Translations under genes and position numbers: made by a program
The notes under the pieces: model-generated
Databases searched by the model: none
Seen by the model: only the letters and a program-made list of their open reading frames with translations
Told to the model about the DNA's origin: nothing
Shown: positions 1 to 64,000 of the stretch, piece after piece
Position numbering within the stretch: position 1 is the stretch's first letter
Layout: each line of letters begins with the position of its first letter
NCBI GenBank assembly: GCA_051362555.1
Contig: CM120648.1
Coordinates: 13,264,587-13,328,586 of the forward strand
Length of the DNA stretch: 64,000 bases
Direction: 5' to 3'
Source: Lingula anatina
Lineage: Eukaryota > Animalia > Brachiopoda

Positions 1-182
1 AAGCTTCAAAACAACAAATGGCATTTGCAAAATCATTCAACAGCGACTAAAATACTTTCCATCTTTAAAAATATCTTGAAGAAACCAATGAAAAAAGTTA
101 TATCATTATATGTAATATTACAATGGATCAAACTGGAGTCTTAAGTTTAAATCATTGGATTCTAAAAGTCTTTCATCCTTAC

Positions 183-297
183 CTCAGTTCTGTGTGATAA
201 AAATGTGCTCTTGTTGTGCTGAGTAAAAAGTGAAACTTTAAAATGAGTTGGAAACGATCTTCATGTTTTGGTCTTCATCTTGTTGCTTTCATTGTAA
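183..297 (-). other. Putative non-coding (5' UTR) exon of a minus-strand gene continuing off the left edge
   Basis: On the minus strand: acceptor ttttcctttcag| and donor CTGAG|gtaagg. All three frames contain stops, and it has three short ATG-initiated ORFs. Confidence 0.55.
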
Positions 298-969
298 CTG
301 AAAGGAAAATAATTTTTTATCAAGTTTTATTGCTAATTAAATGTTTTTATAAGAAAATTGATATCACGATGAATGAATGAAAGAATGAATGAATGTATAT
401 TATTTGTCTTTGTCTAAGCAAATTTGCATGTTTGAAGATTCAATTCTACAAGTGACTGCGCTTGTGTGACCGCACACGAGGGGTCTCTGTATTAGTATAT
501 ATGTGATACGTGTCTTAGTATTATTGCGAAAAAAAGACGTCATCGGCCTACAAAACATACACTGTACTACGCACACAGTTACAATACACAGGAAGATCAC
601 AACAGAATAGAATTTGCATCCATCACCACCCATATATAACCTTTCAAATACCATACAAGACGGCCATCACTCCATTTTCATAATGAAAAAGGTGACAACT
701 TTCCTTTAATACCTTGAAGTAATGAGAAGATGGCATGCTGTAAGGCGCGTATATATATATTCAGAAATGCCAGCGGGATTCAAATCATTCATCAAAACAT
801 GACATGTCACATGAACATGCTTTCACTTTGTAAGATGAAGGCAAAAAGGAGTTCAATCTACTGAACATGTATCAGTAAATCATGGCTAATACAATGACTC
901 GTGCAGGGTCTAGTATCCAGGAAACAAAAACATTCACAATATTTGGCAACAGACAACAGAACATAATTG

Positions 970-1149
970 CTGGGGTAGCGCTAACACTCCGTGACTCGCC
1001 AATTTAGCCAAATGCTAAAACTGCCTTTAATTGGCTAAAGAAAAAGGGCTTGATTTGGCATGTTTTAGCCAAGTTATAACCATTTTGATAAAACATCGAC
1101 AAAAATGTGGTGATTTGGCTAAGCGAAAAAAATTGCTAGTGCTACCCAG
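970..1149. mobile_element. MITE family A copy 1 (TIR CTGGGGTAGCGCTA / TAGTGCTACCCAG)
   Basis: Terminal inverted repeats; near-identical copies at 31916, 38864 and 50817. Confidence 0.85.
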
Positions 1150-1503
1150 AATCGGCATACTAGTAGTTACTTATTCAATCAATGTGTCTCTTGTATATAT
1201 AATACAAAACATGATAATACAAAAGGTAGCACCTAAGAGGGAAGTTGGTTTTAACTCTAGGACAAAAATCTCAGTGCACTCCGATCTACACTAAATATGG
1301 AGAAGCCTAACTAAATTAGTGTCACTCTTAGTCTTAAAACTAGAGCATTCCTACTTTTTTGTAAAAGAAAAATTCAAGTACATGTAGATACATAGTGATT
1401 TATTCTGTTTAAAATCCAAACCACAACCACTACCCAATCCCAACAGTTAAACAGTTTATCTGTCTCTATATATTTGATTACTCTCACTATGTTACTGTCA
1501 GCA

Positions 1504-1783
1504 TCTATCTCCATTCACATCCTCAGTACATCACCTCCAATTTTCATAACTTTATGTTTTCTATCTCCATTCTCATCCTCAATACATCACCTCCAATTTT
1601 CATAACTTTATGTTTTCTATCTCCATTCTCATCCTCAATACATCACCTCCAATTTTCATAACTTTATGTTTTCTATCTCCATTCTCATCCTCAATACATC
1701 ACCTCCAATTTTCATAACTTTATGTTTTCTATCTCCATTCTCATCCTCAATACATCACCTCCAATTTTCATAATTTTATGTTT
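1504..1783. repeat. Minisatellite, 56-bp unit x5
   Basis: Unit TCTATCTCCATTCTCATCCTCAATACATCACCTCCAATTTTCATAACTTTATGTTT starts at 1504, 1560, 1616, 1672 and 1728. Confidence 0.95.
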
Positions 1784-4700
1784 GTAAACACAGTATCATT
1801 AAGTCAATAACACAATGGCAATCAACTGGCAAAAATGTCTAATACAAATAATTTACCACTCTGTCTTTGAGGTAAACGCTAATTGAGGACTTCATGTGTC
1901 TGGCTTCTTCTTAATTGAATAACAGCTGTCATATAATTGAACAGTACACGGAACAATTAAAATATGGTTAAGATTACAAAAGAAAGCGACCGTCTTGTAT
2001 TCCTTAATATGTCTAGGAAAAAAATGCTTAGTCAAAAAAAATTCATCTATCCTTTGGTAACCTGACTCTCATCTCTGTTTTCTTTACATAACTAATGAAA
2101 TAACAGCTGAGTTCTTACCAATTTCATTGAAGGTCCCATCCATTGTAATTCTAGATCATTATAATAATTATTCCCACCTAATAATAGGCCAACAGAATGT
2201 CAAATGGCATTCCTCCTGACAGTAATCTGGATTAAAATATGATTCCTCTTAAAAAGCTTTTCATCGCCTCTTACCAGTTCCACAAATGAATCCATCCATT
2301 GTGCGTTAATTGACGTCTCTAATTACGTCCTATCCAGTTCAGCTACTTCACTCAATGGCCGACACTTAGATACTTATGTTGCAGTAAAGGTGAAAAAATT
2401 TCCTAACCAGCTGCCCGCTCCAGAAAACAGAAAACAACGTCATTCTGTGCCATTTCACCTCGGCCTAGACGACGTCATGAATATATTTCTGAGGATAATG
2501 TTATGCACATATACAGACTGTGGTAAGTCTTTGCCGAGAGTCTGAGAAGTTTCCCCACAGTATAAAAATCGACATTCTTAGCAGTCATCGTTATACATTC
2601 TTATTCAAGCTTAACTGAATTAAGGCGGTTTGCGGCAGTTTCCAGATATAAATGAAATGTACATATCATTTAATATGCTCAAGACTGTATACATGGGGAA
2701 ACAAACCATGACTTAAATTAACAGATTTCCTTCAACTTTTGATCAAGAGTACATTTAAATATAAAATAACTTAAATGAAGAGCTAAGTAGCAATTTTTAA
2801 GCAATTTTTTTGCTATATTTTATCCATTTTAATCATAAAATAGAGGGAACATTCCAAATGTTATGTGCCACTAAAATGACATTTTTCATACTTTAAAAAT
2901 AATAAAACATACATGATGTGGCTTGTTAGATCATCATGCTATTTTATATTAGATTTAGGCTTCTGTTAAGAAATCAATTCACAGACTTTGGGGTGATTAA
3001 GAGTCTGTTTTCTATTGACATCAGTGAAATAATGACATTGTCCCTATGATTCACACACAGGTCAAAATCATAACATTATCATAATGACATTATTATCAAA
3101 GTCTTCTAGTTGTTGGCATAAAAGCATGAATTATAAAATAGAGTTCATACATTTGTAATGTCAACACTTCACACTGCCACATACTGATGGCACAGAGTTA
3201 GGCGTAACCTCAAATCACCCTCATATTCGCATGCACGCACTGATACACACCCAAACATGAACACACACTTTTTGATTCATCAACAATTCTTTAACACATA
3301 CACTGGTCCAGAAATTAGTACCAACCCACTTCCCCTGGGACAGGTAGGAATGACCCTCTAATGACCCATTCTCACTGCATTTTCTTTTCCTCCTTTGCAT
3401 AAACCCAAATACTAGTACAGTGTACAGTATTCCCTCACTCTTGAGTCCACTCTAACCCAGGCTCCTTCCCTTCCCCCATCCTCATTTCACCCCCCTCTCT
3501 CTCCCACATATCAGCGTAATCAACCCTTATTGCCAAAACCCTCTCTCCTGGAAAATTTAATAGATAAGGGGATGTGTACCATCCAAACACAGTGGCCCCT
3601 TGATGCTGTCACACAGCCAGGCAGCTAGCACAACCAAGAACACATTCCATGTCACAACTAACACAATCCACGACCAGGGCCACATTATGATGACAGGGAT
3701 GCTGAATGCTGTATTTTTTTGCAGTACAATAGGCCCCTGTGGCTTTATCATGGATGGGAAATATTTCTAGACAAAAATCAATACCCCGCAGCCAGCTCTC
3801 CCATCTATGCCTTTTTGTGCTGGAAATGTTCATATTGACTCAAGTAATCAATAGATTCCGATTCTCGGCTAATTCCAGAATTCATGCAAACTCCATGTTG
3901 GTTTAGACAAGAAGTTACATTTTGCATCTCAAATTATATAAGTATTTTCAGGAAGAGAAAAAAAATACAGATTATATCTTATTTTCCACAAATAACCTTT
4001 TTTAATTGACAATAAAAAAGCTGTGTTTATAAGGCTCTAAAGGCAGAGAAATTGGACTAAATATCTGTAATAATGATCTTCTAAAGCATACCATTCTAAA
4101 GTATATTATTTTTCAGTATAAAAATTTCGTTATTTCACACCAACAAGAAATGGTTAATCTGAGAGGAGAAATGTACTCATCTCAAAATTAACAAATAACT
4201 TGTTTTCTTTTAGATTTCTTCTCTCTGCCTTCTAGTAATGGGAGCAATTATTTTGCAAACGCAAACCTTCGTGTTTACATTTTTCATTTTGGTTTGCCAT
4301 TTCAGATGAAGTTGTTGTTTGTGGTTAGCTATTAGTTCCTGAATGAAGACAGGTGACAGATGCTAATAATCCTTCTGGCTGTTTTCAGGGTTAACTCAAG
4401 TGTGAATTGAGAGGGCGGCGGGGGTAGATGTCAGTAATCACCTTCAACATGCAAACTTGTATAAAGCTACAATTCACGTTAGACCTTTCTTTAGCAAAAA
4501 AAGGGACTGTCCTGTACAATTCAGCAATTTTCCTTTATACTATCCAAGCCATTGAAAAAAGTACAATCTATTCACAATCTTGAATTGAATTTTTTTTACC
4601 ACCCAGAGTTAAAATCACCAGCCTTCATCTCCATTACAAGAGTCTTTCAAAAGCAAAGGCACTCAGAACTCAATAATCAGGTCACAGACAGTAATTTGTG

Positions 4701-7334
4701 AATGGTTTATGTAATGGAATACCTTGGTGATTCAGGGGAAAAGAGTTGAAATTTCCAGAAAATTGATATTTTGCTATATAAAGGTTCAATGTTCACTGTG
4801 TAGCTTTAAGACACAGATCGATCTTCACTTTTTAAAAAAAATAATTTTTTGGATTAATAAAAAGAATAAAGAAATAAGTTGGTATGAGTTGTAGGTTTCT
4901 TCGTTTCATCTTTTAATCAAAAGGGAAAAATATAAAAATTAACACTGCAAACATGCTGTGAATGCTAGCTTCACTAGAATTACAGATACTAGTATACAAC
5001 TCATTTTGGTCCTCATCAAATTGCAATGGGTAGTATCTGAGGCATTTACAGGATTCATGTACATTTCGAAGTCATGTTTGAAGAAGTACGTAAGAGAAGC
5101 CTTTTCAACTTGAACATGTCTCTCTCTTTGTATGCAATCTCAATATCTATAAATAAGTTTAAGAAATCTTAGAGAAGCCCCTTCAATTTAAACATATTTT
5201 TCCCTTTGGTGAGTCCTCTACCCTTTCCATTTAAAGTTCTAGTAATGTTTTTCTTTTATGTGGCTTCTACCCCTTTAATTTAAAGAAATGCTTCCCTTTG
5301 GTGCAGCCTGAACCCCTTCAATTTAAAGAATCGTTTCCTTCTGAGGATCCCAAGAAAAATAAATCAAACTATGAAGAATTTCAAATTTATTCCGCTCAGC
5401 ACTACACTGTCAATTTTGATGACAACTGTCATTTGTATGAACTTGTACACGTGTTTATGAATTCCCAAAGGCATGTGCATCAGTACAGACATTAACGTCA
5501 CCACTGCTAGAAATCACTTTCCAATCGCATGATATGGCTAGTCAGTATATGCCTTTGTGAAAATAGCTAAATGAAGCAGAAATCACTTTCAAATCACATG
5601 ATATGACAAGTCAGTTTATTCTTTTGTGAAAACAAAGTGGATTTTAACTTCAAACTTGCCAGCACACACCAAATGTTATAAATATTAACTTCATATGCAT
5701 CAGGCATTTTAATATGCATATTTTGTTTACAATATATATATATTTTGGCTCAATGATAAGAGACAAAGTTAGATACAGCAGGTTAACACAAAAATAGTCT
5801 GGTTTCAGCTTCCATAATTACCACATGATAAGGCAACAACATCTCCAGGACTCATAAACGATATTATCATTTACTGACACTACCAGCAGATCTTTTAGCA
5901 CTAACATCCACATTAACCACTCAACCCATGAATTACCCAACACACCTTTTAAGCATTTACCATTACCATAGCGATTCCTAGCACTAACATTCACCGGCTT
6001 ATCTACCCGATGTTCCGATCTCCCCCCACCCTGTCCCCAGAGAAGCTTTAATTCAAGAAGTGACAGGTTACAGTGTACCAGTTATGTACAGGCCACAAAT
6101 CATAACCACACAAAATAGTAATAATCTGAAGCTTATAAATGCATAAATACTGAAAAGCTACTCATTTTAGCTATTGACATTTTTTTAAATAAAAAACATC
6201 AAGAATCTTTTAAAACTTAATAATCAATTTTCTCAGCCATAAGAAATATAATGACCTTTTCAAAACTTCCATTAAATGCTATTCCTCCTTGTACCTAACT
6301 ACAGTTAACCATATGTGAGAGGAATTATTGAAGGATAATTTGTCATTAATATATAAAAGATTTGATATGCCAGTCATATAACTAAAGTTATTAACATAAT
6401 TTCAAAACAGCTGAAGCCAAGTGGTGTATGCAGTATCCATTCCCCCATATAGAGCTCTGCCTAATGCCTATCCTATCTATCATGTAGATTAGGTATCTCT
6501 TTAATTATTGATTATTAGTGCTTTGTAGCGCCAGTCATTGCCTCTTAGTATGTTGGTGACGACACTTGCACTGTGTCCTTGTATGAGACTACAATTGTAC
6601 ATGGACTTCTCAGTACACTGTATAATATGGAGTGAATAGTAACCTCTAGTAAACGTATATATATATGCCAATGCTGATTACTATAAGTATTTGTGTATTT
6701 TTCATTCAGGGTTTCTTCTATAAAACAGATACCAAAATATCATTATTGAAATACAAAGGGTAATTCTGATTTTTGCTGTTGTTTATAAGAAACTGTTCTT
6801 ACATATGCTAATGAAATCTTTATGTAAATATATACATTTTTGCTCTCATATACATCCCACCCCATCCCACGCTAAATCATAACTCCACCCTATCCCACAT
6901 CCCATCCCAGCTCACTCTACCCAATCCCAACCCATCCCACAACATGGCCTATTCTCTCCTATAATAATTATATATTAATTCAGAACATGTCTGAGTGACC
7001 AGGATATCATGATCTGCACACGGCATATGAATTATTGAACACTGATCCACAGTCATCAACATAATGTACAACAAACCTGTCAATACCACAGGGCCAGGCT
7101 GACAAAATACATCACCACTGGACCATAACAAACCCATCGGAGATAATTATAATGTTTACCAAGCTGGAGAATATCATGATTTTGAGTTAAATAAAGTAAA
7201 GACTATATGTATTTAAATGGAAAAAGACAAAGAAGAACTTAGACACTATGCCCAACAAAAAAATCTCCCCATAAAAGACACAAGTGCAGGTGGACAGGTA
7301 TGTTCTGAAGTTACAGGTCTTGTTCCAAACTGTC

Positions 7335-7503
7335 CAGGGGCGGATTCAGTGATATTTTCTGACAGTCTTCCAAACTATCTTTGTTGATCCATCCACCATT
7401 TTTGACCGTGTTCCGACAGAAAAAAATTAGATACCCGTCAATGTAAACTTGAAATTCTGACCGTCTTCCGGAAGACCCAGAAGACGGCCTAAATCCGCCC
7501 CTG
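7335..7503. mobile_element. MITE with CAGGGGCGGATT TIRs and 5-bp TSD (CTGTC)
   Basis: CAGGGGCGGATT ... AATCCGCCCCTG, flanked by CTGTC on both sides (7330-7334 and 7504-7508). Confidence 0.85.
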
Positions 7504-7857
7504 CTGTCAGCAAGCAATGTCCATCTGGGTCAGTGGTCAAGCACAGTGGATGACAGCCTGCAGGTCTTTGCTCCAGCAGAGTGTGTCACATATCTTTGAT
7601 CTATAAATTTATCACTGGATTATCCCCACACTTTAGAGCCTCCCCCCCTTACTTAACTGTGATAGGACAATAAGATAAGATAACATCAGATTGGTTTACT
7701 GTAGCTATATTAAGGCATCATATACACCTACCACAACAACTGATTTCAAACCCATACTTCAGGGGACCACAGACACAAGCTTCGTATTTTGTCAGAGACA
7801 GTTAGGAAACTATATTATAAGCCTGAATCTTCCTATTATCTATTAAGCTACCTGTGT

Positions 7858-8024
7858 CAGGCCCGTAGCCAGGGGGGTTCGGGGGGTTCGAAAGAACCAC
7901 CCTTTTTGCTTGGAAAAGGTCCACTCTGGGTAAAATTTGATCTATGTACTTGAGGATTTTATGGTAAAAGGTCCACTTTTTCAGAAAACGAACCCCCCTT
8001 CTGAAATTGCTGGCTACGGGCCTG
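7858..8024. mobile_element. MITE with CAGGCCCGTAGCCAG TIRs and 5-bp TSD (TGTGT)
   Basis: Perfect 15-bp TIR; TGTGT at 7853-7857 and 8025-8029; related copy at 48305-48468. Confidence 0.88.
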
Positions 8025-8937
8025 TGTGTTTATGTTTCACAGATGTTACAAATTGATTTCTGTGTGTCACAGCTTTCCATGCTGTCCCTGTAGATAATAA
8101 CAGTTGCTTTGCAAAGCTCCAGATCCACTGAAAGATAACCCCAGGGTGTCATAAGAACAATATGCATTCAAAGCAATGACACAAACTGAGGTTCTGCTAA
8201 TTCTCATAAATTCATCTTTTCAGTAAAAGACCTGAAAAGTGTTCCATCTTCCACTCAACGAAGTCTCTTTTCTCCAAGATATCTCACACAACTGTGGTGC
8301 TAAAATATTTCAGTAGCGGCTAATTCCATTGCCAGTCCTTCACCATATAATGTGTTAAATAAGAAGTCATAAATTGAAGTAATAAAATTAGCTAATACAT
8401 CCATATGAACATCCATATCCAAACATTCATTTCTTCATCTAATTGTATAATTTAATATACACTTCTTTATCCTCTCACAATATCACAATTCAACCACAAA
8501 GTGCAAACATCAACCACATTTGTTGAAAAAAATTGTAATGATCTGAATCTCAGTAATATCATTATCTCTGCCCAACCAGTCAGAGCCAGAAGCAGAAAAG
8601 CTACAGCCACCTTTCCGCCTTTGACGCCACAGGCGCGACATTCCTCTATTTGTGAACGAAAAACACTCTAGAGAACCAAAGCATTGGACTCAACACAGCA
8701 CTAAAATGCACTTTTCTTTTTGCTATACATATCATTTTCACGACAGCGGGGGGAATAGCAACACATGATAATGACTCATCCGACATCAAACATATTCAGA
8801 ATATTTATTGATTGCCTTGTGAAAATGCCAAGCAGAGAAAATAGAAAATCTGCGGTGATGTTGTAGAACGTCCTAGGAACTTATTCCTGATAATGCCCTC
8901 TCTACTCAAAAGAAATGTATTAAGCTACAAAGCTTAC

Positions 8938-9020
8938 CTTGAATCTCTTACATCGTTGTCCAGTGAAGACTGAAAATTGAGAAACTGTTTTGACGAAGAC
9001 CTTCGTCCCACTACTTTTCC
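8938..9020 (-). other. Putative first (non-coding) exon of the minus-strand gene
   Basis: Minus-strand donor TTCAAG|gtaagc at 8938/8937, just downstream of an ETS motif; the start coordinate is approximate. Confidence 0.55.
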
Positions 9021-9265
9021 ACTACCGGAAGTAAATTGTCAGGTTGATCATAGAAACAAGATGACCCCGGCATGACCATGGAGCATGGAACGAACCAAAA
9101 CTTTCAAAATTAAACAATCTGTTATAACCAATGAAGCTTCATTTTAAATCTTATAAAGCCTTTGGAAATTATACAAAGAAATTCTGTAAGGTTTGACAAA
9201 GCGTTTGACAATCGTCTTTTGGAAAATCTTAATTTCAATCCTGTCGGAAAACACCACTCACTTGT
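9020..9265. promoter_or_regulatory. Putative bidirectional promoter (minus-strand gene / telomerase RNA)
   Basis: CCGGAAGT (ETS/GABP) at 9025-9032, X-box-like GTTGATCATAGAAAC at about 9043-9057, CCAAT at 9128-9132 and TATAAA at about 9152, between two divergent units. Confidence 0.5.
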
Positions 9266-9658
9266 TGGGGCATGCATGGCGGGCCGAGTACGGACAGCCG
9301 TGCAACTCTAACCCTAACTATTCTTGTGCCTCGTCTCGCGGCAAACCGTGCTGTTTTCCGAGACAAGCTTTCATCACGGGGACTTGGCATTCATTTAAAC
9401 TCAAAAAAGCTTGTTTTTGCTCCGGCAACTTTGCTAAACGGTACCGACGGCTCTATCGCTCTTGGCACGGAGGCCCTTGTTGACCGCGATGGGCGACCGG
9501 TGCTAGGGTTCGTCCCTACTCGACGCTCTTTGTTTGGTTAATATTGGGCCTGGGATGTCTCCCAAGTTTGACTGCCAATTCATTAAACACCAGTGCTTTT
9601 AGAAAATGCTGCTTGGCACGAGTTTGGCCTTGTGGCGTTTTCTTACATGCGCACATAT
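9265..9658 (+). ncRNA. TERC: Telomerase RNA (TR), H/ACA type
   Basis: Template CTAACCCTAAC at 9308-9318. P1.1-like hairpin GTACGG-ACAG-CCGTGC at 9288-9303. P2b CCGTG/CACGG with U-rich loop TTTTCC. P3 GAGACAAGC(9360-9368)/GCTTGTTTT(9409-9417) preceded by A6. P1 9278-9290/9418-9436. Three-way junction at 9462-9578. Terminal hairpin 9601-9643 followed by ACA (9645 ACATGC, or 9653). Ends are approximate. Confidence 0.85.
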
Positions 9659-11152
9659 TTCTTTTTAAGGAACAGAATCTCGCCTGGGTATCAGTGGTAA
9701 CTAGTGCTTTTCACCATTTCCAGATATGATTTTTTTTTTTTTCATTTTGTATCTCTAAGTCCAAGAAAAATCTATGCCAGTACTCCTGCTTATGTAGATT
9801 CCTGAATTTCGCCACTGAGGCTATTTTCCTTCTACTTTTTTAAAATTTAAATTTCTTTACAATTAAAAATATTAATAATTAAGCCCTTTAAATAGTGTAT
9901 TCAAGATTTTGTTAGTTCCACTTCAATCGATCCCAAATTCTATGAATATTTTACCTAAAATAAGTTCGAACTTTTTTTGTGTGTGATCAAACTCTTTAGG
10001 AGGGAGTAATTAGAATACAACTACAAGGAAGGAGATGATATCAAAATAAAACGTGAGGTGCAGCTTATTTGCCTTTAAAAGACAGAGCATACCACTCTGC
10101 CAAAACATCTAAAACAGTACACAAAAACTTCTATTTAACACATCATCAGAAAATGTTTTATAAAAATAAATGAAAATTTATTTCAGTAAAATATGTTAAG
10201 ATACACAAATCAACAAATTCTTTAAACATATTTTTATATAATAATTTTAAAGACATTATGTTTTAGCAAGTCTGCTACAGAAGTTGTTTAATAACCATTG
10301 ATAATAATCTAGTAATGCACAAAAAAACAAGGAGATATTAATTATACACATGAATTGACATCTTCAGACATGAACCTAGGTTTAAAAAAACCTCTAAACA
10401 TGGGATCCAACACCTAACCTTGACAAATCTCAGGAACAATCAGAATTGAATTTTTAAAAAAGCGGTATTCTGCTTTTCCGCAGAAAAAAACAGTCTGCAA
10501 CTATGGCCATTGTCAGCAATTTGAAATTAGACTCAGAGATGCAGAATTCTTCAATGGCTTAATATAATTACAAATACTCCAAACTGAAGAACCACCAATT
10601 TTATAAAATGAAAAGTAGAAATAATTTAAATATAAGCAATATTTCCTCAAAATATCTGTGATAACATTTCCTTCTGACAATGGCTTGTTACAGGTTGCAG
10701 TATCTGGAGATTTAAACAACTTTGGCAAAAATAGTAAAAGAGAATTTTATCAGAGAAGTGAAGCCAAGAAAAGCCCATAATCTCCAGTAGTCCAAATCTT
10801 CAATCATTATCTTTCAACTTTTTCTTCCTTGACTATTTATAAAGCTAGAGATCACTCCAAGTGGGTACACTGCAGCCGAGGAAAAATGCAAAATATTCTT
10901 TATAAAATATAATGAAAGTCAAAATCAGTTGAAATTGTAACAACTTTTATCCTCAATTTTAAATCAAAATTTTTGAAGAGCATTTATGATATCTTGTTAA
11001 AAAAAACATTGCTAATGATAACATAAATCTATGAAAGGTGTAAGTAATAATGGTAGGAATCATCCAAAAGAAAGTTTATTCCATTCCTCTTCTCGATGTG
11101 TAAAATTGTAACAATATTGCTGTGCCAAAAAAGTAAAAAAAATCTCCCAAAG

Positions 11153-13122
11153 TCATTTTGGTTCAGGTGAAACAAACCTGCTAAGTGTGGGCAATGGTGG
11201 TCTTTTACTAGATTTGTTAAACGTTTTAAGTGAGGGTCCCTTGGAGGACTTTACTTTCGCAGTGAGTGGTCTTGGAAGGGGCTGGACAAAGGTCATATGA
11301 CCCCCGAGTCCGTTGTAACCAGTTCGAAACACAGAGGACTGACTACCAGCTTTGTTCTTGTTAAAGATGGAGTACTGACCAAAATCTGGCATGTTGCTAA
11401 TGTCCTCTAAGTCACATTTCAGTTTTTTAGCAGGATTATTTGTGGAGTTTGTAGCAGCAGAAGTAATTTTAACATATTGTAAGTTATTCTCATTGCACTC
11501 TCGTTTGGCAACAGTATTTGGACTGGGTTTGACGGGTACAGGCGACTGAAACAGGTCAGGGGTCACATCAAGGTCAATGGCCTCAGTGTCGCCCCCTACA
11601 GGTGTGGATAGTTGTGGCGCTGGGCTCTCGTGTAAGAGTCTGTGCGCAAAACTTGCTGCAGTGCTATTTGGGGAGCCGATTGCTTTTTCCAATTTCTCAA
11701 TTTTCTTTCTGAGACTCATCCTCTCTTTCTCCGCGTGTTTCAGATCCTCCTCTGACATCCTCAACATTTCTTTGGCAGATAACAACTCCTCCGTTCTGTC
11801 CTGCAAAAGTTTCTTTTTGGACGCTAATTCTTTTTTGTGCTTATCTATGTCAGTGCGCAACTGATTCCTCTCCTGTTTGATAGTGGTCTGCTCCTGCTTG
11901 AGGAGGGTAACGTAAGTACACAGCTGCTTGACCGCCCCCTCTCCACTGCCCCAGTGGTTGACCAACTCCTGGACATCTTCTTGTTGACCTGAAACAATAA
12001 ATATGATGTAGAAATTATGTACCTGTAATAATATGGACACTGCTAAAGTTATCCTTAATTGAGTAACTCAATTGTTATCAAATTAAAACTTGCAATTGGC
12101 TATCACTTACACAATTTATTCAAGAGCAAATTTCTCTGACTATCAGTTTTCATCCTAATATTTTTATTTTCTATTTTAAAATTTTCAAATTAGCTAAGGA
12201 AAAGATTATGTTTGGATTTTCTAATAACAGTATATCAGTAAAAACTGTATCCATTTAACAGGCCAGGTAGAAAATATCAATGCCAGTACCTTTTATAACC
12301 AACTCTACACTCTGTAAATCCTGAAGTTTCTTCCGCAGTCTCTTGGTCTCTTCTTTACAATTCTGAGCCTCTTTCTGCTGATCTTGATAGTAACTCAACT
12401 CACTCCTCAGGGACTGGTTGGTTTGCTGCTCTCGTTTATACATATCATGAGTCTTACGCTTGTTCTTTTCCATCTCAGCAAGCTGTTTTTGTAAAGCTTT
12501 AAGCTCTTCAAAGAGTTCATTTTTCTCACGTTCTTTTTGTTTCACGACCAGGCGTACTGTATCCAGCTCATTTTTTACTTTTCCTACATCGCAGTTGTCT
12601 CCCTCATCCTCGGCAAGGTCAAAGAAGAGTTTATGGATGACACTGCGCCTGTTGACATTGAGCCGGCACTGTGGACAAGTGTTGGACTGCTCCATCCATC
12701 TCATGAGGCAGCTGGAGAGATAACAAGTATCTGGCCATTAAAGATGCATAGGGACTCAATTTTTCGTACAAAAGTCAACCAGATGTAATTTCATCATTTC
12801 AAACAGTATAACATAGAGAAATGCCAAAAAGACATCATTTCATGTTACTAGTAAGTTTACAACCAAAAATTTTAAGAAGATGCAGTTAAAAAACTCTTTT
12901 ATGGGTGATAGAGTGATTAATACGGTTTATCCCTTGGCATGTTGACTTTATTTGACTGGTATAAGATGGTAATTCTTTTATTGTAAATTGAGATTAACAG
13001 AAACGGACATGGGATATGTTGCTAAATACTCACTGATCATGGAAGGTGTGTCCGCAAGGCACGGCCGAGACATCAGCCTCGCGGTCAAACTGCTCAGCAC
13101 AGATGCTGCACACAAAATGCAT
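11153..13122 (-). CDS. TRAIP: E3 ubiquitin-protein ligase TRAIP (RING + coiled coil); coding exons 13122-13034, 12711-12290, 11988-11153; 448 aa
   Basis: Spliced N-terminus MHFVCSICAEQFDREADVSAVPCGHTFHDHCLMRWMEQSNTCPQC is a RING-H2, followed by long coiled coils. C-terminal RTGYNGLGGHMTFVQP matches the TRAIP RTGFDGLGG motif, and there is a PIP-like tail. GT-AG junctions keep frame (1347 nt). Confidence 0.92.
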
Positions 13123-13437
13123 GGCTGTTTTCTTCACAGCCCTAAAATTTTTAAAACATGAGAACACACTGAACGTAAATTTAAAAACAAATCAGTAAAA
13201 TAGGTGTTTTAAACAATCATACTAAAACGCGTCATTTAAAATGTGATTTTCCAATCTATCCATTAAAGCAATTCGCAGGGGCATCCATAGAGAAAAAATA
13301 CATTGTAAGGTTTGCATTAATTTAAGTTTAGAGTTGTAAATTGAAATGGGCAGCCCCACTATTTTATGTGATCGAGTCATGTATATTGATTTTAGCGAAT
13401 TCACGGTTTATAGAAACGTTTAAGTCGTTTTTCTTAC

Positions 13438-13600
13438 CTTTAAAAATAAAGTGGAAGAAGCTGTAAGACAGCAATCCTTGCTATTTCATGATTTTAATTA
13501 AATCATTAAGTCTAACTCAAACACCTGTACAGGATACGAAATCCGCGCCATACATTTGCGCCTGCGTGAATCTAATCCAAACTTCCGGTTTGTAAACCTT
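13438..13600 (-). promoter_or_regulatory. TRAIP non-coding exon 1 and promoter
   Basis: Minus-strand donor AAG|gtaag at 13438; E2F-like CCGCGCCA at 13543-13550, NRF1-like GCGCCTGCG at about 13558, ETS ACTTCCGG at 13581-13588. Confidence 0.6.
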
Positions 13601-13909
13601 GTTTGTGCCTTGCTCTTTACATACGGTGTCACATTCTGAGTTTGTTTGATAATTATAGATCAATCTAAATTCGTTTTGTCAACATGTTTAAAGCATTTGG
13701 AGTGATTAAATGGCTTGAGGTACCTTTTTGAAAGGGGAATGGGTCGTGTTTTTTATGCTTTTCTTTTTAAACCCAAAAGCAAATAAACTGTTAATAGTAA
13801 ACTACCCCAGTAGCCCCGGCCCCCTCACACACACATAAATATTCTTCACTCTTAAATTTTAATCAATTAATCAGTAACAGAACCCTGTTAGTGATCTTCT
13901 TTGTCCTTT

Positions 13910-13940
<31 letters not shown>

Positions 13941-14495
13941 TCACTTTTTTTAGTTTTGTCGTCATACTAGTATCTCATAATTTCTGACATTGTAATTTTA
14001 ATCAGGGAACAGATTCAGCAGATTGTTTATTACTTGTGTAACTGAAAGGAAAACTATGTAGGCCTACCATACAGACCAAAGTCATTCTCAAGTTTAATAA
14101 TAGATTAATTTGGATGATAAAATCAAAATCTGAGAAAGATTCAGGAGGCTTTATAATTTTGGCAAAGAATCTAAGTCGGTTCGAACCAGAAAACTCGTTT
14201 GTTTTTTATTTACTGTAGAAGGGCGAAGCCTGCGAGGTTGCTATCGGTATAAGCCCCTATATATAGGCCTAATGGAAAATAACACAAATGAAATAGTCCT
14301 GTACATTAATATAATTCATCCCAAGTGGTTTTCATTTTTGCCAATTAAGATCATTTCATATTATAGTAATGAATATACATAAAACATATGAGAAGAAAAT
14401 TTTGAATTCTTTTCTATTATTCCGGTCCTTTGGCATCCTGAGCTGGTTAAAAAAAACTTTCAATGTCATATAGACCTACTGTCATATAGACCTAC

Positions 14496-14750
14496 TGGGG
14501 GGTCCGGAACGACAGAGATCGGATGCGAAGCCGACCACCGCTCCCTTGGTGTGGGGTTCGGGGCCCGCTCAAGGGCCCCGAAATTTTTGTGGTGTTTTGG
14601 AGAGCAAACAGTCGCCTTAAGTACGTTTTAGAACTACAGTTTAGCTAGTCAAAATTCTAAGAAGGGAATATTGGTGTGATATATCTTTCAGAAACCGAAG
14701 GGGGGGGGGGGTCAGGACCCCCCTGATACCCCCTCTAAATCCGCCAATGA
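14496..14750. mobile_element. Degenerate hAT-like non-autonomous element (related to 19261-19345)
   Basis: Right end CCCCCTCTAAATCCGCCAATG and internal GGATGCGAAGCCGAC are reverse complements of motifs in the 19261 element. Confidence 0.6.
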
Positions 14751-15107
14751 CTTACTTAAGAATTGTGACAATTTAGAGTCAACACGAGGTTATTTATTAC
14801 ATGACACAAGCTTTGAGGAAACATGACGAGAGTCTTTAATTTAAAGTAAGTCTAGCTTTACTTGTGGGAATTGAACTGAGTAAGTTTTGACAACGTAACG
14901 CGACTGATTAACAGAAATATCATCATCGAGTCCCATAATTTGCCCCCTGTTCGTTCTGTGTTGATATAGTGAATTGCAGTATTACGTTGATATATGTTAA
15001 GTTCGCAACGTGCAATGCCTTTGCCCCAGTTATCAACATGTGCCCTCTTTAAATCTGTGCAAACAATGATTTGTCGTTTTATGCTAGGTCTCTTCCTTTC
15101 TACCCGG

Positions 15108-15115
15108 TATATAAA
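15108..15115 (+). promoter_or_regulatory. TATA box, probable deiodinase promoter
   Basis: TATATAAAGGG followed by candidate non-coding exons (e.g. 15512-15625, cag|...AGG|gtaagt) and an acceptor at 17019 just before the CDS. Confidence 0.5.
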
Positions 15116-17043
15116 GGGCCTACATGTAGTCTGCACAGGTAACGCTGTTTTACGTGAAGTTTGAGAACACATGGGCGAGGCTGGCTGAATGTGAGGTGAG
15201 GGTTACTCTCTCTCTATCTATCTATCTATCTATCTATCTCTCTCTCTCTCTTGGTTCTTTAGACTTCACTAGACAGAGTGTTATGAGGAAATGCAGACTA
15301 CAAACAAAGAGATTACGCAAGAGTAACAGAATATGCTGGTGAATTTTTGAGTATACGAGTAAAGCTACAGGGTACGCGTACATGATGCATTTAAATTTCT
15401 AAATTTCGGATAAAACACTGCGCACTTGTTGCATGATGTGAATGCCTGTGTTAGTGCATAAGTATACGTATAACTAGGTGTACATGATTCATTTCATTTA
15501 CAATATTTCAGGTCAAATATTCTAACGGCATGACTGGCACATGTTTATTTGCACAGCGCCACAACTTGAAATAGACGCTTGGGCCTGTGGGTTTCTTTTT
15601 GTGCGGTAATATTATAGCTTACAGGGTAAGTTTCTTGCACAAAGAACATGTAATCATAGCTGGTTCTCCGGGCGTGTATGTTTTGCAATAACTGTAGCAT
15701 GCTGTCCACGATTTACAGTGTTTCAAGAAATAATTTTGGTGTAGAGTTGACATGTTAAGCGATCATTTAATTAAAAAAATCATTATGAAAAACCGGGCCC
15801 TATTTATAAACATGAAAATCCACATATATACATGAAGGTTATTGTACATGTCGGCGCTTCTTTTTAAAAGACTTCATTGTTAGGCATACTGTGGAATACA
15901 CTCCTCTTGTCTATTTATCTATAGCTACAGAATTGCAGGTGAATACATGGGCAATGGGCATACGGATTCGTTAATATGTCCAAGATGAATGCGATAAATC
16001 TTTTAAAAATCAACGGGAGGGGGATTTGGTGCCGCGCTTAAATTTACGATGTATAGACAATGTAAAACTCATCAACTCACAACTCAAATTAGCTCCATCA
16101 TATCTACTGGAGCTCAATTTTACTTTGTTACGTGTATTAGCTGAACTCAGTTCGAACAATGCCGAACTTGAATCTCTGTATAACTCGAACTAATTCCCCA
16201 CATCTAAAGTGCCCTAGCTATGGGGACTGTACATGTGCATGCTTTTAACTCACATCAACCGAGGACCCAGCTTCAAACAAAGGGACACTAAGCTCTGGTA
16301 GATGTACGCCTGTAGTACCTATATTGTATCTGAGAACCTCGTCAGGTGAAAAACTGGGACACGAGACAGCAAATCGAATCGGTATGTCAAATCGATGTTT
16401 ATTTATACATGTAGGCAGGACTAGTGTCAGACATCGATAATAGCTGTCTGTTTGACCTCTGAAATAAGGTCGAGCCTTTGCTACTGGCACATTACAAGGG
16501 TTTTACAGCTTCATGATACCGTTAAAACATTAGCTGCCTTGGTTATAGAGAAAAACCCCAAAACCGAAAACAGAATTATTCCCCAAAATGGCGTACAGCG
16601 TCACCCGTTGGACACTGCACTTAATCTCTGTATTTAAATGGTCTTTTGGGAAGTATGCTTTATTTTTGACACAACATATATGTACAGGGCATTGTTTCTA
16701 TGATTTTATCCGTTTTGCTTCATCTGGCCTTAAATCAGCTATTTTTCTTTGAATCCAAGTTAGATAACATATGTATACCTGAAATTGTTTTTTCCTTTCT
16801 TTTCTATTTGTAATGTATTGCGCGTCAGAAGTATGGTTTGTGAAAAAGATACAGAATTTTGAAATTTGCTGACTTAAATTTGGTGAATACGAAATATGCT
16901 GAATATGCTGCTCAGTACTACAATATATATATATTTTAACTTTAGCGTGATTTTGGTAGGCCTACCAGTTCTTAAGGCGTGGTCATTATAATTCTAGTTC
17001 TTATCATTTTTGTTTTCAGCGCTTCGGGCTTTTCCCATTCAAA

Positions 17044-17784
17044 ATGCCTTCACTTCCAAAAAAGATGGTGAAATTCTTCGTGATCAGCATTGAAGCAGCG
17101 TTCACACTGATTATAGGCCTTTTTATTCCGAATTTTGTCAAACGTTTCATAGTGCGACGCAGATTTAGGAATGAGAAAAACCCCAAAATGGTCGAAGTTT
17201 TTACAGATATCGATGGCTTAGCGTCCTCCTTGTTCACGTGGACACAAGTCTCTCAACGCTGGCAGAGGCAGATGCAGTTTCTTTTCTCAACGGCAGACAA
17301 GGGTAATTACGCGCCTAATGTCCCACTTTTCCGCCTGAAAGACAGATCGAAATGTCGTCTGCTTGATTTTGCCAAACCAGGGCGCCCTCTGGTGATCAAC
17401 TTTGGAAGCTGTACCTGACCCCCGTTCATAGCAAAATTGGACGCCTTCAAGGAGTTGGTGACCAAATTTGCCGATATCGCTGACTTTATCACTATCTACA
17501 TCCAGGAGGCTCACCCATTTGAAGGATGGTATGTCGCCTCAAAATATAACTTGCACCATCATAAAACTTTGGAAGATCGTTTTCAAGCGGCGGCCATGTT
17601 GGAGGGAGAAGATCTGCCCTGCCCATTACTTGTTGATACTATGGAGGAAGCCGCGCAGATAGCTTACGCCGCTCTGCCTGAGAGGTTGTACATCATTAAA
17701 GATGGGCGGGTTGCATACGAAGGGGGGTTTGGACCTGAAAACTACAAGTTGGAGGAAGTTGAGGCATGGTTGCAATCACATTAG
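17044..17784 (+). CDS. DIO: Iodothyronine deiodinase selenoprotein (246 aa; TGA 17416-17418 read as selenocysteine)
   Basis: Two ORF-track pieces lie in one frame, joined by TGA, giving RPLVINFGSCT-U-PPF...YIQEAHPFEGW...YAALPERLYII...GRVAYEGGFGP. N-terminal hydrophobic anchor; single coding exon; SECIS downstream. Confidence 0.96.
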
Positions 17785-18040
17785 GCGATGCCTGTTATAT
17801 ACGTTGTATGCAGTGTATGTCTATTCAAGTAAACACAGAAGTTAACTGATAGATTTCAGTGACAAAAATTTAAAAGAACGATAAAATCCCGCACCGAAAG
17901 TTAGCACAGTACTGACATATTCCAGTACCATTATATCCCCTAGTGCCACTAGATCCCTGTATCAAAAGATACTGTACCGGGCGGTGTTACCAGTGTTACC
18001 CAAATTCTAAAATACACCGGTGCCAAGGTACCCCTCCCGT

Positions 18041-18198
18041 GGGGGCCGTAGCGATAGTCCGAAGGTTCAATAGTCCGAAGGTTCATTGGTCCGAATGTTC
18101 ACTATAGAACCTTCGGACCAATGAACCCTTGATTAAAAAATCGATGAAAATGTTGCCACTTTTCGGACCAATGAACCTTCCGACTATCGAGACGCCCC
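18041..18198. mobile_element. MITE in the deiodinase 3' UTR (repeated GTCCGAAGGTTCA subunits)
   Basis: Internal inverted subrepeats; inverted second copy at 19238-19458. Confidence 0.8.
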
Positions 18199-18649
18199 CA
18201 TCCCGTGGTATCTTTTCCCACGTCATTGGCACCATGTTCCATATGATGAAGCATTTTCAACTCCTAATCCCCTCCCCACCACCTCAACACACACGAACTG
18301 TGATATATCGGCCAGGGATATATCGGTAGGGGAATCTATAGCTATTTACAATAACCATCCATTATTTGCTTGGAATTATTTTAAGTGGCAAACCAAACAA
18401 TGAGTGAAAGAAAAAATAGAAGATAGTTTTAGTTAGCAGTACTTCTTGATGCATGAAAGTTAATATGCAGGCCAAATGCATTACCTTGGTCGCATGAAGA
18501 AATAGCTCAAAAAGACACATGGGGTCACTAATTAAAAATTATAGCAAATACAGAACAGTGTATAACATTACCATAACGTGTTTTGGGTATTATACAAACG
18601 TTATGGTAGCGTTATAATAACGTTCTGTGTTTGTTTGGGCGGTATTAAC

Positions 18650-18651
<2 letters not shown>

Positions 18652-18694
<43 letters not shown>
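18652..18694. repeat. (TTA)n microsatellite
   Basis: Direct reading. Confidence 0.95.
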
Positions 18695-18695
<1 letters not shown>

Positions 18696-18971
18696 TTGAA
18701 ATGAGTTACAATTTATGCACAATATACTCTAAACAATGCATTTATAAAGAGCATTTAGATCACCTTAAAATTGAGGGTGTGTACCGAGCATTTACATCAG
18801 CAGCGTGTTCCAAGGAATGTTTTCCAAAATTAAGGCAATAACTCGCTTAATTCAATGTTATCAAATTTTTAATAGGTATACTGCTTGAAAGTATTATTTT
18901 AAGAGTAACAAATACCGAAAATTAATCGTATAAATGAGAAAAAACTTGATATTAGTGAGTATTTGCCATAT

Positions 18972-19048
18972 TGTGTTGATTCCTCCATGATGGTGATGTT
19001 TTAATAGCCGTCGGCAGAAATATCACTTGATCTATCGGCATCAGCGCA
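18972..19048 (+). promoter_or_regulatory. SECIS element (form 2) of the deiodinase mRNA
   Basis: Helix I TGTGTTGAT/ATCAGCGCA; core ATGA(18987-18990)...TGAT(19028-19031); 11-bp helix II GGTGATGTTTT/GAAATATCACT; unpaired AA then apical mini-stem GCCG/CGGC. Confidence 0.9.
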
Positions 19049-19111
19049 ATCATTGGGATGCATTCTCTTTGCTGTATAAAAGTTTGGTTTTCTGTCAAAT
19101 TATACACCATG

Positions 19112-19117
19112 AATAAA
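19112..19117 (+). terminator. Polyadenylation signal AATAAA (deiodinase)
   Basis: AATAAA about 65 nt after the SECIS, with GT-rich sequence downstream. Confidence 0.6.
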
Positions 19118-19237
19118 AATTAACTATCAAATTAAAGAAATACTATGCAGAAGACCATCACTGGTTGTTTTCGGTATTAAAAGGTAAGAAAAAAAGAAAT
19201 GTGTTGGTTTTTATTTCCAGTACAGCATTTCTAGTTA

Positions 19238-19458
19238 GGAGGCGTCTCGATAGTCCGAAGCAGTGGCCGATTTAGAAGGGGGGTCAGGGGGGAGTCGGCT
19301 TCGCATCCGCAGACCCCCCTTCAAACAATCCTGGATCCGCCCCTGATCCGAAGGTTCATTGGTCCGGAAAATGGTAACATTTTCATCGTTTTTTTAATCA
19401 AGGGTTCATTGATCCGAAGGTTCTAATAGTGAACATTCGGACTATTGCTACGCCCCCC
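19238..19458. mobile_element. Inverted copy of the 18041 MITE with a nested hAT-like insert at 19261-19345
   Basis: Insert CAGTGGCCGATTT...GGATCCGCCCCTG is flanked by a near-8-bp duplication GTCCGAAG / ATCCGAAG. Confidence 0.8.
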
Positions 19459-19752
19459 ACAAGAAATACCAAGGGTTATCATTCTAGATTTAAGTAAAAA
19501 GACGATATTTGAACAGACATTTTTCTGCTATCTTTTTATGCTATATATTTTAATAACCCTCGTTTTCGCCAACTTTGTTACGCTATAAAGCCTGTGCAGC
19601 AGTAATGCATTATACATTTCTATGTCATTTTGCGCACTTTTACAAACTGGACGGACGGATAATTTGGTTAAATATACGACCACAAATTCGAAGAAAGTGC
19701 AGTTTTAAAGGTTTTTTTTTGGGGGGGGGGGAAGGGGGGGAATGATTTATTT

Positions 19753-19868
19753 GGCACATGTGCAAGCGTCTCGATCCCATGGCCCCGCATCTCGAAATAG
19801 AATCGGTTATGGAATCGAGACACTTGCGCACGTGTGCAACATAGCGAACCTTTCGAGATACGGAGCCC
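19753..19868. mobile_element. Truncated copy of the palindromic element at 21103-21250
   Basis: Shares CATGGCCCCGYATCTCGAAATAGAATCGGTTATGGAATCGAGACAC...GATACGGAGCCC. Confidence 0.8.
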
Positions 19869-20449
19869 TATACACTATAACAACTCTTGTCGTTTCAAGT
19901 TACAAGGTTTGTTTCAAGTTACCTCTGATACACAGGGTGGCGGTTTACTGTCCGTCACAACAGCACGCTGGATCCTCCCCGCTTCCCGGGAACTGAACAA
20001 TTAAGACGGTCCACAAAATTTTGGGGAGAGACATATGAAGAAGGGAGATGCCATAATTTCGGCAAAATCTTGCAGGGTGAAACTGGAAAAGTGGACCAGT
20101 TTCTCGTCCCTCTTAAAGTTTAGAATATACTCTGCTTTTAAGTGGGAGTTTTTATGCACTCGGAATATTTTGCTGGCAATTTTAAAAGTTTCTTGTCTGT
20201 CTCCCCCTCTCCCTAAAAAATTCGACCCTAAAAATCAATAATCGTATGGTAATTTTATACAGGCAATTGACTTACTTTGTAACAACGCAGTTATCGTCGC
20301 TATTTTAACAGATTTATAAGTCTGGAGTGTAAACGTGATACACGTTTATGATAACTGAAGGTAATATATTAAACGGTCAGCGCATGTCTATCAAATGTTT
20401 CCCAGTAAGTGAGCATAAACGGAGATTACTTTTGAAAATAATAATATAA

Positions 20450-20680
20450 CACTGGACAATAGAAGTGTCACCCCTACTGAACCAATACTTTGGAGGAGAT
20501 AAATAACTGTGGAATAATATGCTCCTGGTATCATTTTATTAACATCATATTTCACAAAAGAAACGATTCTGGCTGAACAATTCCACTCTATCGATATTCT
20601 GACATTGCTTATATTCCGCCTCTTCAGGTTAATAACTTTGATTACTCTGATTCAGGGGGTGACACTTCTATTGTCCGGTG
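20450..20680. mobile_element. Tc1/mariner-like MITE
   Basis: 25-bp TIR CACTGGACAATAGAAGTGTCACCCC / GGGGTGACACTTCTATTGTCCGGTG; the superfamily is a guess from the CAC/CAG-type ends. Confidence 0.8.
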
Positions 20681-21102
20681 TGTGTATGTGTTTACAAGAA
20701 CCAAAATATCTTTTAATAAAATTTGTTTTGTTTTAATTAAGAATAAATTAAGAACGGTAGAAAGCAGTTTTTTAATGCAAAAAAAAATTAATAATAAAGT
20801 TCCGTTTTAAAAGAAACTAGCAAATTCAGTTTTAAACTGGTAATTAATTAGCAAACCATTGAGTTTGTTTCAACAATGGTCTCTAGCTCTGTTGCGCGCA
20901 AAGAATTGGTCCACTTTGCCCCGAGTCAACGGGTCCAACTAGCCCCGGGTGCATATTTTTCATTTGAAAGGATGGCAGCCTTTTATGGTGCTAGAATGAG
21001 CAACGATGATACATCTCTGTGAAACTTGAAACTTTTTTTTTACCTCGTAGCTATTTTTTCATAAATTGAGGGGCCAACTTACACTGGGGTCCAACTAGCC
21101 CC

Positions 21103-21250
21103 GGGCTCCGTATCTCGAAAGGTTCGCTATGTTGCGCACGTGCGCAAGTGTCTCGATTCCATGGCCCCGTATCTCGAAATAGAATCGGTTATGGAATCGA
21201 GACACTAACGCACGTGCGCAACATAGCGAACCATTCGAGATACGGAGCCC
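21103..21250. mobile_element. Near-perfect palindromic MITE nested in another MITE (about 20905-21262)
   Basis: About 60-bp arms GGGCTCCGTATCTCGAAAGGTTCGCTATGTTGCGCACGTGCG.../...CGCACGTGCGCAACATAGCGAACCATTCGAGATACGGAGCCC. It interrupts CCAACTAGCCCC|GGTCTCCCCT, whose intact reverse complement appears at about 23414. Confidence 0.85.
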
Positions 21251-24200
21251 AGGTCTCCCCTTTCACAAACATTTTTAAGAAGCGCGTAATCGGTTTATTA
21301 TCAATTTATACAATTAAAAGTTGTCTTAAAAATTTCCCCGTGAACCACCACGACGGAGAATTGTAGTGATAATGAAGATGCGCTTTGAAATTTTGACTGC
21401 TATGCCTAATTTTCACTTAAAAGAGAGAGAAGGAGAGAGAGAGAAAGAGAGAAAATTTCCCAATAAAATTCACCCTTGTCGACACATATAAATAGAAATG
21501 CAGTCAAAAGTTTAATGGAAACCTTAGATACGCATTTTTTCACATATATATCATAATTATAACCTAATATCTTAGGCGTGCGATTTTCAACCAAACGGCA
21601 TGTCGTCTGCAGCACAACTCTGACACGCGTTTACTATCTATTCTTCACTCATGCAATGATTGTGTTAGAGCAGAAAATTTCTTTCTTACCAGATGACAAC
21701 TGAAAACTTTGATAATATATTTTTTAATCACCATTAAGATCATCAAGGCCATCAAGATCATCATCATTACAAATCTCTGATGTGAACATCACTTCCGGCC
21801 AGTCATATATTACTTCAGTGGACTTAATTTGCATGTAAGAGAAAAATTAATTTTTTTCCGATTTTGTCTTTTCTCCAATTTTTTTCATTATTTTCAAAAA
21901 GTAACATTCCGTTTTGCTCACAAATTGAGACACTTTTGATCTACACGAACTGTTTGTAAATTATGTAATTTGAAATAATTTTCATATCACAGACGTGTAT
22001 CACGTTTTCACTCAACAGCCATAAAACTCGACGATAGCTGTATGGGTATAAAAGTAGGTCAATTGCCTGTATAAAATTGACATGCGATTATTGATTTTTT
22101 AGTTTGGACCGTTTTAGGGGGGAGACACAAGTGGGAGATGTATCAACATACAAGCACAACATTTCGGTTGCATACGATTACTGAAAGGCAGAATATATTG
22201 CAAATTTCCACAGAAAAGAGGAAAAACTAGCCCACATCTCCAGCTTCACCATGTAGAACTTTATAAATGCCACGGTACCTATCTATTTCATCTGACTCTC
22301 CCTAAAATATTTCAGACCGCGTTAACTGTTCAGGTCCCGGGAAGCGCGAAGCACCCAGCGTGGTGGCAGACGCAGGTGCTCTGCAGACGACACATTGCAT
22401 TCACGCAAGAGGGGGGAGGGGGTAAAGGTTTTCTAGGGAAATGCTGTATTTTATTACATCTGACAATATACGTGATAAAGGAAGGAAAACTGACTTTTTT
22501 AACATTTATATTGACTAAGTATAAATATATATAATATAAGACATTGACATGTCTTCTCAAAATTGACAGAATAAAGAAACGCAAAATGACATAACCTATC
22601 TCCCCTTACATGGCATATCCTATCCGTGAACTTTTGATTTACCTTAATAGCTTTCACACTCCTACACACGCTGAGTTTGTATGGTATCAGTAGAAAGGGG
22701 GCGTATTGTGGGGGGGGGGGGGGGGGGGAGAAGAAGGATTTTTAGTGTTATGGTTTTACTCATGTTGTACTCATCGGGGGGGGGGGGGGGGAGAGAAGAA
22801 TTTTGATTATACTGTAGTGTTATGGTTTTACTCATGTTATATTTTGTATAATAAAACATTTTATTTTCAAGGATAGATCTGAACTGAGAGCGTTGACAAC
22901 GGTTTTATATCCGAGCCCACGGCTGTTAATTATGCTGTTCTGCACATTCCGTACCTTAAAGTCATAATAACTCTTCGTTTCGGCCAAAAAATTAATTTTC
23001 CTGGAGTAAACAACAATTTTCCCATACTTACCAATGATTAATGAATCCATTTTTACATTCAAAGTTAGTCCCTGGTTTTTTCTAAAAAGTTTGGTTTTTT
23101 GTTAAAATCTCTTAAGAGATTTTAACATAGTATAGCCATCAATGGAGGTCACGTGGTCTAAAGACAAGCTCAGATATCAGAATAATAGCTATAACTGCCG
23201 TTTTTGTGGTAAAACAGAATATATTATATTTCTATGAGTTATTCACAATGTTTTATTTGCGAAATATAGATCTCATACAAAGAGTTATTATCCCTTTAAT
23301 ATAATTTTGATCTGATTTGTTTCTTTGATGGATTTACCAACCTACAACTTTGAGCATTGGATTTGCCCCCCCCCCCCCCCCCCCCCCCCTCCCTCCCTCT
23401 TCGCACCTGGCTGTAGGGGAGACGGGGCTAGTTGGCCCAGTCAATATATTGCAGTTAATATGCATCTTTATAAAAACTGTTATATTCGATAAAATATTCA
23501 TCATCATTCTTTGTGGAAGAGGGTAATTGTCTTTTTCAATTTACAAAGTAAAATGTTTTAAGTATTTTTTATTTGTATTACTACTACCCATTTGGTACAA
23601 AAATAATGTGAAAACCAGTGCATGTTGTGATATAAGATGATTCTGTTACATATAATTGCAGTGAATTGCAGGGGTATTCTTCTTGATGAAAGTCACCCAA
23701 GAATCGTTTTTTTTTTTTTCCAAGTTGGCCAAATGATTCAAACTTGAAATTGGATTAAATAGAATAAAATGAATGTTGACAACATATTGCTCTTCCTTGT
23801 GTTTGAACACATAAATGGACATCTTAAATAAATACTTGAACAGAACCATTTGTATTTCAGTATTTTTTTAACGTACCATGAGCACAGTGGTGGAATGACA
23901 GGCAAAAACAACAAATGCCATCATATTTTAACAAATATTTATTGTTTATGAAACTATACCATATATGACAACATTGCCAGTTAATATTACACTAGAGCTT
24001 ATACCAACATTGTCTTTGCACTGTCCAACATATTGCAACTGTTACAGAGACTACTAAATTTTTTATTTCTAATTACAAAAATGTCATTTTCCAATATTGC
24101 AAGCTAGCAGGATTGCAGCGTTAACAGAAATATATCTTAATAATGAAAACATATTGGTGACTTTGCTCTGCCTTTGATTAGTGTGCATCTTAATGAAAAT

Positions 24201-26227
24201 CGTACATATACATGACAACAGAAGAAAGCTATGTAAATACGATACAAAACAAAGACTAACAATATGCAGAAAAACCAATCCAGGAAGTCTTCCAACCAAT
24301 AGCAGTTGCACTGAACACCTCATTATTAATTAAATCAGCCATTAGGTTTTCAGCTTACAAGTTTGAATGATAAAACTCCCGCCAATACATGTTTAATTTT
24401 ATACATGCATTAATTAGTGCAAATTGTGTATGTATAATAAATACAGAAATATACAGGTTTTCATCAAATACTGATACTACAGTCCCCGTGGAGATCCATT
24501 TTACAGGGGCCTGTTGAACAAAGAAAAAAAGTTCAAATCGGTCTTAGCGAAGTCTGCTGAAAATTTCAGCCATCAAAGTAGTTTTTTTTTCCTCAAAGAA
24601 TTGTAAGAGCTGCTAATTGCATTTTGTAAACTCGGCCCACAGGCAAAATTGTTATTTCCTTGATCTTAGTCAAATGCTCAAAGCCTAATATTGCACAGTC
24701 AATCTTTGCTAATTGACTAAATTTGTTTAGAAGACTTTGCTAAGTACAATTTTTGTAAAACAGGTCCCATGTGAGATTACCTAAGAGAGAAATGAAATAG
24801 TAAAATTGCTTGCATCTGACATCCTCAACACGATTTGAACCTTAGTCTGAATCAATACTGTAAATGATCAAATTTTGCCCAAAATGTTACCTTATTGGGA
24901 TTAAGGGTCAAAATTAACCTTCAGTCAGATAAGACCTGGAGTTAATCAAAGTCACATTTAAAATGTTACAATCATCAGTTTTGTGAGACCTGCTCATAGG
25001 TCAAATGTGAAAAATACATACATGATTACAAGCTGAAATAATTGCTTAAGTTAAAAAGACCTGTTTTGTAGAGCAAGATGTGAATATCTTCTTAATTTAC
25101 GTGCTAGATTTATAATATGTTTAAGATCAATATTATACAAACAAATTAACATATCCACAACTAGCCTATCCATCTACCTTTTCTTTTAGATCTGTAACTC
25201 AATTTTTATCAATCTGTTAAGACCTGTCACATTTGATCCGATGCTTTGATAGATTTGTTACATTGTGCTTCGATACTGCAGGAAGTAACAAAATGTACAG
25301 TAGAAATAAATACCTAATAAGAACAAATGAAGAAGACAAATCCTGCTGCAGTAATGTCTAAGGTTTTACAAACATGTAAAACAGTCATACATTTTTATAT
25401 TCATAATTTACCATGAAGAAATGGTACAAATATATACACATAACATAAAGTGAAAAAACATAAAAACATCTTTAAAAAAAAAACTGAGACTTGCCACATG
25501 CAATTAAAAAAAACTGAGACTGAATTACAGGTTAGGAAAAGCATTACAAATGTTCTATATTCTATCAAAATATAACAAAGTATATGCAGTGCCATTCAGC
25601 AAGGACCAGATATTATTTTACCTTGTTATCATGCAAGCCTTCTTTGCAAAAGCACCCCAGCAGCTGACCTAAGCTTTATACACTCATGCTTCAGAAAGCT
25701 TTCATCAATCTAAATTAAAAAGATAAATAAATAAAAGTAAAAAAAAAAAAGACTTCAATGAACTAAAAAAAAAAAATCCCATACCCCATTTACCAAATAA
25801 CAATTACCAGATTTGAGGAAATGTAAAATTAAACTGATGGGTTTCTTAAGAAACAAACAACACATGCCATGCAAATAAAACATAAAAAATTAAATATATA
25901 AATAAATAAATAAATAAAGAGATACTTGCGCTAGCATTTCCAGTAAAACTAAACTATTCACATTGAAATTTTGTTACAGGTTAATAGGTACAAAGTTATC
26001 ATTACTCCTTGGCCTCTGCTATATAGCATCAATGATATGAAAATATCCAGAACTGCCTACCCCTAAACAAAATACAAACCAAGACCAAAGGGCCTGCTGA
26101 AGGGGGCAAAACGTGTTAAATATTACATGCATGTTACAAGTGTGCCCCCACCCTCCCCACCAAATCATGACTGCTCCAACAACCCCGGCGACTTTTGACT
26201 GAAAATGGGCCAAACTCCAGTCATCAG

Positions 26228-26383
26228 CAGTGTTTGCCTCTTAGGAAAATTAGTTGCTGGACCGAAAGTCCAGCCATTTTAAAAAGTGGCTGGACTGAAT
26301 GTCTGCTGGGTGGGAAAACTTCTCAGCCCGTTCTGAAAGCTGTCAGCCACGGGCAGACGGTCCAGCCTTAATTTCTAACACTG
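26228..26383. mobile_element. hAT-type MITE with 8-bp TSD GTCATCAG
   Basis: CAGTGTT...AACACTG termini; GTCATCAG at 26220-26227 and 26384-26391. Confidence 0.88.
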
Positions 26384-28613
26384 GTCATCAGGCACCATAA
26401 GTCCAGTCTTGTAGTCTGAGGTCATTATTCAGACTTGTTTCCGGTCTAAATATGTCCTAGTCTGACAGGAAAATCTGACAGGATCCCAAAAATTCAAACG
26501 CCAACAATTACTAATTTTTGTTTCCATGTTGCTCACAAAGCTCATTTTGTATATGAAACTCTAATTCGGCAAACTAATCCCATCATGCAATGTTAACTTA
26601 ACAAACCTTTCACAAAACATGTCTCTGCTTTCAAATTCTGAAAGCCCCTCCCAAATCTTCCTTCTCAGTAAAGTCATCTCATGATAAATCATTGTGAATT
26701 TGACTGCATAACGAAATGAAGAGTTTGCAACCCTCGACTTTGTTTATCTGATTACCGAGTACAGAAATTTCTGAAGCAAAAAAAGATCAGATACTTCATC
26801 AGCAGTGCCTGAATTTTGTCATATCACGTTGCTGCAGAACAGGGTTAGGAAGAAATCTTTAACTAAAAGTTTGTCTGCGTTTACTGGCAGGTAAAAACTA
26901 AGCACTTGACAGGCAAAGCATACAATTCATACCTTTTTCCATGTATTACAAAATATACCATTTAGAAAGCGAGCACCTAGCCACTTCAACAGAACTATAC
27001 AATTAAATTTTAAGCACTAATATACATATAGATATATATAAATACATGAAAATACAGTCAAAAATGAGGTAAATCTAAAGTTATGATTGCCATAGCACCC
27101 AATTATGAAATTGTGTATAGTCCCACTGACAGGTCTCAGCTCATTAATAAAACTAATAGTATTACATTACAATACAATACTTATGTCCATGTGGTCTACA
27201 CATTAAACTAGAAACTTTTAACAACATCATGTCATTGTTATTCATTGGTCTAAACTGATTATTATTTTCATAATAAAATATATTCTTGCCAATAACTTTT
27301 TTCTTAGTGGAGATTTCTGTACATTTATCCTCAGATTGGCAAGGTTAACAATTTCATGGTACCAAGCTATAAGCGCCATCTATACTAGCACAGAGTACTA
27401 TTTTTTTTTAACTTGGGGGTTGTCTTACTAATGCCCCAAACTACAGCAAGCTATGGGTACAATGGGAAAAATATATCTGGGACTTTTATTTTCATTTTGC
27501 AATTAAGTTGACTGATACCAGGACCATTGACTCGACTTCAGTGATATAGAAATATTGAAGATTTGTTTTGGGGGTACATGAGGTTAACTTTAACATTGAA
27601 ATGTGCCCAGTAGAATATCCAGGCTTAAAATCTTACTACGAGCACTTATGATTTACACAAAAGTATGTGAAAATTAAAAAATATGTTAATTTTTATGTGC
27701 TCTCAAACACATTGTTTAAAATAATTGACTTATGTGCTATTGAATCCTAAAAAAAATCATACTTCTTGTAAATGTTTCACACAATCGGTGTAGTCTGTCC
27801 ACATATGTAGTCCTTTGTGGCGATATCATGTGGATTTTCAAGGTCAGCAGTATTTAATGTGCCAATGTTTCCATTTATTACACAAGATGTACCACTCAGG
27901 AAGCAATTGGCTGCCTAGCATCCTTGCCACTAATTCTCATCAATAATTTCCATCAAATGGTTTTAGAAGAACCTTGTTGGGGATAGAAATTCTAGAGAAC
28001 GTGAGCGAAGCTGGTCTCAGAGCACCTCATTGCTTTAAGGGAGAGCCAATAGACATCAGTGCCATCTGCTTGTGCTGATATTAAGCTTATTATGGTAAGC
28101 CTTTACTGACTTTCATTCAATCAGGGATGCGACTGGGCCCGAATAAAATCTTTAGAAATTCGAGAATTCCCCATATAATGAAATCCATGTAGAAACACAG
28201 TTCTGTGTCTATTTCAGATCTATTTGCCCGAGTCGTCTACTGTCCATGCCTCTCACTGTTGTCTTGGGTGGAGACCACTCACAGCAATGAATTCTCCAAA
28301 GTATCAAAAATAGTGTAGCACATTTCCAGTAAATGTTTTCAGGCAGAATTTAATCTCTTCAGTTTGGACCTCTTCCTCACCATTAAATATTATGTTTTTG
28401 GTCACTGAATTCTTGTCACTGTTCTTTACACCTCTTTGTATAAAGTGCAGTTTGTAATTCTCATCAACTGGTACATGTCTGATATAAAGTGCAGCTTACC
28501 CACAGAGATCTTCTACTGTCACCTACTTAGTTTCAATTTCTCAAAAGATGAACATTTCCTAGTTCAATTTGACCTGCTTCATATTTCTTCCCTGTCAGGT
28601 CCATTGGTCGACA

Positions 28614-31527
28614 TTATAAATTTGTGTGCTGTTGGTTGACGAAATGCAGCGTAAACTCATTGCGATCAGAGCACATCTTGTGACATATGTTACACTCCCA
28701 GGGATTGGTTGGACTATGCAGAGAAGCATGGAGATAGTAGATCCCACGCTCGAAGAACAGAATGTTGCAGTGTTCGCACTTGAATATTCGCCCCTGCATT
28801 ACATAGTGGTCAATGACATCATCAAGATCAGGAAATTCTGGAGGCTGGGCGTTATGCTGAATGGCGACATCCCGGACCTCCTTTTGGACCGTGAAGCGTG
28901 GATCTCCCAGCGTTGTTAGGGCGTGGCTGGAGGGAATAGAGAGAGGAGGACTAAGGGGGTTCGTGTGGAACCCCAAGGAATATAAATCTCGGCTGTAGAG
29001 AGTTCTTTGGTTTGCGAACTGGTCCCCTGGTGAGAGTCCCGGTGGAGAGAAGGCAGCCGCCAGCCCACCGAAGTTGAGATTCTGAACAGGATTAGAGATG
29101 GGAGCTTGAGGGATTCCTACGACATTTGTGCTACGAGATTTGGAAAAGATGGCATCGATCCCAGGTAAGGGAGTTCTCTGGATCACACCATCTCCTGTGG
29201 GGGTAGAACGAGGAGGAGGAGGAGGAATAGGTGTTCCCTGTCCTTGCTGTTGCTGATGATTCTGCTGATGTTGATGCTGTTGTTGCTGATGTTGACTTTG
29301 CTGTTGCTGATTCTGATGATGCTGTTGGTGGTGATTGTGTTGTTGATGATGCTGATGCTGGGAGTTGACGAGTGGCTGCTGATGTTGCTGATGCTTCTGC
29401 ACTGCATCCACACCCCCCTCCAGCTCAGCCCTGTGATTGTGATTTGTGCTGCCACCATCCTCAAACTCCTCCATTTCCTTCTTCACAGTCAGTTCCATGG
29501 GGAGAGAGTTTTGAGAATTATTCAATGCTGTGTGGTCAATGTCGGGACGCGAGGACGATGAGGAGGCGTTGGCAGTCGCGCTTAACCTCTCTGCAATGTT
29601 GTCAATCCTCGTCCCTGCTGAGGAGGCAGCAGGCTGTTGTTGCTGCTGTTGCTGTTGTTGATTCTGATGTTGTTGTTGTTGTTGTTGTTGTTGCTGTGAA
29701 ATATGGAGATTGTATGGAAATGACTGGCCGCTGGTGACTGGTGGAAATGTTTGCCCACTGGCCACTGCCTGCTGGACCGAGGCCACTGCATTTAATACTG
29801 CCTGCTCCGAGGTTGACACATGCTGTAACTGCTCCTCCAGCTCCGGGGACACCCCGCTAGTAGGGGGGCTCTCCCGCGACCCCGCACTCTCCGTGCTGTG
29901 ACGGTTGGGCCGCGTGGTGTCTAAGAACTGTGGCGGGTGGAGTTCCATGATGTGCTGATTAAGCTGGCTGGGGGTGGGTGCAGTAAACGAGCAAATGCTG
30001 CAGTGGAGCATCACTTGGGGGTGGGCGAATAAATGCTTCTTCAGCTGCGGCTCAGAGTCAAAATGTTTGGCGCAAATTGTGCAACTGAATGGCTTCTTGT
30101 GCACGCTCCGGTGCATGACCCAGTTTGAGCGCGCCGCAAAGCGCTTATTGCACACTAAGCACACATAAGGTTTATTTCCATAATGCAGATTCTGATGTTC
30201 CATTAATGTGTGTTTGTATCCAAAGCGTTTTTTACAAATGTTACATTCAAAGGGTTTCTCACCAACGTGGATGAGTCTTACGTGACGCACTAGTCCATTG
30301 TTGAACTTGAATGTCTTGTTGCAGATCTTACAGCGAAAGATCTTTTTTCCATCCTTGTCCTCCTCCATGGCGCTGACACTGTCTGCTACAGTGGGCGACT
30401 GTCAAAAAGAGAAGAACAGACACAATGAGGACTAGGATCACCTAACACAATTAATATCAGGGAAATTCAAACATGGCTTAATTCACCCAATCCACAATAT
30501 TTTTCAATTATTATTATTATTATTATTAAACATGGAAATTTAAACATGGCTTAATTCACCCAATCCACAGTATTTTTCAATATTCTACCCCCAATTATTA
30601 TTATTATTATTTGCTATATCATAATTTTTATTCCTCACAATTTTAATCAAGAAAGTTGGGAGGACCAGTTGCTTATTTCCTTTTCTTCATGTTTCCACAA
30701 AGAAAAGATCAATGTTTTTAAGGATCAAATGCTTTTAAGGTCAGGGGTATAATGTGGAGTGGTCCCTTACAGAAATAACACAACATGCTGATTTTTTGAA
30801 AAGAAAGAAATGAAATATGATCAATTCCGAGATTTGATCGTCTAGCAGTGACAATGTCATACAAAATAGTTTATATTTCAAACCCTAAACATCTGAATAC
30901 AAGAAAACATCACCTCCCCGGAAATGATAGCCCAGCTTAATAATTAATCCTCAAATGATTTTGATACCAATTTGCAGACACTCAAATTTATAAGTTGCAG
31001 AATACTCATTGATTCAATATCAGCATTGGGCAATCTTATATAGTAAACATTTCTCAGATAATGTTAACTTTCAAATACTACATTTGAAATTTTCTCCCAA
31101 GAGCACTTTAAGCTTTCAGCAATGGATTCAGCATCCAAATTGTCAACCTTTTTAGATTAACTATATACAAAATATTTTTCCCTGAATTACATTAATTGTT
31201 TATTCACCTCTGCTTTGATAAAATATTCAAGCAGTAACCACACATTCTGCGGGCAGAGGATATAGGGAAAATATCTCAAGAGTGTGTGTGTGTGTGTGTG
31301 TGCACGTGTATGTGTATGTGTGTGTGCGCACGTGTGTGTGTGTATGTGTGCATGTGTGTATGTGCGTGTGTATGTGTATGTGTGCATATGTGGGGTGTGT
31401 GTGTGTGTGCGTGCGTGCATGCATGCATGCGTGTGTGTATGTGCCCGTCTTTTCATACCTGGAGAATTTCTGACTTAACCATTCCATCCTTGTCATCTTT
31501 AACTCCCGGACTGACACTATCGGCCAT
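28614..31527 (-). CDS. Ikaros/Hunchback-family C2H2 zinc-finger protein; coding exons 31527-31459 and 30398-28614; 617 aa
   Basis: Five N-terminal C2H2 fingers (HVGEKPF linker) and a Q/H-rich middle. C-terminal pair [53 protein letters not shown] matches the Ikaros dimerisation fingers. Upstream exon [23 protein letters not shown] splices in phase 0. Confidence 0.88.
31282..31443. repeat. Degenerate (GT)n microsatellite
   Basis: Direct reading; adjacent to the splice donor of the zinc-finger start exon. Confidence 0.95.
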
Positions 31528-31725
31528 GACAACGGGATCCTGCAAAGACAAAGTAAAAACAAATATAACAACTATAACACTATCTGCCATGACAACGGGA
31601 TCCGGCAACGACAAAGTATAACAAATATAACATCTATAACACTATCTGCCATGACAACGGGATCCTGCAAAGACAAAATATACCAAATATAACACTATCT
31701 GCCATGACAAAAGGACACTGCACAT
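31515..31725. repeat. About 55-62-bp tandem repeat (4 copies) containing the zinc-finger gene 3' splice site and start codon
   Basis: ACACTATCKGCCATGACAACGGGATCCTGCAAAGACAAA recurs at about 31515, 31577, 31639 and 31692. Confidence 0.9.
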
Positions 31726-31915
31726 ATAAAGTGTAAACATTTATACATAAAACCATCTGTAAGAAAGACCAGGACAGGTAGTGTTCAGAATTGACATTGA
31801 TAAGTTTGTCTGCCCGTCACAGCTTAACCTCAGGTCTGAAATTTTTCATTAAAAACTGTGCCCCAATGCAGGGGAACACTGTCCATTTGTGGACATCATC
31901 AGTAAGCACTAAACG

Positions 31916-32087
31916 CTGGGGTAGCGCTAACACTTGCCAATTAAACCAAATGCTAAAGCGGACTTATGTTGGCTATACAAAAAGGGCTTGATTTGACTTG
32001 TTTTAGTCAATTATAACCATTTGGAAAACAAATTGACAAAAACAGTGGTAAGTTGGCTAAGCGCAAAAATTTCTAGTGCTACCCCAG
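31916..32087. mobile_element. MITE family A copy 2
   Basis: CTGGGGTAGCGCTA ... TAGTGCTACCCCAG. Confidence 0.85.
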
Positions 32088-32723
32088 CAGCAGCTAGCCA
32101 CTGCTGGTTCATTAATGAGCTAAGGAAAGGCCTCCACACACCCACTTCCCCAAGACTCCAATTTCCTCTCTTCTACAGTAATAACCTACCTTTCCATGGT
32201 AGACCCCTAGGTAGAAAATTTAGTTCTGAGCTAAACTAGGTTTGTTTATTTCTCGACACTATTAGGGAATCAAATGCAGACGTTGGCATGTGCAGGTGTG
32301 TTCTATGACTAACTTTTCAAGGCTGTCATTTCTACATGTGTTTAAATAGCAAAGTTCTTTGCTTTTATACGATATATTTCAAAATCTGCTGAATGATACA
32401 CTAAACGTATCCCCGTTTCTGTAAAACATTTACAGCTGACAAATCCAATAAGGCAACCAAAATGCATAGATCTCAATTTCAGGTAAAATCTCCCAGTCTC
32501 TAACCACTGTTCACGAAGGTAGAGAACATAATACCAGCATTGCCATGCGTGGATCAATCTGCTGCCATAATTCACACCCAGCATGCAGTGCTAATCGTGC
32601 CGTTCACATTCAAATGAGGGTCTCTTTACTTCAAAGCTGGCAGGTGGAGAAAATCTTAATGATGGCTTGAAATAATACAGTTTGGCAATGGAATCAAAAA
32701 GTAAAGATTTATTTTGTTTATCT

Positions 32724-32724
<1 letters not shown>

Positions 32725-32760
<36 letters not shown>
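32725..32760. repeat. (CT)n microsatellite
   Basis: Direct reading. Confidence 0.95.
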
Positions 32761-32765
<5 letters not shown>

Positions 32766-33582
32766 ACTCTCAAGCTTCGTAAGCTAATCTCATAGACCAC
32801 TGTTATCCTGCCTGACCTCACATTAGATAGGGCAGATATCTATATACATGGCTCAATTCCATGAAACCTGAGCTACTGACCATGTTAGACATAGCACTAG
32901 CAGTGGAGTAAACAGCGGACCCCCCACCCCTCAATTAAAACAGTAACATCACATCAAGATAAAGCTGAAACTGCATAAATAATTAGGGACATCATCTGGC
33001 TCATAAGGGTCAAAAATTGTACTTAAAGCAATTTCGTGGCTTGGTTAGATCATTATCGGTACCCATCCTCCTACTCTCTCTTTCTGTGTGTGTGTGTGTG
33101 TGTGTGTTTGTGTGCACATGTACAAGTCCGCGTTGATCTGTCCCTCCCACCCTGTCCACTAGTCCATCAATCTGCAGGTACACTGACAAACCTCACTCAC
33201 ACAGACAGAACACACCTGTCCCATACTGCCTGCGCAAGATCCTGGTCCAAGACAGATTTATGACTGATTGTATCTTATAAAGGCAGCAGCCATGTTCACA
33301 CTTGGCTAGGACCTGTTCAGATGGAACTGTACAAGTCAAATGTTAACACGCCTGAACCCATCCAGAACTTGAAGATATATAGCATTTAATATCTTGGAAC
33401 CAAGGTGACAGTGCCACACATGAAGGATGACTATAATTGTGAAAATACCTACAAATGGACTGTTAGCATGCTAGTCACCGATTAAGTGCATTCACTCAAT
33501 TCATTTGTACTTCATTGCTCTATAGCAATGGGCACTGTGCGCATGTAATAAAGACCATATATATATCTGAAGGGATCAATCT

Positions 33583-33620
<38 letters not shown>

Positions 33621-36319
33621 TCTCTCTCATGTTTAAATCGCAGAATAAAATTATAGCGTCATATCAACAGATTTTTATGAAGAATGTTTTAATTTTGACA
33701 AATAAATCTTTCTATTTTCTTTTTACAGTAATGGAGTTCATTTTCATGATTACAGCATTTGGAATAAGAAGTGGTTAGTAAGGGATAGTAATGATAAAAA
33801 AGCAGAAAAAAATGTTTTCTTCTTAAAAATTTCAATTAAAAATGAAACTAAAGCCACATTATGGAATCCTCAGTATATATGACCACTAGTACACTATAAC
33901 TACATAGAATTCCAAACCAAAATATGCCTCACATTTTTCTCCACATGGATTATCATTACTAGTACACTGAATGAACAATTACAATAGAATATCTCCCTTG
34001 AATTTAATGAGCTGAGCTTTTCATCACAAAAGTTTTCCGATATTGAGCAAAACCTATGTACATAATTAAAAATGGAACAAATGCCTTCCTTTTAAAATAA
34101 GTATTAATTTAAATTATAGTATGGAAACTTCTTGCCTTTAAATGGATCATAATTTCGCAGTGTGACAATTAATTGCTTCCTTGCCAGCTACTAGTAAATA
34201 ATAAATCAACAGAGATTAGACTCCAATGAATTTTCACCGCCTGCTCATAAAATATGAATGCTGATTCTCTGCATACTCCGTGATATAATACAGGTGATTC
34301 AAGAAAATTGTCAGTTTTAGAATCACACTGGTGCGAATACCGAATGCAATGAAAATGTAGACAGCAAATTTGTCACAGGTGACATGAAAGGTCACAAATG
34401 ATTAGGAGTTACAGAAATGCAACAAATATCAATGACTGTGTCAAGGTAATGCTAGATTAACAGAACAGTGAGACATTTGTAATTTGTCACTAGCAACTAT
34501 GTCTGCGGCAGTGGCAGGGCAGGGGGATTGGTAACCTTGCGTGCAGCAATTTCTGCTTTTCCCCCCGAGAACTGGAGTACAAATGCTTCATGGGAGTGTG
34601 GGCTGAGGGGAGAGGGAAAAGGGAGGGGTGTAGCAGGGGCTGGGGGGGGGGGATGTGGAGGAGCAAAATCAGCGTCTACAATGAAGCTATCATATGATTT
34701 TTACACAAAGATTTCTGCTGAATAAAACCTATTCAACCATCAAATAAAATCAATGAACAAATACAATTTTAAAAACCCCGATAAACAATAACCACATTAT
34801 GATTTATATTATTATCATCATTTTGGCTCGTGTTCAAGTCTCAACTTTCCATCACATGTTTATAGTGTTCTACCTTGACCTGTGACAAAATTTACCTCAT
34901 TGTGTGACTGTTCCATGACTCAAGACTATGCACAGCACATGACAGGGGTCCCAGCCAGCTGTCCGCATCTGTCACCCTGGAAAAGAACAGACACAGTTAC
35001 AACATCTACATGCAGTACTAATGGGACTGATCTCAAGGACAGACTTCCAGACAGACTACTAGACTGTATTGGTAAATTGTGCAATTTAGCTAGTATTTTT
35101 TCAGCAGGAAAGTCAATAATATAGTCATCCAAGCACATAAGTGTGGTATCTTTCTATAGTAATTTAGACTTTTTGGACTGGTGAGAAATAAGAACACTCA
35201 CTGTCTGTTCTATATACTTTTTATTGTATATACTAGTACATATATTGATTTTCTCAAAGAAAGTAAAATGACAAGATTGTGAAAAACATTACAGAGATTT
35301 GTCTTTTTGTCTATATTTCAACACCATGTAATGTGTGTGTGTGCCCGCGCATGCACGCATTGGGGGGGGGGGGGCAGAATACTTGTTACTTGGCTCTTCC
35401 TTTTGCACTTTTTCCAAAAGTATAAGTACAGTAAAGCCCCCTTTACACTGGACAGCATCCTGTATGGCCCCTTTGAGAGTTAAAAAAAAAAAAAGAAAAA
35501 CTGCCCAACCATTCATTCTGTAACCAAAGCAATGCTTGTGACTCTTTTCTGTGACCACAAAGACGCTACTTTCATGGTTGAACAAAAGAAGCAAAAAGGA
35601 CACCGTCCAGTGTAAAGGGAGTTTAAGAAATGCATTAAATACATTGTGTCTTCCATCGAAAAAAAAGGCACTCTTGTCTTTGAGTACATGCTATAAACAC
35701 ACATGTAAACAAATTCACTCTAGTATACACACACACACACAAAAACTAGCAGTCCTGCACGCCTTTCTCCCCTCCAATTCCTGACACTTCACTGAAGATA
35801 TATATAAATATGTCCACAACTTTGTACTGAGGTGACCTCAACTACTCGATATATACTTTGCCTATCCTTGCTTCTATTTGTTATACAGCTGATCAATAGG
35901 TGAACACTACAACACAGTATTAACCTTCCGCACACATAGTGATACACCATTCTACCGTGGCCATTTCACAGTATTCTTCCTCCAATGACAGCTTTTTTCC
36001 ATCATAAAACATTTCTGCTTGGAATATTTATTTCTACTAAAAGGGTTTAAGGTTGGTTGATAAAATGATGTGCATTTGCCCTCTCCCTCCCTCTCTCTTT
36101 AAACAAGGCAGCAAAGCTGTCAAATGTACAGACAAAAAACAGGAAATAACTATGCACAAAATAGGCTACTGTCAATTCTGATGCAAAAATACATTATGTT
36201 AAACTGCAAATTCAACATCAAATTTTAATTATCCTCAACAGGTAATACCAATGTAATTAAAATATGTGACAAGTTTACACTTTGAAAATGTATAACTTCC
36301 AGAAAAAGAAGTCACTTAG

Positions 36320-38790
36320 ACTGCTTTTCCAACTCAGACTGCATTTTAGTCCTGTATTTCTTTTTTGAAAGTTTGGCAATCATAAGTAACATGGTTTTCC
36401 CATAATGGTCATCATGGCAGCAGCACCCAAAATTGTGTTTTCTTCTATTCGGATGCAATATTACATAATGGTTAACAGCATAATGAACGTCAATTTTTAA
36501 TAATAAAATATACGTATCATGGATTTTCAGAAAATGTGACTAGCATGGGTCTTCAAGCCCGTGGAACTTCAAAGTCACACCTTAAAAATGCCAATATGTG
36601 AAAAATTAAATTTTCACAAAATAACTGTTTAACTGGCAGTAAGAATTACCAAACAGACTATTTCCTACTGAAGCTGTATTTTAGTCCCATGTTTCTTTCC
36701 TGTAAGTTTGAGAACAGTAAATGACATGGTTTTTCTTAAATGGTCATCATGGGAGCAGTGCCCAAAATAGTTTTTTTTTTTTTTTCAAATTTTGATGCAA
36801 TATTACATAATGTTTAACAGCATAATGACCATCAACTTTAATAATAAAATATTGGTATTATGGATATTCAGAAAATGTGACTAGCAAAGGTCTTCAGGCC
36901 CATGGAACTTCAAAGTCACAACTTGAAAATGCCAAAATGTAAACAAGACAGCACTGTTCTGAAATGTTTTTTTTTCCATTTTTAACAATTTTTAACATAA
37001 AACAAAATTAACAGTTTTCTGCCGTTTTTATATGATCAACTAAGAAAATTGATGAGATGGGAAAAATATCAACAGAGCAGTGTTAAATGTCCAATCTCTT
37101 CCATTCTGAGATTCTGAACATAGAGAATGATTGAATTTGACAAACTGCAATGATATGAGTTTATTTCCATTTTTGAAACTTTATTACACAATACACGATA
37201 ACAAGTTTACCATCATTTTTACATAATCAACTAATAATGTTGTAAAATTGCAGGAAATGCCAAACAAACACTTTTACGTATCTTATTAGTTCAATAATGA
37301 AACTGTTTACATGCCTAAGAATTGAATCTGAGGAAATGTGAAAAAACTGCATTTCTTTAAAATAATGGCCCGATTATGCTGATTTTTGAACTCAACCTGC
37401 GTTTTAGCAGGAATGACCACTCCTGTGAGTTTAATGACAAATGGCCTATCTGTTTTTCTTATATTGTGTTTACAGTGTTGCATATATGCTGAAAAGTGAA
37501 AAAAAAAAAGCATAACTTCTACATTAATGGCCCGATCATGCTGATTTTCGAACTTGACATGCATTTTATGAATATTCATCAGCTCTGTAAATATACAGCC
37601 AAAAAGTAAAACTGCCTTCCACTTATTTTGTTTACAATGAAAGTGCATGGCGCCGGCGACAGCGACAGTGACAGCAACGACGGCGACGACAGACGCAGGT
37701 GATGGCAATATGTACAGACACATCTGTACATATCAACTGTACTGTTTGAGAACAGTAAGTGACATGGTTTTTCTTAAATGGTCATCATGGGAGCAGTGCC
37801 CATAATAGGTTTTTTTCAAATTTTGATGCAATATTACATAATGTTTAACAGCATAATGATCATCAATTTTTAATGATAAAATATTAGTATCATGGACAAA
37901 TAGTAAACGTGACTAACAAAGGTTTTTAGGCCGATGGAACTTCAAAGTCACGACTTAAAGATGCCAAAATGTAAACAAGACTGCACTGTTCTGAAATGGG
38001 TTTATTTCCATTTTTAACACTTTTTTAACATAAAACAAAATTAATAGGTTACTGCCATTTTTATAAGATCAACTAAAATAATTGATGAGATGTGAAAAAT
38101 ATCAATAGAACAGTGTTAAATGTCCAATTTCTTCCATTCTGAGATTCTGAACATAGTGAATGATTGAATCTGACAAACTGCAATGATATGAGTTTATTTC
38201 CATTTTTGACACTTTATTACACAATACACGATAACAAGTTTACCATCATTTTTACATAATCAACTAACAATGTTGTAAAGATGCAGGAAATGTCAAACAA
38301 ACACTTTTACGTATCTTATTACTTAAATAATAAGGCTATTAACATGCCTAAGAATTAAATCTGAGGAAATCTGAAGAAATGTGAAAAAACAGCATAACTT
38401 CTAAAATAATGCACTGATTATGCTGATTTTCGAACTCAACCTGCGTTTTAGTAAGACTGACCATTCCTGTGAGTTTCATGACAATAGACCTAACGGTTTT
38501 CCTTAAAATGTGTTTACAAGGTTGCATATATGCTGAAAAGTGAAAAAACAGCATAACTTCTACAGTAATGGCCCGATCATGCTGATTTTCGAACTTGACC
38601 TGCGTTTTATGAATATTCATCAGCTCTGTAAATATAAAGCCAAAAAGTAAAACTGCCTTCCACTTATCGTGTTTACAAGGAAAGTGCACGGCGACGGCGA
38701 CGGCATCGGCATCGGCATCGCCATCGGCATCGGCATCGGCGACGACAGACGCAGGTGATGGCAATATGTACAGACACATCTGTGTCTGTA
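36320..38790. repeat. About 1.04-kb tandem duplication (36706-37727 and 37744-38783) plus a partial copy (about 36320-36600) of an interspersed-repeat-like unit ending in (GGCATC/GGCGAC)n
   Basis: Colinear diverged copies starting GTTTGAGAACAGTAA and ending GACGCAGGTGATGGCAATATGTACAGACACATCTGT. Confidence 0.9.
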
Positions 38791-38863
38791 CATAAAAATG
38801 AAAAGAGATGAAAACAATTTAAGGGGGATACCATAAAATGGACCAAATACTTTATGTATTTTA

Positions 38864-39036
38864 CTGGGGTAGCGCTAACACTCGCCAATTTAGCCAAATG
38901 CTAAAACTGACTTAAATTGGCTGAAGAAAATGGGCTTGATTTGACATGTTTTAGCCAAATTATAACCATTTTGATAACAAATTGACAAAAATGTGGTGCT
39001 TTGGCTAAGTGATAAAAATTGCTAGCGCTTCCCCAG
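38864..39036. mobile_element. MITE family A copy 3
   Basis: CTGGGGTAGCGCTA ... TAGCGCTTCCCCAG. Confidence 0.85.
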
Positions 39037-39384
39037 TTATGCATTACGAAGGGAGATTAAAACAAGGCTGGTGGCTGACAAGTAAAACACTAGACATTGT
39101 TGTCCAACACTGTCACAATGAATGTTTATCTGCCACCAGAGCCGAAAATAAGTTATGATAATATATAATTCATAAATTAGTCTGCACAAAGACGCCCTGA
39201 TTAATGTTCATGCAACTCCCCCAAGAGAATATGTGAACCAGTGGCTGTAACTTCAATCAACAAAGGGAATGACATGAGAACTGATGAAAACTGATATTTT
39301 GTTTCTGATTGACTTAAACTCAGGGTTAAAATGTGTTGGTAATGGGGGGAGGGGGGGGGCATCCAAAAATATTCTCTCTGTCTG

Positions 39385-39419
<35 letters not shown>

Positions 39420-42400
39420 CATACATTCATGGCTGCAATTTGACACCAGAAACTTTCAGCCATCTCAATAATAATCGTGCGAAAAGAAAGAACCCATCCA
39501 ATTTCCTTTAGTACACTACAAATCATACATCACTCAAAGGCATTGTGAACAATCTGCATCAGACTAAGGCATTCAAACCCAGGGTTTTCGTTAGTTTTTT
39601 TCTTTTCATTTTTAATTTATTAATTTTTGGGGGGGTTGGGGTCTATGAAAAAACTTTATAAATATGAACAGATACTGACTAAAGAAATGACCCATCGTTT
39701 GTCAGTTGACATTTAGATAAATCCACCTTAAGAAGAAAATCTGCCTTGCTGAGATCTCTGCCGCCAAATCACATGTTCTACCTAAACAGAAGCTAGGAAA
39801 TCAATTACAATCAATTAGAAGTGGGTCGCATTATCTCCGACCTCATGTGGAAATCAATGTTAATGTGTTATTCTCGTCATGTTTTTCTGTATGTCCTAAT
39901 GCACTTGTTGTTATTTGGTCCCCACGTGAATTCTCTATCCGCAAAGGAGGGGGGGGGGGTTCGGAATAAGAAGAACATCAGTCGGTGGGCTCATTCCAAT
40001 CAGTTTTGTTACAGCCAAATCAAAAATTCCTCACTAGCAAGAAATGGCTGAAGGATCATCATAATATCCTGAATTAGCCACAGCAAGTGCTGGCGTTGTG
40101 AGGCTTTCTCCTTGGACTGTACTGTGTGGCCTAATGCATTGCCAGCTTCATTTCCTATCATCTTGGATGTATGTGTGTGAATCAGTATAAATCACTAAAA
40201 AGGCAGCGCATTCATCTCCAGACAGAACGACATAAATTTCATTCTGAGGCAGTTTGATGCAGACAGTTGTCACAAACTGCATTTTATTTCAATACAACAG
40301 CAATATGCTCAGACAAATTTGTAATTTAGTGAAATATTCCACCGTCTTATTAGCCAAAATAAGGAATTATTTTGTCATTTTTCACAAGTTGGTCACTGCC
40401 TGGAATGACTCAATGGGCCAAAATTATCAAACTTTCAGATATGTAATTTTATAATCACAGATTAACATTTCTATGTAGCATTTGTGGTGCTTTCACTGCA
40501 AAGAGTATAACTATAGATTTGCCTTTTTTTTTTTTAAATTTATAACCATATTATATACTGCCCTTCTCCCAGACAGACACCTAAAGGTCTTAAAAAAAAA
40601 AAAAAATTCACAGCCTTTGAGTCCAATTAATTTGATTTTCATGAACAACGGAAGTTCATCAGTTTTGGCAAATAAAACATATTCACTGTTCTAGTTCCTA
40701 GAACCCATTATCTCACAAACTTAAAACTAACTGTCTGAAATCTTTTAACATCCTGGTGTGTGCGCAATGATGAGGGCGGTTTATCTAGGTCAGCATTGAA
40801 GTCTTGGTAGGCGATTATATAACCCACCTTTCTGCCAGCCCACACACTAACAGCACTGACGCTTTTTATGCTAAACATATGCTGCCATTAGACTTTCTCT
40901 TTCTTACCTTCCTCTTTAAAAATTTCAAAATAAAATGTGGAGTACTTTACCACTGTATCAGTACTTTAGTACGGTTATTAAATACTTTTAAAGCAATAAA
41001 TGAGAAATTGCTAAGACTTAAAATTGTTACGTTTTAAGAGCACAGCAAAAAAGAAAAAAAAATTGCACAGACTAAAGTGACAGCAATTTTATGGTTCTGC
41101 ACTTGATATAAACCTGGGTTGAAAACAGTTACATCACGCAACTGTGACAGAGACAGGAACAAATTGCACAAAAAAAATAAATGCAGAGGTTAAAATGCAT
41201 TTTCATACAGACAAAAACCTTAACAATCACGTTCACTTCGCTTGGACCAATTCCAAATTCCAAAATATATATATATTTTTTTTTTGTGATAATGTCCTTG
41301 GAGGCTTATTCATCATATTCCACAAAGAACACTATTAAATGTACTTAAAAGCAATGGTCAATGTTTTTAGGGATTAATGTCAGTTTTTCTTTAATGACAA
41401 CATGTTTGTACAGAGTGACTATGGATTTTGCATCACCCAAAGAACAAAAACAAATCTCTTCCTTTATTAAATGAAAAACAATTGAAAATATAATACATAT
41501 CTAAAATTTGTCCAAAATCTAATATTTTTAAAACTTTAAAGCTTAGTTAATAATTTACCAATCTATACACAGTACATTTCATGCCATTTCAATTTTTTTA
41601 CTAAACACACGAAAAGACAAATGAAAATGCTATGAGGAAATAGCAAAACCATTTGTAGGTATTACATTATAAAAAGATAAGGGGAACTCTCGAAATTACA
41701 CTAATATTCTTTTACAAAACTGACCTAAACCCCATTTCTTCGGTCCTTTTTTCATGCTAGTGTGCACATATACCAAGCGCAGTTTTTCCTATCTCTTCAT
41801 CAGACCTACTTGTCAAGATTTACAAAGATTGAAAACTACTCAGAGGTCTAGCCACATAAAATACAACTTGTAACAGAGGTATGACACACAATTTTTTTAA
41901 CCACTCAGAAAGAAATGATAAACAACTTATCTATTCCACATATGATATATACTGGTAGAGCATTTATACTGGTCTAGACACTGAGAATGCATAAAATGAT
42001 AATTGCATAATACAACTACAAAGGCACTCAGAGAGGGCTTACCTTGGCCAAGACAAATAATTTTAACAGATAATTAACCATTAACTTATTAATTAATCCA
42101 TCTCCACCAAAATCTTAGCCTGTTTCTGACTTGTCTTGAAAATCTCATCAAAATCCATCCACAAGTTTCAGCATAATGTTGCTAACAAACTAGCTACTTG
42201 TATAGTAGTAACTAACTAACTAACTAACAGAACCAAAAACATACTAGTTACCTCCCCGGTGGAAGTAAAAATAAAGAAAACAGAAACAAATACAATTATC
42301 TGCTCTCTCAAAATATATACAAAATCCAAAGGCTCATCTTTTTTAACTTCAAAAGAAATAAATCGTCCACAGAGACAAAAATGTCCACATCTGATACAAG

Positions 42401-43499
42401 TGTCATTTGACTTCAATGGCACACTCAGACTGCCTTTGATCCATATACCATATACCAGAACCATCATCTCTGCACACAAAATATCAAAAGATATTAAATA
42501 TTTAGTGAACTTTTTTGTGGTGGGTTCAAGGTAAATGTGCTCTGCATCCAGTTGAAGCACACGCAAAATTTGTCCATCATTTATACCCGAGTTTGACATT
42601 TAATTTTTTTTATTTTTTATTTCTCTCGTCGATATACCTGTTTCACTTTAACATTTACATTAAATCCTTTACTCAACAGAAGAACTTACAACAGTTAAAT
42701 GCTAAAGGTATGAAATACCAAATCAGTAAATGATATTCCAGCCAACAATTACAGTTTATATGCCTCTGCATTAATCTAATGTACTAACACAAGTGCCCAA
42801 ATATAAATATGACACGTTTTAAGATAAATCATCACCCTGCAAAAGCCAATCACTGTGTTGAAATTCACTTACCTTTCTCATATGATTTATTCAAACAAAG
42901 CCAACTATGTATGTATACTCTCAATCTAAACATTTCTTGGAGAAAATCATACCATGACAGTCTAAAAGTGCTTTCCATATGCAGTGAAGTACTACTGGTA
43001 ATTTATTTATAAGGAAACCACATGCCTGTATTCCTTAGAACTACCCTTGAGGTTACTTTTATTATACCATAATCTGTTAATGAGAAAGTAACTTGTGTCG
43101 AGAGAAAACACCGTAGTCAGTCAATCAATTCAGTTTGTTATTATTGTAATTGAAAATAGGATCAAAGTGTCAAGGGTCCCTGCTTATTATGGTCGTAGAA
43201 ATCAAGACACGGGCACGTTTTCCCAAGTAAAAAATGCTCTGTTCAAACAGCAATTGACTGTCACGATAAGCAGCGATTAAAGGGCGCGCAAATTGACTAC
43301 AATGACTGCAGATGCCTCTTAAAACACCTGCCTTCGCAGGAAAAGATGCGAGATGCCAATATTTTCTCAAACATGCTACCTATTTGCAAATGATTTTTTA
43401 CACATTCTCATTGGCAAAGTTCAAGCAAAATGCGTGCATTTTAACCCATGGGCACTCCGGTACACCAAGCCATGCGACTAATTATTGATCATGAGATAC

Positions 43500-43910
43500 A
43501 CTTACCAAATTTCGCATAAAATACCGGCTCTTCTGACCCAAATCTTGTTTCCGAACAAAAGATTACCACTGCGCATTTCCATGCGCATAATTTTGCGATT
43601 TCCGGTGATTATGAAAGGGCTGAAAGGATTGATAAATTGATACTGTTCGTTTCAACGATGGGGATTTATAGGGTATAAAAACTGACTGGTAAAAACATTT
43701 CTTACATTTTATTACACATTCGATGAAGTCTTAAATCATTCACGCAAAGACCTTTAGAATTTTAATGTTTTGTCTGAGATTGAAAGTCTAATACCTTTTC
43801 TTTTTACGCATGCGCGATGGAACAGCGGTCGGTACGAAAAAAGAAAACAAAGCAACTTTGAACAAGAAACTTTCAAAATAGAAAGAAACTTGGGCTGAGA
43901 TGAGTAAGTA
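43500..43910. promoter_or_regulatory. Bidirectional promoter with the first exons of the zinc-finger gene (minus, donor about 43506) and a plus-strand gene (donor about 43903)
   Basis: CpG-richer patch; NRF1-like TGCGCA repeats at 43570-43588 and GCATGCGC at 43808; TTCCGG at about 43600; donors TTTG|gtaagt (minus) and ATGA|gtaagt (plus). Confidence 0.6.
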
Positions 43911-44894
43911 TTATTTCAAAAAAATAACGGGTTATACTGTACGATTCTCACAGTTTACAATTGTTGGTTTTATATGTATTTCCCGGTACTTGCCGTGTTT
44001 ATCACTCAATCCTAGCTCAGGCTATGCAGCTTAGTACTAGTAGAAGTATTTATTCACAATATAATTCACAGATCGAATACATTTTCCTCACCAGCCAACA
44101 CAGTTAACAAATATCCACAAGTATCAGTCCTGCTCTCTCTGATGCGGGTAAATATACACATCAACTATTTAGAATATATGCATCAGGGTGTCAGATGTTT
44201 CTCAGATGGCAGAATAAAATTGAGAATGGTGTGTGTTTCGGGGGGGGGGGGGGGGGGGGGTACAGACACATAAAATGCCCCCTCCCCCTGTTTCACTGTT
44301 AATACCCAGTTTTTGTAGATGAGGTAAAATCAAGGCCCATTGACATATCATCTCCAAGAATAGTTGGCAATATTTATGATTAAGAAAGCACAACTGGGTA
44401 GTTATCTTGGGAATGGCTTTGGCAACACATTGCCTTGTCCAATTACATAAGATAAAATTGGAAAATATTGCAGTCGCAACACCTTACATATTTTGTCTTA
44501 CTTGTCAAAAGTTTAATGACACATGCATCAGCATTGTGCAATTGATTTCCAAGGTACAATGCCACTTACGCAAATGCTGCATTCTCTGTGAAAAATTTGT
44601 TTCCACGCATTGAATGTTTTAACAAAAAATCCCTCGTTCCTCAATCGCTGTCCTACATACAGGACATTTAAACTGAACATTTAAACTATTTCCATGCAGT
44701 AATGTTCTCATTATTTTTGTGTAAAACATGAATCAACAGTTGTTATAACTGACCTGAATGTCTTGAATAGATTTAAAAAGTTTTTCATTAAAAAAATAAA
44801 TAATTTATATGTGGACACGTTAGGTGGGGACTTGAAATATTATTATCAACATTATTATTATTATGTTTATAATTATTATGTTTATTTAGGACCA

Positions 44895-46360
44895 ATGGCA
44901 GATTCAGTCAGAGAGTTGAAGGAAAACTGCCCTCCAGCTGTGCGACAGGGACACAGACCTAGACATTTCTGTGGTAGTTCTAAACCTTTGAGAGAATCAA
45001 ACACAGGAGATATGCCAGTATTGAAGAGTACAGCCTCCAGATATGAAGAGGGGCAGTCATACCAACAAGCTAAGAGAGTGGAGAAAGAGGAGAAGGAAAA
45101 CAGGCCCAGAAAACCATCAGGCAGAAAAACAAGACAGAAAACAAAACAATCAAATTTAGATTTTAAAATTTTTCATAATTATACACAGATGTCAGCACCA
45201 TTCATGCAATCCAATAATATAAAAAAGATGAAGGTGCCTCAGAGGCCAATTTCAAAGACTTCAGATTATGTTCCAAAACCAGCAAACCATGACTTTATGC
45301 CAGCAAGTAGAGACCATATGATAAAACTACAGGGACCTCTGCCTAGGAATCTCCAAGGAAGCCCAGAATCTCAACTCTCAAACTGGACAGAGAGGAACCG
45401 TGGCACATGTACATCTGGTTACCATAGCGACACAGATACAGAAGCCATAGCAACCAGCAGTCAAGTTGATGATTGCAATGTAGCAACTGAAGTCATGGTA
45501 ACTGCAAGTAATTTTACTGTGTCTCAAAGTGGTACAGACACAGAAACTGTGGTAACCAACAAAATGGACAGTTACCATAGAAACACATTTAAGAGAGCCA
45601 TAACCACAGATAGAAAGGCTTGTTGCCAAGGTGATGCAACCATGGCAACCAAAAGGACAAATAGCCACTGTAGCAGTGGTGACATTCATGATTCTAGTAA
45701 CAACATACAGCATTTGTCACCTTTGAGTAACATTAGCTCGACAATGTTTGTTTGTCACCGGAGTCCGTCTGGCCATCCTGTTCAAAGCAATGTTAGCGAA
45801 CAAGCTAGTGTAGACTACAGAGGTAGTACCAGAGCTAGTGGGAGATCAACATTTGGCTGCAGACTATCCAGAGGGCAACAGACAGCTAAGACATCCCATA
45901 TCAACTCTGATACCCACTCTGCATCAGGCTATAAGGTCTGTTGTAATTCTGGGTGACTTAATTTTTTTCTCTATATTAAAAAAAACATTGCAGTAGACCA
46001 ATGCCACAGACAGAGAAGAGTTTTTACAGCTATTTTAGAGAAGGATATATTTATTCTTGCGATCCATTAAGCTCTGTCTTTTTATTCTGAAACTTTTTTC
46101 TTTGCCATCTTATCATGCCAGAAAGGAATTTATGGTAATCATTTTTTTTATGCATTAATAGTTTTCATACATACTTTGTCTACTAGACCAGTGATGTTGG
46201 GAGTGCTAGCGACAGTGTGACATTATATTGTCAGTCAGACAACACCCTCACAACAAAGGAATTAGAGACCCCCTACACTGCTGCCCCCTATTGTGAAAAT
46301 GAGATGAATGAAGCAGAGAAAGTGCAACACTGGTTGAATGTCTCATCTTTTCAAACTGAG
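44895..46360 (+). CDS. Uncharacterised, largely disordered protein; coding exons 44895-45935 and 46187-46360 (405 codons), 3' end unresolved
   Basis: Acceptor ttatttag| then ATG (MADSVRELKENCPP). The 347-codon exon ends AAG|gt; the next exon is in phase 0 (TSDVGSAS...EKVQHWLNVSSFQTE|gtaagt). No recognisable domain. Confidence 0.65.
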
Positions 46361-48304
46361 GTAAGTGCAATTTTATTGCTAAGCAATTATTTTTTTCTCA
46401 AAAAGGTGTCTAATTTCTTTCAATTTTGAAATTCAGATATTTGGACTTGTACTTATCTACTAGTATGTTCCTGCCAAATTTGTACTATACATGCAATATA
46501 GTTTTTGTAAAAAAAATATTAGAGTCAAAACTCAGCCTATAAGACGAAAGGAAAAGCCATAGAATGCCCCAAACATAATGAGATGGTATCAGCTGGTTGA
46601 GATGTCTTCTCTAACGCAATCCATTATTGCTAGAGTCAATATTTGCACCCAGAGCATGATGGCTCTGTTTGTTTTCATATCATGGCAGTTGAATTGCTAT
46701 CTGACCCCTGTGCTTGCCATCTGCCCCAGGGAAGCAGGGTGCACTGTCATAGGTGGTTTATAAAAAGTAGGGGTCATGTTTTTATACGTGTCTGCTGTAT
46801 AAAATATGGCAACAAAGAAAAAATTAAGGTTGTTTTCTCAATGGCAAACTTTTATGCCAACAATTTATCTGAAATTTTGGAGCTGGACATAAAAATTTGT
46901 AAAACAGTCACAAATTAGAAAAAAGAGGAGCAATATAAAGTTAAAACAGGCACAGAATTAATGTTGCACATACTTGTTGAAAACAATTTAAATGTGTCAG
47001 TTTGATCCCAATTTGTAGGTATTTTTGAATACTTTTTCTTTTTCGTAAAGCATGTGGTAACATTTGCTTCTTGTTAAAAGTGTTTACTTTTTCTTAGCAT
47101 GAGAGAGCACTTTCAGAAATATTACAGTGAGACCATGGTTAATTAATTGTGTAGAATGTGATATAATGATGGGAGTATATTTGTTGTTTTAAAGTGTAAT
47201 TTGCGGTGATGTTTGTTGTTGTAGTCAAGTCAAAGGTCGCTGTACTCTTCCATCAAAGGTTTCCACCTTTTTTTCTTTATTATATCTTGAAAAGAGTTTA
47301 TTGTTTATTAAAGCCTTTCTTAGAAATGCTAGTAGATACTAAATTGTAAATATTGGATATTTAAATGAATGTGCAAGTGCTGCAGATAGCTTATTAATTG
47401 GAATAAAAATTAAAAGGTATAAATAGTATACAGTAACCATCTCCAGTTTTAACAAGCTCATATAGATTCTAATGATCATTTAATATAAAAGAAACTGATT
47501 GCTTATCCCACTGATGAAGTGCATTCTCCAAAGGAAAAATCATCAGGATTATTTATGTTAGTAAGAATACTGTCAAACTTCCCAGACAAAACACTGTAGC
47601 AGTCAATCTCTTGCACAGTCAATTGTGCCGAGACTGAAGAGTGTTTTTATAGGAAAAAATCCAAATAATGGAGAGAGCTATTTAAGATCAATTAAGCCCC
47701 AAGTGTGAATAGATTGAGAGGTAATAAAGGATAAAGTAACCATTTAGCGCACAATGGGTAATGATGTATTGATTGCGATTAGTGCTGTGTGTTGTGGGTA
47801 TTGTGGTGCAGCGAGATGTTATGTTAGGCAGAAAGGAGGTCGTAGTGCTTCATTAGGCTTTACTTTATTACAGAGGTCCTCAAAGGAGTATGAACTTCTG
47901 TTTTATTTAGCATCGTGCCATTTGTGTTATTTCACCCTAAAGTCAGAGGTATCACATTGACCCGATCACTTGGTGCGATAAAAGATATTGGTAGAGACTG
48001 ATGCAGATACAGTCAAGCATATTTTTTCCCCCCAAATACATGGTTTGTGAAAAAGGTTTTCATGGGTCTACAGTTTGGCAGCTTTTGACCCACCCTGTAC
48101 GGAGGCAAGGCAAAGATCTTTGTTACCCTTCCTGAGTGTGCCAGTACATAGTGGATTATCAGGTGATTTGTAATGTCTTGACACCCTACAGAGCTCTGTC
48201 TGCATGTCTGCTGTCTAGTTATCAGGGAGCCAGGGATTTCACAGGTAAGCTGCATTGGGATATCCGTTAATGTTGGTATAACTGTTGCAGAGGGGGAGGG
48301 GGTC

Positions 48305-48468
48305 CAGGCCCGTAGCCAACAAATTCAAAAGGGGGGTTCTTTTTCTGAAAAAGTGGACCTTTTACAATGAAACTTACGTGTATGTAGATAAATTTTTACC
48401 CAAAATGGACCTTTTCCTGACAAAAGGGGCGGTTCTTTCAACCCTCCCCCCCCCTGGCTACTGGCCTG
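48305..48468. mobile_element. MITE with CAGGCCCGTAGCCA TIRs and 5-bp TSD (GGGTC)
   Basis: GGGTC at 48300-48304 and 48469-48473; related to 7858-8024. Confidence 0.85.
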
Positions 48469-50245
48469 GGGTCCTTTTGAGGGTGCATTCATAAAATCCT
48501 ACCCCTTTACAATACATTGCCCCAAAGTGGGTATTAAATCCTCCACTCTACCTGCCTTATTTAGAGGTATTATTTGACTTCTAAGGTGTTTTGGAAATTG
48601 TGGATCAGCATGGATGAAGTCTTATTAAACTTCATGACTGTTAGTTAGTGTAGCAAATAAAAGACAGGTGCTGCATGGTGGACTCCTACCTGTTTATCAT
48701 AAGGTATAATCTTTCACCATGAATCAATATAATCTTTCACCAATATATATAAAGGTGAGGACTCCTTCACCACAGTTTGCTTTTTTTATGCATAAAAGGC
48801 TCAAAAAATAAGAATTTAAAGATTTTTTGAATTTTAGATGAATTTTTTTCAGTGGAATGAGCTTGGTGGTGAGGGTGTTATACATGTGGGAGACGAGCCG
48901 GGGGGGGGGGGGGGGGGGGGGGCGAGGTTGTCGCTCTTATGTGGTCAGTGACATAAGATGACAGTTAAGTTATCATCTCGTGTCAATAGATCATGTCTGC
49001 CCACTATCTGGAAACATAGCTCAAGTGGATGTTGTCCTCTGTTTTTGTTTGTGTTTAGAGTTTGCGAGATACGTTTCATGAGTTAAATCCATACAGCTGT
49101 CTTTCCCTCTCTGCTGGGGAGTCCCCAACTCAGTGGTTTATCTTATAAATTTGGTTGTTTGTATTTGTTTGCCTCTGTTGTCTTACAAGATCAGAAGCTG
49201 ATAGCTCCTGAAAATTATGATAAAATTAGCGAACTAGGACTGAAAACTGGTCATCATTGGTTGAAACTGTTCAGTCCTAGTTCGCTACAGTTTTCATATT
49301 AGAACTGTAGTAACAAGTTTACAAAATTTCCGTGCATTATTTTGTCACCAAAAGTGTTGATATTGTTCACGTGTGTGTGCTTCAGTGTGAGAGAGTTTGT
49401 ACATGCAGTCTTGGTCATACACTCAAAAAAGTCTCTAGCTTGATGTATGTAAAGACACACAATCCTACAGTTGCCATACTTTCATGTGTTCTGGTGTACT
49501 GCATGACAGTGTACATGTTGTGGAATATGCTACTTATATGTTCTGTCATCTGGCACATTCATTATTGAACTCAGTGGGTTTGTTTAAAAAGAGAGCAGAT
49601 TAGAGCATTTCTGGCATTTTCACTTTTAGCAGACAGGTATTCTGTATTGATTTTATATGTACTTATTAAGGCTGAACACAGCTGTAATACGCAAGCGAAA
49701 TATATATGTATAAAAAAAACGGGGAAAAATCAAGAAGAACACGCAGCTTATCACAGTTAGTTTGTAGCCAGCCAGGGTGTGTACATGTTGTTAACCATGC
49801 TACGCGTATCATGAAAATACTGTAGGAAGCGTGATGCATCATATGTTTTGAGCCCATTGTACATTACCTGTAGGTACATTACGTTGAAGATGTACATTTT
49901 TGTACACGCTCTGTGTACGTTGGTTAATACAAGTGCAGTGGGTAAGCCCTGATTTCAAACCACTCCATAATACAGTGTTGATACATGCCCCGTGCTCTAC
50001 GTAGAGACATGCGGAGTGTGCGGGGGAGCATGTAGAAAGGGCAGTGGCAGGGTTATCTCTGCTTGCTTAACTGCTCAACTTAATGAAACTTTACGATTGC
50101 TCTGGATTAAGGGGATTATGGACGGGATGAGTCGTAACACGTTTGAGGCATGTGGTCGAGTATCTTCTTCATGTCCAAGTTGATAAGTTAAGAGACCCAT
50201 TTTTGCTTTGGTCTTGATGGATTAAGGTAGCAATTTACTATCTAA

Positions 50246-50454
50246 GGCTGTATTCCCAGAGCTTTTAGATCGATCTATCCCCGCGGGGAGTCTCACTAGA
50301 TTACTGTCATATAATCCGGCTTAAATGCCCGTCCCGTCTACTACAAGCTGTAAGGGGGTAATTGGTGTCCGCCCGGCTGACAGCTATTTAGCGTGAACCC
50401 CCAGGAAGTTAGGTCGATCTAAAGTAGATCGATCTAATCACTGGAAATGGGGTC
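50246..50454. mobile_element. PIF/Harbinger-like MITE with TAA TSD
   Basis: TAA|GGCTGTATTCCCAG...CTGGAAATGGGGTC|TAA; subterminal AGATCGATCT palindromes; inverted copy at 62503-62728. Confidence 0.8.
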
Positions 50455-50816
50455 TAAGCTGTCATGATGGTTAGGACGTGTGACTTGAAGGGGAAAAACT
50501 CAATACCACTGTTGTCCAACTCATCACTGTTGTAATTGATTTAAATCACTGACATAGATGGGGAACTCATTTTGTTTTCCAGTGTTAGTTTAAGGTCTAC
50601 TGAGATAGTGATAGTAAAGTAACAAAATAAGCCTCCACTAGAGAACTCATTTTGTTTTCTAATGTCAGTAATCTTTAACAAGATCCGTGAAACAGTGATT
50701 GTGAAGAAGTGAAATGGCCCTCCACAGCTGGTCTGGTCATGTGGACTGAGTGGTACATTAGGGATGTCGCAGCTAACACATTCTACGATATCCAGTATTG
50801 GATAAGGCATAATATT

Positions 50817-50980
50817 CTGGGGTAGCGCTAACACTCACCAAATGCTAAAACTGACTTTAATTGCCTAAACAAAAATGGCCTGTTTTGTCTAATTTTAGTC
50901 AAATTAAAACCATTTGGATAACACATTAACAAAAGAGTGGTGATTTGGCTTAGTGAAGAAAATTGCTAGCGCTACCTCAG
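50817..50980. mobile_element. MITE family A copy 4
   Basis: CTGGGGTAGCGCTA ... TAGCGCTACCTCAG. Confidence 0.85.
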
Positions 50981-52526
50981 ACTGTATTGATGTACCATCG
51001 GCTTCTTTTCAGGATTTTGGCAAAATTGCATGTTTATTTTTTATGGAAATTAGCATTTTTGTTAGAAATAAATGCTTAATTCCTATGTTTTGTTGAAGAT
51101 TACAAATGATGTGACATAACAAATATCTGTAGAATTATATTTGTGTTTCTTTTAATTTTACGTCTTTAATTCCAAGTTGAATGAGATACAGTAACTGTCA
51201 TCACTTGTTCTCTGCCACAAAAATATATATCTGATCAAAAATATGAAAAATATTTTACCCAGATGGGGAAAACTTAGCCTGCTTCTTTGTAGAACTTTCA
51301 TTTTAGATGTGTATTATAGATGAAAATATTATTTTAAAGTTGCTTCAACTGTCAGCATTCATTGAACAATTCATCTTGCATGTCAGTATTATACATAACA
51401 TTCAGCCTGATTTTTGTCAGTTAGCATGACTCTTTATGAAAGAACCTTGAAAATGAATATATAAAATATAAGGCCAAGCATATTTCCTCACTATCATTAA
51501 ATCAAAAAAGCTTGTTATGTTACAAGAATTTTATAAATGAAGCAAACTATTTTGAAATATAGCAAAGAAAGCTACTTTAATATGTGTAGTAGAGGAATTT
51601 TGAAGAAAGTCAGGATTAAGCACAGAACGCAATCTTGACAAAACTGTAGCCCCTTTGCAGCTATATTTTTGTTATTGTGTCTTTCTAAGATGTGATCTAA
51701 AGCATGTTTTATTACTTTTCCTTGTCATTTCCATGGCAACCTTAGATATTGTTATGCAAGCGAACCTTGTCTTTTAAACAGTAATAACATGTCAGCTTGG
51801 TTCCCATGGCAACAGTGCATACTCGCACAGTATTATGTAAACGTCTCTTGTCAGGCAGAGAGATTAGAGGAGTTGTAAGCGGTTATTTGCAATTTTCTTT
51901 TCACTGATAACATTTTGAACCTATGTGGAAATGGTAGTTAGTTCACCAGATATCAGCTTTCTTTGGTTCCAATTTTCTCCAGTTTCCGATTTGAATTTGT
52001 TTGTCCTGTAATCGCTACTGGATTTAATTGGACTGCATTTTGGGGGTCGATTGGATTTCATTGAGATAAGGAAAAGCAGAGCTTGACTTTTATAAACGAA
52101 AAAGGAGAAAGAAAAGAAAGAAAATACATTCATTAAGTCAGTTTTGTTAGCTTGTCTTTATGAGTATGTGAACTTACTTCAAATTTGGACTTTTTTTCTT
52201 TAAGACCGCCTTTAAGAATATACCATACAAAAAAGGATTATTTCAAAAACTACACTCAGTGAACCCGGACTAAAACGAATAACTCTCGAGTTATAAATTT
52301 TTATTTTGTCAGATTCAGATAAGATATTGAGTCAGAGCTTATTCAGCAATGAATATATCAGTTCTTAAAATAGGAGCTGGCATTGAAACTTCTGACAGCT
52401 TGGAGACCTGAGTCAAGAGTCAAAGTCTTTAAGATGACAGGGAATGAATTGGGCTAAATTAAAGACTAGGATCAGGCTGGTGGTGGTGGGACTCAAATAT
52501 ATAGGATTGGATGTGATTGGAAGGAC

Positions 52527-52531
<5 letters not shown>

Positions 52532-52573
<42 letters not shown>
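52532..52573. repeat. (GA)n microsatellite
   Basis: Direct reading. Confidence 0.95.
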
Positions 52574-52577
<4 letters not shown>

Positions 52578-52702
52578 AAAACTGGGCTCTTCTTAAGAGA
52601 GAGGGCAGATGATGAATGAATGGAAAAAGAAAATAAAAGAGTAACACATTATTAGAGATAATATTGTGAAATGAATGTTTATATAGATATGTATGGAAAA
52701 AA

Positions 52703-52838
52703 GATACCCCCTTTAGTATATCCATACTGAAAGTCAGGATACCCCTTTTTGTATATCCATACTAAATGTCAGGATACCCCTTTTAGTATATCCATACTGA
52801 ATGTTTGGATGCCCCTTTTAGTATATCCATACTGAATG
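52703..52838. repeat. 35-bp minisatellite x4
   Basis: GATACCCCYTTTAGTATATCCATACTGAA unit at 52703, 52738, 52773 and 52808. Confidence 0.9.
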
Positions 52839-53493
52839 AGAGCACAAAAAACAGCAAATGTAACAAAATAGTCAGCATGAAATTCTTAATAGCAGTCCAA
52901 GGCAGGTCAGAGGAGTCTGAGGTGACCCAGTGAGACCTGCTCATAGAACTTTAACCATTTGGCTGAGGTGAGTGGAAACTGCAAGAAACCTGAGAAAGGA
53001 AGGATTTTTTTCCTGGTGTTCAGAACAGTTTAATAAAGTAAATGTTTTAGTTTTGCTAAAAGGTAGTGCACTCTAATTGGCGGGTTGGAGTACACCTGTG
53101 CTCCGTATGCTGGCCTCTTCCTGAGGTCTCAGTTTGAGGGGGGGGGTACAAAAGAGACTGCTCGGGAAGACAGTGGAAAGATGAAAATATTGTCTTTGTT
53201 GAAAAAATATTTTTATAGTGATGTGTCTTTCAGACATGAACTTGAGGATAGGTCGAGTAAATACATAGTAACAAATTTATAGGGTTTAGTCAACCATCCT
53301 TTCTCTCCATACCCCCCCCCCCCCCACACCCACCCACCCACCCAAATGAAGAATAGCAGGGGTATTTTATTGGTTTCCATCCTGATTTGTTGTATTGGTC
53401 ATAAAGTTAATGTAACTAGGCAGAGCAAATCCTTGTTGTATCCACTGCAGTACATTACCCTGACTCTGATAAAGGACTTTCTTTCCCTGACAG

Positions 53494-53587
53494 TGACGTG
53501 AATGAACTGGCTAACCGTTGTGGACTGAAGGATTTTCTCTAGAAACTCGGAGATTACAGGCCAGTCTCTATTGTAGATACTTCAGGG
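53494..53587 (+). other. Candidate non-coding exon
   Basis: Acceptor ctttctttccctgacag| and donor CAGG|gtatgt; stops in all frames. Confidence 0.4.
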
Positions 53588-56511
53588 TATGTAAATAATC
53601 TTGTGAGTCTGAAAATGTGACAGTTACAAAGATTGGAATTTCATGGCTTTTGGATAATTAGTTTTTGTTGACTGGAAAGAGAAGATATGTGATTTAAAGG
53701 TACTGATTTAAAAGAACATTGGAATTTTATTGGAGACCCTATGAGGGGTAGGGTTTCTTCCTCTTTCAGTATTTTTTTTTTTTTTTGATATAGAGAAGAC
53801 TGCATCAGAGATGTTTTAAAGCCATGGGAGCCTTTTTTGTATCAAATTAAAGCCATTTTCCTAATTGATAAGGATTATGTGACAATGATGCAATAAAAAA
53901 GACTTTGAACATTGAGACAGAACAAGTATGAAATGTTATGAGGTTAGATTTCATTCTATTTCAACACAAGAGAAGTGATATAACGCTTGAGCCTTTTTTC
54001 ACTGGTGAACAAATACTTCATTCTTCTCTCAAAAGATTACATAGTGTATCAGTTTCTACACTGAATAATAATAATAGGAATTTTATTACTGATATTTTAT
54101 ATGTCTAAACTGAAGTCTAGTAGGAAAATGTCAAATGATTTGACAGTAGTTGATGTGAAAATAAAGCCATTTTAGTTTGAAGCAGATATCCTCTCCCCTG
54201 ATCCAAAGATTATACGATGTGTCACATATATGGCATTGAAAGTCAAGAGTCTGGTGGAATTTGTTATATAGACTTGGTATTTTTAAGCTGTCTAGTCTGG
54301 AATATGTAATTTCAATAGTTCCAAGTTGTGACAAACTTTGACAAGAACTTTTATTCACACTGCCCTTACACAAGTCTGCAGTTCTTCTTTATCTGCTTGT
54401 GGGTGTTACCAAAAACATGTCTGTTTCTTTCTGTGATCAATAATATAATCTGCTTCAATAGATTAATGCATGAGTAGACCCGATGAATTTAAGTTTTTGT
54501 ATGCTAAAATTAACTCTTTCTTCTGCCTTCTTCCATTTTGAACTGATGTAGTATCTCACTCAGATCAGGAATCTTAGTGTAGGCAATGTTGTTTTGGAGG
54601 TGAAATTCAGTGTCAATAAATTTGCTGCACTGTAAACTTGCCTCTGCTCTTTATGCTTCCTTCTGACATGCTCAATCCAGCAACCGACCAACAGTTCTTC
54701 TGAAAATTGAAAATATTGTTTAATAAGCTCTCAACGGATTATGCCAGCTCCGTCTCCGCAAATGACAATATCAACTGTGTTACATCACAGCCATTTGAAG
54801 TCAAACCTGATACTTTTAGAAATTGGCTCTCAACTTTTGCGTCATTGTTAATATCAGAAGGTCTTAACAGCTCACTGATAAAGGCGCTGGAACTTTTGTG
54901 TGGTTTATGGAGTAGGGGTTCTTAACTCATTACCCGAATCAATCAATTAATCCGGGATCAATTCAGAGGACGTCAAAGAGAAGAAAGGACAGGTAAAGTG
55001 ACCGTTATAGGCAGCGCTAGATTGGAACAAGTCAGTGAGAAGTGCTGCTGTGTATTGTGACATTTTTTCAGCAGAACGACATCAGGGTTTACTTTCTTTT
55101 TGAACTGCTCATGTTTTCCAGCTGCATCTCAGGGTTTTTGCGCATTTGATTTCTGTGGACTTTTTCAGGGCTTGCTAAGTTATTTTTATTGGTCTTAATT
55201 TTTTTCATTTTCTCTCTTGGTTTGAGTTGACTGATGCTGGGCAGAATTTGAAAACTTGGTACTTAGTCCTAAGTCTGTCAGGATTGCCTGATCTTTGGAT
55301 AACTTGGAGGCATTCACTGAGGATAAATCTCTTCAGCTTTTATTCAAGATAAATATGTTTACTTGGAGCGCAGGAAAGTTACTGGCAGTTTGTGTATCTG
55401 CATGGTAGGAGAAGCAAGCTGATACCACAGAACTCAGTGCAGTGAGAGAAGGTTGAAGATATTAGGATTTATTCAGATTAATTGGATTACTGTTCTTATT
55501 TTAGAGGTAAGTGGGGCACAGTAAAATTCACTCCTGGTAAAAATTGCTAAGCTCCCTGTTTATTTCATATTTTAGTTATTTATTTTTATGAATAATGATA
55601 CACTTAAACGGACTATGATCAAGTTTTAATTAAACAGCTTTAGTTAAAATTGGATTTATAATAGTAATGGTATAAAAATTATAAAATTATGAAAAGAAAA
55701 AAGATAAAAAAATATGTTATATATTCTGGTAAGAGTGATCTCATCTTTTTCAAGTAAAAGATAAAGAGGATGCAATTTTTTTTCTTAGAAAATATTAAAG
55801 CTTTAATTTCTAGCCTAGAATCCCACAGTTCAGGGTCATAAGGTATTTGCAGATAAAAAGATACCCAGGATTAAAATGCAGTTCTAAAGACCTTAAATGT
55901 TATTATGGAAAACTTATTAAATGTGAGATGGAATTTATGATGAAATTGGATTTCTGGAATATATTGAAAATTTTTTCATCTCTAAAAATACCAAGATAAC
56001 CAAACAAGGGACTTTATCTTAGATTATCCAGAGGTTCCCATATTTCTCTGATGATTTTAAACATGAGAAGGTGTTTAGTCACTCTGTTTTGATTAGCAGT
56101 TAATTGCTTTCTAAGATGTGATCTTTTCCACAGCAAAAATCAATAATGTGTACAGTGAGCATGTGAACACAACATTTTTTAGTATAAAAGAGGTTAAATA
56201 GGTGAAAATAAAAAGAATGAATAAATATAGATGAGGATTAATCAAATGATAGCTAAATCCGAAACAAAATAGTGATTTTTTTTTCAAACTTTCTTGTCGC
56301 TATAACATAAGCCATTTGCAACTTATTATTGCATTGGTGTGATGGGAAAATTATTGCTTGTGGCAGGTGAAATCTCTGACAAGACAAAAATCAATATTGC
56401 ATGTAATGAGAGCTGTATTAGACCTCTGAGATGGCTGTTAGGAAGATACAAATAATGGGGAAATAAAGACCTCTAGAGTTAGGATTCATTTTCTAGCTGT
56501 AATGGAACTGG

Positions 56512-56513
<2 letters not shown>

Positions 56514-56552
<39 letters not shown>
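56514..56552. repeat. (GT)n microsatellite
   Basis: Direct reading. Confidence 0.95.
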
Positions 56553-56556
<4 letters not shown>

Positions 56557-59500
56557 GAGAAACACCATGCACTGATTTATTGTGGGGAAAAAAACATTGG
56601 GCAGAGACAGGGAAAGGATGTTTTAGCCAAAGAAAGTCAATGTTTAAGATAATTTTAGTGATTATTTGATGGAAAAGAATGGATCAAGTTAGAAAAGAAC
56701 ACCATTTACCTCCCATCAAATTTGATTAAAATCAGCTGATTTAAGAAAAGGCTGCCAAGTTATATAAACTCTTCCCATAGAGAAAGCCTTAACGAATTAT
56801 TTAAGATATTATAGCAAAATTGAATAATTTAGTGTAAAATAACATAGAAAGAAGGAAAGTTTAAACCCTCAACACACTTTTGCCTAACTCCTCTTAAATA
56901 TAAATAAAACCAACTGTAATTAAGGCAAAAGTAAACTTTGTTCGTAGCAGGCATGGTTCCAAGGTACAGCTAAAACAATAGCGCACTGCTGCCTCCTCTT
57001 TTATGGTGCATGACGCAATTCATGGGGCAAATATGTGTTAATGGTTCGCTGGTGCTCTGATATACAAAACAATATGTTGACAAGAGATATTCTGGAATAG
57101 TTCAGTGTTCAACAAGTGAAAATGTTGAAAATGTTTCCAAAGAAAAAGTGACAGGACGTAAAAAAATTGCCTGCCAGATGTGGTTTTTGGTTGATTGATT
57201 TACCAGGTTTTATGATATTTATAATTGTTGGCATTGAAGTTTTCAAATAAGAAATATACAACTTTTTCAAATAAAGATATAAACAGGACAAATTTTCATA
57301 GATTTAATGATTCTACACTATTAGTTCATTTTTCTGGTGAAAATAAAATGACAATATGTATTAAATTTAACTCTTCAAATTGTTATAATTCATCCCTAAT
57401 TCCAAATGAAATTCTGTGCAAACGGTATGATATCATAGCATGTAGTCACTTTTAACTACCGGTTCAGTCAATCCAGAATTAAAGTTCATAATTACGGTAA
57501 TCAACACAATTATCCCACCCTTACTGCTGCATAGTTCACCAGTTAAAAACAAGGAAAAAAAGGTGCAAAGGTTTACCATTCAAAACACAAGCCAAATGCT
57601 ATCAGCATCAATTCATGTTTCTAATGCGGAAAACCTCAACAACTCCACTCTTTGCATCTTGGACGCGTTGGAATGTCCCGCGACTCCCGCACCTGTAACG
57701 AGGCAGCACGCGAGCGTCACTTGATGGTCTTGAATGGGGCGTTATCTCCAGAGTTTACAGTGCTGATTGGCAGGCTTAATCCCCAGATCAACTCAAACTT
57801 GATTTTTAAATAGACATAACAGCTCCGAGCTGTGCGAAGTCAGAAGATTGGCTTGGGACTTGGTTTGGAGTGATTTGAAAGTAAGATAGTGAGTTAATTG
57901 GATTTTTTTTTCTTCAAGTTTATCAGTTTATGGTTGTATTTATATTGCCAGTGTGTATAGTATTATATTTACATTGCCAGTACATGTACATTTAAAAGAA
58001 TATGTGTCCTTAAATGTTGAACATGGTGGATAGCGTGATGCTTTTTGCAGTGTTTACTTCATGAAATCAGTTTTAAATTGGCTCTGATAAAGGATAGGCT
58101 AAATAACCATAATACTACCATTTTTTTCACAAGGGAATTTGAAACCACAGAGTTGAACAGGTTTGTCATTTGAGTTTTGGCAATGGTAGCATATTGTTAT
58201 TTGTTTAATTAAAGCTTTGTTGTAGATTATTCCTTCCAGTGCTCACATAGATATATTTGAAGAAGTTGATATTATAAGTGTCTGGCTAATATTGTCCACA
58301 TAATCCCTAAAGCTACTTAAGGCGCGTCCACACTAGGTGTAACTGAGACTGGAAGCAGGTTAAAAGTCATCTGGAGACTGGAAGGCTCAACATACACTCA
58401 GTGGAAGGTGATGTCATTTAGTCTCCTTTAAGTCTAAGCTTGTCCTGATAGGAACACGATATTTCTAATAACATTTCAGCGATATTCGTATTAGGTCAGC
58501 CTTTACCAAGTTACCTTTTACAAGGTAGATACTGATGTGTGTTCCAGTATATTTAACCAAACATGTTTTGCTTTGTTGAAAGGTGTGTTCAGACAAGGAA
58601 TATGGAAAATCGACAGTGAAACTAACTTGCAACATTTGTTGACTTTATTAGGGGAGACCCCATTAGATGGTAGAAATTTTAATCCTAGATTAATCAGTTG
58701 GGGTCACTGATATTAGTCAGAACTTAACTCTCACCTGCTCACATATTTGATGTGTTCAAATAGAACAAGATTTTCTTAGTATCAGTGTTTTGATGGACAC
58801 CAATATTTCTACTCTTGAAACAAGTTAATTTATGTAAATAAAAGTTGTAAATGACTTGTAACATTCTGTAGGATTTTTCCAGTTGAGATTATTGATGTGC
58901 TAATGGGTCTCAGATTCCATTCCGTCATCACCTAGAACACAAACCATGCCACCTGAGGAAACCAAAAATTTCCTTAAAGCCCTGAGCTTAATTTGCCGTG
59001 TTGAGAAACTTTAATTCTGTAGCTTTGTTCTGAAATTAAAACATTTGTCAGAACTGTTTTATTTGAGTTATTTAGCAGATTCCAGAATTGCACAATGATC
59101 CTTAGATTGTTCATCTGTCATTTTTATTAATAGTTTTATGATTATTGTTAGTGTTTTTATTCAAATATTGAAAAACTGGATCTTCACTGAGTTTTACTGA
59201 TGACTTATTGCTGAGAGATCACTGAATGATAAATATTTAGTTACCCTTTAAATGTCATAAATATGTTCCACCAGGTTTTGGATATAAAACTTTTCCTTTT
59301 TGAAAATAGTCTATTTTTGATATCTAGAGTATTTTTGGCTCAATGGAAAAGTAGGGCTTATAGTAAAAAAATACTTTATCCCAATCAGCCAAGGTGACTG
59401 AGTTATTCCAAGCAAATGAAACATGTTATAGCTGTTTTTGTAATTTGTCATTGATCTGTTAAAGGATTTGTTATTGACTGAAAGAATGTATATGACAGGG

Positions 59501-62500
59501 AGAACTCGGAACAGAGGGCAAGGTTGACATGTCAGCTTGGGGTTTGTCCCCTCTGGTAGGTAATCCATAGACATTGCCTTGGTCTGTCACCGTCACCCCG
59601 ACATTGTCACACTTGGTGACAAAACCAATAACGCATTTCACAAATGAAGTATTTAATCAATTTTCTCAATTGTGACTTGTCACGATTTGAGCCATTATCA
59701 AAAAGCGGATTGATGTAGCAACGCTTGGTTATTGTGAATGAGCAAAATTTATTTATCAACCCTTGTTGGAGGTTGTTTCTTAGATGTTTGATACGTAGCA
59801 AAGATGCCCTGGTTCAAGAATTGAAATTTTTACCTGCAGCACAGCCAAGTAGGTCTGTAGGAAGTAGATTTAATCTTCTTATATTTTGAAGAGGCTGTTT
59901 CTGTGGCAGCTTTTAAGTTTGTTGACATGGGAAATGAAACTCTTAGAGAAACTACTTTCATTTGGTGACAGCTTTAAAGTTTGTCTCACAGAATAAACAA
60001 TTATAATTCCCTATTAATAAAGAGGTGGTTGTGTCAGACTCAGAGAAAAAAAAGATATATTTGTTAAGTATTTTTATCTGTCATTGATGAAATTTATCAC
60101 AGCCTTAGGTAAAAAAATGGATAGACACTTTCTGTCAAAGACAAAAATGGTATCAATGACAAGTTAGAAGAAATTCACTTCTAACCCCCAATCTATTTCT
60201 GTAATAATAATAACAATAATACTAAATGGTCTTATTAATGACAAATGCCAGTCCTAAGTCAAAAATAAAACAACAATTATTTATTTATTGGGAGGTTTGT
60301 CAGTGCACAGGTGCTAAGAAAAAACACGCGGGATCAGCCCCCTGACTCTGATGTTTGCGCACAGTGAAAGCGTTGTGCCCCAACGGGTATTGTGCTCCGC
60401 CTGGCTGAAAGCGACAGCCATTGTTTGTTTGGTCCTCTTTCGGGTTTGCGTAAATAGTCTTTTGTTGGAAAAGTAAGCGTTAAATAAACAAGAGGTAAAA
60501 AGATGAGAAAACACATTTGACTTTTTGTGGTGACATAAGAGCAAAAAGAATCGATGTTTCTTGGCACGTAGATTTGGGATTAAGAAATAAAGGATAAGCT
60601 GACGACAGTTGCTTTATCAAATTAAACCGTCTTAGACTACTATGAGATTTGCAGCCTGAAGCGGTGAAGGTAACAAGACAAATTACTGCTGTCTTATTGG
60701 GTAGATAGAAGGACACATTGTCATTGTAAACTATTACTGTTGTTATTGTTACTATAATCATTCAAAACATCAACATTAATAATAGGACTGTAGTTGTAGA
60801 TAATTTGACTTGTTATGTCTGTTTATATAACAAGGTCAACAAAGTACACCATTACAGTTGATGCATTTTAAGTTCTGATATTAATGTACTTTTTGGCACT
60901 GTCTTTTAGGTAACATGATCAGGTTTGTTTGGGAAATGATGTAAGTTTGATACAGTGCTTAGTATAAACGTTGCTATGGTGAAAGGGTGTTATTGCATTA
61001 AGACAAGAACGTTGGGTTACAAGAACGTTATTAAGCTAGTTTAGTTGTCTTGTACACAGATAAAAAGAAAGATAAAATGAAGATAAAGGAAGGAATGTTT
61101 TTTTAGGTAGGAGAAGGATTTGATTTGCCAAAGTCTGATGTAAATTTGTTAAAAAATAAAGTTGAAATGGTAACAATTTTAGGAATGTGCTTACAGAATG
61201 CTCTGATATTTTGACAATGCATCATTACATTTCTTAGCATTATGAACAGTGTTTTGAGATAAGGAACTAAGTATTTGAATTCAAAAAGAGAACAGTTGAG
61301 TTCATGTTTCTTTTCACTCCTTCCAATATTGCTATGTTTAGATGACTTACTGTATCAAGGCTGGTAATTCAGGATGCGGACACAATGGATTTTAGCGGAA
61401 GGTTTACACAAAATTCACTCTACTCGCTCAGACTGTTAAAGTCTGTTATGCTGTAAGATTACACCTGGGTAAATAGCGCAGGGTTTGAAGAAAGGATACA
61501 GGTGCGCACGGTTACAGCATCTTATTTCCTCAAATGCAGAAAATTAATTACAGCAACATAAGAAAATGAGAGACAACTGAATGTTTTTTTAGCATAGTGA
61601 TCGTTGAGTTAGTGTAAGAGTATTTGTTGGTGAAATTAAAAAGGGAATAAACTGAAATGCATAGCCTCCTTGGTTTTATGAGAAAGTCGTGTTATCACTA
61701 TATTAGTTGCCGAGACTACTTTGTTTAAATGCAGTTTAAAGAGAAGACTTTTCAAAAAGAAAAGAGGAAAAAAAAGCTAAAAATGTTTCTAAGAATGTAT
61801 TCATATGTGTTGATTAGGTTTCATAAAGTAATACTAGTTTAGAACCCCTGTGAATTGCTTCGTCAAAAAAGATAATGTTGCTTGTTGCCCTTTTTTGGAT
61901 GAACTTTTGAGCAGTGAAATGTTTTCTAAAGAATGTTTCTCATCTTGGCAGCAATGTTGTATAAAATACTGTCAGAAATTGTGATGAAGTTTATTGGTCT
62001 GCTGTGTTCGTTCTGTAAATGCTGCATTAGGAAAAAAACAAATAACAAATCTTTTCTTTATGACAATTGGTTTCTATTATATTATTGACAATGTACCAAT
62101 AAAAAGTATTAGTTACACATCAGAAAAGAGAGTGGTGTGCCGACACTCATGTACACACCCTTTTCATGGACACTTTATCCCCAGAAAGCAGGTCAAAAAT
62201 CTTCAAGTGTTTAAAAAAAAAATTCTGCCCTCTCCATCAGTCTGTCAGTTATATGAGGGGGTATTGACACTGTTCACTTTATTTGTAATCTGCGGAGAAA
62301 TTTTGAAGTGATCTAAGCCTAGTGAAGCTTGTCTCCTGCCTGTTCATTGGTGGGTCCAGAAAGGCGTTCTTCCAGAGAGCTTAGGCGGTATTTATCTTGG
62401 TGTTAAGGCATGACTGCTGCTGAAGGAACAGAAAGAGACAGGCGTTAAGGAGGCTTAAGATAAGAGTTACTGCCGACTGGTACACGCTGTGATGGAATCT

Positions 62501-62502
62501 AG

Positions 62503-62728
62503 GGGTGCTTTCCCAGAGATTTAGATCGATCTAAAGATTAAATTTTAGATCGACCTAACTCCCTGGGGGTTCAGGCTAAATTGCAGTCAGCCGAGCGGAC
62601 ACCATAGTTAATTACCCCCTTACAGCTTTTAGTAGGCGGGACAGACGCTTAAGCCGGCCAAGCTGACAGTAATCTAGTGAGACTCCCCACAGGGATAGAT
62701 CGATCTAAAAATCTATGGAAATGGGGTG
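62503..62728. mobile_element. Inverted copy of the 50246 MITE
   Basis: Reverse-complement match, including GGGAGTCTCACTAGATTACTGTCA and AAGCTGTAAGGGGGTAATT. Confidence 0.8.
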
Positions 62729-64000
62729 CAACACTGGGTATGTGATATTATGTAGATGTTTTATGCTTCTGTAATAAGTTATACAATATGTAAGTCGTAC
62801 ATCATATTCAGAACACTTTATCAAAGTTTTTTCTCTTCTGGTATAAGTGCCAAGTACCAATTTGTCTTGGTGCCAAGCAACATAACTTTTTGATTTTACA
62901 AAGGGCAGTGTAGTTTCAGTGTGCAAATATTTAAAAGATTGGGGGGGGGGCTAATAACTGCCTAATATGTTATACAGTGTTCTCTATGACCTGTTTTTAT
63001 ATCAACATTTGTAATGCACCTGTTCCTCTTCATGGAAAAAAAATTGAAATTAGGATTATGATTAAGATCATGCAAATGTAAACGTGCTTTAGCTGAATAC
63101 AGTGTGCCAGTTTGGAATTGTAATTTATTCTTAGATGGGGGAGACCTTGTAGTTTTTAACACTAGATTTCAGCATGCTCACATGCTTGGCACATGTGGTG
63201 AATATAAAACCCCAATAAAAACTGTTCTATAATGTTTTAAATTGGCATTTGGAATATATTTACAGGCAGTTTTCACTGGTTTATTATTCTTTTGAATGCT
63301 GACCAACAGCTGGGGCATTCCGTGTTTTTGTAAGTCATGTTTACAAGTGGCAGAATATTCATCACTCTCTGTTCATTTCTGGGTCACATCCTTTATAAGT
63401 TTGAAATGTAAAGGAAATTTTTCCATTGTATATTACAAAGTGCAAGGTTTGTAAATGGAGGTAGTGAAGAATAGTTTTTACTGTTCTATTTAGATACACA
63501 GTGGTTCGATCATGGTTCGCCTTAGGTCTTCACCGTGTGTAAATGTTCCTATCAGCAGGTGCCTGTCCATGTATATATTGGTGTAAGACCAGAAGTCAGA
63601 GTGGAAATGAAGTTGTTGTATTAACCCCAGCCAGTCAATTTGAAGGTCAAATGCCATTGCCATGTTAAGATAGCTAAGAAGGAGCTGGGGCATAATTGCT
63701 ACAGGAAAAATACTATTGTTTTAGAGTGGAAAATCTAGATGCCTCTGCATTGGAGCTGGTTTTGAAGGCAGGAAGGCTGAAACTCAAATGTGTGATGTTG
63801 CAGTCAAGTAAGCATGTTAAAAACAAATTTATATGAAGGTAAACATATTTCTCTTCTAAGTTCTTTTGCTTAACTTTTTTGCTAGCAGTGACAATAGGAC
63901 AGGCATCCACTTTGACAGGAGTTCAATTTCCAATTGTGCTCCACTGCATACTTCGGGGTACGGTTACCAGTACCCCCACACTCCTCTCTGTTAAAAAAAA

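Follow-up and report, generated by a model that had tools for sequence, protein, structure and literature searches.

In the window (the whole stretch of 64,000 nt of Lingula anatina DNA that was analysed) we identified, at 9262–9658 on the plus strand, a predicted telomerase RNA (TR) gene of 397 nt, which is very probably the working TR gene of the species. The length equals that of the L. anatina TR of Logeswaran et al. (2021; PMC8480181), whose Fig. 4D includes one brachiopod TR, from L. anatina, and whose Table S1 places this TR at NW_013580819.1:173,755–174,151, plus strand, 397 nt. The Lingula rows printed in Fig. S3 read letter for letter as 9262–9357, 9358–9428 and 9580–9658 (comparison by eye, covering 246 of the 397 nt, with no difference found within them); the H/ACA hairpin of the locus is also a row in Fig. 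S7. The published entry is a prediction, made without cloning or assay (Table S1 gives it no asterisk).

Judged by this sequence identity, the gene is already known, since 2021 and as a prediction. The original prediction, made from the same DNA, had thus recognized a telomerase RNA correctly (Table S1, Fig. S3 and the legend of Fig. 4D give the same sequence), but had called the gene hidden, which it is not. All 17 motifs quoted there are present within 9200–9720 in the order given, spanning 9277–9650; the start proposed at 9265 moves to 9262, the 5′ end of the published row. The 2021 survey of animal telomerase RNAs includes the L. anatina gene as its brachiopod representative; the gene itself is not news. 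GC content over 9265–9654 is 51.8%, within the top 1% among 390-nt windows, and the folding z-score is −2.83, none of 100 shuffles folding equally well.

TRs of the protostome type have a template that spans roughly 1.5 telomere repeats or more. Here the template CTAACCCTAAC (9308–9318, plus strand) has 11 nt complementary to TTAGGG repeats and occurs once in the 64 kb when both strands are searched; we found no paper giving a brachiopod telomere sequence. The 5′ strand of P1 (9262–9272) forms 11 pairs, including G-U, with 9418–9428, as in the published alignment. P1 forms in the fold of the domain 9262–9428. When the whole RNA is folded without pseudoknots, the probability of P1 is 0.0 and the 5′ end is paired with the template instead; a fold of that kind cannot form the pseudoknot. 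Hairpin P1.1 (9273–9304), adjacent to the template as in protostome-type TRs and ending 3 nt before it, is the predicted template boundary element (pair probability 0.93–1.0; also in the published alignment).

Both P1 and P1.1 had been noticed in the original prediction, in registers that do not hold. With P2 held constant, P1 (9262–9272/9418–9428) together with the long P1.1 gives −46.1 kcal/mol, against −23.8 kcal/mol for the earlier P1 register alone and −31.4 when that register is trimmed to fit the short P1.1; the short P1.1 itself has pair probability 0.0. Since both versions of P1.1 end 3–4 nt before the template, the boundary is unaffected. A boundary role of P1.1 is described in PMC8480181, with function shown only in the apple snail TR.

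Inside P1 lies a P2/P3 pseudoknot with U-rich and A-rich strands, as expected of a protostome-type TR, with the reservation that P1 is seen only in the domain fold. Motif positions and folds place P2a at 9326–9336/9380–9390, P2b with one C-U mismatch at 9346–9353/9372–9379 and the U-rich J2b/3 at 9354–9359. The pseudoknot helix P3 (9360–9371/9406–9417; folds and covariation) can reach 12 pairs and is thus longer than first described. The A-rich run at 9403–9408 is predicted to form U-A-U triples. All of these elements are on the plus strand.

A motif scan of metagenome contigs yielded 60 loci. Four of them (L007, L051, L057 and L060) have a P3 of 7–11 pairs behind an A run, plus P2b; an H box and a 3′ hairpin are also present in L007, L057 and L060. 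Judged by likeness to the published rows, these three (L007:1–370, plus; L057:385–870, plus; L060:170–580, minus) look like protostome-type TR genes, and they are probably unreported, as none equals a protostome row of PMC8480181 among those compared. L007 is cut at its 5′ end, and L060 has AUA instead of ACA after the 3′ hairpin. The fourth locus, L051:260–580 (minus) in a marine metagenome contig, is a teleost-like TR with a canonical CR4/5 three-way junction. Covariation had been proposed as a check along with the original prediction, and the pairs of P2b and P3 do covary over the window and these four loci: 84% of positions are paired, covariation is 0.313 (reached in 0 of 500 shuffles) and eight cells of the five-TR alignment are changed on both sides, in a set that is small and for a shuffle that related sequences can beat.

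A covariance-model search had also been proposed there. An Rfam scan of the window returned nothing at gathering score; the vertebrate telomerase family (Telomerase-vert, RF00024) matched 9276–9528 with 12.9 bits (E 0.77), far below its cut-off of 70 and thus short of membership in that family, and for the central and 3′ part the sole match, to sR35 (E 3.7), is due to chance. Our model R1, built from the four other TR-like loci, ranks 9306–9418 top in the window with 36.1 bits (E 2e-7; runner-up 14.8 bits), a result that is partly circular because the loci were found via motifs shared with this one, the scan motifs having been taken from the window and the published alignment. At E 0.01, 56 of the 60 metagenome loci fail R1, and the four that pass are those it was built from; we treated the other 56 as chance. 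Likewise, none of the 73 loci from a scan of viral contigs passes R1 at E 0.01.

These numbers bear on the suggestion that the motifs came together by chance where GC is high, or that they are part of an ordinary H/ACA snoRNA, an mRNA or an ORF. The locus is indeed overlapped by two stop-to-stop frames (97 and 102 aa), and Rfam gives no match at gathering score. Still, template, pseudoknot and H/ACA elements stand in canonical order, the 56 loci with the same motifs fail R1 at E 0.01 while this locus scores E 2e-7, and the poly(A) run X12 covers the neighbouring TRAIP gene but not the TR stretch. We therefore regard an accidental or unrelated origin of the motifs as extremely improbable.

Box H, hairpin and box ACA follow at the 3′ end in the order known from protostome-type TRs. 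The box H region (9580–9592, plus) offers two candidates: the published UCAUUA at 9580–9585, which departs from ANANNA, and ACACCA at 9587–9592, the sole ANANNA before the hairpin. The 3′ H/ACA hairpin itself (P7a, P7b/P8a and P8b; 9593–9652, plus), with a CAB-like loop at 9618–9626, has pair probabilities of 0.7–1.0 and agrees with the row of Fig. S7. Closing P7a adds 6.3 kcal/mol and puts box ACA at 9653–9655 (plus), where the published row also has it and 3 nt before the predicted 3′ end. The hairpin was thus rightly seen, but not the ACAUGC end once assigned to it: P7a shares bases of its 3′ strand with ACATGC at 9645, and the predicted RNA ends in ACAUAU. With the ACA box at 9653, the likeness to the end of human TR is therefore coincidental.

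The central domain (9429–9579) folds as one long stem with small companions, in line with the one or two long stems on P4 of protostome-type TRs. Folds on the plus strand give a weak P4 (9440–9443/9573–9576), absent from the centroid, a short P5 (9444–9465), a long P6 rod (9471–9551), which is likely the eCR4/5, and a small hairpin (9552–9563). The template-pseudoknot plus H/ACA architecture of the original prediction stands in its canonical order, whereas its CR4/5-like three-way junction does not: forcing a canonical junction (P5, P6 and P6.1) yields −38.3 or −36.1 kcal/mol against −54.4 kcal/mol, a cost of 16–18 kcal/mol, so the central domain is no canonical CR4/5, which agrees with PMC8480181. 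In position, the hairpin at 9552–9563 corresponds to a P6.1 following P6, but the P6.1 pattern is absent from its 4-nt loop, UGUC. In PMC8480181, the protostome stems are described as having no sequence similarity to CR4/5 and P6.1 as lost in protostomes, and a 2025 paper (PMC11892584) repeats both statements; the former also reports stimulation of activity in trans by the P6 stem of the apple snail TR.

At the tip of the P6 rod we found a hairpin resembling P6.1, AGGG-UUCGU-CCCU (9505–9517, plus; pair probability 0.98–1.0). It conforms to the definition of P6.1 that we took from PMC2965242 and PMC3950677 (a stem of 4 bp and a loop of 5 nt whose second base is U and whose fourth is G); according to these papers, this second U and fourth G are invariant and needed for catalysis. 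The loop is the same as that of medaka P6.1, given in PMC3950677 as UUCG plus U, and the stem is one compensatory pair away from the junction hairpin of the fish-like L051 (AGAG-UUCGU-CUCU). Among 5000 shuffles of the domain, 53 gave a UUNGN hairpin with Watson-Crick pairs, and 471 did so when G-U pairs were allowed. The 7 nt at 9504–9510 (plus) are complementary to the template; they are locally paired in the tip hairpin in all folds, and the complementarity is probably due to chance.

The same type of loop caps the last long stem before box H in the other protostome-type TRs (UUUGU in L007, UUCGU in L057 and CUUCGUA in L060, where the innermost stem pair does not form), so that UU(C/U)GU is found at the tip in the window and in 3/3 of the others. 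For these four TRs the ends of the central domain were set at box H, and one fixed rule was applied to all loci in the control comparison. By this rule, UU(C/U)GU tips occur in 4 of 88 distinct control loci (133 loci, three too short, near-duplicates merged) and in 4 of 290 window tiles, counts to be read with the fact that the motif was widened to Y after L007 had been seen; the stricter prior motif UUNGN is present in all four TRs and in 7 of the 88 controls. When each domain was shuffled, any loop with UU(C/U)GU appeared in 8–12 of 800 sequences and UUNGN in 31–46 of 800. When the five tips, including that of L051, are aligned over 27 columns, the loop positions U, U, G and U are the sole invariant columns, while in the stem four of the five pairs change on both sides, a score reached by 11 of 500 shuffles.

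By analogy with the vertebrate molecule, the UUCGU loop likely does the job of vertebrate P6.1, on a kinked rod rather than at a three-way junction. We tentatively suggest, at somewhat under an even chance, that the tip loop is a functional remnant: protostomes would have lost the junction and kept the P6.1 hairpin at the tip of eCR4/5, with UU(C/U)GU contacting TERT. Among these TRs, Lingula would then keep the most vertebrate-like version of P6.1.

We give even odds to a different account: the UU(C/U)GU tip would be a stable loop that arose by convergence, or else a binding site with no relation to P6.1, and the rod's active part would be internal, as it is in echinoderms. UUCG loops are stable, the medaka loop folds like one, there is no three-way junction here, and the comparison comprises four sequences only, with the motif widened to Y after L007. 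Against this account, the extra stability of UUCG loops usually needs the context C-UUCG-G, which is seen in none of the four loops; moreover, all four retain the fifth U, and the preset motif UUNGN separates the TRs (4/4) from the controls (7/88). In echinoderms, eCR4/5 can do without its apical loop and it is the bulges that matter (PMC4712671), which argues against assuming a role for the tip loop and is consistent with convergence.

In the parts of the literature on protostome eCR4/5 or Lingula TR that we consulted, we found no mention of the loop, though Fig. 4B–D of PMC8480181 may colour it. If P6.1 was kept as suggested above, the published account of P6.1 as lost twice in animals would need correction, and UU(C/U)GU would give a brief signature by which more lophotrochozoan TRs could be found. 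The loop sits on the stem that stimulates activity in the apple snail TR, which offers a test by a two-base mutation in an existing in vitro system.

Comparison with known systems outlines how the RNA would work. The assayed protostome TR, that of the apple snail Pomacea diffusa, also has P1.1, the pseudoknot, a P4/P5/P6 domain and H/ACA elements, but its template has 8 nt against 11 nt in Lingula (PMC8480181). As template length is linked to processivity in that paper, repeat addition in Lingula is predicted to be more processive than in the snail. Vertebrate TR (RF00024) shares with Lingula the template, the P2b/P3 core, H/ACA and a loop of the P6.1 type; Lingula differs in having P1.1 and no three-way junction, the loop capping a long rod instead. 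Echinoderm TR shares the simple helical stimulatory domain and the P1.1 boundary (PMC4712671); the tip loop common to four protostome-type TRs contrasts with its dispensable apical loop.

If the RNA works as TRs do in apple snail, echinoderms and vertebrates, the template-pseudoknot would be bound by TERT, the 11 nt of the template would be copied into TTAGGG repeats, and P1.1 would stop the copying at C9308. The long P6 rod would act as a second TERT-binding, activity-stimulating domain (eCR4/5), and the UUCGU loop at its tip would likely act as the vertebrate P6.1 loop does. The H/ACA hairpin would serve to recruit the dyskerin complex and to define a 3′ end 3 nt beyond the ACA of 9653–9655, in keeping with the introduction of PMC8480181.

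Expression was assessed by aligning four of nine RNA runs to 8700–12900, 6–25% of each run being read. The reference gene there is that of the TRAIP E3 ligase (11153–12737, minus), whose larger exon has its best match in L. anatina XP_013379845 (98% identity over 93% of the query; next matches 45% identity or less), which assigns the window to L. anatina or to something very near it. TRAIP coverage is good in X12 (poly(A)), thin in X18 and nil in X15 and X16. No reads fell on 9123–10250 in any of the four runs, which is a weak test, as two runs are poly(A)/oligo-dT and two are without TRAIP coverage; the data do show that no common mRNA in X12 includes the locus. H/ACA-type TRs are non-polyadenylated, and hence the runs are poorly suited to a TR.

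A silent or decayed TR copy, with the working copy elsewhere in the genome, would also give no reads in 4/4 runs; the locus was seen within the 64-kb window only, and the box H of the published alignment is non-canonical. Against decay, all domains are intact and paired, Table S1 of PMC8480181 lists one locus for the species, and the runs are ill-suited to a non-polyadenylated RNA. We consider a decayed copy very unlikely and retain the reading of the locus as the working gene.

The TRAIP gene lies tail-to-tail with the TR gene, about 1.5 kb away, and its 301-nt intron is confirmed by reads. Between the two, a short dispersed repeat (10399–10453) is matched by reads of all four runs that continue into unrelated sequence. 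On the other side, about 200 nt upstream, the TR gene is placed head-to-head with the start of a spliced transcript from the minus strand; the exons of this transcript are at 8938–about 9070 and about 183–297, and reads join 8938 to the exon near 297 across an intron of 8.6 kb. The two exons contain no clear ORF. The sequence CCGGAAGT at 9025 is, by its consensus, an ETS-type motif, and a two-way promoter common to the TR gene and this transcript is possible.

Two further genes were found in the window. A single frame at 16960–17784 (plus) encodes an iodothyronine deiodinase (PF00837, E 2.6e-67); because of an in-frame TGA at the active-site motif, its product is likely a selenoprotein. The other, at 28614–30401 (minus), is a C2H2 zinc-finger gene in a single frame; N- and C-terminal clusters of fingers flank a Q/H-rich middle, an Ikaros/hunchback-like layout.
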